Assembly: GCA_030390025.1 (NCBI GenBank)
Contig: CM059431.1
Coordinates: 94,614,001-94,678,000 of the forward strand
Length of the DNA: 64,000 nucleotides
Source: Squalus acanthias
Taxonomy: Eukaryota
Reading direction: 5' to 3'
In this document: in pieces, positions 1-64,000 of the stretch
How the letters are laid out: each line of letters starts with the position of its first letter
How positions within the stretch are numbered: position 1 is the first letter of the stretch
The notes under the pieces: generated by a model
What the model saw: only the letters and a program-made list of their open reading frames with translations
Told to the model about the DNA's origin: nothing
The model's database searches: none
Made by a program: the position numbers and the translations under genes

Positions 1-669
1 GACCCTAGTCTCTGAGTCAACTACTTCACTCTCCATCTTAATGAAGAATTCTATCATATTATGATTGCTCCTCCCCAAGGGGCCTCGCACAACAAGATTG
101 CTAATTAATCCTTTCTCATTACATAATACCCAGTCTAAGATGGCCTGATTTCCAGTTGGTTCCTCGACATATTGGTCCAGGAAACCATCCCGTATACACT
201 CTAGGAATTCCTACTCCACAGTATTGTTACTAATTTGGTTAGCCCAATCTATATGTAGATTAAAGTCACCCATGATAACTGCTGTGCCCTTATTGCACGC
301 ATCTCTAATTTCCCATTTAATGCCATCCCCAACCTCAGCATTACTGTTTGGGGGTATGTATACAACTCCCACTAACGTTTTCCACCCCTTAGTATTTCGC
401 AGCTCTACCCATACAAATTCCACATCATCAGAGCTAATATCCTTCCTTACTATTGTGTTAATCTCCTCTTTAACCAGCAATGCTACCCCGCCTCCTTTCC
501 TTTTTGCCTGTCCTTCCTGAATATTGAATACCCCTGGATGTTGAATTCCCAGCCTTGGTCACCCTGGAGCCATGTCTCCGTAATCCCAATTATATCATAT
601 CCGTTTACATCTATTTGCGCAGCTAATTCATCCACCTTATTATGAATGGTCCTCGCATTAAGACACAAA
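1..669 (-). mobile_element. CR1 LINE ORF2 APE endonuclease region (degraded); continues past the Harbinger insertion at 6657-7750
   Basis: ORFs 483..668 (CLNARTIHNK...ITETWL) and 211..480 (GVVYIPP, MGDFNLH) carry APE endonuclease motifs. Confidence 0.9.
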
Positions 670-1180
670 GGGGGGAAAATTCAGTTGGTTTGCGCCTCCC
701 ATTAGCACCTTAAGGGGGTGCTAATGGGGCGCAAAGCAACTAGCGCCTGGGTGCGGCGATGTCTGCGCCGCTCGCGAAATCGACCAGACATTTTGTGGCG
801 GCGCTAAACAATACCACCCCGATCTCCTGCGCCCGCAGATCTTGACGTCATTCGAGCATGCAACGCCCTTGTGGTGCCCCGGACCGAATATTGAGTGGCA
901 CCTCCCTCCTTTCCGCCTGGCGCAAGCAATGACAGGTAGACTGGAACATTTCCCAGTCGGTGTGGGGCTGGGGGGGGCGCTATTTAAAGGCAGTCTCTTC
1001 CTGGCTTTTTCTGTGGTAGACATCTTTGCACCACTCATTCTGACAGAGAGAGAGATTCTGAGAGAGAGAAGGAGAAAGTTCTGCATAGAGTCGACGCTGT
1101 GTGAAGTAGTTTTGGCTACTGAGCATCACTTTGCAGGTACTTTTGTTTTTGACCTTCATTACTTTGATTGCCAAGAGACT

Positions 1181-3366
1181 ATGGGGGCTGCACTTATTGG
1201 GGGCGTCGTCCTGCGCCTGCAGATTCGGAGGCAACAGAGACGCAGAGAGAGAGTGGCAATCATGGCCAGACGGAATGGGCCAACAGGCCTCTGTACAGGA
1301 GACCTTACCCTCCCAGGTTATTTCGCCAACAATTGAGTGAGGAGGACATAAAAAACCTGCAAGGGGACATAGACAGGCTAAGTAAGTGGGCAGAGATTTG
1401 GCAGATGGAATACAACACTGGAAAGTGTGAGGTGATGCACTTTGGCAGGAAAAATCCTAGAGCAATTTATTATCTTAATGGCAAGAAACTGGAGAGTACT
1501 GAAGTGCAAAGGGATCTGGGGGTCCTGGTGCACGAAACTCAAAAGGTTAGTATGCAGGTGCAGCAAGTGATTAAGAAGGCAAATGGAATGTTGGCTTTCA
1601 TTGCTAGGGGGATAGAATATAAAAATAGGGAGGTATTGCTTCAGTTGTACAAGGTATTGGTGAGACCGCACCTGGAATACTGCATACAGTTTTGGTGTCC
1701 TTACTTAAGGAAAGACATCCTTGCTCTCGAGGCAGTGCAAAAAAGGTTCACTCGGTTAATCCCGGGGATGAGGGGGTGGTCATATGAGGAGAGGTTGGGT
1801 AGATTGGGACTCTACTCATTGGAGTTCAGAAGAATGAGAGGCGATCTTATTGAAACATATAAGATTGTGAAGGGGTTGGATCGGGTGGATGCGGGGAGGA
1901 TGTTCCCGATGACGGGTGAGACTAGAACTAGGGGACATAGTCTTAGAATAAGGGGCTGCTCTTTCAAAACTGAGATGAGGAGGAACTACTTCACTCAGAG
2001 GGTGGTAGGTCCATGGAATATGCTGCCACAAAAAGCTGTAGAAGCTACATCATTAAATAAATTTAAAACAGAAATAGACAGTTTCCTAGAAGTAAAGGGC
2101 ATTAAGGGTTACGGGGAGCGGGCAGGAATTTGGACATGAGTCTAGGTTCGGATCGGTCATAGCCCTGTGGGTAGTGGAGCGGGCCCAGGGACCGTGTAGC
2201 CTGATTCTGCTCCTATTTCGTGTGTGCAATTCTGTTAGATGCAGGAGATGGTTCTGTGATAGATAGTAGATTGGCGGTTAGGATCAGATCAGCCATGATC
2301 TTATTGAATGGCGGAGCAGGCTCGAGGGGCCGATTGGCCTACTCCTGCTCCTATTTCTTATGTTCTTATGTTCTCCTACATTAATTTGTCTGAGGAGCAG
2401 TGTTTGCGCAGGCTGCGCTTCAGCAAGGAGGTGGTCACTGAGCTCTGCCACCTGCTGCAGCCAGATCTGCAGCCTCAACTGAGGACCAGGACATCTCTGT
2501 CGGTGGCAGTGAAGGTCACAGTGGCTCTGAACTTTTATGCCACTGGCTCCTTTCAAGCAGCTATTGGGGACATCGCCAATATCTCCCAGTTCATGGTCCA
2601 TTGCTGCATCCGTCAGGTCACAAATGCCCTCTATAAAAGGAGACGCCAGTACATCTCTTTCCCGCTGACCCGGGCCAAACAGCATGAACGCGCATTGGGC
2701 TTTGCGAGGATAGCGGGCTTCCCCATGGTGCAGGGCCCCATTGACTGCGTGCATGTGGCATTGCGTGCACCGCATGAGAATGCAGAGGATTTCCGCAACT
2801 GCAAGGGGTTCCACTCTTTAAACGTCCAGTTGGTCTGTGACCACAGACAGCTGATACTCGCTGTCAATGCCCACTATCCTGGCAGCAGCCACGATGCTTT
2901 CATCCTGCGCCAGACTGCTGTGCCAGAACTTTTCCAGGCACCACATCAGCCAAGTGGTTGGCTCCTTTGGGACAGGGGTTATCCACTGTGCACCTGGCTG
3001 ATGACACTGCTCCGTAACCCCAACACCCCTGCCGAGCTGCGATACAACGAGAGCCATCTCGCCACCAGGAACATCGTTGAGCAGACAATCGGCGTGCTCA
3101 AGCAACGGTTCCGTTGTCTGGACCACTCAGGAGGAGCCCTGCAGTACTCGCCTGAGTGAGTCTCCCTCTTCATAGTTGTGTGCTGCATGCTGCATAACCT
3201 GGCAATCCTCAGGACCCAGCCAATGCCACCAGGCCTTGGAGCACCACCGGAGGAGGAGGAGGAAGAGGAGGAGGATGATCAGCAGCAGCACCAAGGCGGG
3301 AGGGAGGCCCACAATGTTGAAACTGCAAGGGCCGTCCGTCAATGGCTGATAGCAAGCTGCTTCTAG
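1181..3366 (+). pseudogene. Harbinger (HARBI1-like) DDE transposase, disrupted
   Basis: N-terminus at 1181-1334 (..RRPYPPRLFRQQ, frameshifted) resumes at ~2371 (FSYINLSEEQCLRRLRFSKE). Motifs IDCVH, GSSHDAFIL, DRGYP, RNIVEQTIGVLKQRFRCLD and CCMLHN are present. Lesions are a CR1 insertion and an in-frame TGA at 3157-3159. Confidence 0.92.
1335..2372 (+). mobile_element. 5'-truncated CR1 LINE (RT C-terminus and 3' UTR) inserted into the transposase
   Basis: ORF 1168..2139 switches to CR1 RT motifs (LQGDIDRL, RPHLEYC, RRMRGDLIETYK) and ends in a ...CTCCTATTTCTTATGTTCT tail. Confidence 0.93.
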
Positions 3367-3600
3367 GCCCCTGCTGAGGAAATGGCTTCTGCCATTGAGA
3401 ACAACATGAATGAAACCAACCCGCAACCCCTAAGCCGGCCAAGGCAGCAATGATTCCAAAGACCAAACATGTACACTTTGAATACAAAAACTTATTTATT
3501 TTACAAACTCTGTGTGTGTCATTTCCTCATGACAAACTAATAGAAAGAAACACAAAAAAACAGTCATTAACATAACTGGTTCTCACAACCTGGAGATAAT

Positions 3601-4361
3601 GGCCCAAAAATTCGGCCGAGAACGGGTGAGTACTAAGTGCGTACTCACCCGTATTCGTTCCCGAAGTGCCGGTTTCCTGCATGCACTGCGCATGCGCGGG
3701 AAACCGGCACTTCCGGTATGGTGAAGGGGGCGGTTCCTAAGTGAACCGCGTGCTCACTAGAGGCTGCGCGCACGCAGCACACTTAGGTTTTTTTTCAGGA
3801 TTCAACGCGAGGGTAAGTATGGAAGATTCTACACAAGTAAAAAGGAGGCGTAAGACCCCTTTTGAACAAGGTAAGTAGTTAATTAAGTATAATTTTTAAT
3901 TTTTTTCAACAGGTTTATCTTTTTTAGAGACTTTAAAGAAAGGTAAGTTTATTTTTATAACAATTTTTTAAAAATTTAATTATTTCAAAAATTTTAATTT
4001 TTGTTTAAAGTGGTTAATTTATTTAACTATAGTTATTTTATTAAGGTGATATTTTTTTTAATTTATTTGAGGTTTAGCTGTTCTTTTGGGGTCTCTTTCA
4101 ATTCACAGTTTTGACAGCTCTCCTGTCAAATCTATGAATGAAAGATGGTCTGCTGCCATTGGCTCTCCATGGCCCACGTGATCCCAGAGGTCGCATCGCA
4201 CTAACTGCGCCCCTGGGACACGCACACACTGCGCACCGGCACTAGGGAGAGGCCCAGGACCCAAAGTTCCTGTGGGCCCAAAACACAACGGCCGGCGCGG
4301 TGTGTGATATCGCACGCGATCCTTACCCCCGCGGCAAGCCTCCGAGTCAAATTTCTGGGCC
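3601..4361. mobile_element. Non-autonomous Harbinger-type MITE (GGCCC-TIR family)
   Basis: TIRs GGCCCAAAAATT / AATTTCTGGGCC and 3-bp TSD AAT (3598-3600, 4362-4364). Homologous to 53010-53753. Confidence 0.88.
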
Positions 4362-4441
4362 AATGTCCAAAACACTAAACAAAATTTTGAACATGACCCT
4401 CGGCTTTTAATAAAAAATTGACCAACATTTCATCACACCTC

Positions 4442-6312
4442 CTACTTTTTGCCCTTCGAGGGTGATCTCCTTCCATTGCGCACTTCCCCCCTTCCCACCC
4501 TCCTGCTCCTCCGTAATGGGGGCCCAGTTGCTGCAGCAAGGCTGGTGGAAGGCTGCTGATTGTCAGAACCCGAGACTGCAGATGCCCTTGAAGGACGGCC
4601 TCGACCAGCTCTGGGCCTGGAGGGCCCGGCTGCAGACTGCACCAACTCTGCATGGGCGGCAGCAGTCTGTCCTACAGGCGGTGGCAAGTGCAATGGGTAA
4701 GTGACAGTGGTGGCAGCAGGAATGCTGTCATCGTGAGAGAGGACAGCAACTCCCTGCTCGACCGACACACTGGCACGCCCACAGGGCAGCACATCAGCAT
4801 CCGGAGCAATCTGCTGGAGCACAGATTGCTGGCCTGCTGCGGCGCGGTGAGAGCCCCGGGGAAATGTGTCCGGACCAGCGACAATGACAGCAGTCAGTGC
4901 TTGCGTGGATTCAATCTGAGTCTGCATGAGAGCAGTCAGAGATGGGGTCACGGCAACCAGTGACTGAATTGCAGCACTAAGCATTTGCGTGGCATCCGCC
5001 TGTGCTACATCGAAGTGCTCCACCCTCCTTGCCAGTGATTCAATGCATTCGGGCACCCTTCCCACTGCACCCATGAGCTGAGTGTGCATGTCCACCGCCT
5101 GGGTGTTCATTTTAGCGATCAGCCGCTCCTCCTCTGCGTCCATTGCAGTAGGACTCGCTGGCCTACTCTCCCTCCGGGGAGAAGGCCCCCGAGCTTTCCT
5201 ACCCCCATCGCGTTGCTGCAGCCCGCTGGGTCCCGGAGCTTCACCCTCATCAGACCCTTCCCCCCTGCTCCCCTCCAGGGAAGGCGTGTTCCCAGTGTGG
5301 GCATGGGCTTCCTCGGGAGAGGGTGGCGCTGATGCTGCGGCTTCATCTTCCTCCTCGCCTGCAGCATCACTCCCACTGGGAGCTTGAGGGCCCGTCTCCT
5401 CAGCTGGTGAATCACCATCTGAAAGCAGGCAGGTACAAGAGTGGCTTTAGCGTGAGGACAGGGGGCAGTAAGGGAGGAATGAGTGCAGCGATTTAGTAAG
5501 TTGGATTGAAAGTGTCAAAGGCTGGTGTTGTGAGGGACAAGTGGAAGGAGAGAGGACAAAAAGGTGATGACCTTACCATTGCTGTCCAGAACGGGGTCGG
5601 CGTCTCCAGGGGCGACGGGACCGATCACCTGGCTTGCCACAATCCTGTGGACGCGCGCCTCAAGATCGCTGAGGGGTTGTAGCTGAGGCCGCCCTCCACC
5701 TGTCCGTTGCTGCTGTCTCCTATTATGAGATAGCTTGACCTGAACAAAAAGGACGGCTTCTGAATAAATATACAGCCATGGTCTTGCCTCATGTGCCTCC
5801 CATAATTGAATAGCCCTTACTGTATCCAGCCATGGTCTTGCCTGCTGTGCCTCCGATAGTTGAATAGCCCTTACTGTATGCAGCCATGGTCTTGTCTGAT
5901 GTGCCTCCCATAGGTGAATAGCCCTTACTGTATGCAAAGTGTGGAATGTGCGTGTGTGTTTCATGAGAGGGCAATAGGTGTTGGATGAGTGTTGGGCATT
6001 GGGGTTTTAAGACCCTCTGGCCATAGAGTGAGGTTAAGATGGAGGGATGGAGAGGTATTGAAAAAAGCCACTCACACTGACGCCCCGAGTGAGGTCGTTG
6101 AACTTTTTGCGACATTGAGTATGGGTCCTGGGCACCATGCTCCTGGAGTAGACGTGCTGAGCCACCTCCCTCCACACTCTTCTGTACTTGTGCGGCAAAG
6201 GCCTCCTGCCACTCTCAGAGTAGAGTATAGATCTTCTGCGCTCCACCGCGCCAACCAGAGCATCCAAGGCCCGCTCGCTGAAGCGCTGAGCTCGTTCTCT
6301 CACCCTCTCCAT
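4442..6312 (-). CDS. Harbinger Myb/SANT-like DNA-binding protein, 3 exons (6312-6076, 5739-5577, 5418-4442), 458 aa
   Basis: Exon 1 encodes RAQRFSERALDALV...W..VA...RT..QCRKKFNDL. Both introns are GT-AG with matching phases (0, then 1). The joined frame is open for 1377 nt and runs into ORF 4442..5143. Confidence 0.82.
5773..5934. repeat. 54-bp tandem repeat x3 in Myb gene intron 1
   Basis: CAGCCATGGTCTTG...GCCCTTACTGTAT units start at 5773, 5827 and 5881. Confidence 0.9.
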
Positions 6313-6656
6313 AGTCCTTGGCTGGAAGATTAAGGCACAGGTCTCTCCAGGCCGAGATTCAAGGCTCCAATGAGCAGGGTGTGGCTGGAGTGCAAGATCG
6401 ACCCTTCCCTTTAAGAACTGTCCGGCGCCAGTGTGTCTGTGTTCCATCGCTAACTGACATCACCTGCGCTGCGCCCGCACTCTGAGTTAGCGCCTCGCTC
6501 CTCGGCCTTTGCGCCTTAAAACAGGTGTGCAGCGCCTGATTTAGCGCTCCAATCACCTCCAGGGGCAATAAAAGCCAAGTTTGCAGTTGGAGGCGATAAA
6601 CTTTGCGCCCGGCCGATAATCACGCCCCAAACTGGCCGATACTGAATTTTTCCCTC

Positions 6657-7750
6657 TTAGTCCTTTTAGAATTATTATTTACTGTGGCCATGTTTGATTT
6701 ACACCCTTAATTTCTCTGCCTTCCACTTTTGCTTTTCTCCTTCCTGTCTTTTGCTTCTATCCTTGTTCCCTTTCCTCTGTCTCCCAGCACAGGTTCCCAA
6801 CCCCCTGCCATTTTAGATTAAACCCTCCCCAACAGCACTAGCAAACACTCCCCCTAGGACATCGGTCCCGGTCCTGCCCAGGTGCAAACCGTCCAGTTTG
6901 TACTGGTCCCACCTCCCCCAGAACCGGTTCCAATGTCCCAGGAATTTGAAACCCTCCCCCTTGCACCATTCCTCTAGCCACGTATTCATCTGAAATATCC
7001 TTCTATTTCTACTCTGACTAGCACGTGGCACCGGTAGCAATCCTGAGATTACTACCTTTGAGGTCCTATTTTTTAATTTACCTCCTAACTCCCTATATTC
7101 AGCTTTTAGGACCTCATCCCAGTTTTTTACCTATATCGTTGGTACCTATATGCACCACGACAACTGGCTGTTCACCCTCCCCCTCCAGAATGCCCTGCAG
7201 CTGCTCCGAGACATCCTTGACCCTTGCACCAGGGAGGCAACATACCATCCTGGAGTCTCGTTTGCGGCCTCAGAAACGCCTATCTATTCCCCTTACAATA
7301 GAATCCCCTATCACTATAGCTCTCCCGTTCTTTTTCCTCCCATCCTGTGCAGCAGAACCACCCATGGTGCCAGGAAGTTGGCTGCTGCTGCCTTCCCCCG
7401 ATAAGCCATCTCCCCCAACAATATCCAAAGCGGTATATCTGTTTGAGAGGGAGATGGCCTCAGGGGACCCCTGCACTACCTGCCTGCACCTACTACTCTG
7501 CCTGGCGGTCACCCATTCCCTTCCTGCCTGTGCAGCCTTTACCTGCGGTGTGACCAACTCCCTGAACGTGCTATCCACGACGTCCTCAGCATCGCGAATG
7601 CTCCAGTATGCATCCATTCGCAGCTCCAGCGCCGCAATGCGGTCTTCTAGTAGCTGCAGCTGGATACACTTCCCGCACACATGGTCGTCAGGGACACAAA
7701 AAGTGTCCCTGATTTCCCACATAGTGCAGGAGGAGCATGCCACAGGGAGA
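6657..7750 (-). mobile_element. CR1 LINE ORF1 (zinc finger/coiled coil plus SGNH esterase)
   Basis: CSSCTMWE...HVCGKC, VIGDSIVRG and DGLHL motifs in ORFs 7270..7956 and 6813..7040. Confidence 0.88.
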
Positions 7751-7779
7751 TGTAGAAATAAGTGGAGAGGTAGACAAAT

Positions 7780-9541
7780 AGAGGCATGACAGGGCAGATC
7801 AGTCCCACGGAATGCACATCCTGTGCCATGTGGGAAATCCAGGACGCTTCCCATATCCTGGACAACCATGTGTGCAGGAGGTGTCGTCAGCTGGAGGAAG
7901 TCGAGCTCTGGGTTTCGGAGCTTGAGCAGAAGCTGGCGACACTGCGGTGCATCCATGAGGCTGAGAGCTGCATGGATAGCATGTTTCAGGAGGTGGTCAC
8001 CCCACAGCTAAGGAGTGTGCAGGCAGAGAGTGAATGGTTGTCATTTTCCAAAATTTCATAGATTCTAGAACGGTTCCCGCGGATTGGAAGGTAGCAAATG
8101 TTACCCCACTATTTAAGAAAGGAGGGAGAGAGAAAATGGGGACTACAGACCAGTTAGCCTGACATCAGTAGTAGGGAAAATGCTAGAATCTATTAGTAAG
8201 GATATGGTAACAGGGCACTTCAAAAATAATAATAGGATTGGGCAGAGTCAACACGGATTTATGAAAGGGAAATCGTGTTTGACAAATCTGTTAGAGTTTT
8301 TTGAGGTTGTAACTAGCTGAAAAGATAAGGGGGAACCAGTGGATGTGGTATATTTGGATTTTCATAAGACATTCGATAAGGTGCCACACAAGTGGTTATT
8401 AAACAAAATTGGGGCTCATGGGATGGAGGTAATATGTGTGATGAGGATTGGTTAATGGACAGAAAACAGAGAGTAGGAATAAACGGGTCATTTTCGCGTT
8501 GGCAGGCTGTAACTAGTGGGATACCGCAAGGATCAGTGCTTGGACCTCAGCTATTCACAATCTACATCAATGATTTGGTTGAGGGGACCAAATGTAATAT
8601 ATCTAAGTTTGCTGATGATACAAAGCTGGGTGGGAATGTAAATTGTGAGGAGGATGCAAGGGGGCTTCAAGGGTTATAGACAGGCTAAGTGAGTGAGCAA
8701 GAACATGGCAAATGGAATATAATGTGGAGAAATGGGAAGTTGTCTACTTTGGTAGGAAAAATAGAAAATCAGAGTATTTTTTAAATGGTGAGAGATTGGG
8801 AAATGTTGGTGATCAGTGGGACCTGGGTGTCCTTGTACATGAATCACTGAAAGTTAACATGCAGGGACAGCAAGCAAGTAGGAAAACAAGTGGTATGTTG
8901 GCCTTTATTACAAGAGGATTAGAGTATAAGAGTAAAGACGTCTTATTGCAATTATATAGGGCCCTGGTGAGACCACACCTAGAGTATTGTGTACAGTTGT
9001 GGTCTCCTTACCTAACGAAGGATATACTTGCCATAGAGGGAGTGCAACGAAGGTTCACCAGACTGATTTCTGGGATGGGGGGATTGTCCTTTGAGGAGAG
9101 ATTGAGTAGACTAGGCCTATATTCTCTAGAGTTTAGAAGAATGAGAGGTGATCTCATTGAAACATACAAAATTCTTACAGGGCTTGTCAGGGTAGAGGCA
9201 GGAAGAATGTTTCCCCTGGCTGGGTATTCTCGAACCAGGGGTCACAGTTTCATAATAAGGGGTTGGCCATTTAGGACTGAGATGAGGAGAAATTTCTTCA
9301 CTCAGAGGAGGGTGGTGAATCTTTGGAATTCTCTACCCCAGAGTGCTGTGGAGGCTCAGTCATTGAGTATATTGAAGACAGAGATTGATAGATTTTTGAA
9401 TATTAAGGGAATCAAGGGATATGGGGATACTGCAGGAAAGTGGAGATGAGGTAAAAGATCAGCCATGATCTTATTGAATGGCGGAGCAGGCTCGAAGGGC
9501 CAAATGACCTACTCTTGCTCTTATTTCTTATGTTATGTTCT
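7780..9541 (+). mobile_element. CR1 LINE: ORF1 N-terminal fragment abutting ORF2 RT and 3' tail
   Basis: ORF 7786..8061 zinc finger; PQGSVLGP and FADDTK RT motifs; CR1 tail at ~9450-9541. Confidence 0.88.
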
Positions 9542-10860
9542 TATTCATTATTATACTTTTCATTTCTAGATGTTCTTCTATTTTCTCCTTTAGTAGGGGT
9601 TCCATTATTTTTCCTACCACCAATGTTAGTCTGACTGGTCTATAATTCCCTTGACATGTTCTATCCCCCTTCTTAAATATAGGTATTACGTTAACTAACC
9701 ACCAGTCCTCTGGTACTACACCTTTTTCTAACGAATTATTAAATATGTGTAGTAATGCCTCTGCTATCTCTTCCATAGATTCTTTTAAAATGCATGGGTG
9801 CAATCCATCCAGACCAGGGGTTTTATCCTCTTTGAGTTTGATTAGTTTATTTAATATATCTCCTTTTTTAAATTTTAAATGCACTTATCTCATTACTCAT
9901 CTCAACATCCAATGTCATGTCCACCTGTTCTATCTGCCTGGTAAATGCCGAAGCGAAATAATGATTTAATATATCTGCCATCTCCCTATCATTACATGTG
10001 GTATTGTCCTGTCTATCCCTTAATGGTCCTATTCCCATCCCAACATTCCTTTTTTTATTGATGTGCCTGTAAAATATTTTACTATTTTGTTTTATGTTCC
10101 TTGATAATTTAATTTCATAGTTCTTCTTTGCCTTCCTAATTATTTTTTTGACTTCTCTCCTAATCCCTTTGTATTCTCTCTTATCATGCACTCCCTGCTG
10201 TCTATGTACTTAATGTATGCCTCTTTCCTTACCCTCAATTGTTCCCTTATGTCTTTATTCATTCATGGAGTCTCATTGGTGTTTAGTTTGTTCTTTCCTT
10301 TTAGCGAACTATATTTTTCCTGCTCTCTGCTGAACACCGTTTAAAATGTTTCCCAATGCCGTTCTACATCATTATTTGCCAATATTGTTGCCCATTTTAT
10401 CTTCCCAAGTTCTATTCTCAGCCACTCAAAATCAGCTTTTTTCCAATCTACTAATTTGTTTTTTGTCATTCTTATGTCCTTCTCTATTGTCATCTTAAAG
10501 CATATTATATTATGGCCACTATTGCCTATATGTTCCCCTACTTTTCCTTCTCTTATCTACTCTAGCTCATTCCCCATAACTCGATCCAATAGTGAATCTT
10601 CCCTTGTTGGGCATTTTACATATTGGGTTAGAAATGACTCCAATAGACATTGTAGGAACTCCATCCCCTTTACCTCCCTCTTCTGTCCAATTAATATCGG
10701 GGTCGTTGAAATCCCCCATGATTATTATTCTATGTTTTTTTACTCATTTCCCTAATTTGTCTGTATAGTTCTTCCTCCACCTCCCTTCCACTATTAGGTG
10801 GTCTGTAGATTACGCCTATTAGTGTAATTGATCCTTTATTATCTTTTATCTCTAGCCACA
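9542..10860 (-). mobile_element. CR1 LINE ORF2 fragment (endonuclease end, linker, RT start)
   Basis: ORFs 9528..9884 (KTPGLDGLHP, NYRPV) and 9868..10191. Confidence 0.85.
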
Positions 10861-10870
10861 TAGAGTCATA

Positions 10871-11557
10871 GGGCTCGATTTTGTCATTGAGGCGGGCTGC
10901 GGTCGTGTCATCCGCTTTTTGTGTTAGCCACCCGAATCCAATTGGATGTGGGAGAATTATGTGATTTTCTCCTAATTGGGTAATTGAGTTCCAGCATGTG
11001 GGAACCTATGACCCAATTAGTGTTTTCAGTCTGAAAGTCGCCTCCGATGATGTCATCATTGCTGCTGCATTTAAGGTCTGCAAAGACTGCCAGCCTTTTG
11101 GTCTTTGCTGTGAGAGGGACCTGGAAGCAAAATGAGCAGCAGCAGACCTAAGTCTGCTCCCAGATTATTTTCTTCACCACCACCACCACCACCATGGATC
11201 AAATCTCCTTTTCAATGGTGGAGCAGCAACTGATAGTCAGCAATCCAAGTGTGCTATCGCCAAGTTTCACCGTCGTGTTTCAGAGGAGGCGTGCATCATG
11301 TCGGAAAAGTCTTAAAATCGGAAAGGCCTTAAAATCAGAAAGGCCTCTCAAAATGGGATTATAGAGGCAATTAAGTGGTTGTTAAGGGCCTTAAGGGCCT
11401 ATCCCGCCTCTTGGAGGCGGGACGGAGACGGGATCAGAAACCACGCATTTGGGAAAATTGCATGGAGGCGGGGTCGGGCCCGCCCACCATTTTTTTGCAA
11501 TTTTAACACCCCACACGCCTCCATTCCCGCCTCCTCGGGCCTGGCAAAATTGAGCCC
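10871..11557. mobile_element. Harbinger-type MITE (GGGCT-TIR family)
   Basis: TIRs GGGCTCGATTTTG / CAAAATTGAGCCC and TSD ATA (10868-10870, 11558-11560). An inverted homolog lies at 46238-47004. Confidence 0.85.
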
Positions 11558-11712
11558 ATAGAGTCATAACGGCACAGAAGGAGAGAATTTGGCCCATCGA
11601 GTCCATGCCAGCTCTCTGTAGAGCAATCCAGTCAGTCCCATTCCCCCGCTCTATCCCCGTAGCCCTGCAAGTTTATTTCCCTCAAGTGCTTATCCAATCT
11701 CCCCTTGAAAAC
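11558..11712 (-). mobile_element. CR1 3' end; its microsatellite tail is split by the 10871 MITE
   Basis: Reverse complement matches the CR1 3' ends at 12960-13120 and 22030-22175. Confidence 0.75.
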
Positions 11713-11715
11713 ATT

Positions 11716-12509
11716 GAGGGGAAAAAATTCGGTATCGACCATTTTGGGGCGCTAATATCGGCCGGGCGCAAAGTTTAGCGCCCGGCGCTAATTATCGCCT
11801 CCGACTGCAAAATTTGCCTCTATCGCCCCTGGAGGTGATTTGAGCACTAAATCAAGCGCTACACACCTCTCTTAAGACGCAAACGTCAGGCAGCGAGGCG
11901 CTACCGCAGAACACTACCGAAGCTCAGGCGATGCCAATTACCATGTAAGCCAGACAGACTGGCGCCGTCCAGTTCTTAAAGGGGAGGGGCCATCTTGCTG
12001 GCCAGCCACTCCCTGCTCATTGCAGTCTTGAATCTCAGCCTGGAGAGACCTCAAAAGCAATTGTGTTGGAAGCACTAATGGATCGGCCCAGGGAAAGAGC
12101 TCGGCACTTAGGAACCTCAAAAGTGGTGCTGAGGGCCAAAACTCCTTAGGACAGCATTTTTGCCGACAAGAAAAGGCAGGAAGCACCCGCCTTTAAATAG
12201 CACTCCCCCAGCCCCTTCCCAACTTGAAAACGTTCCCCTCTACCTGTCGTTCCTAGCGGCAGGCGCTAAGGCAGGGGGCGCGACTCAATATCTGGTCCAG
12301 GGCACTACCGGGGTGTTGCACTCTTGACTGACGTCACGATCTGCGGGCTCAGGAGATTGTGGCGGTAGTGTTTAGCGGTGGCGCAAAACGACTGGGCAAT
12401 TTCACGAGCGGCGCGAAAATCACCGCGTTTGGGCGCTAAGTTCCTAGCGCCCCGTTAGCGCCCCCCGGAAGCGCTAACAGGAGGCGCTAATCAACCAAAT
12501 TTTTCCCTC
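11716..12509 (-). mobile_element. Internally deleted non-autonomous relative of the 670-6656 Harbinger
   Basis: Ends GAGGGGAAAAAATT / AATTTTTCCCTC. Both subterminal regions resemble the reverse complement of the big element's ends. Confidence 0.82.
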
Positions 12510-13120
12510 ATAGAGTACAAAAGCAAGGAAGTTATGATGAACCTGTAGAAAACACTGGTTCAACCTCAACTGGAGTATTGTGTCCAATTCTGGGCACCAC
12601 ACTTTAGGAAGGATGTGAAGGCCTTCGAGAGGGTGCAGAAAAGATTTACAAGAATGATTCCAGGGATAAGGGACTTCAGTTACATGGATAGACTAGAGAA
12701 GCTGGGGTTGTTCTCCTTAGAGCAGAGACAGTTGAGAGGAGATTTGATAGAGATGTTCAAAATCATGAGGGGTCTAGACAGAGTAGATAGAGAGAAACTT
12801 TTCCCATTGGCGAAGGGTCGAGAACCAGAGGACACAGATTTAAGGTGATTGGCAAAAGAACCAAAGGCGACATGAGGAAAAACTTTTTTATGCAACGAGT
12901 GGTTAGGATCTGGAATGCACTGCCTGAAAGGGTGGTGGAGGCAGACTCAATTGTGGCTTTCAAAAGGGAATTGGATAAGCACCTGAAGAAAAAAAATTTG
13001 CAGGGTTACGGGGAAAGGGCGGGGAGTGGGACTAGCTGAAGTGCTCTTGCAGAGAGCCGGCACGGGCTCAACTGGCCGAATGGCCTCCTTCTGTGCTGTA
13101 ACCATTCTGATTCTATAGAT
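12510..13120 (+). mobile_element. CR1 LINE 3' fragment
   Basis: RT C-terminal peptides (ORFs 12615..12848, 12845..13039) and an ATTCTAT-type tail. Confidence 0.88.
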
Positions 13121-13768
13121 AGATATAGTGAAGGAGAGAGAGAGGTAGACAAACATGAAGATGAGAGAGCTGAAGAGAAATAAAGGAGAGACAGGTAGAC
13201 AAAAGAGAAGGAAAGTGAAGGAGAGAGAAGTGAGGTAGGGAGGCAGACAAAAGAGAAGAGTGAGAGAGGTAAGCAGAAGTGATGGGGAGAGGTAAGCAGA
13301 AGTGATGGAGAGTGGTAGAACATTGTGAAGGAATGAGAGGTAGACAGCATTGAAGGAGAGAGATATAGACTGAAGTGAAGGATAGAGGTATAAGGAAGTA
13401 GTGGGGAGGTAGACAGCAGTGAAGCAGAGATAGTTAGACAGAAGTGAAGGAGAGATGGGTAAACAGAAGTGATGGGGAGAGATAGACAGAAGTGAAGGAG
13501 AGCGAGCAGCGAAGGAGAGACGTAAACTGTAGTGAAGGAGATAGTAAGACAAAAATGAAGGAGAGAGAGGTAGACAGAGTGAAGGAGAGGGAAGTAGACA
13601 GAGTGAAGGAGCAAGGGCTGGGTAATAGAGAGGTAGACAGAGTGAAGGAGAGGGAAGTAGACAGACGTGAAGAGAGAAAGGGGTAGACTGAAGTGATGAG
13701 CTGAGTTAGACAGAAGTGATGGAGATAGACAAAGGTAAAGGAGCAAGGTGGACTGAAGTGAAGGATCA
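13121..13768 (+). repeat. Purine-rich ~21-bp minisatellite (GAGAGGTAGACAGAAGTGAAG), block 1
   Basis: Degenerate tandem units; the + strand is strongly G/A-biased. Confidence 0.88.
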
Positions 13769-14410
13769 ATTAGGTACAGCAAGCAATTAGGAAGGCAAAT
13801 GGCATGTTGGTCTTTATTGTTAGGGGGTTGAAGTACATGCATAAGGAGGTCTTGCTGCAATTGTACAGGGCTTTGGTGAGTTCACACCTAGAGTACTCTG
13901 TACAGTTTTGTTCTCCATACCTAAAGAAGGATATACTTGCCTTAGAGGCAGTGCAACAAAGTTTGACTAGATTGATTCCTGGGATGAGAGGGTTGTCCCA
14001 TGAGGAGAGATTGAGTAGAATGGGCCTATATTCACTGGAGTTTAGCAGATTGAGAGGTGATCTCATTGAAACAGAAGATCAGAGAGTGTTTGACAGAGTA
14101 GATGTGAGAGGCTGTTTCCCCTGGCTGGGGAGTCTAGAACTAGAGGATACAGTCTCAGAATAAGGGGTCGGCCATTTAGGATTGAGATGAGGAGAAATTT
14201 CTTCACTCAGAGGGCTGTTGTTGCTGAATCGTTGAGTATATTCAAGGCTGAGATCGATAGATTTTTGAACTCTAATGGAATCAAGGAATATGGGGATCGG
14301 ATGGGAAAGTGGAGTTGAGGTCGAAGATCAGCCATGATCTTATTGAATGGCGGAGCAGGCTCGAGGGGCCGAATGGCCGACTCCTGCTCCTATGTCTTGT
14401 GTTCTTGTGT
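13769..14410 (+). mobile_element. CR1 LINE 3' fragment inserted in the minisatellite
   Basis: ORF 13804..14163 RT C-terminus and CR1 tail. Confidence 0.88.
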
Positions 14411-15325
14411 AAGGAGAGAGAGGTAGACAGAAGTGAAGGAGATAGAAGTAGACTGAAGTGAAGGAGTTAGAGGTTAACAGAAGTGAAGGAGAGAGGTCGG
14501 CTGAAGTGAATGGAAGTGGAATAGAAGTGAGAGTGAAGTAGTTAGTAGTGATGGAAATTGAGATAGACAGAAGTGAAGGAGAGACTAACGAAGAGAGAGG
14601 TAGGCAATAGTGAAGGAGAGAGAGGAAGACAGAAGTGAAGGAGAGAAAGTTAGACATAAATAGTGGGCAGGTACACTGTAGTGAAGGAAAGAGAGAGGTA
14701 GGCAATAGTGAAGGAGAAAGTGATAGACAGAAGTAAAAGAGAGAGAGGTTGAAAGAAATGATGAGGATAGGCAGGCAGAAGTGAGGGAGAAAGGAAGAGA
14801 GAGAGAGGTAGGCTGAAGTGAAGGAGGGAGGTTAACAGAAGGGAAGAAGTGTGAGGTAGACAGAAGTGTTGGGGTGAGGTAAACAGAAGTGAAGGAAAGA
14901 GAGGTGGGAAGGAGAGAGGTAGACATCAATGAAGGAGAGAGGTAGACAGTAGTGAAGGAGAAAGAGGTAGACAGTAGTGAAGGAGAGAGGTAGACAGTAG
15001 TGAAGGAGAAAGAGGTAGACAGTAGTGAAGGAGAGAGGTAGACAGTAGTGAAGGAGAGAGGTAGACAGTAGTGAAGGAGAGAGGCAGGCAGAGATGAAGA
15101 GGGAGGGAGGTAGACAGAAGTGATGGGGAGAGTTAAACAGAAATGAAAGAGAGTGAGGTAGACAGGAGTGAAGGAGAGAGATGGACTGAAGCGAAGGAAA
15201 GAGAAGTAGACAGATGTGATGGGGTGAATTAGGCAGCGGTGCAGGAGAGAGGCAAACAGACGTGAAGAGAGTAAGGGTGAGGTAGACTGAAGTGAAGGAG
15301 AGAGAGGTAGACAAAAGTGACAGGG
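14411..15325 (+). repeat. Purine-rich minisatellite, block 2
   Basis: Same unit, with a homogeneous sub-array at ~14931-15080. Confidence 0.88.
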
Positions 15326-15451
15326 AGACGGCTAACATAAATGGGAATCCAAAGGTCTTCTATAGTCAGAGGAGCAGTGGGGTCGATTAGGGAACAAAAT
15401 AGAAAACTATTGGTGGAGGCAGAAGGCACGGCTGAGGTGCAAAATGAGTTT

Positions 15452-18254
15452 TTCTTTCTATTTGTTCCTGGGATGTGGGTGTCGCTGGCAAGGCCAGCAT
15501 TTATTGCCCATCCGTTTTTTTTTACATTCGTTTATGGGATGTGGGCATTGCTGGAAAGACCAGCATTTATTGCACATCCCTAATTGCCCTTGAGAAGTGG
15601 GTGGTGAGCCGCCTTCTTGAACCGCTGCAGTCCGTGTGGTGAAGGTACTCCCACAGTGTTGTTAGGTAGGGAGTTCCAGGATTTTGACCCAGCGACGATG
15701 AAGGATTGGCGATATATTTCCAAGTCAGGATGGTGTGTGACTTAGAGCAGAACCTGGAGGTGGTGGTGTTCCCATGCACCTGCTGCCCTTGTCCTTCTAG
15801 GTGGAAGAGGTCGTGGGTTTGGGAGGTGCTGCCGAAGAAGCCTTGGCGAGTTGCTGCAGTGCATCTTGTAGATGGTACACACTGCAGCCACGGTACGCTA
15901 GTGGTGGAGGGAGTGAACGTTTAAGGTGGTGGATGAGGTGCCAATCAAGCGGGCTGCTTTGTCATGGATGGTGTCGAGCTTCTTGAGTGTTGTTGGAACT
16001 GCACTCATCCAGGCAAGTGGAGAGAATTACATCACACTCCTTACTTGTGCTTTGTAGGTGGAAAGGCTTTGGGGAGTCAGGAGGTGAGACACTCGCCGCA
16101 GAATACCTAGCCTCTGACCTGCTCTTGTTGCCACAGTATTTCTGTGGCTGGTCCAGTTAAGTTTCTGGTCAATGGTGACTCCCAGGATGTTGATGGTGGG
16201 GCGTTCGGCGATGGTAATGCCGTTGAATGTCAAGGGGAGGTGGTTAGACTCTCGCTTGTTGGAGATATTCATTGCCTGGCACTTCTGTGGCGCACATGTT
16301 ACCTGCCACTTATCAGCCCAAGCCTGAACGTCGTCCAGGTCTTGTTGCATGCGGGCATGGACTGCTTCATTATCTGAGGAGTTGCGAATGGCGCTGAAAA
16401 CTGTGCAGTCATCAGCGAACATCCCCATTTCTGACCTTATGTTGGAGGGAAGGTCATTGATGAAGCTGCTGAATGTGGTTGGGCCTAGGACACTGCCTTG
16501 AGGAACTCCTGCAGCGATGTCCTGGGGCTGTGATGATTGACCTTCAACCACCACAACCATCTTCCTTTGTGCTAGGTATGACTCCAGCCAGTGGAGAGTT
16601 TTCCCCAAATTGCCATTGACTTCAGTTTTACTAGGGCTCCTTGATGCCACACTCGGTCAAATGCTGCCTTGATGTCAAGGGCAGTCACTCTCACCTCACC
16701 TCTGGAATTTAGCTCCTTTGTCCATGTTTGGACCAAGGCTGTAATGAGGTCGGGAGCCGAGTGGTCTTGGCAGAACCCAAACTGGGCATCAGTGAGCAGG
16801 ATATTGATGAGTAAGTGCCACTTGATAGCACTGTCAATGACACCTCCCATCACTTTGCTGATGATTGAGAGTAGACTGATGGGGCGTTAATTGGCCAGAT
16901 TAGATTTGTCCTGCTTTTTGTGGACAGAAAATACCTGGGCAGTTTTCCACATTGTCGGATAGATGCCAGTGTTGTAGCTGTACTGGAACATCTTGGCTAG
17001 AGGCGCGGCTAGTTCTAGAGCACAAGTCTTCAGCACGATAGCCGGAATGTTGTTGGGGCCCATAGCCTTTGCTGTATCCAGTGCGCTCAGCCGTTTCTTG
17101 CACATGGAGTGAATCGAATTGGCTGATTCTGGCTTCCGTGATGGTGGGGACCTCAGGAGGAGGCCGATATGCATCATCCACTCGGCACTTCTGGCTGAAG
17201 ATGGTTGCAAATGCTTCAGCCTTGTCTTTTGCACTCATGTGCTGGGCTCCAACATCATTGAGGATGGGGATATTCATGGAGCCTCCTCCTCCCATTAGTT
17301 GTTTAATGGTTCACCACCATTCACGACTGGATGTGGCAGGACTGCAGAGCTTTGATCTGATCCGTTGATTGTGGGATCGCTTAGCCCTGTTTATAGCATG
17401 ATGCTTCTGCTTTTTAGCATACCTGTAGTCCTGTGTTGCAGCTTCCCCAGGTTGGCACCTCATTTTTAGGTACGCCTGGTGCTACTCCTGGCATGCTCTT
17501 CTACACTCCTTATTGGCTTGATGGTAATGGTAGAGTGAGGGATATGCTGGGCCATGAGGTTACAGATTGTGGTGGAATACAATTCTGCTGCTGCTGATAG
17601 TCCACAGTGCCTCATGGATGCCCAGTTTTGAGCTGCTAGTTCTGTTCTGAATCTATCCCATTTAGCACAGTGGTAGTGCCACACAACACGATGGAGGGTG
17701 TCCTCAGTGTGAAGATGGGTCTTCGTCTCCACAATGACTGTGCAGTGGTCACTGCTACCAATACTGTCATGGACTGATGCATCTGCGACAGGTAGATTGG
17801 TGAGAACGAGGTCAAGTAGGTTTTTCCCTCATGTTGGTTCTCTCACCACCTGTCGCAGGCCCAGACTGGCAGCTATGTCCTTCAGGACTCGGCCAGCTCG
17901 GTCAGTAGTGGTGCTACCGAGCCACTGTTGGTGATGGACATTGAAGTCCCCCACCCAGTGTACATTCTGTGCCCTTGCTACTCTCAGTGCTTCTTCCAAG
18001 TGGTGTTTAACATGGAGGAGTACTGATTCATCAGCTGAGGGAGGGCGGTAGGTGGTAATCAGCAGGAGGTTTCCTTGCCCATGCTTGACCTGAAGCCATG
18101 AGACTTCATGGGGTCCGGAGTCAATGTTGAGGACTCCCAGGGCCACTCCTTCCTGACTGTATACCCCTGGTGGGTCTGTCCTGCAGGTGGGACAGGACAT
18201 ACCCAGGGATGGTGATGGAGGAGTTTGGGACATTGGCTGAAAGGTATGATTCTG
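15452..18254 (-). mobile_element. CR1-group LINE of a different family (L2/Crack/Daphne-like), endonuclease plus RT, degraded
   Basis: TYRPPS and VGDFNVH endonuclease motifs; ALDIKAAFDRVWH, GVPQGSVLGP, FADD and YKAQVRSVM RT motifs. Possible TSD TGAGTTT (15445-15451, 18255-18261) within a + strand CR1. Confidence 0.85.
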
Positions 18255-19441
18255 TGAGTTTGCATCTGTGTTTGCCATAGTCTTTGCCAAATCTATAATA
18301 AAATAAGAGGTTGCTAGGATACTGGGTGAGATAAAAATAGATAAAGAGGAGGTACTAGAAAGGCTGACAGTACTTAAAGTGGATAAGTTACCCAGTCCGG
18401 ATGGGATGCATCCTAAGTTGCTGAGGGAAGTAAGGGTAGAAATTGCGGAGGTGCTGGCCACAATCTTCCAATCCTCCTTAGATACAGGGGTGATGTCAAA
18501 GGACTGGAGGATTTCAAATGTACACCCTTGTTCAAAAAAGGGGAGAAGGATAAATCTGCCAATTACAGGCCAGTCAGTTTAATGTCGGTAGTGGGTTAGA
18601 AACAATAATCCGGGAGAAAATTAACAGCCACTTGGACAAGCATGGACTAATAAACGAGAGCCAGCATGAATTTGTTAAGGGAAAATCGTGTTTGATTAAT
18701 TTGACTGTGAGTTTTTTGATGAGGTAACAGAGAGGGTGGATGAGGGCAGTGCAGTTGATGTTGTGTATATGGACTTTCAAAAGGTGTTTGATAAAGTACC
18801 AAATATTAGGCTTGTTAGCAAAATTGAAGCCCATAGGATAAAAGAGCAGTAGTAGCATGGATAGAAAACAGAGAGTTGTGGTGAATGGCTGTTTTTCAGA
18901 CTGGAGGGAGGTACACAGTGGCATTCCCCAAGGTTCAGTACTAGGACCACTGCTGTTTTTACTATACGTTAATGACTTGGACTTCCAGGTACTGGGCACA
19001 ATTTCTAAATTTGCAAATGACACGAAACTTAGAAGTATAGTGAACAGTGAGGAGGATAATGATAGACTTCAAGAGGACATAGACAGCTTGGTGGAATAGG
19101 GGGCACATGGCAGATGAAATTCAATGCAGAAAAGTGTGAGGGAATACATTTTGTTAGGAAGAATGACGAGAGGCCATACATACTAAGTGGTACTATTTTA
19201 AAGGGGGTGCAAGAACAGAGCGATCTGGGGGTGCTTGTGTACAAATCTTTGAAGGTTAACAATGCAGTTAATAAAGCATATGGGATCCTGAGCTTTATTA
19301 ATAGAGGCATAGAGTACAAAAGCCAGGAAGTTATGCTAAACTTATATAAAACACTAGTTCGACCCCAGCTGGAGTATTGAGTCCAATTCTGGGCACCACA
19401 CATTAGGAAGGACGTGAAGGCTTTGGAGAGGGTACAAAAGA
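18255..19441 (+). mobile_element. CR1 LINE RT fragment (host element; also 15326-15451 and 22176-22652)
   Basis: RT motifs. The sequence GAGAGGGTACAAAAG resumes as AGGTTTACTAGAATG at ~22181. Confidence 0.85.
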
Positions 19442-22175
19442 TCTGGTGCTGGGGAATGAGGTGGGCCAGGTCGACCAAGTGTCTGTGGGAGAACACTTGG
19501 GTACGAGTGATCATCGTATCATAAGATTTAGATTAGCAAAGGAGAGGAGCAAGGAACAATCTAGAGTGGAACTTCTAAACTGGAATAGGGCTAACTTCAA
19601 TGGGATGCGAAAGGATCTAGCCAGGGTAAATTGGAACCAAGGACTGACAGGAAAAACTGTAAAGGAACAATGGGTGATCTTTAAGGAGGAGATGTTCCAA
19701 GTACAGGCTAGGTACATTCCAACAAGAGGGAAGGGTAAGGGAACCAAAGCAAGGGCTCCTTGGATGGCGAGGGAGATAGAGAAGATGATGAAACAAAAAA
19801 AGAGGGTGTATGATGCATGTCAGGTGAATTCTTCAAGGGAGAACCAGACCAAATACAATAAGTTGAGAGGGAATGTGAAGATGAAAATAAGATTGGCAAA
19901 GAGAGAATATGAGAGTAGAATGGCGGTTAACTTAAAAGGGAACCCAGAAATCTTCGACTGGCATGTAAACAGTAAGCGGGTAGTAAGAGGCAGGGTGGGG
20001 CCTATTAGAGACAAAAAAGGTGATATATGCTTAGAGACACAGGGCAAGGCTAGAATACTCAATGAGTACTTTGTATCGGTGTTTACTAAGGAGGTGGATG
20101 CTGACAAAATATTGGTAGGAGTGGAAAATGTAGAAGCAATGACAGGGGTGAATATTGATAGACAGGATGAACTAGAAAGGCTGGGTATGCTCAGAGTGGA
20201 CAAGTTGCCAGGTCCAGATGGCTTGCATCCCAGGTTGCTAATGAAATTGGGGGAGGAGATAGCGGAAGGGCTTGCCATAATTTTCCAATCTTCCCTAGAT
20301 GCGGGGGAGGTGCCTGAGGATTGGAAAGTGGCAAATGTGACACCATTGTTCAAGAAAGGGTGTAAGGACAATCCTAGTAACTACAGTTTAACATTAGTGG
20401 TGGGTAAAGTTTTAGAAACAATAATCAAGGAAAAATTAACGGGCACTTGGAGAGGTTTAAGCTAATTAAGGAGAGCCAACACGGATTTGTAAAAGGTAGA
20501 TCGTATTTGACTAATCTAACTTAATTTTTTGATGAAGTAACAGAGGATTGATGAAGGGAATGCAATGGATGTTGTCTACATGGATTTTCGGAAGGCATTT
20601 GACAAAGTATCACATAGAAGGCTGGTTATCTAAATTGAGGCTCACGGAATAGGTGGGTCAGTAGCAGTTTGAATAAGGAATTGGCTTAAGGACAGAAAAC
20701 AGCAAGTTGTGGTAAATGGCTGTTTTCAGACTGGAGGATGGTAGACAGTGGTGTCCCCCAAGGGTCAGTGCTGGGGCCACTGCTTTTTTTGATAAATATA
20801 AATGACCTGGATATTGGAATACAGAGTAGAATTTCTAAATTTGCCAACGACACCAAACTTGGGGGCGTGGCAAACAGTGAGGATGATACCAATCGACTGC
20901 AACAGGACATAGAAAGGCTAGCAGAATGGGCAGACAAGTGCAGATGGAATTTAATACAGAGAAGTATGAGGTGATGCATTTTGGCAGAAGGAACAGGGAG
21001 AGGCAATATACACTTAATAGCACAGTTTTAAAGAGTGTGCAGGGATCTGGGAGTTAATGTGCATAGGTCCCTGAAGGTGGCAGGACATATTGAGAGAGTG
21101 GTTAGCAAAGCATATGGGACCTTGGGCTTCATAAATAGAGGTATTGAGTACAAAAGTAGAGAAGTTATGCTGAACCTTTATAAAGCGCTGGTTAGCTCAC
21201 AACTGAAGTATTGCATCCAGTTCTGGTCACCACACTTTAGGAAGGATGTGAAGGCCCTTGAGAGGGTGCAGAGAAGATTTGCCAGAATGGTTCCGGGGAT
21301 GGGGGATCTTAGCTACAAGGACAGGTTGGAGAAGCTGGATTTGTTTTCATTAGAACAAAGGAGGTTGAGGGGTGATTTGATAGACGTGTACAAGATTATG
21401 ACGGGTTTGGATAGGCTAGACGGGGAAAGGCTGTTCCCACTAGTTACATAGAAACATAGAATCTAGGAGCAGGAGTAGGCCATTCGGCCCGTCGAGCCTG
21501 CTCCGCCATTCAATACGATCATGGCTGATCATCCAAATCCAGTACCCTGTCCCTGCTTTAATCCCCACAGTACACATATCCCACCCTACCCCCGTAACCC
21601 CACGTATTTAATTCCCCCTAACATATCCCATCCTATCCCCATAACCCCACATATTTAATTCCCCCTAACACTAAGGGTCAATTTATCATAGCCAAATCAA
21701 CCTAACCCACACATTTTTGGACTGTGGGAGGAAACCGGAGCACCCGGAGGAAACCCACGCAGACACGGGGAGAATGTGCAAACTCCACACAGACAGTCAC
21801 CCGAGGTCAGATTCGAACCCGGGTCTCTGGCGCTGTGAGGCACCAGTGCTAACCACTATGCCACCGTGTTGCCCACGGTACAAGGACTAGGGGACACAGA
21901 TTTAAGGTTTTGGGCAAGAGATACAGGGGAGATGTGAGGAAAAGCTTTTTTATGCAGCGAGTGGTGAGGACCTGTAATTTACTGCCGATGGAAGTGGTGG
22001 AAGCAGAGACAATCAATGTTTTCAAGGGGAGACTGGATAGGCACTTGAGGGAAATAAACTTGCAGGGCTACAGGGATAGAGCGGGGGTGTGGGACTGACT
22101 GGATTGCTCTACAGAGAGCCGGCACGGACTCGATGGGCAGAATGGCCTCCTTCTGTGCCGTATGACTCTATGATT
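19442..22175 (+). mobile_element. CR1 LINE (5'-truncated ORF2 to tail) nested within another CR1
   Basis: ORFs 19446..20465 (HLGTSDH, linker) and 21035..21451, with a TATGACTCTATGATTC tail. Confidence 0.88.
21446..21874 (-). mobile_element. tRNA-derived V-SINE (HE1-like) with CR1-derived tail
   Basis: The minus strand has A box TGGCATAGTGG, B box GGTTCGAATC, the V-domain GTGGGTTTCCTCCGGGTGCTCCGGTTTCCTCCCACA and a TTCTATGT tail. Confidence 0.9.
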
Positions 22176-22652
22176 CGAAGAGGTTTACTAGAATGGTGCC
22201 AGAGATGAGGGATTACAGTTACGTGGATAGCCTGGAGAAGCTGAGTTGTTCTCCTTAGAGCAGAGAAGACTAAGAGGAGGTTTCATAGAGGTGTTTAAAA
22301 TCACACAGCGTTTAGTGTAAATATAGAGAAACTGTTTCCAATGGCTGAAGGGTTGATAACAAGAGGGCACAGATTTAAGCCGATTGGCAAAAGAAGCAGG
22401 GGCGACATGAGGAAAAACTTTTTTACGCAATGTGTGGTTAGGATTTTGAAAGCACTGCCTGAAAGGGTGGTGGATGCAGATTCAATAGTAGCCTACAAAA
22501 GGGAATTGAATAAATACTTGAAGTAGAAAAAATTGCAGGGCTATGGGGAAGTAGTGGGGGAGTGGGACCAACTGGATTTCTATTCGAAAGAGCCAACGCA
22601 GACTCAATGGGCCGAATGGCTTCCTTCTTTGCTGTACTATTCTATGATTCTA
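22176..22652 (+). mobile_element. CR1 3' end (continuation of 18255-19441)
   Basis: RGHRFK / RKNFFTQ peptide and CR1 tail. Confidence 0.85.
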
Positions 22653-23179
22653 TGAAAGAGAGGTAGACAGAAGTGAATGAGAGAGAAGGAGAGAGACATA
22701 GGCAGAACTGAAGGAGAGAGAGGTACACAGAAGTTAAGGAGGGAGAGATAGTTGGAAGCAAAGGAGAGAGAGTAAGACAGTAGTGAAGGACAGATAGACT
22801 GTGAAGGAGAGAGGGGTAAACAGAAGTTAATGAGATAAAAAGAGAAAAAAGTGAAGGAGAGAGGTACATAGAAGTGAAGGAGTTAGAGTTAGACATAAGG
22901 GATGGAGAGAGGTAGATAGAACAGAAGTAGAGAAAGTTAGAAAGAAAAAGAGAGTGAGGTAAACAGAAGTGGTTTGGCGAGGTAGACAGAAGTGAAGGAG
23001 AGCGAGGTGGGAAGGAGAGAAGTAGACAGAAGTGAAGGAGAGCGAGGTGGGAAGGAGAGAAGTAGACAGAAGTGAAGGAGAGCGAGGTGGGAAGGAGAGA
23101 AGTAGACAGAAGTGAAGGAGAGCGAGGTGGGAAGGAGAAAAGTAGACAGAAGTGAAGGCGAAAGAGGTAGACAGAAGTG
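22653..23179 (+). repeat. Purine-rich minisatellite, block 3, with a 40-bp higher-order unit x4 (22981-23140)
   Basis: Near-identical repeats of (A/G)GTAGACAGAAGTGAAGGAGAGCGAGGTGGGAAGGAGAGA. Confidence 0.9.
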
Positions 23180-24988
23180 TGAGCTTCAAAGAAGTGACTC
23201 GACACAATGCTGAATAACTATGAAAGCATGCTCACAGACAGTTATGAGGGCATCACTGGGTATGATGTGCATATCCGCATCAAGTCCAACGCTAAGCCTG
23301 TCTATTGTAAGGCAAGGCCGGCCCCCTATGCATTGAAAAGTCAGGTGGAGGAAGAGCTAGCGAAGCTCAGAGAGAACGGAGTGCTAGTAAAAACTGACAA
23401 AAGTGAATGGGCTACCCCGATTGTGGTAGTGCCCAAAGCAGGCAAAACTGTACGCTTGTGCGGTGACTACAAAGTTACTACCAACCAAGCAGTTGACGAT
23501 GAGCAGCACCCGTTACCTACATCACAAGATTTGTATACAGCACTCTCTGGGTCAAAGGTTTTCTCCAAGCTTGACCTGTCGCATGCTTACACTCAGCCGA
23601 ATGTTGGCAAAGAGAGTCAACAGTATCTCACCATCAACACACACAAGGGACTGTACTCATACACCAAGCTGCCGTATGGTGTAAAGTACTCCCCCAAAAT
23701 CTTCCAGGCTACGATGGATAAGATTTTGCAAGGAGTTCCAAATTGCTTACGCAATCAAGACGATGTGCTGATCGCAACAAGCAGCGAGGAAGAAAATCTA
23801 GAAGTGTTAGGTATAGTGTTTCAAAGATCGAATGCCCACAATGTCAAATTGAAAAGCCACAGAACGTGTCTGAGTTAAGATCTTTCCTTGGAATGGTCCA
23901 GCACTACGCGCATTTCTTACCTGAGTTAGCGACCATGTTAGCTCCATTGCATGAGCTCTTCAAGAAGGATGTCCAGTGGAAGTGGACGAAAGCACAACAG
24001 AAAGCTTACGACGCTTGTAAGAGAAGTCTCTCTAGTGATGCTCTACTTGTGCACTATGACACAGAGCGTGAGCTTAAGTTAGCGTGTGATGCTTCCAGCT
24101 ACGGTGTGGGAGCTGTCATAAGCCACGTAATGGATGATGGCCAAGAGAAACCAATCGCTTTCGCATCGCAAACCCTCACAAAGAGAGAAAGAAACTATGC
24201 GCAAATTGAAAAGGAAGCACTCACCATAGTGTTTGGAATCAAGAAATTTCAACAGTTCCTGATCAGCAGAAAGTTTACCCTGATAACCGATCACAACCAC
24301 TTTTAGCAATATTGGGGCCCAAATCTGCCATCAGTGTAATGGCCACATCAAGAATGCAACGTTGGGCTGTGTTGTTGTCACAATATGACGACACGATTGA
24401 ATATCGCACTTCAAAGCAAAACACAATCGCAGATGCCTTGTCCAGGTTGCCACATGAAGACTCATGTGTTGGGAGTGAAGGTGAGATTTTCACACTAGGT
24501 GCAGTTGACAAAGACTTTCCCATGAATGCAACTGAGATTGCAGATGAGACTCAAAAGAACTCAGTTCAGACTTCAGTAACTGTAGTATCAGGTTCAAACA
24601 AGTGTGAGATAGAAACAGGATCATCTTTGAGTTCGGAACCAAAACAAAACAGCCCGAAATTTGGTTCAACAGCAAAACCTTCTTTAAGGAGATCAAGAAG
24701 GCTCCGCAAACCTGTTATTAAACTGGATTTGTAGTACATTTAAAAGAAAAAAAGCCAGGAGTTTTTGTTATGTGGTACATGTAATGCTGGGAAAGGGGGG
24801 ACCATAGTTCTGTTGTATTTGAGAGGGGAATATGTACTTTTTTTAAAAGGGAAAGCAGTGTAATGTGACATGGTTTGTCACATGGTTTAGTATGAGCATG
24901 CTCAGTTCACTCTGGCCTAGTAAAGCAAGCACATGAACTAGCAACTCATCGTGTCTCTGTCCTTCAATTGTTCACCCACATATATTAC
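23180..24988 (+). mobile_element. Gypsy/Ty3 LTR retrotransposon remnant: RT-RNase H, integrase deleted, short 3' LTR (~24859-24988)
   Basis: WATPIVVV, RLCGDYK, FSKLDL, LPYGV, CDASSYGVGAV, NYAQIEKE and ADALSRL motifs. A polypurine tract AAAAGGGAAAGCAG precedes TGTAAT. Confidence 0.88.
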
Positions 24989-25180
24989 TGAGAGGTCGAC
25001 AGAAGAGAAAGAGAGTGAAATAGACAGAAGTGAAGGAAAATGAGGTAGACAGAAGTGAAGGAGAGAGAGGTAGAAAGAAGTAATGCGGAGAGGTCATTAG
25101 AACAGAAGGAGAAAGATATAGACAGAAGTAGAGGGGCGAGGTAGACAGATATGATGGACAAAAAGATAGACATAACTGAA

Positions 25181-25400
25181 GGACAAATGTGAGAAGTCGC
25201 ACAACACCAGATTATAGTCCAACAGCTTTATTTGAAATCACAAGCTTTCGGAGCGCTGCTCCTTCGAAGGAGCAGCTTCACCTGACGAAGGAGCAGCGCT
25301 CCGAAAGCTTGTGATTTCAAATAAAGCTGTTGGACTATAACCTGGTGTTGTGCGACTTCTCACATTTGTCCACCCCAGTCCAACACCGGCAGCTCCACAT
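25181..25400 (+). mobile_element. Penelope-like element terminus with inverted duplication (86-bp arm palindrome)
   Basis: Arms 25181-25266 and 25286-25371 are reverse complements with 1 mismatch. The element is flanked by direct repeat CATAACTGAA (25171-25180, 25401-25410) and contains a hammerhead core. Confidence 0.8.
25278..25314 (+). ncRNA. Minimal type I hammerhead ribozyme motif
   Basis: TCAC-CTGACGA-A-GGAGC(AGC)GCTCC-GAAA-GC-TT-GTGA: stem I TCAC/GTGA, stem II GGAGC/GCTCC, palindromic AGCT in place of stem III. Confidence 0.75.
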
Positions 25401-25882
25401 CATAACTGAAGGAGAGAGAGGTAGACAGATATGGCAGACAGAAAGATAGGGAGCCATGAAGGAGATAGATGTAGATAGAAGTGATCAGGAAAGGTAGATT
25501 GAAGAGAAGGAGACTGAGGTAGCCAGAAGAGAAAGAGTGTGAAGTAGACAGAAGTGAAGGAGAGAGAGATAGAAAGAAGTAATAGGGAGAGGTAAACAGA
25601 AGAGTAGGAGAGTGAGGTAGACAGGTGTGAAGTAGAGACATAAACAGAAGTGATGAGGAAAGATAGACAGAAGAAAGGGAGAGAGAAAGATAGACTGATG
25701 TGAAGGAGACAGATATAGACAGATGTGAAGGAGAGAGAGGTAGACTGAATATATATGGTATATATGGGGAGAGGTAGATGTAATAGAGCCACCTGGTGGA
25801 CGACTGATGTACATAATAATAAGGCGATGTGTTCTTACCGGATGCCGTGTTGTGCTGTTATATATATATATATATATATATA

Positions 25883-27455
25883 GGCTGATAAATCCCCAGG
25901 GACTGATAATCTACATCCTAGGGTACTTAAGGAAGTGGCCCTAGACATAGTAGATGCATTGCTGGTCATCTTCCAAAATTCTATAGACTCTGGAATAGTT
26001 CCCATGGATTGTAGGGTAGCTAATGTAACCCCACTATTTAAAAAAGGTGGGAGAGAGAAAACGGGGAATTATAGTGGGGAAAATGCTAGAGTCCATTATA
26101 AAAGATGTAATAGCAGAGCACTTGGAAAACAGTGACAGGATCGGACAAAGTCAACATGGATTTACAAAAGGTAAATCATGCTTGACTAATCTACTGGAAT
26201 TTTTTGAAGATGTAACTGGTAGAATAGATAAGGGAGAACCAGTGGATGTGGTGTATTTGGACTTTCAGAAGGCTTTCGATAAGGTCCCGCACAAGAGATT
26301 AGCGAGCAAAGTTAAAGCAGATGGGATTGGGGGTAAGGTACTGACTTGGATAGAGAACTGGTTGGCAGACAGGAAGCAAAGAGTTGGAATAAACGGGTCT
26401 TTTTCCGAGTGGCAGGCAGAGACTAGAGGGGCACCGCAGGGATCGGTGCTAGGACCCCAGTTATTCACAATATATATAAATGATCTAGACGAGGGAACTC
26501 GATGTAATATCTCCAAGTTTGCAGACGACACAAAGCTGGGTGGGCGTGTGTGTTGTGAGGAGGATGCAGAGAAACTCCAGTATGATTTGGACAAGTTGGG
26601 TGATTGAGCAGATGCATGGCAGATGCAGTATAATGTGGATAAATGCGAGGTTATCCACTTCGGTGGCAAAAACAGGAAGGCAGATTATTATCTGAACGGC
26701 AATAGATTGGGAAAAGGGGAAGTGCAATGAGACCTGGGAGTCCTTGTGCACCAGTCGTTGAAGGTAAGCATGCAGGTGCAGCAGGTGGTTAAGAAGGCAA
26801 ATGGTATGTTGGCCTTCATAGCGAGAGGATTCGAGTACAGGAACAAGGATGTCTTGCTGCAGTTGTACAGGGCCTTGGTGAGACCACACCTTGAGTATTG
26901 TGTGCAGTTTTGGTCGTCTTATCTGAGGAAGTATGTTCTTGCCATGGAGGGAGTGCAGCGAAGATTCACCAGACTGATACCTGGGATGGCAGGAATGACG
27001 TATGAAGAGAGATTGGGACGATTGGGCTTGTATTCGCTAGAGTTTAGAAGAATGAGAGGGTATCTCATTGAAACTTATAAAATTCTAACAGGACTAGACA
27101 GACTAGATGCAGGAAGGATGTTCCTGATGGTGGGGAAGTCCAGAACCAGGGGTCACAGTCTAAGAATAAGGGGTAAACCATTTAGGACTGAGATGAGGAG
27201 GAATTTCTTGACCCAGAGAGTGGTGAACCTGTGGAATTCTCTACCACAGAAGGCAGTTGAGGCCAATTCATTAAATATATTCAAGAAGGAGTTAGATATA
27301 TTTCTTAAGGCTAAAGGGATCAAGGGATATGGGGAGAAAACAGGGACAGGGTACTGAATTTGGATGATCAGCCATGATCTCATTGAATGGTGGAGCAGGC
27401 TCGAGGGGCCGAATGGCCTATTCCTGCTCCTATCTTCTATGTTTCTATGTTTCTA
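25883..27455 (+). mobile_element. CR1 LINE (RT to tail) inserted at a (TA)n run inside the Gypsy 5' LTR
   Basis: ORFs 26047..26607 and 26746..27357 with a TTCTATGT tail. Very similar to 54405-56675. Confidence 0.92.
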
Positions 27456-29088
27456 TGCTGTGTCCCAAGATATCACAGAATTGGCGATGAGGATGCGATT
27501 GCGGATTCCCTAGCTGAAATTTTTGTTGGAGGATAATCCTGCCAACCGACAGAGGGACTGTTGGAGGTTCTTTATTTTGCAGAAAAACGTAACAATCCGA
27601 GGTAAATTTCGAGCAGACGTGGCTGAACTGTCGACGTTGCCAGAGTCCAGATGGCTGCGCCTATGGGAATAATAGAGCACTTGGGTGAGTTCCATCATGA
27701 TCGAGAGACTTTCAGAGCGTATGTGGAGTGGCTAGAAATGTTTTTCACCGTGAATAGTATTGTTGAAGACCCAGATGATGTAAACCGTAACCAGGCGGTT
27801 TTAGAAATGAAATGGGCTTTTTTTTTTGACTGAAGCAGGCCCCGAGGTGTATGAAACCCTGAAAAATATGATTGTTCCCGCCAAGCCGAAGAACACGCCA
27901 CTGAAGGAGATCCTAACTAAGCTAGAACAGCACTACAGTCCTGAGCCCCTGGAAATTGCTGAAAGTTATCGTTTTGGAACACGCAATCAATTAAACGATG
28001 AGGATATCAGTGAGTACATTGTAGCTTTAAAAAAGCTATCCATTCACTGTCATTTCAGAAACTATCAGGGCCGAGCTTTGCATGACCGCTTTGTTTGTGG
28101 GTTGCAAAATGAACGTATCAGAAGTAAATTGTTGACAACCCCTAACTTGACTTTTGACTTAGCTTGTCAAACAGCTATGTCGGTGGATATGGCCGACCGA
28201 CACACCCGAGAGTTCCGCGCCATTTCCAGTCGTCAGACGACCGAGGTGAATCGGCAGCAGGCTAAAAGTAAAAGGCAGTTGGGCCCCAAGACCTCAGCAA
28301 CTGGCCAAGGTAACAGTGCATTGAAGTCGTGCTATTGATGCCTGGGACAAAACATCGCTTAAAGCTGTCCATATGTGAAGGCAGAGTGTTTCTATTGCAA
28401 GAAAACTGGGCATCTTGCGAAGGTGTGCCAACTGAAGAGTAAACCGACTGGCAATGCTAGAAGTAGAAATCGCCAGACACTACATACCATTGAAGAGAAG
28501 CAGCAGGACGAGGAGTTTCTGGAGATTCACGTCATCAGGAGCACGAAGGTATCTAACAGCGATTCGCGAGGTATCGTCATCCAAGCAGATGTCGCAGGAG
28601 CCAGGATACCCATGGAAAACGACATTGGTGCATCCATGAGTGTAGTACCGGAATCATTATATCGCAACAAGTTGCGTGATTATCGACTAGAGAAATCGAA
28701 GGTAGAGCTGCGAGGCTACTCAGGAGAGCAAATCCCTGTAGTCAGAAGTGTCACCATACCAGTGAAATACAAGAATCAGTGTCAGAGCTTGCCTCTCATA
28801 GTAGTGGCAGGAGACAAGCCTGCCTTGATAGGTAGAAATTGGTTGGGATCACTGAAGCTGGATTGGAATGAGATTTTTCGTGTGGAAGTGAAATTTGCAT
28901 CGAAAGATGATGTCATCAAGCTGTATCCGGAGGTGTTCAGTGAAAAGGGCAGTCCGATCCAAGACTTCAAGGCGAGTGTCAGAGTGCAGAAGGACGTAAG
29001 ACCGGTTTACTGCAAGCCAGGTCCCGTACCATATGCACTCAAGGCGAAAGTTGAGCAAGAACTCAAAAGACTAGAAACTGAGAACATT

Positions 29089-29563
29089 GGGCCAGAAATT
29101 CGGCTCTCCGGCTTCCCGCGGGTGTAAGGATCGCGCGCGTACTTACCTAGCGCGCCTACCATTGTGCTTTGGGCCCGTGTTGAATTCGGCTCCTGGGCCT
29201 CCTGCAGCTGCCGGCGCGCAGTGCTTGCATATCCCAGGGGCGCAGTTAGTTTGAAGCGTCCCCTGGGATCACGTGGGCCATGGAGAGCCAATCGGAGCAG
29301 GGAATCTTCATTCATAGATTTGACAGGAAGACCTGTCAAATCTATGAATAGAGATCGGCCCCAAAACCTCACTAAAACTTCAAATAAATTTTTTAAAAAT
29401 CACATTTTTAAAATAACTATAAATTACATAAATTAACTACCTAAACAAAAATTTTAATTTTTGAAAAAATTAATTACACTTTTTAACAGTGCTAAAAATA
29501 AACTTACCTTTCTTTAAAGTATGTAAAAAAGATAAACCTGTTGAAAAATTTTTTAAATTATAC
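29089..29563. mobile_element. Truncated GGCCC-family MITE within Gypsy pol
   Basis: Begins GGGCCAGAAATT and resembles the reverse complement of ~3890-4361. The second TIR is absent. Confidence 0.75.
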
Positions 29564-31957
29564 TGGATGCAATCAGAAATGCACCCACTCCCAAGAATGT
29601 CTCTGAACTTCGATTATTTTTGGGTCTTTTGAATTATTACGGAAAGTTCCTCCCAAACTTGGCTACATTGTTACATCCACTGAATGAGCTGTTGAGAAAA
29701 CAGGTCCCTTGGAAGTGGTCAAAAGAATGAGACACAGCATTCAAAGAGTGTAAAAGCCAGTTAGTAGAGAGTACCATGTTAGTTCACTATGATGTATCTA
29801 AGGAGATCAAGCTAGTGTGTGACGCCTCTCCGTACGGAGTTGGGGCAGTGATCGCTCATGTACTAGATAGTGGGGAGGAGAGACCAATTGCTTTTGCTTC
29901 ACGCACTGTCAGTGCCAGTGAGTGGAATTATGCGCAGATCGAAAGGGAAGCTTTGCCATTGATTTTTGGGGTCAAGAAGTTTCACAAATACTTGTTTGGT
30001 CGTAAGTTTACCATAGTAAGCCCGACAGCAATCCTCCAACCAAAGTCCCCAGTTCTAACCTTAGCTGTAGCCTGAATGCAGAGATGGGCTTTGATTTTGT
30101 CAGCGTATACGTATGACATTGAGTACAGACGATCAGCTGATCACAGTAATGCTGATGCTATGTCCAGGTTGCTATCCCCATCACAAGTTACACCCAATAA
30201 GGAAGAAGTGTTCTTTTTCTCCTACATTGATGAGTTGCCAGTCACAGCTGAAGAGATTGGTATGGCAACCAAACGTGACCCAATTATGTCAAAGGTGTAT
30301 GATTACATAGCAAATGGATGGCCAAACCAGGTATCAGAGGAAGATGTCCATCCATACTTCGCTCGTAGGAATGAATTGTCAGTGGATAATGATTGTATCA
30401 TGTAGGGAGCAAGTGTGGTTATCCCAAATAGGTTCAGGTCCAAATTGTTAGGAGATCTTCATGACCAGCACCTGGGAATGTGCTTGACCAAGAGCTTTGC
30501 ATGCAGTTACTTATGGTGGCCAGGTTTAGATAAAGAGATAGAGTACATAGTCAGTCAGTGTACAACATGTCAATTGGTGAGCAAGAAACCACCATCAGTA
30601 CCATTACAGCCATGGAGATGGCCTCCCAGAGTGTGGCAAAGTTTAGCTGTAGATTTTGCTGAGCTAGAAGGACAGCAATTGTTCATAGTTATAGATAGTC
30701 ACTCGAAGTGGGTAGAGATGTTTCCGATGCGGATAATAACAACAAGCAAAACGCTAGACAATTTGCGAAGATTTTTTTCTTCATACAGCCTTCCAGAAGA
30801 AATTGTGTCTGATAATGGGCTTCAATTTTGTTCAGAAGAGTTCACACAGTTCATGAGCAGAAACGGTGTGAAACATACCAAAGTTAAACCGTACCACCCT
30901 GCTTCAAATGGTGCAGCAGAGCACACAGTATAAATTGTCAAATGTGCCCTCATCAAGCAAATGTTGGATCCAAATCCAAAGAAACATCAGTGGTCGTTGG
31001 ACCACAAACTGGCAAATTTTCTGATTACTCCTCATACCACTACTGGTAGGAAAGCAGCAGAGTTGTTTCTCAAACGACAGCCACGAACCAGGTTCTCGTT
31101 GTTAAAGCCAAACTTGGCACAGTCTGTAGAAGAGAAACAATCAATGCAGAAAGAGAGTCATGATAAAAGTAAAGTTAGAGAGTGAAGTGTGAAGTTGAAC
31201 CAGGAGGTTAGAGTGAAGAACCATCACCATAAATGGTTAAAGTGGTTACCAGGAAGAGTAGTGAAGATATGTGGCCCTTGCACATATTTGGTCAAGATGT
31301 TTGATCATGGAAAGGTTAGGTTTGTTCACATTGATCATATCTTACCTACAGATGTGGAAGGAGTTGAAAGATGGGATGATTCAATTTATTCTGATCAGTC
31401 AGATAGTCTTGTACAAGTCGCAAATCAGATGTACCAGAAACAAGTCCAAGACAAAGTCAGAATTTTAGCCTACTCCTGCTCCTATTTCTTATGTTCTTAT
31501 ATAAGTCTGAGCCCGAGTCAGGCAGACAAACAGTCTGAAAGTGTAAAGAGTCCAAATGTAGATCAAAGTCAGCCCTTGGAGAAAAATTCTCCGCATGCTC
31601 GGCCTAGAATAAGTCCTACAACAAGATCTGAAAGTTCTATTCAAGAAAGAAGGTATCCTCTTTGAAACAGAAAACCAGTGGTTAAGTTTAATCTGTAAAT
31701 GTGGAAAATAAGTTCATATCTTTTGTTTGTGTTATAGAATGCTATAGTAGAAGTTGGAAACATAAAATGGGTTCCATTTGAGAAATGTGTATACCATGCA
31801 AGTCATGTACAATGATTATTTGCTATGATTAACTTCTTCAATAAGGAGGGAGAAGTATAATAGCGCCACCTGGTGGACTACTGATGTATATAATAATAAA
31901 GTCATGTGCAGTACAGTTGTGCTGTTGTATACATATGCTTTGTCCCAAGATATCACA

Positions 31958-32920
31958 GTAGACACAAGAGAAGGAGAGTGAGGTAGACAGAACTAAAGGA
32001 GAGAGATGTGAACAGAAGTGAACTGGAGCGAGGTTGACAGAAGTGATGTAGAGTGAGGTAGACAGAAGAGAAGGAGCGTGAAGTAGATAGAAGTGAAGGA
32101 GAGTGGCAGACAGAGGTGAAAGAGATAGAGGTGGATAGAAGTGATGGGGAGATGTGGATAGAAGTGATGGAGGGAGAGGTAGACAGATGTAAAGTAGAGA
32201 GGTGGACAGTAGTGAAGGATAGAGGTGGACAGAAATGAAGGCGAGTGAGGTAGACAGAAGTAATAGGAAGAGGTATTCAGAAGTAATAGGGTGAGACAGA
32301 CAGAAGTGATTGGGAGACAGAGACAGAAGTGAAGGAGAGAGTGGTGGACATAAGTGCTGGAGAGAGGTAGACAGAAGTGAAGAGTGAGTTAAACAGAAGA
32401 GAATGATAGTGAGATAGGCAGATGTGAAGGATTACTAGACAGAATTGAAGGAGAGAAGAAGACAGAAGTAAAGGGGAAAAATGTGGATAGAAGTGAAGGA
32501 GAGATGTAGATAGTTGTTAAGGAGGAGTGAGAATGTCAGAAGTGAAGGGGAGAGGTAGACATATGTGAAAGACAAGGAAGTAGCCAGAAGTGCAGGATAG
32601 AGAAGTGTACAGAACTGATACGGAGATGTAGACAGAAGTGATGGGGAGAGTTAGACAGAAGGGAAGGAGAGCACAGTAGACAGAAGAGCAGTAAAAAGAT
32701 AGACAGAAGTGATGAGAATAGGTAGGCAGAAGTGAAGGAGTTAGAGATGGACTGATGTGAAGAGTGAAGTAAACAGAATTGAAGGAGGGAGGCAGACAAG
32801 GGTTAAGCGACAGGGATGGATGAAAGTGAAGGGAAGAGATATAAACAGGAGTAAAAGAGAAAAGTTTGGATAGAAGTGAAGGGGAGAACTACACAGAAAT
32901 GATGGAGAAGAATGTAGACA
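31958..32920 (+). repeat. Purine-rich minisatellite, block 5
   Basis: Degenerate copies of the same unit. Confidence 0.85.
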
Positions 32921-33165
32921 TATTGGCCCGTATTTTCCGATTGCAGGCCTATGATCTGGAAAAATCTACGCCCTTACCTGAGGGCTCCTGGGACACACAC
33001 GCTTCCGATCCTGGGCCTCTCCAAACTCCAAGTGCGCAGGGCCCACGTATCCCAGAGGCGCATGTAGTTTGCAGCGTCCCTGGGATCACGTGGGCCATGG
33101 GGAGACAATCAAAGAAGGGAATCTCCCTTCACACACTTGACAGGAAGACCTGTCAAATATATGAT

Positions 33166-33465
33166 AGCAAAATACTGCGGATGCTGGAAATCTGAAATAA
33201 CAACAGAAAACGCTGGAAAAACTCAACAGGTCAGGCAGCATCCGTGGAGAGAGAAACAGAGTTAACGTTTCAGGTCAAAGACCTTTCGTCAGAACTGGAA
33301 AAAAGCAGGAAATGGAACAGATTTTAAAGCAAGTTTAGGGGCTGGGAAATGGGGGAGGGGATGAAAGAACAAAAGGGAAGGTCAGTGAAAGGATGGAAGG
33401 CAGGAGAAGTAAAGAGGCATTAAGAGATATTCAAGGCAAGAGGAGATGGTCATGGGACAGGTTAA
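33166..33465 (-). mobile_element. Penelope-like element 3' fragment
   Basis: The minus strand carries a hammerhead core followed by GATGCTGCCTGACCTG...TCCAGCATCCGCAGTATTTTG. It interrupts the MITE. Confidence 0.7.
33260..33296 (-). ncRNA. Minimal type I hammerhead ribozyme motif
   Basis: Minus strand reads AGTT-CTGACGA-A-AGGTC(TTT)GACCT-GAAA-CG-TT-AACT: stem I AGTT/AACT, stem II AGGTC/GACCT, palindromic ACGT. Confidence 0.75.
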
Positions 33466-33976
33466 ATATATGAATGGAGATCACCCCAGAAACATAGTAA
33501 AACTTTAAATAAAGTAAAAAAAAAAATCACTTTTTTTAAATGACTTGAAATTACAATAAATTAAGTATTTTGAACAAAAATTAAATTTTTTGAAAAAAAT
33601 AATTAAAATTTTTTACGGGGCTGAAAAATAAACTTACCTTTTCTTAAAGTATTTTTAAAAGATAAATCAGTGAAAAAATGTTTTTTTTAACTTTTTTCAA
33701 CTCTTATCCTGGTAAAAGCAGGCCTTACGCCTGCTTTTACCAGGCGCAAGAATTGTAAGTGTTTTCTGCAGGTGGAGGGTCTCCAAAAAGCGGAACTATC
33801 CGCCCGCAGAGGCCCTTCTCCAGGGCAGCCAGAGGATCTGTCAAGACCATTCCTGACAGATCGGAAATGCCGATTTACAGCACCTGCGCAGTGCATGCCT
33901 GAAACCGGCATTTCCGATGTCCCTACGGGTGGGTACACAGCGCGTACACACCCGTAGGGATCGGATTATCTGGGCC

Positions 33977-35975
33977 AAGGAGATAGAGAGTGACAGAAGT
34001 GAACAAGAGAGGTAGGCAGATGTTAAGGGTGAGAGAGGTGGGTACAAGTGATTAAGAAGGAGAGCGGTATCAGCGGAAGTGAAGAGAAGAGAGTTAGACA
34101 GAAGCAATGGGGAAAGAGGTGGATAGAAGTGAAGAAAATAGGGCTAGATAGACGTGGACAAAGGTGAAGGCGAGCAGGTAGACAGAAGTGAAGGAGAGCT
34201 GTAAGCTGAAATGAAGGAGAGAGATGTAGATAGAAGAAATGAGGATAGGTAGACAGAAATGAAGGAGCAAGGAAGACAGAGGTGAAGAGAGAGAGAGAGG
34301 TAGACAGAAATCAAGGAGAGGTGGATAGAAGTGATGGGGAGAGATAAACAGAAGTGAAGGAGAATGTGGTAGACAGAGGCGTAAAAGAGCGAGCGAGGCA
34401 GAAGTGAAGGGAAGAGGAGAGAGGTAGACAGAAGTGAAGGAGAAAGAGATAGCCAAGTGATAGGGAAAGTTGGTCAAAAGTGAATGAGAGGGACGTAGAC
34501 AGAAATTCACAGATTCCCCACAATGCAGATAGAGGCCATTTCGGCCCATCGAGCCTGCACCGACACATATCCCACCCTATCCCCGTAACCCCACATATTT
34601 AATCCCCCTAACACGAAGGGTCAATTTATCATAGCCAAATCAACCTAACCCGCACATCTTTGGACTGTGGGAGGAAACCGGAGCACCCGGAGGAAACCCA
34701 CACAGACACGGGGAAAATGTGCAAACTCCACACAGACAGTCACCCGAGGCCAAATTCGAACCCAGGTCCCTGGCGCTGTGAGGCAACAGTGCTAACCACT
34801 ATGCCACCGTGTTGCCAAATGATGGAGAGAGAGGTAGACAGAAGTGAAGGGGAGAGAGATAGACAGAAGTGATGTGGAGAGGTAGACAGAGGTGATGTGG
34901 AGAGGTAGGCAGAGGTGATGTGGAGAGATAGACAGAGGTGATGTGGAGAGGTAGACAGAGGTGATGTGGAGAGGTAGACAGAAGTGATGTGGAGAGATAG
35001 ACAGAGGTGATGTGGAGAGATAGACAGAAGTGATGTGGAGAGGTAGACAGAGGTGATGTGGAGAGGTAGGCAGAGGTGATGTGGAGAGATAGACAGAGGT
35101 GATGTAGAGAGATAGACAGAGGTGATGTGGAGAGATAGACAGAAGTGATGTGGAGAGGTAGACAGAGGTGATGTGGAGAGGTAGGCAGAGGTGATGTGGA
35201 GAGATAGACAGAGGTGATGTGGAGAGGTAGACAGAAGTGATGTGGAGAGGTAGGCAGAGGTGATGTGGAGAGGTAGACAGAAGTGATGTGGAGAGATAGA
35301 CAGAAGTGATGTGGAGAGGTAGACAGAGGTGATGTGGAGAGGTAGACAGAAGTGATGTGGAGAGATAGACAGAGGTGATGTGGAGAGAAATATAGAAAGA
35401 ACTGAAGGAGAAAGAGGTAGACAGAAATAAAAGTGAGAGAAGTAGACAGAAGTGATGGGGAGCGTGTTGGACAGAAATGAAGGAGAAAGCAGTAGAGAGA
35501 TGTGATGGAGCGACGTAGCCAAAAGTGAAGGAGAGCAGGTAGACAGAAGTGAAGGAGAGCTGTAGGTGGAAGTGAAGGAGAGAGATGAAGACAGAAGTAA
35601 TGAGGATAGGTAGACAGAAGTGAAGGAGCGAGGAAGACAGAGGTGAAGAGAGAGAGAGAGAGTGAGCAGGAGAGCTGGTCAAAGAGAATGTTAGAGACAT
35701 AGACAGAAGTGATGGGAGATAGGTAGCCAGAAGTGGAGAGAGAGATAGACAGAAGTGATGATGGAGGTAGACAGACGAGAAGGAGAGTGAAGTAGACAGA
35801 AATTAATTAGAGAGTGATATACAGAGGTGAAGTGAGTGAGAGGTAGTCAGCTGATGGGGAGATGTAGGTTGAAGTGAAGGAGAGGGAGGTAGGCAGAAGT
35901 AAAAGAGAGAGGTGTAGGCAGAAGTAAAAGAGAGAGGTGTAGGCAGAAGTAAAGCAGAGGAAGGTAGGCAGAAGT
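33977..35975 (+). repeat. Purine-rich minisatellite, blocks 6-7, with a highly homogeneous 21-bp array at ~34860-35390
   Basis: Tandem GAGAG(G/A)TAG(A/G)CAGA(G/A)GTGATGTG, interrupted by a SINE. Confidence 0.9.
34506..34816 (-). mobile_element. V-SINE (HE1-like) with an alternative 3' tail
   Basis: Same tRNA head and V-domain as 21446-21874, but a shorter, different tail ending GGCCGAAATGGCCTCTATCTGCATTGTGGGGAATCTGTG. Confidence 0.85.
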
Positions 35976-37119
35976 GGTTTTTTAGACACAATTCGCCTGA
36001 AATCAGTGTAACCCACGCAAAAGATTCCCAAATTTTAAGCGCAAATTGCATTCAGCACAAATCGAGTTTCCGCGATCTTTTGCACTAGTTTAAGAAACAT
36101 CACTAGTTGCACTAGTTTAAGAAGAATCCGGCCCCAGCCCAGGCCCCAAAACTGGCCACGCCCACAGGATGAATGAATCACCATTGGGAGTTTCCGCTAA
36201 TTACGTTCATTTGTAGGGCTTCGAGGAGGCTATAAAAATTAAGCTGGTTCTTTGAGCGCAAGGACTCTCTTAGGCACCTTTTAAAAGCTTTTGAATGTAT
36301 TTTTTTTAATTTATTAAAAAACTGACTACTGTACCCCAATATAACTGGCAACACGGTGGCATAGTGGTTAGCACTGGTGCCTCACAGCGCCAGAGACCCG
36401 GGTTCGAATCTGACCTCGGGTGACTGTCTGTGTGGAGTTTGCACATTCTCCCCGTGTCTGCGTGGGTTTCCTCCGGGTGCTCCGGTTTCCTCCCACAGTC
36501 CAAAAATGTGCGGGTTAGGTTGATTTGGCTATGATAAATTGACCCTTAGTGTTAGGGGGGTGGGGTTATGGGGATAGGATGGGATAAGTTAGGGGGACTT
36601 AAATACGTGGGGTTACGGGGCTAGGGTGGGATATGTGTACTGTGGGGATTAAAGCAGGGACAGGGTACTGGATTTGAATGATCAGCCATGATCGTATTGA
36701 ATGGTGGAGCAGGCTCGACGGGCCGAATGGCCTACTCCTGCTCCTAGATTCTATGTTTCTATAACCAGCAAATGGTTCTGTATATTTTTTAAAAGACCTT
36801 TTCAGTGATTTAAAATCAGGTTACTGACAGGTGGTGAGTAAAAATGCTTATTTTTGTGATAAACCCTTTTTTAGATGTATTAATCAAACTGCACCAAGTT
36901 ACCACACTTAAATATATCAAAGAATATTTATTAACACCAATTTCTTTAAAAAAAAAATTTTAAATCGCTGCCCGATTGCGTGGGTCATGGCAAATTTTCT
37001 GTTCGGTGATATGCAAATGATTTTGAACGAAACGCCAAGAAAAGAAACACTTCTCAAAACAGGCGCAATTTTAGACGCAATTCGCGTCCGGATCACAGAT
37101 CGTGGCCTAAAGCTACACC
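35976..37119. mobile_element. Non-autonomous DNA element (probably Harbinger-type), left end unclear
   Basis: Homologous to 44245-44718. Both end AAA(G)CT.CA(GA)CC followed by ATA. Confidence 0.55.
36347..36760 (+). mobile_element. V-SINE (HE1-like)
   Basis: A/B boxes, V-domain and CR1 tail, with a TATAAC direct repeat. The empty site is visible in the paralog near 44361. Confidence 0.92.
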
Positions 37120-38402
37120 ATAAAGCATAAAAGGACAACCAATGATACCATGGAGCAGATTAGGCACTGAAAAGGAAATCTACATGCAAAGGCAGAGGGC
37201 ATGGCTGAGGTACTAAATGAGTACTTTCCATCTGTGTTCACTGAAGAAGCGGCAGCACCGGAGAAGGCGGCAGATAAAAACAGCGGATGACCAAGGCAGC
37301 ACGGACCTGAGCGGTGGCAGCACCGGAGGAGGCGGCCCTTCCGACAATTTGAAGAACAACAAAAAACAAGGAGTGACATTACAGGACAGCAGGTAGGTGA
37401 CTGGTTGCGGCGAGAGCGGGATCTGAGGAGCGACACCAGCGGGGATAAAAGGAGCTAGCCGGGAGCTGCACGTACCGACCTGAGAGGGGGTGGGGGGAGG
37501 AATCAAAGTGTGACGTCACAGGAAAGCAGGTGATTGGTTGGTGAGTATTTCTCTCTTTTTTCTAAACTTGGGCATTGGTTTAAATTAAGAGCCGGGATTA
37601 AAAACTAAACATAGATAATTGATATTCAAAACTTAAAAACCTAATTAATTAAATAAAATATAATAGAGCTGGCAGGGCAGGCGATGTGTTGCAGCTGTTG
37701 CATGTGGCAGCTGGTGGACACCAGTGTGATCCACAGCAACCACATCTGCAGTAAGTGTTGGTGGCTCGAGGAACTTCAGCTCAGAGTTGATGAGCTGGAG
37801 TCCGAGCTTCGGACATTGAGATACATCAGGGAGGGGGAGAGTTACCTGGACACTGTGTTCCAGGAGGCAGTCACACCCCTTAGGTTAAACAATTCAAATT
37901 TGGTCTGTTGTCAGGGTGTGACTACGAGTGAGGCAGGTATGGGGATCCAGAAGGTAGCATTGGAGGAGCCTCAGCCCTTGCACTTGTCCAACAGGTACGA
38001 GATTCTTGCTCCTTATGTGGACGAGGGCAGGGACTGCAGGGAGGATGAGCAAACTGACCACAGCACCATGGTACAGGGGGCCATTCAAGTTGGGGGAGTA
38101 AAAAGAAATGTGGTAGTGGTAGGGAACAGTATAGCTAGGGGGATAGCTACTGTTCTCTGCAGCCAAGAGCATGAGTCCCGAAGGCTGTGTTGCCTGCCCG
38201 GTGCCAGGGTTAAGGACATCTGCTCTGGGCTGGAGAGGAACTTGGAGTGGGAGGGGAAAGATCCAGTTGTCGTGGTCCACGTAGGTACCAATGACATAGG
38301 TAGAACAGAGAAAGAGGGTCTGCTGAGGGAGTATGAGCATCTAGGGGCTAAATTAAAAAGCAGAACCACAAAGGTAATAATCTCTGGATTACTACCTGAT
38401 TC

Positions 38403-39546
38403 TGTAGGTTATTTGCCTTGTTGGTTCGAATCACCCCTCCTACTTGGTTCTAGACAACAGGAATTACGGTGAACAGGATTGGAACACAGACAAGCTTTTT
38501 GGACTCAACCGTACAGTGTTTAATAAGGTTAACACACACACCCGCCTCCAGTACGTAAAATACCTGGTGGCGTAAAACAAACAGTACAACAATACAACTT
38601 GGCCTGTCGAACAGGCCCCTGTCTCGTATTAAGACACCTAAAATCACACTGTGTTGCTATACAGAGTATAACATGGGCTTGTCCCACAAACCCCGGAACA
38701 TACACTATATAATACACACAGAACCTCCCCACTAAACCCCTCTGGATTGGTTGGGACACACAACACCCCCTCACACAGTACCGGTGGTCTTAAGGATACG
38801 TGGGCTTGGACAATGCTCACCCCGATTGTCCGTTTTCTTGCTCGCTGCTTCCCTGTGTAGAGCGTGTCTCCTGGTTCCATATCGCCGATGCAGTGTCCAA
38901 GTCCCAGTTTCGAGGTTCGTTCCTACAGTCGAAGAGCAAGGCGAGGCTCTTGTCGCTCGTGGTGGTTTCTTCTCTCCATCCTGGATGGAGTGCTCGGTTC
39001 TTGGTTCAGAGATGAGGGCACGTGAAGGCGAGAGCAAGCGAGAGGGAGCGAGAATGGCCAAAGCTGCCTTCTCTTATACCCTAAAAGTTCATTAAGGTCT
39101 GTGTATTGCAGTGATGTCTTTTTAATCACCCTTCTTTGTCTGATTTCCCGCCTTTCGGGGCTATCCCATCTAGGTGCTAGTGTTAATGGCAGATGATGGG
39201 CTGCACTTCTTACCCGATCCCGGGTTAAGTGGTTTCCCATTAGTTTCCAATGGCCCTCCTTTGTCCGGTTCCTGCCTTTCGGGGCTATCTCATCTAGGTA
39301 ATGGTGTTAATGGCAGATGATGGGCCGCACTTCTCACCCGATCCTGGATTAAGTGGTTTCCCAGAGAACTCTGTCTGCTCAGACATTCTTCCGTAATCAG
39401 TTTGTAGGCCTGGCTGGAATCTCCTGTCCATCACAAACAATCTGGGCCCCTCCCATCTTCTCCAAACAGGCTGCTGGTCAATCAGCAGTAACAGTCATAC
39501 AAAATGTCCGATACAAAAATCCTTGGGGCCTGCGCTGATGCTTACA
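38403..39546 (-). mobile_element. Probable solo LTR (~1.14 kb)
   Basis: TGTAGG...CTTACA termini. CR1 ORF1 rejoins across it (CTACCTG/AGCCATGAGC). It has an internal ~90-bp direct repeat, and minus-strand TATAAG (~39075) and ATTAAA (~38520). Only a degenerate 4-bp TSD is visible (ATTC/AGCC). Confidence 0.65.
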
Positions 39547-41971
39547 AGCCATGAGCAAATTAGCATCGGGTAAATAAGATCAGAGAGATGAATGTGTGGC
39601 TCAAAGCCTGGTGTGGGAGAAATGGGTTTCGATTCATGGGGCACTGGCACCAGTACTGGGGGAAGAGGGAACTGTTCTGTTGGGATGGGCTTCACTTGAA
39701 CCATGCTGGGACTAGTGTCCTGGTGAATCAAATAACTAGGGCTATAGAGAGGGCTTTAAACTAAATAGTGGGGGGGAGGGTTGAGGTGAGCTGGAATTAA
39801 AAAAATCAAAGAGAAAGAAGAAGGCAATAGAGCAGGGTAGTGATGGAGGTAATGGTAACCAGAGTGTGACAGGAAGGGACAGAACGTATAAAAATAAGAG
39901 TGCATCAGAAAGTGGGGTCAAAGCATGGAAAAATAGTAAAAAGACAAAATTAAAAGCTCTTTATCTGAATGCACGCAGCATTCATAACAAGATAGATGAG
40001 TTGACGGCACAAATAGATATAAACGGGTATGATCTGATAGCCATTATAGAGACGTGGTTGCAAGGCGACCAAGGCTGGGAACTGAATATTCAGGGGTTTT
40101 TGACATATCGGAAGGATAGACAGAAAGGAAAAGGAGGTGGGTTAGCTCTGTTAATAAAGGATGAGATCAGTGCAGTAGTGAGAAACGATATTGGCTCAGA
40201 AGAGCAAGATGTAGAATCAGTTTGGGTGGAGATAAGAAATAATAAGGGAAAGAAGTCATTAGTGGTCGTAGTCTGCAGAACTCCTAACAGTAGCTACACT
40301 GTTGGACAGAGTATAAATCAAGAAATAATGGAGGCTTGTAAGAAAGGTACAGCAATAATCATGGACGATTTTAATCTTCATATTGATTGGACAAATCAAA
40401 TTGGCCAAGGTAGCCTCGAGGAATAGTTCATAGAGTGTATCCGGGATGGTTTCCTAGAACAATACGTTGTGGAACCAACCAGGGAGCAGGCTATCTTAGA
40501 TCTGGTACTGTGAAATGAGACAGGATTAATAAATGATCTCATAGTAAAGGATCTCTAGGAAAGAGTGATCATAGCATGGTTAAATTTCAAATTCAATTGG
40601 TGGGTGAGAAAGTTGGGTCTCAAACCAGTGTCCTGATCTTAAATAAAGGCAATTATAAAGGTATGAAGGCAGAGTTGGCTAAAGTGGACTGGAAAAATAT
40701 ATTAAAGGGCAAGATGGTTGATAAGAAATGGCAGACATTTAAGAAGATATTTCATAACTCTCAACAAAAATATATTCCAGTGAGAAGGAAAGACTTTAAG
40801 AGGAGGGAGAACCATCCGTGGCTAACTAAGGAAGTAAAGGATGGTATCAAATTGAAAACAAAGGCATACAATGTTGCCAAGATTAGTGGAAGGCCAGAGG
40901 ATTGGGAAATTTTTAAAAACCAGCAAAGGACGACTAAAAAAAATAATAAAGAGAGAGAAGATGGATTATGAGAGTAAACTAGCAAGAAATATAAAAACAG
41001 ATAGTAAGAGCTTCTACAGGTATATAAAAAGGAAGAGAGTAGCTAAAGTAAACATTGGTCCCTTAGAGGATGAGACTGGGGAATTAATAATGGGGAACAG
41101 GGAAATGGCTAGACTTTGAACAAATATTTTGTATCAGTCTTCACGGTAGAAGACACTAATACCATCCCAATAATACATAATCAAGGGGCTATAGGGAGGG
41201 GGGAACTTAAAATCACTATCACTAAAGAAAAAGTACTCGGTAAAATAATGGGACTAAAGGTGGACTAGTCCCCTGGACCTGATGGCCTGCATCCTAGGGT
41301 CTTAAAAGAAGTGACTACAGAGATAGTGGATGCATTGGTTGCAATCTACCAAAATTCCCTGGATTCTGGAGAGATCCCAGCGGATTGGAAAACCGCAAAA
41401 ATGTAATGCCCCTATTTAATAAGGGAGGGAGACAGAAAGCAAAAAACTATAGACCAGTTAGCTTAACATCTGTCATTGGGAAAATGCTGGAGTCCATTAT
41501 TAAGGAAGCAGTAGCAGGACATTTAGAAAATCATAATACAGTCAAGCAAAGTCAGCATGGTTTTATGAAAGGGAAATCATGTTTGACAAATTTGCTGGAG
41601 TTCTTTGAGGATGTAACGAGTAGGATGGATAAAGGGGAACCAGTGGATGTGGTGTATTTGGATTTCCAGGAGGCGTTCGATAAGGTGCCACATAAAAGGT
41701 TACTGCAGAAGATAAGAGCTCACGGGGTTGGGGATAATATATTAGCATGGATAGAGGATTGGCTAACTAACAGAAAACAGAGAGTCAGGATAAATGGGTC
41801 ATTTTCCGGTTGGCAAACAGTAACTAATGGGGTGCCACAGGAATCAGTGCTGGGGCCTCAACTATTTACAATCTATTTTAATGACGTGGATGAAGGGACC
41901 GAATGTAATGTAGCCAAATTTGCTGATGATAAAAAGATAGGTGGGAAAGCAAGTTGTGCAGAGGACTCAAA

Positions 41972-42864
41972 GGGGTAAAAATTAGGTCGCGCCCCGTTTG
42001 GGGCACAAATATCGTCTGGACGCAAATATTAGCGCCTGGCGCTAATTATCGGCACTGACTGGAAACTTCACTTTTACCGCCCCGGGAGGTGAGTGGAGCG
42101 CTAAATCAGGCGCTGCACACCTGTCTTAAGGCGCAAAGGCCAAGGAGTGAGGCGCTAACTCAGAGCGCTGGCGAAGCTCATGTAATGTCAGTCAGCAATG
42201 GAACACACACACAATGGCACGGGCCAGTTCTTAAAGGGGATGGTTAATCTTGCTTTCCATCCACATCCTGTTCATTGCAGCCTTGAATCTCGGCCTGGAG
42301 AGACTTGCACATCAAATGTGCTGGAAAGAACAATGGAGAGTACCAGGCAAAGAGCTCAGAGTGCAGCTCCCACAGTCTCTGCTAAATCGATACAAGGAAT
42401 GGCAAATCAAAATGAACCTGCAAAGTGCTGCTCAGTACCCAAAACTCCTTCACACAACGTTGAATCTCTCCAGAAGTCTCTCCCTCTCTCTCTCAGAATG
42501 CGTAGTTCAAAAATGCCACCAACAATAAAAGACAGGAAGAGGCCCCCTTTAAATAGCGCCCCCCCCAGCCCCACAGCGATTGATAGCGTTCCAGTCTTCT
42601 GGTCGTTGGATGCGCCAGGCGGTAAGGCAGGGGGCGCCACTCAATTTCCGCTCCGGGGCGCCACAAGGGCGTTGCACCATGGAATGACGTCACAATCTGC
42701 GCGCACAGGTGGTCGCAGCGGTAAGTTTTAGCGCCGCCGCACAATCTCTAGTTAAGTTCCCGAGCGGCGCAAACATCGCTGCACCCGGGCGTTAGCGGCT
42801 TTGCGCCCCATTAGCGCCCTCTTAAGGCGCTAACGGGAGGCGCAACCAACTGAATTTTTACCCC
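41972..42864 (-). mobile_element. Internal-deletion derivative of the 670-6656 Harbinger family
   Basis: TIRs GGGGTAAAAATT / AATTTTTACCCC and TSD AAA. Removing it restores the CR1 frame EDSKNLQRDID. It retains the Myb start (MESTRQRAQ). Confidence 0.92.
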
Positions 42865-43747
42865 AAAGAATCTGCAAAGGGATATAGACAGGCCAAGTGA
42901 GTGGGCAAAAATTTGGCAGATGGAGTATAATGTGTGAAAGTATGAGGTTATCCACTTTGGCAAGAAAAATAAAAAAGCAAATTATTATTTAAATGGTGAG
43001 AGATTACAAAATGCTGCAGTACAGAGGGACCTGGGGGTCCTTGTGCATGAAACACAAAAAGTTAACATGCAGGTACAGCAAGTAATCAGGAAGGCAAATG
43101 GAATGTTGCCCTTTATTGCAAGGGGGTATGGAGTATAAATGCAGGGAAGTCCTGCTACAACTGTATAGGGTATTGGTGAGACCACACCTGGAATACTGCG
43201 TACAGTTTTGGTCTCCTTATTTAAGGAGGGATATACTTGCATTGGAGGCAGTTCAGAGAAGGTTCACGAGGTTGATTCCTGAGATGAAGGGGTTGACTTA
43301 TGAAGAAAGGTTGAGCAGATTGGGCCTATACTCATTGGAGTTTAGAAGAATGAGAGGTGATCTTATTGAAACATGTAAGATACTGAGGGGGCTCGACAAG
43401 GTAGATGCAGAGAAGATGTTTCCCCTCATGGGGGAATCTAGAACTAGGGGGCATAGTTTCAGAGTAAGGGGTCGCCCATTTAAAACTGAGATGAGGAGGA
43501 ATTTCTTCTCTCAGAGGGTCGTAAATCTGTGGAACTCTCTGCCCCAGAGAGCTGTGGAGACTGGGTCATTGAATATATTTAAGGTGGAGATAGACAGATT
43601 TTTGAACAATAAGGGAGTGAAGGGTTATGGGGAGTGGGCAGGGAAATGGAGCTGAGTCCAAGATCAGATCAGCTATGATCTCATTAAATGGAGGAGCAGG
43701 CTCGAGGGGCCAAATGGCCTACTCCTGCTCCTATTTCTTATGTTCTA

Positions 43748-45555
43748 AGATAATCCTGCAAATTTCACAGTGAAGAAGGAGATGGTAGAGAAATTGGGTA
43801 AGATAGAAATAGATAAAGAGGAGACAGTTCAACGACTGGCAGCACTCAAAGTAGCAAAGTCACCCGGTCTCGATTGGATGCTTCCTAGGTTTCTGAGGGA
43901 AGTAAGGGTGGAAATAGCTGAGGCTTTGGCCTCAATTTTTCAAATGTCCTTGGATATGGGAATGGTGCCAGAGGACTGGAGCATTGTAAATGTTACACCA
44001 CTGTTCAAAAAAGGAGAGAGAAATAAACCCGGTAACTGCAGGCCAGTCAACCTAACGTCGGTGGTGGGGAAACTTCGAGAGACATTAATCTGATACAAAA
44101 TTATTTGTCACTTGGAAAAACATGTGTTAATAAGTGACAACCAACTTGGATTTGTTAAAGGCAAGTTGTGTCTGACAAACTTGACTAAATTCTTCAATGA
44201 AATAATGGAGAGGGTTAATGAAGGTAGTGCAGCTGATGTTCTGTAATCGGCAGCAGTTTCCATTAGGTTGCGCTGTTTTTTCAACTCAAGTCGTTCAAAA
44301 TCGGCCAAATCAGTGCAAAAGATCACAGAATTTTAAGTGCAAACTGACTACTGTGCACCAATATAACTAGTAAATGGTTCTGTATAGTTTTTTAAAGTCA
44401 TTTTCAGTTATTTAAAATCGGGTTACGCACAGGTGGTGGATTAGACACTGATTAAAAATGCTTATTTTTTGTGATAAATTTCTGCTGTATTAATCAAACT
44501 GCACTAAGTTACCACTCACAAATATATCAAGGAAATATTTTTTAAAGCAAATTTTTTTTTTAATTACCTTCTCAAACGATGTGCTGGTTCATGGCAGATT
44601 TCACGTTCGGCCATATGCAAATCAGTTTGCATATGGAGAAAAAAGAACATTTCTCAGAACTGGTGCAATTTTGGGCACAATTTTCTCCTGGATCGCCAAT
44701 TGCACCAAACTCCAGACCATAGACTTTCAAAAGGCATTTGATCAAGTGCTATCGAATAGACTCATCAGCAATATTGAAGTCCATGGGATAAAAGGGGCAG
44801 AGTCAGCATGGATATGAAATTAGCTAAGAGACAGAAAGCAGAAAGTAGTGGTGAACGGTTGTTTCTCAGACTGGAGGGAACTATTCTAGGTGTCTCCCAG
44901 AGGTTGGCATTGGGACAACTGCTCTTTTTGATATATATTCATGATCTGGACCTGGGTATAGGGGCCATCATTTCAAAGTTTGCAGATAATACAGTGCTTG
45001 GAAATGTTATAAACAGTGAGGATGATACTTTCAGGCATCAGGAGAACATAGATGGTGAAATGGGCAGACACATGGCAGATGAAATTTAATGCAAAGAACA
45101 GAACTGAGAAGTTATAACTATCAGGATAGATGAATAGGCTCGGACTCTTTCCTCGAGAAAAGAGAAGGGTGACCTAATAGAGGTCTTTAAAATTTTGAAG
45201 GGCTTTGATAGGGTAGGCATGGAGAAGATATTTCCACTTGTGAACAAGTTCAAAACTAGGGGTCATAACTATAAGGTAGTCACTAATAAATCCAATAGGG
45301 AATTCAGGAGAAACTTCCTTACCCAAAGAGTGGTTAGAATGATGAACTTACTACCATATGGAGTGGTTGAAGCGATTAGCTTAGATGCCTTTAAGGGGAA
45401 GCTAGATAAGTACATAATGGAGAAAGGAATCGAAGGGTATGCAGATAGGGCTAGATGAAGTAGGGTGGGAGGATGCTCGTGTGGAGCATAAACACTGGCA
45501 CAATTGGGCCGAATGGCCTGTTTCTGTGCTGTAAATCCTATGTAAGTCTATGTTT
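43748..45555 (+). mobile_element. Older CR1 RT fragment and tail, interrupted by a DNA element
   Basis: ORFs 43770..44093 and 45195..45458. Confidence 0.8.
44245..44718. mobile_element. Non-autonomous DNA element, paralog of 35976-37119
   Basis: Shares AAACTGACTACTGT..AATATAAC and GTATTAATCAAACTGCAC blocks. It interrupts the CR1 DVVYMDFQ coding sequence. Confidence 0.6.
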
Positions 45556-46237
45556 ACGGTGGCAGATATTGGGGCGTCTGAGTGTCCCCCCAAGCAAAGG
45601 TGGGACGCTTAATTAACATATTTAAATCGGGCTCCCACATAATTAATTGGGAGCCTGATTTGAAATTTACTGCTGCACCTATGGGTTTCCCAGGGGTCCG
45701 GAAACTCGGCAGTGAAAGGGAGGTGGGTGCTGCCAGCTCCACAAGGTAAATGGCTCTCTCAGCACTCCTAGTGGGCCAGGAGGAGGAGTGCTCACCCCAG
45801 GTCCCTCAAGGAAGCCTGTGGCCTCCCCCAGCCCCAATTGCCAGACTCCATCCCCAGCCCTCCCTATTGTCAATCTTTCCACCCAGTCCTGATCGCAGAC
45901 CTCCCCCATCCAGCCCCAATCGTAAGCCTCCACCCCTCTGAATCGTGATGCACCCCCCCCAGTCTTCCCGATTGCCAACTTCCCCCCCACCCCCACCACC
46001 AGCCTCGATTGCTGACCTTCCTGCCTCCCGATTAACGGAGGCCATCCCCAAGGGTCATCGGCTGCGACCTCGTGCCGCTGAGGTTCCCTCCCACGCACTG
46101 GCCAGGCTGTCCATTTGCTCGGCTGCCGGGCGGGAGACAAAGCTGGGGAGTGGGACTAATTCATTGAATAGCTCTTTTAAAGAGCCGGCACAGACATGAT
46201 GGGATGAATGGCCTCCTTCCGTGCTGTATGATTCTCT

Positions 46238-47004
46238 GGGCTGGATTTTGAATGACCCATGGAGTCGGGTTTGGAGGCGTGTGGGGGGTTAAATTTGCGG
46301 GGTCGGGGTTTCCGACCCCATCCCGACTCCATCCCGCCTCCACGCAATTTTGACAAAATCAGTCGCGGGGTTCCCGACTCCGTCCCGCCTTCAAGAGGCG
46401 GGAGAGGCCATTAAAGCCCTTAACAAGCTCTAAATTGGCTCTGTAATGCCATTTTGAAATGCTGTAGCTAGTTTAACCCTCTTCTGACGTGAAGCACGCC
46501 TGGTGTGAAACACTCCAGTAAAATCTGACGGGAGCACAAGTGGATAGCTGACTATCGGCTGCAGGTCCACTATTACAACGGAGATGTGATGAAGGTAGTA
46601 GTAGTATTAGGTGTGAACGCCGCCTCTGATGCTGCTGCATTGAATGTCTTCAGAGACTGCCTGGGATGACTTGCTTGGCAAAAAAATTCTCTCTCTCTCT
46701 CTCTCTCTCTCTCCCTACACCACCCCCACCCCCATTTTTGCATCCAGGTCCACCCACATCAAAAGCCAGGCAGGTCCTCTCTCACCAACAGTCTCTGAGA
46801 CTAGCCAGTCAGCAATGATGACATCATCAGAGGCGGCTTTCAGACTGAAAACACTAATTAGTTCATGGGTTCCCACATGCTCCAACTCAATTGCCCAATT
46901 AAGTGAAAATTGCATCAGGCATCCACATTAATCTGGAGTCGGGGGGGGAAACACGAAATGCGGATTACACGACCCTAACCTGACCCCAAGACAAAATCCA
47001 GCCC
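46238..47004. mobile_element. Harbinger-type MITE (GGGCT-TIR family), inverted relative to 10871-11557
   Basis: TIRs GGGCTGGATTTTG / CAAAATCCAGCCC with flanks TCT/TAT, inside a CR1 tail (46130-47015). Confidence 0.85.
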
Positions 47005-47242
47005 TATGACTCTACATAGACAGAAGTGAAGGAGATGAATGTAGATAGAAGTGAAGAAATCCTGCCACTCACCACGGCAATGACTCTCCCCAAGCCCGTG
47101 AAGACCAACACGTTTTCTTCCAGGATGTGCAGAAGAGCTCTGCCTCACCAATCGCTACCTCCCGAAGCAAGTTGTGCATAACATTCTCCTGCAAGAAAGA
47201 AGGCAGTATATTAGTGAACGTCTTGTGAGATGTTTAGATAAT

Positions 47243-47603
47243 GGTCCATAATTTGCGGCCACTACGGGTGCATACAAGGTGCGCATGTGCCTGTAAGGGC
47301 CGCGCAGGTTCCGGGTTTTCAAGCGCGAAGCGCATGCACGAAAACCCAGAACTTGCAATCTGTCAAGAATCCAACGTGTCCCCGAGAAAAAGCTTATGGG
47401 GATTCCCTTCTTTTTTTGGTTAGGGCCAGCCCACCTGATCCCAGGGGCGCTTGCAGACCGCCTGCGCCCCTGGGATACGTGGTACCCGGCGAGGCCCAGG
47501 ATCGCAAATCTCTGTACCTCCCGGACCACCAGGTACGTGGGCATTTTATTTGCGGATCAGAGGCATTTCCCCTCGAGAAGCCTATGTCTGCAAATTTAGG
47601 GCC
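47243..47603. mobile_element. Short GGCCC-family MITE
   Basis: Ends GGTCCATAATTTGC / GCAAATTTAGGGCC with flanks AAT/AAA. Confidence 0.72.
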
Positions 47604-47824
47604 AAAATGTCTGTCATGGTAGAACAGTTTGCATGTTGTGTGTAAGATATGAGGTGTGAGGAAGTGAGGGTTGCAATAGTGCTGAGTGTAGGAGGTGCAG
47701 AGTGTGTGAGCAGGAAGGGGGGTGAAGTATGGCGCTGTTGTAGGGAAGCGGGGCAAAGAGTTATTGTGAGTAGTGAGGCTGGAGGTGTGAGCAGAGAGTA
47801 GAGAGAGATGAGAATTTGGATTTG

Positions 47825-48068
47825 AACCTTGACAGCTCTGGTGAGGTCATTTAACTTTTATCGACATTGCAGCCATGTCCTGGGAGCTAAGCTCCTGGCA
47901 TTAGCCCCTTCTGAAACCTCTTCGCACTGGCATTGGAGGTGTTGCCTGGAGAGCCTTCTGCACCCTTGGGGATAACAGGATCTCCCTTCTCCTGCTACCA
48001 CCTGGACCAGGGTCTCCACAGCAGCATCAGAGAACCTAGGGGCCTGATCTGCAGGTCTTACAGCCATT
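47825..48068 (-). pseudogene. Degraded Harbinger Myb/SANT exon
   Basis: APRFSDAAVETLV...RTWLQCR*KLNDLTR, with a stop and probable frameshift. Confidence 0.75.
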
Positions 48069-48301
48069 TCTTTCTTCACAGGTCCTAGAAAATGGCCAGT
48101 GTCACTGTCAATCAAAAAAAGTCCCTCCAGTTTCAAGTATGCCTGCATTCATTGTACTCAAGAGGATTACTTACATACAGTCACACGGGGCATGCTGGTA
48201 GCTTTTTGCACAGACTGTTTAAATGCAGTCACAGTGGTAACTACAGGGAGCTGTAGTTTTCTACCTTGTTGGAGTGTCCTTTGAAGAAACAAAACAGCTC
48301 T

Positions 48302-48411
48302 GGGAAACCCCCTGAACGCAAACCTGAGGCTTCTTAAAAAACCACAGGCCTTTGATAGAAAATATTGTTAGAGGCATTTCAAACACAGAAAATGTAATTC
48401 TACAGGTAAGT
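48302..48411 (+). promoter_or_regulatory. Candidate promoter and non-coding first exon: kB site and consensus splice donor
   Basis: GGGAAACCCC (48302-48311) fits GGGRNNYYCC. CAG|GTAAGT occurs at 48403-48411 in non-repetitive sequence. Confidence 0.4.
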
Positions 48412-48624
48412 TTAATAATTTCTTGTAAATTTTGTGATCTTTTATATCTTTATTTTGTTGGAAACTATATTTCCACCATAAGTCATCCATTTAGTGAAGA
48501 CAATGATTAGTGCCACACTGGGTTTTTTTTTTACTATTTTTAATTCATATGTTCTCTACTTAGTCAGTTATGATTCCTCGTCATTTTATGAAAGAAGAAG
48601 ATATAAAACTTGTATTTACATAGG

Positions 48625-50706
48625 ACATTATTGAAGCATTTTTAAAGTGTAGTCACTATTGTTATGTAGGAAATGCAGCAACCTATTTGCACACAGCAAA
48701 GTCCCACAAACAGGAATAAATGAAATTACTAGGTAATTTGTTTTAGTGATCTTGGCTGAGGGATAAATGTTGGACAAGACACCTATGGAGAAGGGTGATA
48801 TAGGCATAGAAATCAGGCAGGGGGGTTGTGATATACTTGAACAAATTAGTATTGAGAGGGAGGAGGTACTAGCGGTTTTAGTGGGCTTAAAAGTGGATAA
48901 ATCCCCAGGCCCAGACGAGATATATCCCAGGCTGCTGTGTGAGGCAAGGGAGGAGATTGCAGGGGCTCTGACACAAATTTTCAGAACCTCTCTGGCCACA
49001 GGGGAGGTGCCAGAGGACTGGAGAACAGCTAACGTAGTACCATTGTTCAAGAAGGGTAGTAGGGATAAACCAGGGAATTACAGGCCAGTGAGCCTAACAT
49101 CAGTGGTAGGGAAATTATTGGAAAAAATTCTGAGGGACAGAATTAGTCTCCACTTGGAGAGGCAGGGATTAATCAGGGATAGTCTGCATGGCTTTGTCAG
49201 GGGAAGATCATGTCTGACCAATTTGATTGAATTTTTCGAGGGGGTGACTAGGTGTGTGGATGAGGGTAGTGCAGTTGATGTAGTCTACATGGACTTCAGT
49301 AAGGCTTTTGAAAAAGTCCCACATGGGAGACTGGTCAAGAAGGTAAGAGCCCATGGGATCTAGGGCAATTTGGCAAATTGGATCCAAAATTGGCTTAGTG
49401 GCAGGAGGCAGAGGGTGATGGTTGAAGGTTGTTTTTGTGACTGGAAGCCTGTGTCCAGTGGTGTACCGCAGGGATCGGTGCTGGGTCCTTTGCTGTTTGT
49501 AGTGTACATTCATGATTTAGATATGAATGTAGGAGGTATGATCAGTAAGTTCGCAGATGACACGAAAATTCGTGGAATGGTAAATAGCGAGGAGGGAAGC
49601 CTCAGGCTACAGGATGATATAGACGGGATGGTTAGATGGGCAGAACAGTGGCAAATGGAATTTAACCCTGAAAAGAGTGAGGTGATGCATTTTGGGAGGA
49701 CTAACAAGGCAAGGGAATACACAATGAATGGTAGGACCCTAGGAAGGACAGAGGATCAGAGGGACCTTGGTGTGCATGTACATAGATCCCTGAAGGCAGC
49801 AGGACAGGTAGGTAAGGTGGTTAAAAAGGCATATGGGATACTTGCCTTCATTAGCCGAGGCATAGAATATAAGAGCAGGTTATGATGGAGCTGTACAAAA
49901 CGCTAGTTAGGCCACAGCTGGAATACTGTGTGCAATTCTGGTCGCCACACTATAGGAGGGATGTGATTGCATTGGAGAGGGTGCAGAGGAGATTCACCAG
50001 GATGTTACCTGGGCTGGAGCGCTTCAGCTATGAAGAGAGACTGGACAGGCTGGGGTTGTTTTCCTTAGAGCAGAGAAGGCTGAGGGGGGACCTGATTGAG
50101 GTGTACAAAATTATGAGGGGCATAGATAGGGTAGATAGAAAGGAACTTTTGCCCTTAGTAGAGGGGTCAATAACCAGGGGGCATAGTTTCAAGGTAAGGG
50201 GCAGGAGGTTTAGAGGGGATTTGAGGAAAAACTTTTTCACCCAGAGGCTGTTTGGAATCTGGAACTCACTGCCTGAAAGGGTGGTAGAGGCAGGAACCCT
50301 CACAACATTCAAGAAGCATTTAGATGAGCACTTGAAATGCCATAGCATACAAGGCTACGGACCAAGTGCTGGAAAATGGGATTAGAATAGACAGGGCTCG
50401 ATGGCCGGCGCGGACCCTATGGGCTGAAGGGCCTCTTTTTGTGCTGTATAACTCTATGACTCTATGACCGGGATAACTCCCCTGCTCTTCTTTGAATAGT
50501 GCCATGGGAATCTTTCACATCCACCTGAGAGAGCAGACAGGACCTCGGTTTGGCGTCTCATTGGAAAGATGGCACCTCTGGCAATATAGCACTTCCTCAG
50601 TACTGCACTGCAGTGTCAGCCGAGATTATTTACTCAAATCCTTGAGTTGGGCTTGAAACCACAACCATCTGACACTGAGGCACAAGTGCTACGACTAACC
50701 ACAGCA
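48625..50706 (-). mobile_element. Deu-domain-type SINE (SacSINE1-like) split by a CR1; SINE parts at ~48625-48784 and ~50469-50706
   Basis: The halves join as GACACC/GGGATAACTCCCCTGCTCTTC. A degenerate tRNA-like head lies at ~50650-50706. The family name is from recognition only. Confidence 0.6.
48785..50468 (+). mobile_element. CR1 LINE (RT to tail)
   Basis: ORFs 48767..49363, 49370..49885 and 49882..50385 with a CTATGACT tail. Confidence 0.92.
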
Positions 50707-50810
50707 AGATTAATTTTAAAACACACTAGTGAATTACCTGTGGTGTTGGCCATAGTCAGTTGATGAATATAAGAGTATTTCATTTATACAAGATGGCAAC
50801 TCACTCCACA

Positions 50811-50826
50811 GAGCCACCTAGTGGTG
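50811..50826 (-). promoter_or_regulatory. CTCF core motif, with an adjacent YY1-like CAAGATGGC at 50789-50797
   Basis: The minus strand reads CACCACTAGGTGGCTC, matching CCACYAGRKGGC. Confidence 0.5.
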
Positions 50827-51967
50827 AAAGCCCGCTATTCCATCATGACAGTTGACATAATAAAGCAGTATAGGAAATGTTGACAGCAATTTACAATGGT
50901 AAATGTTGGCACAAAAACATGACTAAAAGTTGTGACAGCAGGAAGTAAGGTTTGTGGACAAGAAATTTGCACCGTATGCAAGATTTTTAATATTATATCT
51001 AATATTTTAACACAGCTATTTGCATGCTTGCTAGGACACTTTTCCTTTAATTAAGTTTGTGGTGGATTTAAAAGTTCTTATGTATCTTTGAATATTTTGA
51101 TTGGTTAAAAAAAGCTTTCTGATGATTGGTGGAAAGGATGTTAAGAAAAAGGCAAATCTGATTGCACAAGGCATATTTCAAAATGATAGAAAATTAACAA
51201 GATTGGATCAGCCGCCTATTTTGCACCCTGTCATTTTCTTATTTTCCATTGATTTGGTTTCCTACAGGGCGGGTTAGGTTAAAATTACCCCCATACATTG
51301 TGGCCTAGAAATTCAGGAGTGCCCGTTTTTGGGTGCTCCCCCTGCGCAAGGTACTTTCTTTGTGCACGAATGGGAGGGTCCAAGGAGCTCCGGATATTGG
51401 GCCTTGGACCTCATTCGCATTTCAAAGGCGCTGCAGGAGGAAGTTACACAGGTAAGCGATGGAAGTTTGGGCTGCCGCAGCGGCCCACAGGCAAGTGATC
51501 AGTAGCCTGAGATCACGGGTCTCAGGAAAGGGAGCTAGGTGATTGGGAGCAGGGGGGAGGGAGATCAGTGGTCAGGAGCAGAGCCTGGGGGTCAGGGATC
51601 TCCCAACTGGGTTGGGGGAGTGAGGGCAGGGGGAGTGAGGGCAGGGTGACTGCTATCGAGATAGTGCTAAATAACTTACCTTTTTTTCTAGGCGATCTTT
51701 AGGGTTGGTTTCCCTGAGCTAAGCGCTGGCTGCCTCAGAACAAACCAATGTTGCAGCAAGGACCTCAAGCAGTTGTTAGGCCCGTTATTAGGATATTACT
51801 GGATATGGCGGGCAGTGTACTTCTGGTCGGAAGAATGCGCACGCTTCCTGCCTGCCATTTTGGGCACTTAGGAGGCTACATAGCACTTGAAAAACCTTTG
51901 CGACCCAGATTCTCGGACTGCATGTTTCATACTGTTGTAGTAAAACATCATATCATCCGATATACTT

Positions 51968-52399
51968 AAACATAGAAACATAGAATCTAGGAGCAGGAGT
52001 AGGCCATTCGGCCCATCGAGCCTGCTCCACCATTCAATACGATCATGGCTGATCATCCAAATCCAGTACCCTGTCCCTGCTTTAATCCACACAGTACACA
52101 TATCCCAAACTACCCCCGTAACCCCACGTATTTAATTCCCCCTAACATATCCCATCCTATCCCCATAACCCCACATATTTAATCCCCCCCTAACACTAAG
52201 GGTCAATTTATCATAGCCAAATCAACCTAACCCGCACATTTTTGGACTGTGGGAGGAAACCGGAGCACCCGGAGGAAACCCACACAGACACGGGGAGAAT
52301 GTGCAAACTCCACACAGACAGTCACCCGAGGTCAGATTCGAACCCAGGTCCCTGGCGCTGTGAGGCACCAGTGCTAACCACTATGCCACCGTGTTGCCC
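51968..52399 (-). mobile_element. V-SINE (HE1-like)
   Basis: Near-identical to 21446-21874. Confidence 0.92.
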
Positions 52400-53009
52400 T
52401 GTGAGCAATGCCATAGAAGATCATCTATTTCAATGTAAATGTTTAGAATATCCAGTATTTTCTAACTGAGGTTGCTTCCTTTTGATGATGGAGTCCTGGG
52501 CACTTTTCTTTCAGAGGGTTTATTAGCTGATTTCCTATTGTCCTAACCTGCTGTTTCTTTTCATGATGCAGAATTATGTGACTAATGCAAAGCAATTGCA
52601 ACACAGCTGGCTCCTTTGGCTACGCACAATGAAAAAAACACAAAATTCATAACATCTCCTCCACAACATCCCCTTTTATGAATCATGGAGTTTTTCAGTG
52701 TGGTTTTTGTTTAATCTGTTGCATCAAAAACTTAAGCAATTTTTTGAACCTTGTAAAAAGTTTTTTTTCAAGTCAAGGACTTTCCCTCCCCAGTAACGTG
52801 CCAGTAGTGAGGCTTTGTCTCTGAAGCTGTCAGGTCAGCCTGTTCAAATATTATGACAGAGGAGAAATGTTTACAGTCAATTTCACCTGACCACATGTTT
52901 TTTGAAAAATTCTACAAAATCTTTGATTTTGCTCTTTACTGTCACAAACAATTATGGACTTCACAGAGCACATCAAGGTAAAAGTTTCAGATACAGAAGC
53001 TCATATAAT

Positions 53010-53753
53010 GGCCCGAAAATTAGACCTAATACGCGAGAGTACGCACTGTGTACTCTCGCGTTTTAGGTCTCCAATTGCCGGTTTCCAGCATGCACTGCGC
53101 ATGCGCGGGAAACCGGCACTTCATGAACTCAAAAGGGGGCGGTTCCTAAGTGAACCGCGTGCGCGCTACAGGCTGCGCGCACGCAGTTCACTTAGTGCTT
53201 TGAACGCGCAGGTAAGCATGGAAGATTTTGCACATAAAGAAAGGAGGTGTAAGACCCTCTTTTAACAAGGTAAGTAGTTAATTAAGTATTATTTTAAATT
53301 TTTTTCAACAGGTTTATCTTTTTTAGAGACTTTAAAGAAAGGTAAGTTTATTTTTATAACTTTTAAAAAGATTTTAAATTTTTTCAAAAATTTAATTTTT
53401 TGTTTAAAGTGGTTAATTTATTTAACTATACTTATTTTATTAATGTGATGGCTTTTTTAAAAAATTTAATTGAGGTTTAGCTGTTCTTTTGGGGGGGTAT
53501 AGATTCATAGCTTTGACAGCCCTTGCTGTCAAAACTATGAATGAAAGATGGTGTGCTGCCATTGGCTCTAACTGAATCGCGTGATCCCAGAGCTCGCACG
53601 AACTAACTCCGTCTCTGGGATACGCACACACTGCACAGCTGGAGCCTTGAAACTAAAGTTCGTGTGAGCCCGGAGGGAAAAGGTAGGCGCGCAGTGAGAT
53701 ATCGCGGGGAAGCCTTACCCCCGCAGGAACGCTCCGTGTTTAATTTCTGGGCC
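53010..53753. mobile_element. GGCCC-family MITE
   Basis: TIRs GGCCCGAAAATTA / TAATTTCTGGGCC and TSD AAT (53007-53009, 53754-53756). Confidence 0.88.
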
Positions 53754-54083
53754 AATTAGTTTAAGCTTGTTTACAATTAGTTCAAGTTTGTATACAATTA
53801 GTTTATATTTCCTTTGCCATAGGTACACACACATATTATATGTATTATATACATGAATAAGTATGGGCATCAACATGAACATTCAACTGAATATGCAAGA
53901 TTATTATTCGAAGCAAATGTATAGACATCTGATAATATATTGATATTCATGTCCATCAATATACATGTGGCGTGTAAATTTATAAACTCCAATTTATTTT
54001 ATTTGTTCTTTAAGTGCTGCACCTGTACAGTATTTTCCTCACTCTGTTACTTTCATTTTAGGTCTGAAAGCTGGTTCTAGAAT

Positions 54084-54387
54084 ATGTCATCTGACATGAA
54101 TATGGCCAAACGTGAGATAAAATCCAAAAAATGTGAACTAATCGAGTGCCTCTCCAGTGATTCCGACTACATTTTGCAGAAAATAGACTCAAAAGAAATG
54201 CTTTTCCACCATGAATATCAGACACTCAAATATCAGCAGAACCCTGTTAAAAGGATCACAGATCTTCTTGACCTCATATTGGGAAAAGGAGAGAAAAAAT
54301 GTGAAGAGTTTATCCATGCATTGAAAGAAGTTCAAGACACTTATCCTCAACTCAAACATTTAGTACCAATCAACATTAAGAGCCAAG
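54084..54387 (+). CDS. CARD (death-fold) domain coding exon of a host gene; exon 54062-54387
   Basis: Acceptor TTTCATTTTAG ends at 54061. An in-frame TAG (54078) lies upstream of ATG 54084. Donor AAG|GTAAGA at 54388 is phase 1. The peptide ELIECLS..DYILQKIDSKEML...EY..L.....RITDLLDLILGKGEKKCEEFIHAL....YPQL fits the CARD pattern. Confidence 0.82.
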
Positions 54388-54404
54388 GTAAGAAAAGGAA
54401 TACT

Positions 54405-56675
54405 GATGTCAATGAAAAAGAATGAAATAGTTGACTCAGAGACTAGGGTACTGAATTTAAATAAAGGAAACTACGATGGTATGAGGCGCGAGTTGGGTAG
54501 GATAGATAGGGGAATGTTACTCAAAGGGTTGACGGTGGATAGGCAATGGCAAACATTCAAAGATCGCATGGATGAACTACAAAATTTGTTCATCCCTGTC
54601 TGGCATAAAAATAAAACAAAAAAGGTGACTCAACCATGGCTGACAAGGGAAATCAGGGATAGCATAAGATCCAAGGAGAGGACATATAAATTGGCCAGAA
54701 AAAGCAGTAAACCTGAGGATTGGGAGCAGTTTAGGATTCAGCAAATGAGGACAAAGGGATTAATTAAGAGGGGGAAAATAGAGTACGAGCGTAAGCTTGC
54801 AGGGAACATAAAAACTGACTGTAAAAGCTTTTATAAATATGTGAAGAGAAAAAGATTGGTGAAGTCAAGCGTAGGTCCCTTGCAGTCAGAATCAGGGGAA
54901 TTTATAATGGGGAACAAAGAAATGGCAGACCAGTTAAATATATACTTTGGCACTGTCTTCACAAAGGAGAACACAAATAACCTCCCAGAGATGTCGGGGA
55001 ACATAGGGTCTACTGAGAGGAAGGAACTGAATGAAATCAGTATTTGTAGGGAAATGGTGTTAGGAAAATTGACGGCATTAAAGGCCGATAAATCCCCAGG
55101 GCCTGATAATCTACATCCTAGGGTACTTAAGGAAGTGGCCCTAGAAATAGTAGATGCATTGCTGGTCATCTTCCAAAATTCTATAGACTCTGGAACAGTT
55201 CCCATGGATTGGAGGGTAGCTAATGTTACCCCACTGTTCAAAAAAGATGGTAAAGAAGAAACGGGGAATTATAGACCGGTAAGCCTGACATAGATTGTGG
55301 GGAAAATGCTAGAGTCCATTATAAAAGATGTAATAGCAGAGCACTTGGAAAACAGTGACAGGATTGGACAAAGTCAACATGGATTTACAAAAGGTAAATC
55401 GTGCTTGACTAATCTACTGGAATTTTTTGAGGATGCAACTGATAGAATAGATAAGGGAGAACCAATGGATGTGGTGTATTTGGACTTTCAGAAGGCTTTC
55501 GATAAGGTCCCGCATAAGAGATTAGCGTGTAAAGTTAAGGCACATGGGATTGGGGGCAAGGTACTGACTTGGATAGAGAACTGGTTGGCAGACAGGAAGC
55601 AAAGAGTTGGAATAAACGGGTCTTTTTCCGAGTGGCAGGCAGTGACTAGTGGGGTTCCGCAGGGATCGGTCCTAGGACCCCAGCTATTCACTATATATAT
55701 TAATGATCTAGACGAGGGAACTAGATGTAATATCTCCAAGTTTGCAGATGATACAAAGCTGGGTGGGCGTGTGTGCTGCGCGGAGGATGCTGAGAAACTC
55801 CAGTATGATTTGGACAGGTTGGGTGATTGGGCAGAAGCATGGCAGATGCAGTATAATGTGGATAAATGTGAGGTTATCCACTTTGGTGGCAAAAACAGAA
55901 AGGCAGATTATTATCTGAATGGCAATAGATTGGGAGAAGGGGAAGTGCAACGAGACCTGGGTGTCCTTGTGCACCAGTCGCTGAAGGTAAGCATGCAGGT
56001 ACAGCAGGCGGTTAAGAAGGCAAATGGTATGTTGGCCTTCATAACTAGCGGGTTTGAGTACAGGAACAAGGATGTCTTGCTGCAGCTGTACAGGGCCTTG
56101 GTGAGACCACACCTTGAGTATTGTGTGCAGTTTTGGTCACCTTATCTGAGGAAGGATGTTCTTGCCATGGAGGGTGTGCAGCGAAGATTCACCAGACTGA
56201 TACCTGGGATGGCAGGAATGACGTACGAGGAGAGATTGGGTTGATTGGGCTTATACTCGCTGGAGTTTAGAAGAATGAGAGGAGATCTCATTGAAACTTA
56301 TAAAATTCTAACAGGGCTAGACAGAGGATGCAGGAAGGATGTTCCCGATGGCGGGTGAGTCCAGAACAAGAGGTCACAGTCTAAAGATAAGGGGTAAGCC
56401 ATTTAGGACAGAGATGAGGAGGAATTTCTTCACCCAGAGAGTGGTGAACCTGTGGAGTTCTCTACCACAGAAGGCAGTTGAGGCCAAGTCAGTAAATATA
56501 TCCAAGAATGAGTTAGATATATTTCTTAAGGCTAAAGGTATCAAGGGATATGGGGAGAAGGCAGGGATAGGGTACGGAGTTTGGATGATCAGCCATGATC
56601 TCATCGAATGGCGGAGCAGGCTCGAGGGGCCGAATGGCCTACTCCTGCTCCTATCTTCTATGTTTCTATGTTTCT
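54405..56675 (+). mobile_element. Young 5'-truncated CR1 LINE in the CARD gene intron
   Basis: Long ORFs 54406..55293 and 55297..56244 are separated by a single stop. It ends in a TTCTATGT tail. Confidence 0.93.
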
Positions 56676-56846
56676 TCAGTAAATTCATTGACGAGGGCGA
56701 ATTGGGCTTCATTTTTTTGCTGATCGCCTGACATGTATTTGACATGACAACAATATCAGTATATTTCCCTAACTGCATTGTGTAGATGCAAACACCTGAG
56801 AAAAGGTTTGCTAAGTATTTTGCATGTAAATGGAGTTCTGTATTAT

Positions 56847-57365
56847 AACAACAACAACAATTTGTATTTATATAGCGCCTTTAACGTAGTAAAATGTCCC
56901 AAGGCCCTTCACTGGAGCATTATCAAAAAAATTTGACACCGAACCACATGAGGAGAAATTAGAACAGATGACCAAAAGCTTGGACAAAGAGGTAGATTTT
57001 AAGGAGTGTCTTAAAGGAGAAGAAAGAGGTAAAGAGGCGGAGATTCTTAGGAAGGGAATTCCTGAGCTTAGGGCTGAGGCAGCTGAAGGCACGGTCACCA
57101 ATGGTGGAGTGATTAAAATCAGGGTCGCTTAAGAGGCCAGAATTGGAGAAGCACAAAGATGAGCTCAAGTTTATGTAAGGTGAAAGATGGGAAAAAAGCC
57201 AGGAGGGAATTAGAATTGTCGAATCTAGAGGTAACAAAGGCATGAATGAGGGTTTCAGCAGCAGATGAGCAGAGGCAGGGGTGGAGTTGGGTGATGTTAC
57301 GGAGGTGGAAGTAGGTGGTCTTGGTGATGGAGCGGATATGTGGTCGGAACCTCATCTCGGGGTCA
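56847..57365 (-). mobile_element. L2 LINE 3' fragment
   Basis: FHLRNI...AAETLIHAFVTSRFD and GDRAFS peptides with a (TTG)n tail. Confidence 0.8.
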
Positions 57366-57384
57366 TGAGGTATTATAAACACAT

Positions 57385-57700
57385 GCACAGGGTGTGACTG
57401 TAACTGGTATTATAATGTGACTGGTATTATAATCACATATAAAGGGCGTGACCATAACTGCTTTATCATCACATGCAGATTTTGACTGGTATTATAATCA
57501 CATTTAAGGATGTGACTGGTACGTGTATATCGGATGTGAGTGGTATTATAATCATATAAAGGTTATGAATGGTATTATAATCATGTATACAGGGTGTGAC
57601 TAATACTGGGATTAAAATTGCATATATAGGGTGTGACAGGTGCGGGTGATTAGAATCATACATATAGTGTATGAATGATACTGGTATTATAATCACTCCA
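57385..57700. repeat. Degenerate tandem repeat (GTGTGACTGGTATTATAATCA)
   Basis: Recurring TGGTATTATAATCA motif. Confidence 0.7.
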
Positions 57701-57711
57701 CCATTGGCGAC

Positions 57712-58795
57712 CTTCAGGGAGACAGGAAGAAGAGGGTAATGGTTGATGGGTATTTTTGTGACTGGAAGGCTGTTTCCAGTGGGGTTCCGCAGGGTTCAGT
57801 ACTAGGTCCTTTGCTTTTGTGGTATATATCAACGATCTTGACTTGAATATAGGGGGTATGATTAAGAAGTTTGCAGATGAAACTAAAATTGGCTGTGTGG
57901 TTGATACTGAAGAAGGAAGCTGTAGACTGCAGGAAGATATCAATAAATTGGTCAGATGGGCAGAACAGTGGCAAATGGAATTCAATCCGGAGAAGGTGTG
58001 AGGTAATGCATTTGGGGAGGGCTAACAAGGAAAGGGAATACACATTAAATGGTAGGACACTGAGTAGTGTAGAGGAACAAAGGGACCTTGGAGTGCATGT
58101 CCACAGATCCCTGAAGGTAGCAGGCCAGGTAGATAAGGTGGTTAAGAAGGCATACGGAATGCTTGCCTTTATAGCCATGGCATAGAATACAAGAGCTGGG
58201 GGGGTTATGCTTCAACTGTATAAAACACTAATTAGGCCTTAGCTAGAGTACTGCATGCAGTTCTGGTCACCACATTACAGGAAAGATGTGATTGCACTAG
58301 AGAGGGTACAGAGGAGATTTACAAGGATGTTGCTGGGAGTAGAGAATCTTAGCTATGAGGAAAGACTGGATAGGCTGGGTCTGTTTTCCTTGGAACAGAG
58401 GAGGCTGAGGGGAGACCTTATTGAGGTGTATAAAATTATGAGGGGCATAGATAAAGTGGATAGAAAGGACCTATTTCCCTTCGCAGAGGGGTCAAAAACC
58501 AGGGGGCACAGATTTAAAGTAATTGGGGGAAGGTTTAGAGGGTATTTGAGGGGAAATTTCTTCACCCAGAGGGTTGTGGGGGTCTGGAACTCACTGCATG
58601 AAAGGGTGGTATAGGCAAGAACCCTAACCATATTTAAAAAGTACTTGGATGTGCACTTGGGATGCTCTAACCTGCAGGGCTATGGACCAAGAGCTGGGCA
58701 GTGGGATTAGGCTGGATAGCTTTTTGTTGGCCGGCGTGGACACGATGGGCCGAAATGGCCTCCTTCCGTGCTGTAACTTTCTATGATTCTATGAT
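57712..58795 (+). mobile_element. CR1 LINE 3' fragment
   Basis: RT C-terminal peptides and a TTCTATGA tail. Confidence 0.9.
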
Positions 58796-60372
58796 TTGTC
58801 GAATGCCTTTTGGAAATCCATGTACACTACGACAAATGCATTACCCTCATCAACCCTCTCTGTTACCTCATCAAAGAACTCAATCAAGTTAGTTAAATAC
58901 GATTTGCCTTTAACAAATCCATGCTGACTTTCCTTAATTAATCCACACTTGTTCAAGTGACTGTTAATTTTGTCCCTGATTACTGATTCTGGCCTGTAGT
59001 TGCTGGGATTATCTTTGCACCCTTTTTTGAACAATGGTGTAACATTTGCAATTCTCCAGTCCTCTGGTACCACACCCGTATCTAAGGAGGATTGGAATAT
59101 TATGGCCAGTACCTCCACGATTTCCTCTTCAATTCCCTCAGCATCCTATCCACTCCTGGTGACTTATCTACTTTAATTACAGCCAGCCTTTCTAACACCT
59201 CCTCTTTATCAATTTTTATCCTATCAAGTATCCCCACTACCTCCTCCATTACTATGTCTATGGCAGCATCCTCTTCCTTGGTGAAGACAGATGCAAAGTA
59301 CTCGTTTAGTAGCTCAGCCATACCCTCTGCCTCCATGCATAGGTCTCCTTTTTGGTCCCTAATTGGCCCCACCCCTACTCTTACTACTCTTTTACTATTT
59401 ATATGCCTATAGAAGACTTTTGGATTACCTTTTATGTTGGCTTCCATTCTATTCTCATACCCTCTCTTTGCCCCTCTTATTTTCTTTTTCACTTCTCCTC
59501 TGACCTTTCTATATATAGCCTGATTTTCAGATGTATTTGCAACCTGACATCTGTCAGACACGCTCTTTTTCTGCTTCATCATATTCTCTATCTGTTTCGT
59601 CATCCAGGGAGCCCCGACTTTAGTTGCCCTGCCTTTCCCCCTAGTGGGAATGTACCTCAACTGTACCTGAACTATTTCCTCTTTAAAGGCAGTCCATTAT
59701 TCTATTAAAATTTTGCTTGCCAATCTTTGATTCCAGTTTACCTGGGCCAGATCCGTTCTCATCCCACTGAAATTGGCCTTCCCCCAGTTAAACAATTTTA
59801 CTCTAGATTGCTCCCTGTCCTTTTCCATAGGTAATCTAAACCTTATGATACTATGATCCCTGTTCTCTAAATGTTCACCTATTGACACTTGCTCCACTTG
59901 ACCTATCTCATTCCCCAGAACCAGATCCAGCAATGCCTCCTCCCTCGTTGGGCTGGATACATATTGATCAAGAAAGTTATCCTGAACACTTCAGAAATTC
60001 TTCCCCTTCTCTGCCCTTTACACTATACGATCCCAGTCTATATTAGGATAGTTGAAGTCCCCCATTTTACTACTCTATAGTTCTTCCACCTCTCTGTAAT
60101 TTCTCTGCAAATTTGCTCCTCCATATCTTTCCCACTATTTGGTGGTCTATAGAATACACCTAGTAGTGTCATGGCACCTCTATTATTTCTTAACTCTAGC
60201 CATATAAATTCTATCCTAGACCCCTCCGGACATCCTCCCTCTCCAGCACTGTAACATTCTCCTTGACCAATACTGCCACACCACCTCCTATCTTTCCTTC
60301 CCTATCTTTCCTGAACACTTTATAACCAAGAATATTTAATACCCAATCCTGCCCATTTTTGAGCCAGGTCTC
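58796..60372 (-). mobile_element. CR1 LINE ORF2 fragment (endonuclease to RT start)
   Basis: ORFs 59697..59933, 59100..59660 and 58789..59118. Confidence 0.88.
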
Positions 60373-60374
60373 AG

Positions 60375-60586
60375 ATATTTAATAAAGGTATTTCAAATTA
60401 TGAAGGGATGGTACAGAGTAGATAAAAACAAAATGTTCCCAGTGATTGAGGAATCCAGAACAAGAGGACATAGATATAAGATTAAAGGTAAGAGTTTTAG
60501 AATAGAGAACAAGAGAAATGTTTTTACACAGAGGGTTGTGAGGCTATGGAATGCACGACCAAAGTTTGTGATTGAATCTAAGACCA
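60375..60586 (+). mobile_element. Short CR1 3' fragment
   Basis: SRTRGHRYK...FTQRVVRLWN peptide. Confidence 0.75.
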
Positions 60587-61256
60587 TGACCCAGAATTTC
60601 CTCACAGCTGCACCCTTCTGCCAGCGTAAGTTTGCCAGAAGTGTGGCGGAAAACTCGTTCACACAAAACAAGGACATTCTGGACCTATGTTAATTTTTAA
60701 GACTAGGTTAAACAACGATAACAGCAAGGCTCACTCAGCAACTAAAGTTCCTCGCCTTAATGGACATTGAAATCCCACTGATCTGAAGAATGTTACGCTT
60801 GTATTTATATTGTCAGAGGTAATCCTGTAAAGCACAGCAATCACTGCAGAGAGGAGCAGGGTCATCCTGAACCCAAGCACCAGAAAGGATAACATTGTTG
60901 AGGCTGCCGCAAAACACGAATTAAGGCTGAATCCATTTGTGTTAAACAAGAGACTTTTTAATCACAGCATGGTACAAAATGGCAGACTGAAAAGCTCCCA
61001 GAATTCTCTGGGTAAAACCTGAGGCCCCGCCCCCTTCTCCTTAAAGGTAAGGTGCCTTAAAGGGAAGGTGCTGGAAATTTGTCCACAGACGGAAGAGTGG
61101 ATTATGCCCGTTTTAGGTGGCGATCCGCCACAACATCCCATTCTCCAATGTAGAGATTCAAAGTACTCAATCATCAGTATCTCCATGCCACAGCTTATTA
61201 ATTGACAATTGTTGTACTTTGGTGCCACTCATTGCTCTGTACCATTGATTTTACAG

Positions 61257-61477
61257 ACTGTCAAGGTCGCCCAACGGAGATGAAAGAAACATACACAGTG
61301 GAGGCACAGCCACGGAAAATAATGACTCCTGTTCTAAATGAAACCAAGAAGAAAAAGAATTTCATAAAACTGATTCCAGCACAGGACGGTCAAGAGATCA
61401 TAACACAAGATGAGAGCGATGTTGGAATGTTCAGCTGTCTGATGCATTGTATGAGGAGTGTGACTTTCTATAAATAG
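61257..61477 (+). CDS. Candidate terminal coding exon of the CARD gene
   Basis: Acceptor ATTTTACAG ends at 61256. A phase-1 join (G|AC, Asp) enters the open frame DCQGRPTEMKE...ETKKKKNF...VTFYK* in non-repetitive sequence. Confidence 0.55.
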
Positions 61478-61889
61478 ACATTCAAGTTTTGATGAATCGT
61501 TAGCACATAGTTTACATGCTCAGGACTGCCTGGAAAAGAAATGTAAGGGCAATTAAAGTAGAGAAAAGACAGTGCTGTCTTGCTATAATGGAACAAGAAC
61601 AGGTGATGACGCAGATATCAAAGTTCATTTATCTCCTGTGGGCTGCTTAAATGCTAAGTGATGTCAAATAGTAAAAATCCCCAGAAAAACCTATTTTGCA
61701 AGTTCCTGTAAAACAATTATTGAAGACAGTCATTGCTGTGAAGAAAAATTGAAAGTTAAGGCTTGAGTTGTGAAGAATTAAACTTTTAAACAGATGGCTG
61801 TATAAAAAACAACAAAATAACTGGATATGAACAACTTAGAATCTCCATCTACTTGGCTGGATGTTATACAAAGAAAATTTGGAAATGAT

Positions 61890-63380
61890 GGGAGTAATTT
61901 TAACCTCCAAAAACGGGTGGGTTTGGGTCGGGTGGGATGTTAAAATGTGAAAAATCTGAAACCCAAACCCAACCCACCTCGAACCCAACCAATTCCGATT
62001 TTAATGGAGGCGGGACGGGAGGCCAGGCAACCAACCCGATCCCAGGGAGCAGGTCGCTCATTTAAATATTATAATGAGGCTGCATGCCTCAGATTTTATC
62101 TCTCTTCCAGCTACAGTATAATGCTGACTGAAAGGAAGATGTAAGTGCCTTTCCAGCACTGCTTGTGGGCCAGGAGAAGCAGGAGTGCTTCTACCCCGGC
62201 CTTGCAAGCAAACCTGTTTCCCACTCCATGTGATTACCCCACCCCCAGCGATTGGACTTATCCCATGACTGGACCCCCTCGCTGATCACCAACCCACCCC
62301 GCACAATCACCGACCCACCCCGTGATCACCAACCCTCCCCCACTGTGATCACCGACCCCCCCCCCCCCCCGTGATCACCAACACCCCCCGTGATCACCGA
62401 CACCCCCCGCAATCACCGACCCCCCCGTGATCACCGACCCTCCCCCAATGTGATCACCGACCCCCCCGTGATCACCGACCCTCCCCCCCCGTGATCACCG
62501 ACCCCCCCCCGCAATCACCGACCCACCCCGTGATCACTGACCCTCCCCCCCGTGATCACCGACACCCCCGTGATCACCAACTGCCCCTGCAATCCCCGAC
62601 TCTCCCCGTGATCACCGACCCTCCCCCCGTGATCACCGACCCTCCCCCCCGTGATCACCGACACCCCCCGCAATCACCGACCCCCCCGTGATCACCGACC
62701 CCGCCCCGTGATCACCGAACCCCCCCGTGATCACCGACCCTGCCCCGTGATCACCGACTCTCCCCGTGATCACCGACACTCCCCGTGATCACCAACCCCC
62801 CCCCGTGATCACCGACCCCCCCGTGATCAACAACCCTCCCCCCGTGATCACCGAGCCCCCCGTGACTACCGACCCCGCCCCGTGATCACCAACTCTCCCC
62901 GTGATCACCGACACTCCCCGTGATCACCAACCCCCCCCGTGATCACCAACCACACCCGTGATCACCGACCCCCCCATGATCAACAACCCTCCCCCCCATT
63001 ATCACCGACCCCCCCCGTGATCACCGACCACCCCCGTGATCACCGACCCCCCCCGTGATCACCGACTCTCCCCGTGATCACCGACACTCCCCGTGATCAC
63101 CAACCCCCCCCCGTGATCACCGACCCCCCAGTGATCAACAACCCTCCCCCCATGATCACCGACCCCCCCGTGATCACCGACCCCGCCCCGTGATCACCGA
63201 CTCTCCCCGTGATCACCGACACTCCCCGTGATCACCAACCCCCCCCATGATCACCAACCCCCCCCCGTGATCACCGACCCCCCCCATTATCACCGACCCC
63301 CCCCGTGATCACCGACCCCCCCCCGTGATCACCGACCCCCCCCGTGATCACCGACCCCCCACATTATCACCGACCCCCCC
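61890..63380. mobile_element. Probable Harbinger-type non-autonomous element containing a VNTR, interrupted by the LTR element
   Basis: Starts GGGAGTAATTTTAACC, matching the reverse complement of GGTTAAAATTACCCCC at ~51277-51292. The other end is not in the window. Confidence 0.5.
62281..63380. repeat. C-rich ~18-21-bp minisatellite (CCCCCCGTGATCACCGA)
   Basis: Tandem units with a GTGATCAC core and variable C-runs. Confidence 0.95.
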
Positions 63381-64000
63381 TGTCAGAAATCGCAACTTCT
63401 ACAAGAAGTAACTCAGGAAGTACTACTGGGCGGCCAGCTGGGGCGCTGTCCGGGGAGTATAAATACTCGGGCGTGGGCCCACCTTGAACAGAGACAACCT
63501 GGAAACAGGAAGTTAGTGACGGCTAACTAGACCGCCATGCTTTGTTACAAGTCGATTAAAGCCTTGATTTATGTTCAACCAAGTGCGTAGTGAGTCTTTA
63601 TTACGTCAATTTAATCGACTTGGCATCGTCTCCACGCTTTGGGTGATTCGGAACAACCAGCTGCAACTCGAACCACAGAAGGGAACTAGGGCAAGAAACT
63701 GATCCACCATGGAGAAACTCATAGACCCGCTCGTCTCGACCTGGACCCGAATGCACCTGCGGCAGCGAAGGTATGGAAGCATTGGTTTTGTACCTTTAGC
63801 AACTTTCTTGAAGAATGTGGGGCGGATGCCCCTAATAAGTTACGAATGCTTATTAACTACGTGTCCCCTCATGTGTATGACTATATTGAGGACTGTATAG
63901 ACTACGACACTGCTGTCCAAATTTTACAGCAGCTATATGTCAAGTCCCCGAATGAAATCTTTGCTCGACACCTACTGGCCACAACTCGGCAGCAGCCTGG
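63381..64000 (+). mobile_element. LTR retrotransposon 5' end (Gypsy-like): LTR ~63381-63608 and frameshifted gag from 63709
   Basis: TG...CA termini, TATAAA at 63458 and ATTAAA at 63555. After a 1-nt shift the frame reads RPARLDLDPNAPAAAKVWKHW...NEIFARHLLATTRQQPG (gag-like). Confidence 0.8.

Follow-up and report, generated by a model that had tools for sequence, protein, structure and literature searches.

The question raised by this locus is whether a CARD-like exon lying among mobile elements belongs to a functional gene and, if so, whether the encoded protein is CARD-only and what it may do. The window analysed is a stretch of 64,000 nucleotides of Squalus acanthias DNA (contig CM059431.1, positions 94,614,001 to 94,678,000). 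Its open reading frames (ORFs) of at least 95 aa were searched for Pfam families with E<=0.001, covering 149 of the 155 ORFs, the six omitted ones all measuring 95-97 aa. A Pfam family was assigned to 20 of the 149, namely 1 CARD, 17 transposon proteins and 2 families scoring below their own cutoffs. The transposon families detected in the window were RVT_1, Exo_endo_phos, RNase H, integrase, DDE_Tnp_4 and Myb/SANT, and the original prediction of a gene buried in a transposon nest thus describes the surroundings well. A clean gene model in such a transposon-rich region is one that automated annotation may miss.

We predict here an intact, single-copy gene with two coding exons on the + strand, whose 174-aa product is composed of a CARD and a short Cys-rich tail. 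The CARD exon begins with an untranslated segment (54062..54083, + strand) behind the acceptor ttttag at 54056-54061 (ttttag|G, 54061/54062). An in-frame TAG at 54078-54080 lies just upstream of the ATG at 54084, as anticipated, and coding exon 1 (54084..54387, + strand) runs from Met1 into codon 102, of which it holds only the first base, with the CARD at residues 11-87. As its coding sequence measures 304 nt, it ends in phase 1, at the donor AAG|GTAAGA. The intron (54388..61256, + strand, 6869 nt) starts with this GTAAGA and carries LINE fragments on both strands: a LINE reverse transcriptase at 55294-56241 (+ strand, RVT_1, E 4.7e-28) and two RT/EN-like ORFs with LINE-type motifs at 57762-58611 (+ strand) and 58792-60301 (- strand). 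It ends at the acceptor gattttacag|AC (61256/61257). Coding exon 2 (61257..61474, + strand) completes the junction Asp codon with its two remaining bases and then encodes a 72-aa tail, in which are read a KKKK basic cluster, an acidic patch and a Cys-rich hydrophobic end, GMFSCLMHCMR; the tail terminates in GMFSCLMHCMRSVTFYK and is followed by the stop codon TAG (61475..61477, + strand). Joined, the two exons (54084-54387 and 61257-61477) give 525 nt, that is 174 aa plus the stop. The splice sites, the phase-1 join about 6.9 kb downstream (304+221 nt) and the composition of the tail were all proposed beforehand from the sequence, and each was recovered. A pattern scan located a candidate poly(A) signal ATTAAA, a consensus match only, at 61552..61557 (+ strand), 75 nt past the stop. 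The same scan gave a second candidate poly(A) signal at 61777.

An open frame among transposons could in principle be an unexpressed or decaying copy, kept open by chance. The locus is indeed swamped by transposons, an annotated protein of the species itself is absent from the protein search results, and the 18 matching sequencing runs (5 studies) include none listed as RNA, with 8 small ones guessed to be RNA, a result that is uninformative on expression. Against decay, both exons are intact, with good splice sites and neither frameshift nor internal stop, and the CARD (residues 8-95) is 91% identical to that of Chiloscyllium punctatum and 85% to that of Callorhinchus milii, species that have presumably long diverged. 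We therefore consider a chance frame very unlikely.

The proteins compared are the 190-aa chiPu_0001831 (GCC23435.1) of Chiloscyllium and the 163-aa A0A4W3IWP9 / V9KTA3 / V9LC15 of Callorhinchus. For coding exon 1, identity is 87% and 82%, respectively; this conservation rests on few species, because the protein collections yielded no orthologue besides these two. The joined product is colinear end to end with both proteins, with no missing block. Both share with it the Asp at the junction, the G[MI]FS[CW]L..CMR motif of the tail and the position of the stop, which in the alignments lies within one residue of the Squalus TAG. Searched against the genome, the Chiloscyllium protein retrieved exon 1 with E 1.3e-49 and, as the sole tail match, exon 2 with E 1.3e-6. 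The orthogroup clade of chiPu_0001831 and A0A4W3IWP9 received an SH-aLRT support of 98 when 197 CARD segments were placed in one tree. Sequence comparison thus identifies these two proteins as orthologues of the Squalus gene. The records name them "hypothetical", "CARD domain-containing" or, misleadingly, "Caspase 8", with no described function: the protein is already predicted in two other cartilaginous fishes but is unstudied. No description of a family combining a CARD and a Cys tail was found in the literature on fish CARD-only proteins, dkey-10c21.1, CARD-casp8 and CARD palmitoylation.

The two shark models differ at their N-terminus. By tblastn, the Chiloscyllium protein aligns from 54060, starting at its own residue 8, which implies that its model reaches the acceptor 54061/54062 from an upstream exon. 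This exon makes the Chiloscyllium N-terminus 16 residues longer, whereas the Squalus reading is closed by the TAG at 54078. A degenerate pattern built from the first Chiloscyllium residues gave 0 matches in the window.

The domain encoded by exon 1 was assigned by profile and by predicted fold, the two checks suggested at the outset. It matches the Pfam CARD family PF00619 over residues 11-87 with E 3.3e-9 and 37.1 bits, above the gathering cutoff of 23.9, and structure prediction gives a six-helix bundle superimposable on solved CARDs, ARC, ICEBERG and BinCARD being among the fold matches. It is single copy in the genome, where the next best CARD is 45% identical. The nearest named CARDs are those of casp20, zgc:174906 and si:dkey-10c21.1, and the closest relatives also include lamprey proteins combining TNFR_c6 and several CARDs in a receptor-like architecture.

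Many CARD exons of this genome belong to larger genes, and exon 1 could likewise be the first coding exon of an NLR, caspase, kinase or death-domain gene with its further exons outside the region searched, the tail being then an alternative terminal exon; the presence of an internal GT at 61449 within exon 2 would permit onward splicing. When 15 query proteins representing caspase, death, NACHT, FIIND and URGCP domains were compared with 164 kb, the window and the 100 kb past its end, the two exons were their only matches: no exon for a caspase, NACHT, death, FIIND or URGCP domain was detected in the 54 kb upstream or in the 100 kb past the window end. The same test applied to a paralogous CARD on chromosome 5 recovered a NACHT exon within 2 kb downstream. 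Genome-wide, a caspase query revealed no caspase exon near the locus. No onward domain exon was seen among the + strand ORFs of at least 110 aa in the 100 kb past the window end, a weak test for kinases, whose short exons escape it. The next + strand host exons downstream encode Ig V-set and C2-set domains and belong to another type of gene. Moreover, both orthologue models (163-190 aa) stop identically after the same tail. We deduce that the protein is CARD-only, as the original prediction held in denying it any catalytic or NACHT part, and regard a larger gene as highly improbable.

We next consider the tail, for which no Pfam family was matched. Its 73 residues, counting the junction Asp, comprise 11 K+R, 10 D+E (6 of them Glu), 3 Cys and 4 Pro. 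Nowhere else in the 3.7-Gb genome is there a match to the tail exon or to the Chiloscyllium tail. By BLASTP, the exon is 47% identical to the latter over 66 aa (E 6e-15) and 39% identical to the Callorhinchus tail over 46 aa (E 1e-8), the last 25 residues reaching 68% and 40%, respectively. These matches across species, together with the uniqueness of the exon, argue that the gene model is more than chance. Structure prediction models the tail as coil with one short helix of 13 residues (173-185 of the Chiloscyllium protein), predicted with a pLDDT of only ~62. The hydrophobic run GMFSCLMHCM is of about 10 residues and thus too short to span a bilayer. In the alignment, such a run with 2-3 Cys followed by Arg/Lys is present in 4 species out of 4 (Squalus, Chiloscyllium, Callorhinchus and a sturgeon-labelled protein).

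These features lead us to favour, with moderate confidence, a CARD-CARD adaptor or regulator that would be held at the membrane by palmitoylated cysteines of its tail. The protein would consist of an N-terminal six-helix CARD, a flexible charged linker of about 55 aa and a C-terminal hydrophobic Cys-rich helix. The hydrophobic stretch, the basic residues after it and the polybasic cluster upstream suggest that the tail cysteines may be S-palmitoylated. The receptor-like layout of the lamprey relatives also speaks for a membrane role. The CARD, presented at the membrane, would make homotypic contacts with that of another protein and so either nucleate or block a CARD signalling complex, acting as adaptor or decoy. 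The conserved tail motif makes this a concrete, testable hypothesis. CARD19/BinCARD and MAVS are tethered to membranes via a transmembrane helix. The Squalus tail, to which no sequence relationship with either was seen, differs in having no helix of about 20 residues for this purpose, and its shorter hydrophobic run would need lipidation.

A soluble cytosolic decoy, capping or sequestering the CARD of a caspase or adaptor in the manner of CARD16/17/18 or ARC, would account for the architecture of a CARD with a non-globular tail, the latter serving only stability or turnover. The best solved sequence relative is in fact ARC, a CARD-containing apoptosis repressor (E 4.5e-6), and ICEBERG and BinCARD share the fold. 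ARC is only 26-28% identical in fold alignments, fish CARDs being far closer (35-55%), and its tail is Pro/Glu-rich, unlike the mixed-charge Squalus tail with its Cys-rich end. CARD16/17/18 (COP, INCA, ICEBERG) arose by recent duplication of the caspase-1 CARD and lie beside the caspase-1 gene. Like them, the Squalus protein has a CARD and no other globular domain; unlike them, its gene is old, no caspase gene adjoins it and its CARD is not caspase-1-like, the similarity to ICEBERG being weak (E 0.17). The best-conserved part of the tail, kept in chimaera, shark and probably sturgeon, is the hydrophobic Cys-rich helix with its basic residues, a conservation not expected of a spacer. A soluble decoy is thus possible but unlikely. 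What is known of CARD-only regulators comes mainly from primates, in which they represent young offshoots of caspase-1; the existence in cartilaginous fishes of an old, strongly conserved CARD-only gene with a conserved Cys-rich tail would imply an early and independent origin of small CARD regulators. For sharks, whose death-fold partners and pathways have hardly been mapped, the locus would also offer an entry point to this signalling.

The gene had been proposed as a lineage-specific chondrichthyan adaptor or decoy without catalytic or NACHT domain. The absence of these domains was supported, the restriction to cartilaginous fishes was not. A sturgeon-labelled protein, whose record is marked UNVERIFIED_CONTAM by NCBI, has a CARD 52% identical to that of Squalus and a colinear Cys tail with shared islands, although the match of exon 2 to it is weak (E 0.002 in one BLASTP comparison). 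A bichir relative, a fragment without the tail, groups with it. In the CARD tree, the sturgeon and bichir sequences are sister to the shark and chimaera clade (SH-aLRT 89). The family is thus probably not confined to cartilaginous fishes, with a sturgeon member likely, and the sequences point to an old, unstudied fish orthogroup that comprises sharks, chimaera and probably sturgeon and bichir.

A broader scenario, which we regard as rather doubtful when taken as a whole, would make this an ancient family of lipid-anchored CARD-only proteins, predating the divergence of cartilaginous from ray-finned fishes and providing a platform or a brake for CARD signalling at the cytosolic face of the membrane. 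It would include a functional parallel to the lamprey TNFR-multi-CARD receptors, which have the same CARD subtype, a loss in tetrapods and a loss or remodelling in teleosts; the prodomain of teleost caspase-20 may also derive from this CARD lineage. The prodomain CARD of teleost caspase-20 (CARD-casp8) ranks with the named CARDs of highest similarity (45% identity for Chanos casp20). Caspase-20, however, has a caspase-8-like protease domain, whereas the Squalus locus has no caspase exon. PMC5965869 reports casp20 as absent from shark, lamprey and gar, and in the Squalus genome no such CARD adjoins the caspase-8-like matches.

The same CARD subtype, at 35-46% identity, occurs in teleost si:dkey-10c21.1 and in Callorhinchus LOC103176519 (K4FY77, 248 aa). 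Proteins of the si:dkey-10c21.1 type are uncharacterised and fish-only, and differ from the single-CARD Squalus protein in that they have two CARDs and lack the Cys tail. PMC3466250 presents JX052809, a cDNA from elephant-shark intestine, with zebrafish si:dkey-10c21.1 as its orthologue, among "ancient genes lost in tetrapods". We rejected this cDNA as evidence for expression of the orthologue, as the 248-aa two-CARD paralogue fits the description given there at least as well. The counterpart of this paralogue in the Squalus genome was located on contig 3, with a tree support of 99. Finally, the nearest clusters in the ESM Atlas bear the name BCL10, with a score of 0.88 that falls under the 0.9 bar and makes them a lead only.

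Re-reading the window sequence confirmed all the coordinates and numbers on which the original prediction was built. On the plus strand, the 5' edge of the CARD exon is an acceptor (ttttag/G, 54061/54062), an in-frame TAG at 54078-54080 shuts the frame 5' of the start ATG at 54084, and the 101-codon frame headed by this ATG reaches a strong phase 1 donor (AAG/GTAAGA, after base 54387). The second acceptor (gattttacag/AC, 61256/61257) lies 6869 nt past the donor, and the frame runs on for 72 codons until the TAG at 61475-61477 closes it. The joined coding sequence is 525 nt long, corresponding to 174 aa plus stop. The window, located on contig 7 (94,614,001-94,678,000) of a 3.71 Gb assembly, is vertebrate-like DNA with a GC content of 0.459 and a CpG observed/expected ratio of 0.44.

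The CARD read in exon 1 was recovered by a Pfam profile search (37.1 bits against a gathering value of 23.9, E 3.3e-9, residues 11-87), and no Pfam family matched exon 2. The best match by sequence among solved structures was the ARC/NOL3 CARD (4uz0, E 4.5e-6), followed by NOD1 (E ~0.03) and ICEBERG (E 0.17). A structure was predicted, using a 54-row alignment, for the Chiloscyllium punctatum orthologue chiPu_0001831 (190 aa, hereafter P0153), standing in for the window protein. Six helices span roughly residues 21-113 of the model, and block-mean pLDDT exceeds 90 from about 21 to 110; outside the CARD the model is coil, bar a helix at 173-185 that covers the Cys-rich motif (pLDDT ~62).

Exon 1 was searched against 1.84 billion representative proteins, resulting in 178 matches at E<=0.001, 31 at E<=1e-10 and a single one at E<=1e-30, the 163-aa Callorhinchus milii protein A0A4W3IWP9 (82% identity). 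A search aimed at longer proteins retrieved P0153, 87% identical to exon 1. Both proteins consist of a CARD and then a short tail ending like exon 2 of the window (window, DESDVGMFSCLMHCMRSVTFYK; Chiloscyllium, DETNFGMFSCLMDCMRTVTFRKL; Callorhinchus, EDDSGIFSWLWCCMRHGDQFK). Taken alone, exon 2 matched P0153 with 47% over 66 aa (BLASTP, E 6e-15) and A0A4W3IWP9 with 39% over 46 aa (BLASTP, E 1e-8). The joined model is colinear with both orthologues, with no unpaired block hinting at a missing exon, and the Asp codon interrupted by the intron is kept in the three-species alignment (KSQ-D-CQ, KSP-D-DQ, KTE-D-DQ). When the whole genome was searched in six frames with P0153, the matches included exon 1 (E 1.3e-49) and, as the sole copy of the tail, exon 2 (E 1.3e-6); the only genome match of the exon 2 product is itself, and exon 1 is single copy genome-wide, the next CARD being 45% identical. 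The tblastn alignment of P0153 to the window starts at 54060, at residue 8, so the Chiloscyllium model uses the 54062 acceptor and a short upstream exon. As a TAG closes the upstream reading in the window, such an exon would be untranslated in Squalus acanthias; no counterpart was found in the window by looking for the start of the Chiloscyllium model. The window gene is very probably real and expressed, with a two-exon structure of CARD and tail.

Fifteen relatives with caspase, death, NACHT, FIIND or URGCP domains were compared by tblastn with 164 kb, made up of the window and the following 100 kb. They reached only the CARD exon, plus the tail exon for two orthologue queries, which upholds the original proposal that the protein has no catalytic or NACHT part. 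As a positive control, the same tblastn placed a large NACHT exon within 2 kb downstream of the minus-strand contig 5 paralogue CARD (the one copy examined); this exon matches a sturgeon NLR at 38% across 560 aa (L032-L034). The CARD-caspase P0026 (Chanos casp20), searched genome-wide, had its caspase-domain matches on different contigs and at distant positions on contig 3, none of them near the window gene. Pfam scans covered 149 of the 155 window ORFs of at least 95 aa and 72 ORFs, mostly plus-strand, in the next 100 kb, a scope that small kinase exons would escape. Around the gene, the families recovered from these long ORFs are those of transposons only, except Ig V-set and C2-set exons downstream. 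The stop, kept in the three species, argues for the protein ending where it was first placed. The V-set exon (E 7.5e-12; L016:7932-8537, plus strand, contig 7) lies ~58 kb past the window end and the CD80-like C2-set exon (E 6.1e-15; L018:2400-2762, plus strand, contig 7) ~73 kb past it. The two exons share a strand and have the look of a nectin/B7-type IgSF gene, of a different kind from the CARD gene; this next host gene downstream is a possible synteny anchor.

Over residues 8-95 the CARD shares 91% of its residues with Chiloscyllium and 85% with Callorhinchus; the corresponding values are 46% and 37% for the whole tail, and 68% and 40% for its last 25 residues. A maximum-likelihood tree was built from 197 CARD segments (database matches and own-genome paralogues), in which the few columns come with many unresolved forks. 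The window, Chiloscyllium and Callorhinchus sequences form one clade (SH-aLRT 98), and its sister clade (support 89) groups Erpetoichthys A0A8C4RG57 (a 106-aa fragment), the sturgeon Acipenser sinensis protein P0177 (183 aa) and a Logan-derived protein. The P0177 CARD is 52% identical to the window CARD, and its tail has three islands in common with the window tail, in the same order: a basic-hydrophobic one (KSKHVFVRLP versus KKKKNFIKLIP), an acidic patch, and DEGMLFCLAQCFCWKSRTVT versus DVGMFSCLMHCMRSVT. Given this relative, the restriction to cartilaginous fishes first proposed is not demonstrable. The family of CARD plus Cys-tail probably reaches ray-finned fishes, a grade set by the pairwise E value of just 0.002 between P0177 and the window tail and by the UNVERIFIED_CONTAM flag that NCBI attaches to the P0177 record.

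Across the orthologues the CARD is strongly conserved, no effector domain is present and the C-terminal hydrophobic Cys-rich segment is kept. A lone CARD works through homotypic CARD-CARD contacts, nucleating or bridging an oligomer as an adaptor, or capping or sequestering as a decoy. The window protein would likely act in this manner, by binding another CARD as adaptor or decoy. The earlier interpretation was right in its CARD-only part; caspase-1 as the target is not demonstrable. In the tail, two or three Cys lie within a hydrophobic run of some 10 residues; Arg/Lys come next, and a polybasic cluster precedes the run by about 30 residues. At this length the run falls short of a transmembrane helix. 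S-palmitoylated membrane anchors usually occur in such a setting, a short hydrophobic Cys run with basic residues, and the Callorhinchus L-W-C-C-M-R presumably resembles the palmitoylated N-terminus of GAP-43. Tentatively, the tail cysteines might be S-palmitoylated, and this lipid anchor would hold the CARD at the membrane. If anchored, the protein would parallel the membrane-tethered CARDs of CARD19 and MAVS, which differ in using a transmembrane helix, and the receptor-like layout of lamprey TNFR-multi-CARD relatives. What deserves further study is the conserved Cys-rich tail and the family's age.

Predictions of the gene already exist for two other cartilaginous fishes, where it is unnamed and unstudied, and literature searches found no description of the CARD plus Cys-tail family. 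Three slightly differing UniProt sequences (A0A4W3IWP9, V9KTA3, V9LC15) represent the 163-aa Callorhinchus orthologue; the V9-series entries presumably come from transcriptomes and, if so, would count as transcript support. Tan et al. 2012 (PMC3466250) list an elephant-shark full-length intestine cDNA with a CARD, JX052809, as one of four 'ancient genes lost in tetrapods', with zebrafish si:dkey-10c21.1 as its orthologue. JX052809 is not assignable to the orthologue of the window gene, as a two-CARD paralogue of 248 aa (K4FY77/AFK11037.1/NP_001279292.1) exists in Callorhinchus too. The latter matches some si:dkey-10c21.1-named teleost proteins full length (E 1e-32), and the contig 3 CARD is its counterpart in the Squalus acanthias genome (support 99). 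PMC5965869 and PMC2779465 describe CARD-casp8/casp20 as fish-specific and not detected in shark, lamprey or gar.

More distant members of the same CARD subtype are found in the teleost caspase-20/CARD-casp8 prodomain (45% identity), in sturgeon NLRs and URGCP-GTPase proteins, in lamprey proteins joining a TNFR cysteine-rich region to several CARDs, in teleost si:dkey-10c21.1 proteins (two CARDs) and in zgc:174906 (CARD and death domain). A domain scan of 59 of the 64 matches of at least 230 aa detected Peptidase_C14 in 11, TNFR_c6 in 9, Death in 4, URGCP in 3 and NACHT in 1. The lamprey proteins P0004, P0008, P0011, P0031 and others (9 of the 59) carry the TNFR region and three to six CARDs of this subtype, an unusual receptor-like layout, and are all named 'uncharacterized'.

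Within the Squalus acanthias genome, the closest paralogue CARD (45% identity) lies on contig 3 (L002, 14,509,593-14,509,838, minus strand). It pairs with Callorhinchus LOC103176519 (248 aa, two different CARDs) with a tree support of 99; no caspase or death-domain exon was detected in the 50 kb downstream, and a second CARD exon was not located (L025-L031). On contig 5, two equal-scoring CARD exons (L003/L004; 60,305,532 minus and 60,435,114 plus), lie ~130 kb apart in opposed orientation; with the NACHT exon that follows the minus-strand copy, they suggest a CARD-NLR gene duplicated as an inverted pair. At least 12 near-identical CARD exons, 21-25% identical to the query, form arrays on contigs 21, 3389, 378 and 3703 (L007-L010). 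They group in the tree with CARDs of URGCP-type GTPase proteins, suggesting a locally expanded CARD-GTPase family.

The window also contains a Harbinger-type DDE_Tnp_4 ORF (2308-3156, plus), a Myb/SANT ORF (6037-6459, minus), a Gypsy-type RT-RNase H piece (23198-24303, plus) and further Gypsy-type pieces at 28363-30930 (plus), with RNase H and integrase at 29731-30930. On contig 7, ~33.6-37.9 kb past the window end, a 4-kb simple repeat (L014:3600-7900) is open in all six frames, with Arg/Glu or Pro/Ser/Leu readings. Just 3' of the CARD gene lies a short proline-rich repeat ORF with PRDHR/PVITDPPP units (62431-62688).

Follow-up and report, generated by a model that had tools for sequence, protein, structure and literature searches.

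Element, LTRs and insertion site

The window analysed here is a 64,000-nt stretch of the Squalus acanthias genome (contig CM059431.1). Its last 620 bases are the 5′ end of an LTR retrotransposon, a decayed Ty3/gypsy copy, all features of which are given on the plus strand. The 5′ LTR occupies 63381-63608 (228 bp, TG...CA), and the second LTR copy lies beyond the window end. This 3′ LTR was found 4741 nt downstream, where positions 5124-5349 of locus L031 align to 63383-63608 at 95% identity. The pair differs at 11 of 226 aligned bases, none of them within 63548-63560. Because a TG common to both copies stands two bases upstream of the aligned part, the LTR was delimited as 63381-63608 and its 3′ copy as L031 5122-5349. 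The 3′ LTR stops at the equivalent of 63608, the end (...ACGTCA) that an earlier reading of the DNA, made from sequence only, had assigned to the 5′ LTR. A purine tract, AGGGAGGAAGAA, lies directly 5′ of the 3′ LTR.

The gag start is an ATG at 63709-63711; the coding region (63709-64000) runs off the window, and the frame of the window copy is shifted within the first codons. From L031 690 onwards, gag and protease are in open frame. Beyond the window the internal order is gag-PR-RT-RNase H-IN, the Ty3/gypsy order, with frames broken. Pfam matches were, in order, Asp_protease_2 (below the curated cut-off), RVT_1 (3.9e-23), RT_RNaseH and rve (1.1e-17). Among solved structures, the best RT relative was Ty3 (2.3e-31) in the Protein Data Bank, where Ty3 is the sole gypsy reference. 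A TG...CA LTR pair, a purine tract and the order PR, RT, RNase H, integrase were thus all found, as in members of Ty3/gypsy (Metaviridae). A first look at the 3.7-Gb genome yielded 1658 candidates for the window family; 40 were scored, and none fell below 94% identity to the query.

A C-rich satellite occupies 62274-63380; its 19-bp unit (about CCCCCCCGTGATCACCGAC) is present in 56 copies, and higher-order periods of 135 and 154 are also seen. The satellite abuts the 5′ side of the element and resumes at L031 5350 after the 3′ LTR, so the element was inserted into the array. CCCCC is present on both flanks, but as a target duplication it is weak evidence because the insertion sits in a C-rich satellite. 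Clean 5-bp duplications flank the relatives L067, L075, L101, L124 and L129, by our own reading of the flanks.

Complementary arms at the primer-binding position

Two segments, arm 1 at 63548-63560 (CAAGTCGATTAAA) and arm 2 at 63610-63622 (TTTAATCGACTTG), are exact reverse complements 49 nt apart. This perfect 13-nt complementarity, from which the sequence-only reading had started, was verified from the letters and by an inverted-repeat search, in which the arm pair was the sole inverted repeat of at least 8 nt within 63380-63720. Arm 1, the proposed self-primer, ends in ATTAAA (63555-63560), which may be a working poly(A) signal. It is followed at once by GCC (63561-63563), where a cut proposed by analogy with Tf1 (AAA|GCC) would free the primer 3′ end. 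Arm 2, the putative primer-binding site, is identical in 27 of 30 subfamily copies and co-varies with arm 1 as described below. A single unpaired A (63609), invariant in 60 of 60 copies, separates it from the LTR end. As had been noted before, no TGG follows the LTR directly; A63609 and then arm 2 stand in that place. The base directly 3′ of arm 2 (63623) is hypervariable between almost invariant neighbours.

RNA folding was applied to 63548-63640. The 93-nt segment was predicted to fold at -23.0 kcal/mol, against -14.3 ± 2.9 for shuffled sequences (z = -3.0; 1 of 200 shuffles as good), and the helix was found in the minimum-energy and centroid structures alike. Both folds also contained a predicted 9-bp U5 hairpin at 63585-63606, adjoining the primer-binding site. 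The same hairpin was predicted in a sister subfamily and is not clearly retained in L064, a copy of a second family. By our own estimate, a 13-mer within 3 nt of the LTR end would have a perfect complement in a 228-nt LTR about once in 100,000 cases. The arm complementarity is real and far beyond chance.

The window copy was compared with 29 other copies of its family (n = 30). At 63623 these carry A (17), C (6), G (3), T (2) or a gap (2). The base after arm 2 is A in 26 and G in 4 copies of the sister subfamily, and G in 62 and A in 38 of the first 100 second-family rows, counted by hand. A G at 63623, which makes TGG at 63621-63623, is therefore present in just 3 of 30 copies, and TGGCATCG (63621) is not a conserved tRNA site. 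The conserved TGG site of tRNA-primed elements was thus not found, and the sequences at the primer position vary among relatives. Arm 2 sequences differ from relative to relative and track each element's own LTR, a pattern not expected from conserved host tRNAs. The sequence-only reading had named two ways in which it could fail. The first, an LTR extending to ~63619 with TGGCATCG matching a tRNA 3′ end, was ruled out by the 3′ LTR end at 63608 and by the TGG count. The second, a complementarity lost in related elements, does not hold either, as the complementarity is conserved in sister subfamilies, in the second family and in distant relatives.

Contigs from four other sequencing runs had in common a change of G63617 to A and a 4-nt loop deletion. 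An arm 2 with this change was found at 678 sites in the genome, as compared with 1 site for a control pattern read backwards. These sites define the sister subfamily; in 30 copies of it, sampled in genome order, C63553 was without exception T, matching the change of G63617 to A. A C-G pair has thus become U-A, and the 13-bp helix stays perfect. The loop of the sister subfamily is 45 nt, the 4-nt deletion being common to its members. Genome-wide, exact joint junction patterns (n = 673) included 1 incompatible combination (C/A) and 10 wobble-compatible ones (T/G); the first 100 of the 673 rows, counted by hand, comprised 93 T/A, 4 C/G, 3 T/G and no C/A. In the small subfamily of the window copy, T at 63553 (a G.U pair) was seen in 10 of 30 copies and A at 63617, which would clash as C.A if left uncompensated, in 1 of 30. 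The sole copy with A63617, L030, also carries the compensating T63553. Since copies within one genome share ancestry and are not independent, these counts amount to about one compensatory event plus a wobble intermediate.

A second, larger family with 6467 LTR ends shares the TATA block of the window family and is diverged elsewhere. Its copy L063 was reached through a single match to a guessed junction between the window and a loose end. The second-family helix is 12 bp, with arm 1 one base shorter. The arm 2 predicted from it was found: the junction pattern gave 3317 matches at up to 3 mismatches, a number that by our mismatch count also includes the window family. A joint pattern of both arms, with A required before arm 1, gave 271 matches and its control gave 0, so one base has been lost from each arm, in step. 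A search anchored on the downstream TCTCCAC returned 17 matches, mostly unrelated. The compensatory co-variation that was to be looked for across family copies is accordingly present, as the C-G to U-A exchange in the sister subfamily and as matched losses in the second family.

Two further observations were made on second-family loci. Four LTR ends lie on one strand at G000 C1:9332778-9348667 at intervals of ~5.3 kb, suggesting that elements are joined head to tail there and share LTRs. L064 has two successive reverse transcriptase family matches and no RNase H match within 747-3994, and may be rearranged or nested.

Relatives in other animals

A search with the RT returned gag-pol proteins of ~1200 aa (about 1200-1230 aa) in crustaceans, cnidarians, a tunicate, a nematode, and sharks and rays. 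A chromodomain (PF00385) was present in none of the 120 listed relatives, according to precomputed domains, and a domain scan did not find PF00385 in the window copy or in L064, both of which are decayed. An alignment of 48 relatives with the window RT was made purely as a search query, and 80 metagenomic loci with an RT identity of 44-76% were retrieved. In relatives with both LTRs, the spacing is 3.8-4.2 kb and the LTRs are 127-290 bp. Where the 3′ LTR fixes the LTR end, the same layout recurs with different sequences: an LTR ending in ...CA, one base, and an arm complementary to the element's own LTR. In the closest metagenomic relative, L065, positions 1-184 are repeated at 3927-4110, and 184 nt of coding sequence stand at the contig ends. 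The contig is therefore circularly permuted around one LTR; it may represent a one-LTR circle, a tandem array or an assembly artefact.

Helices were sought in a blind scan of those loci, 43 of 80, whose upstream DNA was long enough. In 19 of the 43, the region 1388-1526 nt upstream of the RT anchor contains a perfect inverted repeat (12-18 nt, loop 21-66 nt); control windows of the same size contained such a repeat in 2 of 241 cases. A perfect helix of at least 12 nt was absent from the other 24 testable loci, many of which appeared by eye to be truncated or decayed. A looser scan, allowing G.U pairs and one mismatch, added one convincing case (L105, with two G.U pairs) and a weak one (L071), the remainder being noise-like. 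In L087 the perfect arm is kept solely in the 3′ LTR.

The scan yielded 18 distinct helices, which were aligned from their inner ends. A-T pairs fill positions 1-3 in 17-18 of 18. All 18 have G-C at position 10, with G in arm 1 (63551 in the window); this fixed G may be a recognition point or may simply reflect slow divergence. Positions 5-9 and 12 each show three to four Watson-Crick pair types. As the helices were picked for perfection, their 100% pairing is by construction, and the significance of the set rests on the 2 of 241 control windows. Arm 1 is followed by GCC in 8 and by ACC in 5 of the 19 relatives, and CAA precedes arm 2 in 14 of 19. Arm 2 starts one or two bases past the LTR-terminal CA. 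An ATG lies within 6 nt after arm 2 in 11 of 19 relatives, and in L075 and L098/L101 it opens gag, as judged by eye. With the ATG or gag abutting arm 2, no other primer site fits in the compact relatives.

Priming models and known systems

The reading that best explains these data is a Tf1-like, self-primed reverse transcription in a Ty3/gypsy lineage without a chromodomain, to which we assign a probability of about 0.8 from sequence comparison. The primer of Tf1 is released by RNase H from RNA of the element's own LTR (PMC7175516, PMC4600332, PMC10085805). All steps proposed here follow Tf1 of fission yeast by analogy. Arm 2 (63610-63622) would be the primer-binding site, and the primer would be the LTR segment 63548-63560 of the element's own RNA. 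The arms would pair in the genomic RNA, and the RNase H of the element would cut after ...AAA (63560|63561). The freed 3′ end would then be extended over the spacer A and the last 48 nt of the LTR (63608 to 63561). The short minus-strand DNA so made would be transferred to the RNA 3′ end, where the stretch from the cut site to the poly(A) site matches it. Finally, the plus strand would copy the RNA primer, and arm 2 would be rewritten from arm 1. The sequences themselves show where arm 2 lies, that the arms co-vary, that a tRNA-type site is missing and that relatives have no space for a second primer site; pairing in vivo, the cut and the primer role are what we infer from the analogy, and arm 1 may or may not form the RNA 5′ terminus.

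If arm 2 is rewritten in each cycle, the arms would stay perfectly complementary and the helix would have a sharp outer edge. Such an edge was observed: in three families the position after arm 2 varies strongly between nearly fixed neighbours. The variable base would be consistent with plus-strand synthesis that runs to the end of the RNA primer and there adds or mis-pairs a nucleotide, and also with the rewriting of arm 2 from arm 1.

Self-priming could use a primer at the RNA 5′ terminus or one inside the RNA, and the two sub-models stand roughly even. The distinction turns on the transcription start. A putative promoter element, TATAAATA, lies at 63458-63465, 90 nt upstream of arm 1, and is conserved in the second family at 89 nt; the caveat raised earlier, that the TATA box would put the start upstream of the paired segment, therefore stands. 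At ordinary promoter spacing, RNA would start ~60 nt before arm 1, which counts against the self-priming reading: a 60-nt 5′ tail on the primer would make the plus-strand jump awkward. In the internal sub-model, which is a form of the self-priming reading and not exclusive of it, transcription would begin ~30 nt past the TATA box (near 63488), arm 1 would lie ~60 nt inside the RNA, and its 5′ side would also be freed or trimmed. The near-identical TATA spacing in two families favours this sub-model, as do the TATA-block surroundings, which are the most widely shared part of the LTR, and two small hairpins predicted within 63488-63547. The block (63451-63492) is common to many diverged LTR families, and contigs from the four runs, made from other organisms, are about tenfold denser on it than on the rest of the LTR. 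Against the sub-model, the LTR of compact relatives extends just 92-106 nt upstream of arm 1, which could not accommodate both a promoter and a 60-nt leader, and in L134 and L085 a TATA-like motif, identified by eye, stands 31-32 nt ahead of arm 1. The variable base at the outer edge of arm 2 also fits a primer whose 5′ terminus is where the template ends. TATA positions are heterogeneous among relatives. Taken by itself, an internal primer is rated at slightly under even odds.

Small hairpins of different sequence are predicted just upstream of arm 1 in both families (63498-63528 in the window; about 250-290 in L064); if real, they would suggest that the stretch is transcribed. Contig ends at 63580 and 63608 were considered as transcript ends and rejected, since they resemble graph branch points.

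A second alternative retains the helix and changes its purpose. The helix would be a regulatory or structural RNA, masking the 5′ ATTAAA against early cutting or serving packaging or dimerisation, and some other primer would be used. In its favour, 10 of 18 helices have ATTAAA or AATAAA as the last bases of arm 1. Arm 2 is found only downstream of the 5′ LTR, which would leave the 3′ copy of the signal free, and a start set by the TATA box at 63458 would place the 5′ signal within the transcript, where it would need silencing. In the remaining 8 helices, however, arm 1 has no canonical signal: AATAAA or ATTAAA lies in the loop in 3 of 18 and is found in neither place in 5 of 18. Masking of a poly(A) signal is therefore not the common function. 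No other primer site is visible, an ATG lies very close to arm 2 in 11 of 19 relatives, and the start of arm 2, invariably one or two bases past the terminal CA, is at the place that defines a primer-binding site. A purely structural helix is for these reasons judged quite unlikely. Of the two possibilities left open by the sequence-only reading, self-priming and a hairpin masking the poly(A) signal, the former has the stronger support, as arm 2 lies at the primer site in every relative and compact relatives have no room for another, and masking as a general purpose is not upheld. In the window family, masking of ATTAAA in the 5′ copy may be an added or secondary role.

Priming by a tRNA or tRNA fragment, with TGGCATCG (63621) starting a tRNA site or arm 2 matching a tRNA interior in the manner of copia-type half-tRNAs, can appeal to the TGG of the window copy and to half-tRNA priming in other LTR elements (PMC6317226), but is highly improbable given that all four bases occur at 63623, that the sister subfamily has TATCG after a TTGA or TTGG, and that arm 2 varies among relatives with each element's own LTR.

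The self-priming reading can be extended, tentatively and with more doubt than confidence, to a general rule. A widespread Ty3/gypsy lineage of aquatic animals, lacking a chromodomain and possibly Mag C-like, would self-prime through a 12-18 bp helix, the primer strand of which would also serve many members as their poly(A) signal. At the cut site, AAA with GCC or ACC after it, together with the fixed G-C ten bases away, would be the recognition rule of RNase H, and the primer of the window family would be internal, ~60 nt after a TATA-driven start. An internal primer of that kind, if true, would set this self-priming apart from what is described for Tf1.

In the literature covered, self-priming is demonstrated only in Tf-type elements of fission yeast and is treated as a mark of one chromovirus group. 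The same geometry, with heavy co-variation, is now seen in a chromodomain-less lineage with relatives in sharks and rays, a tunicate, crustaceans, cnidarians and a nematode, and its junctions number hundreds to thousands in the 3.7-Gb genome. The literature searched contained no description of self-priming for Mag-type elements or for other animal gypsy elements that lack a chromodomain. If the self-priming reading is true, priming independent of tRNA would have a wider range in animals. It would bear on the idea, put forward in PMC3601003, that hairpin priming was the ancestor of tRNA priming. Such elements would escape host defences in which tRNA fragments are aimed at tRNA primer sites, a topic of PMC7472051, and would be missed or misjudged by annotation pipelines that require a tRNA site. 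The conserved context of the cut site and the variable base beside the primer site provide concrete, testable predictions.

Published accounts treat self-priming as established in Tf1 and Tf2, describe it as supported in Tj1, and predict it for the Tf1/sushi group, Tcn1 and TAR (PMC4600332, PMC10085805, PMC6317226). As in Tf1 and Tf2 of Schizosaccharomyces pombe, Tj1 and the Tf1/sushi chromoviruses, there is no tRNA site here, and the site after the LTR pairs with RNA of the element's own LTR. The three-duplex 'pretzel' of Tf1 (PMC10085805) was not found in the predicted folds, which consist of one long helix and a U5 hairpin, with no flanking duplexes. Unlike in Tf1/sushi elements, the helix of the present lineage is longer, at 12-18 bp, and in the window family stands 90 nt after a TATA box, and arm 1 has a 3′-terminal AAA, resembling a poly(A) signal, with GCC or ACC next to it. 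The absence of a chromodomain, from the listed relatives as from the two decayed copies scanned, is a further difference from the Tf1/sushi chromoviruses.

Mag elements are characterised by a single ORF and by size traits. The relatives resemble the Mag lineage (Mag, Jule, SURL / Mag C), a likeness by traits only, in their single gag-pol of ~1200-1230 aa and their LTRs of 127-290 bp. The Mag C training set of PMC3601003 (Tables 1 and 3) has a mean LTR of 174 bp and a 3′ LTR motif AYANAACA, which the ...TACAACA LTR ends of several relatives resemble. Mag-like elements of the Culex mosquito are described with sites complementary to tRNA-Leu or tRNA-Ser, and in one case tRNA-Arg (PMC3286476), unlike the elements described here.

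For chromoviruses of the Tcn1 clade and the plant copia element TAR, self-priming is inferred in PMC6317226 from the same sequence geometry. Those elements are plant or fungal, and chromovirus or copia, whereas the present ones are animal Ty3/gypsy elements without a chromodomain. Retroviruses, which prime with tRNA, have U5-IR and U5-leader stems that join the LTR to the surroundings of the primer site, and in HIV-1 a hairpin holds the 5′ poly(A) signal. Unlike these retroviral stems, of which the U5-IR is mentioned in PMC3601003 and PMC10085805, the helix described here occupies the primer-binding site itself.
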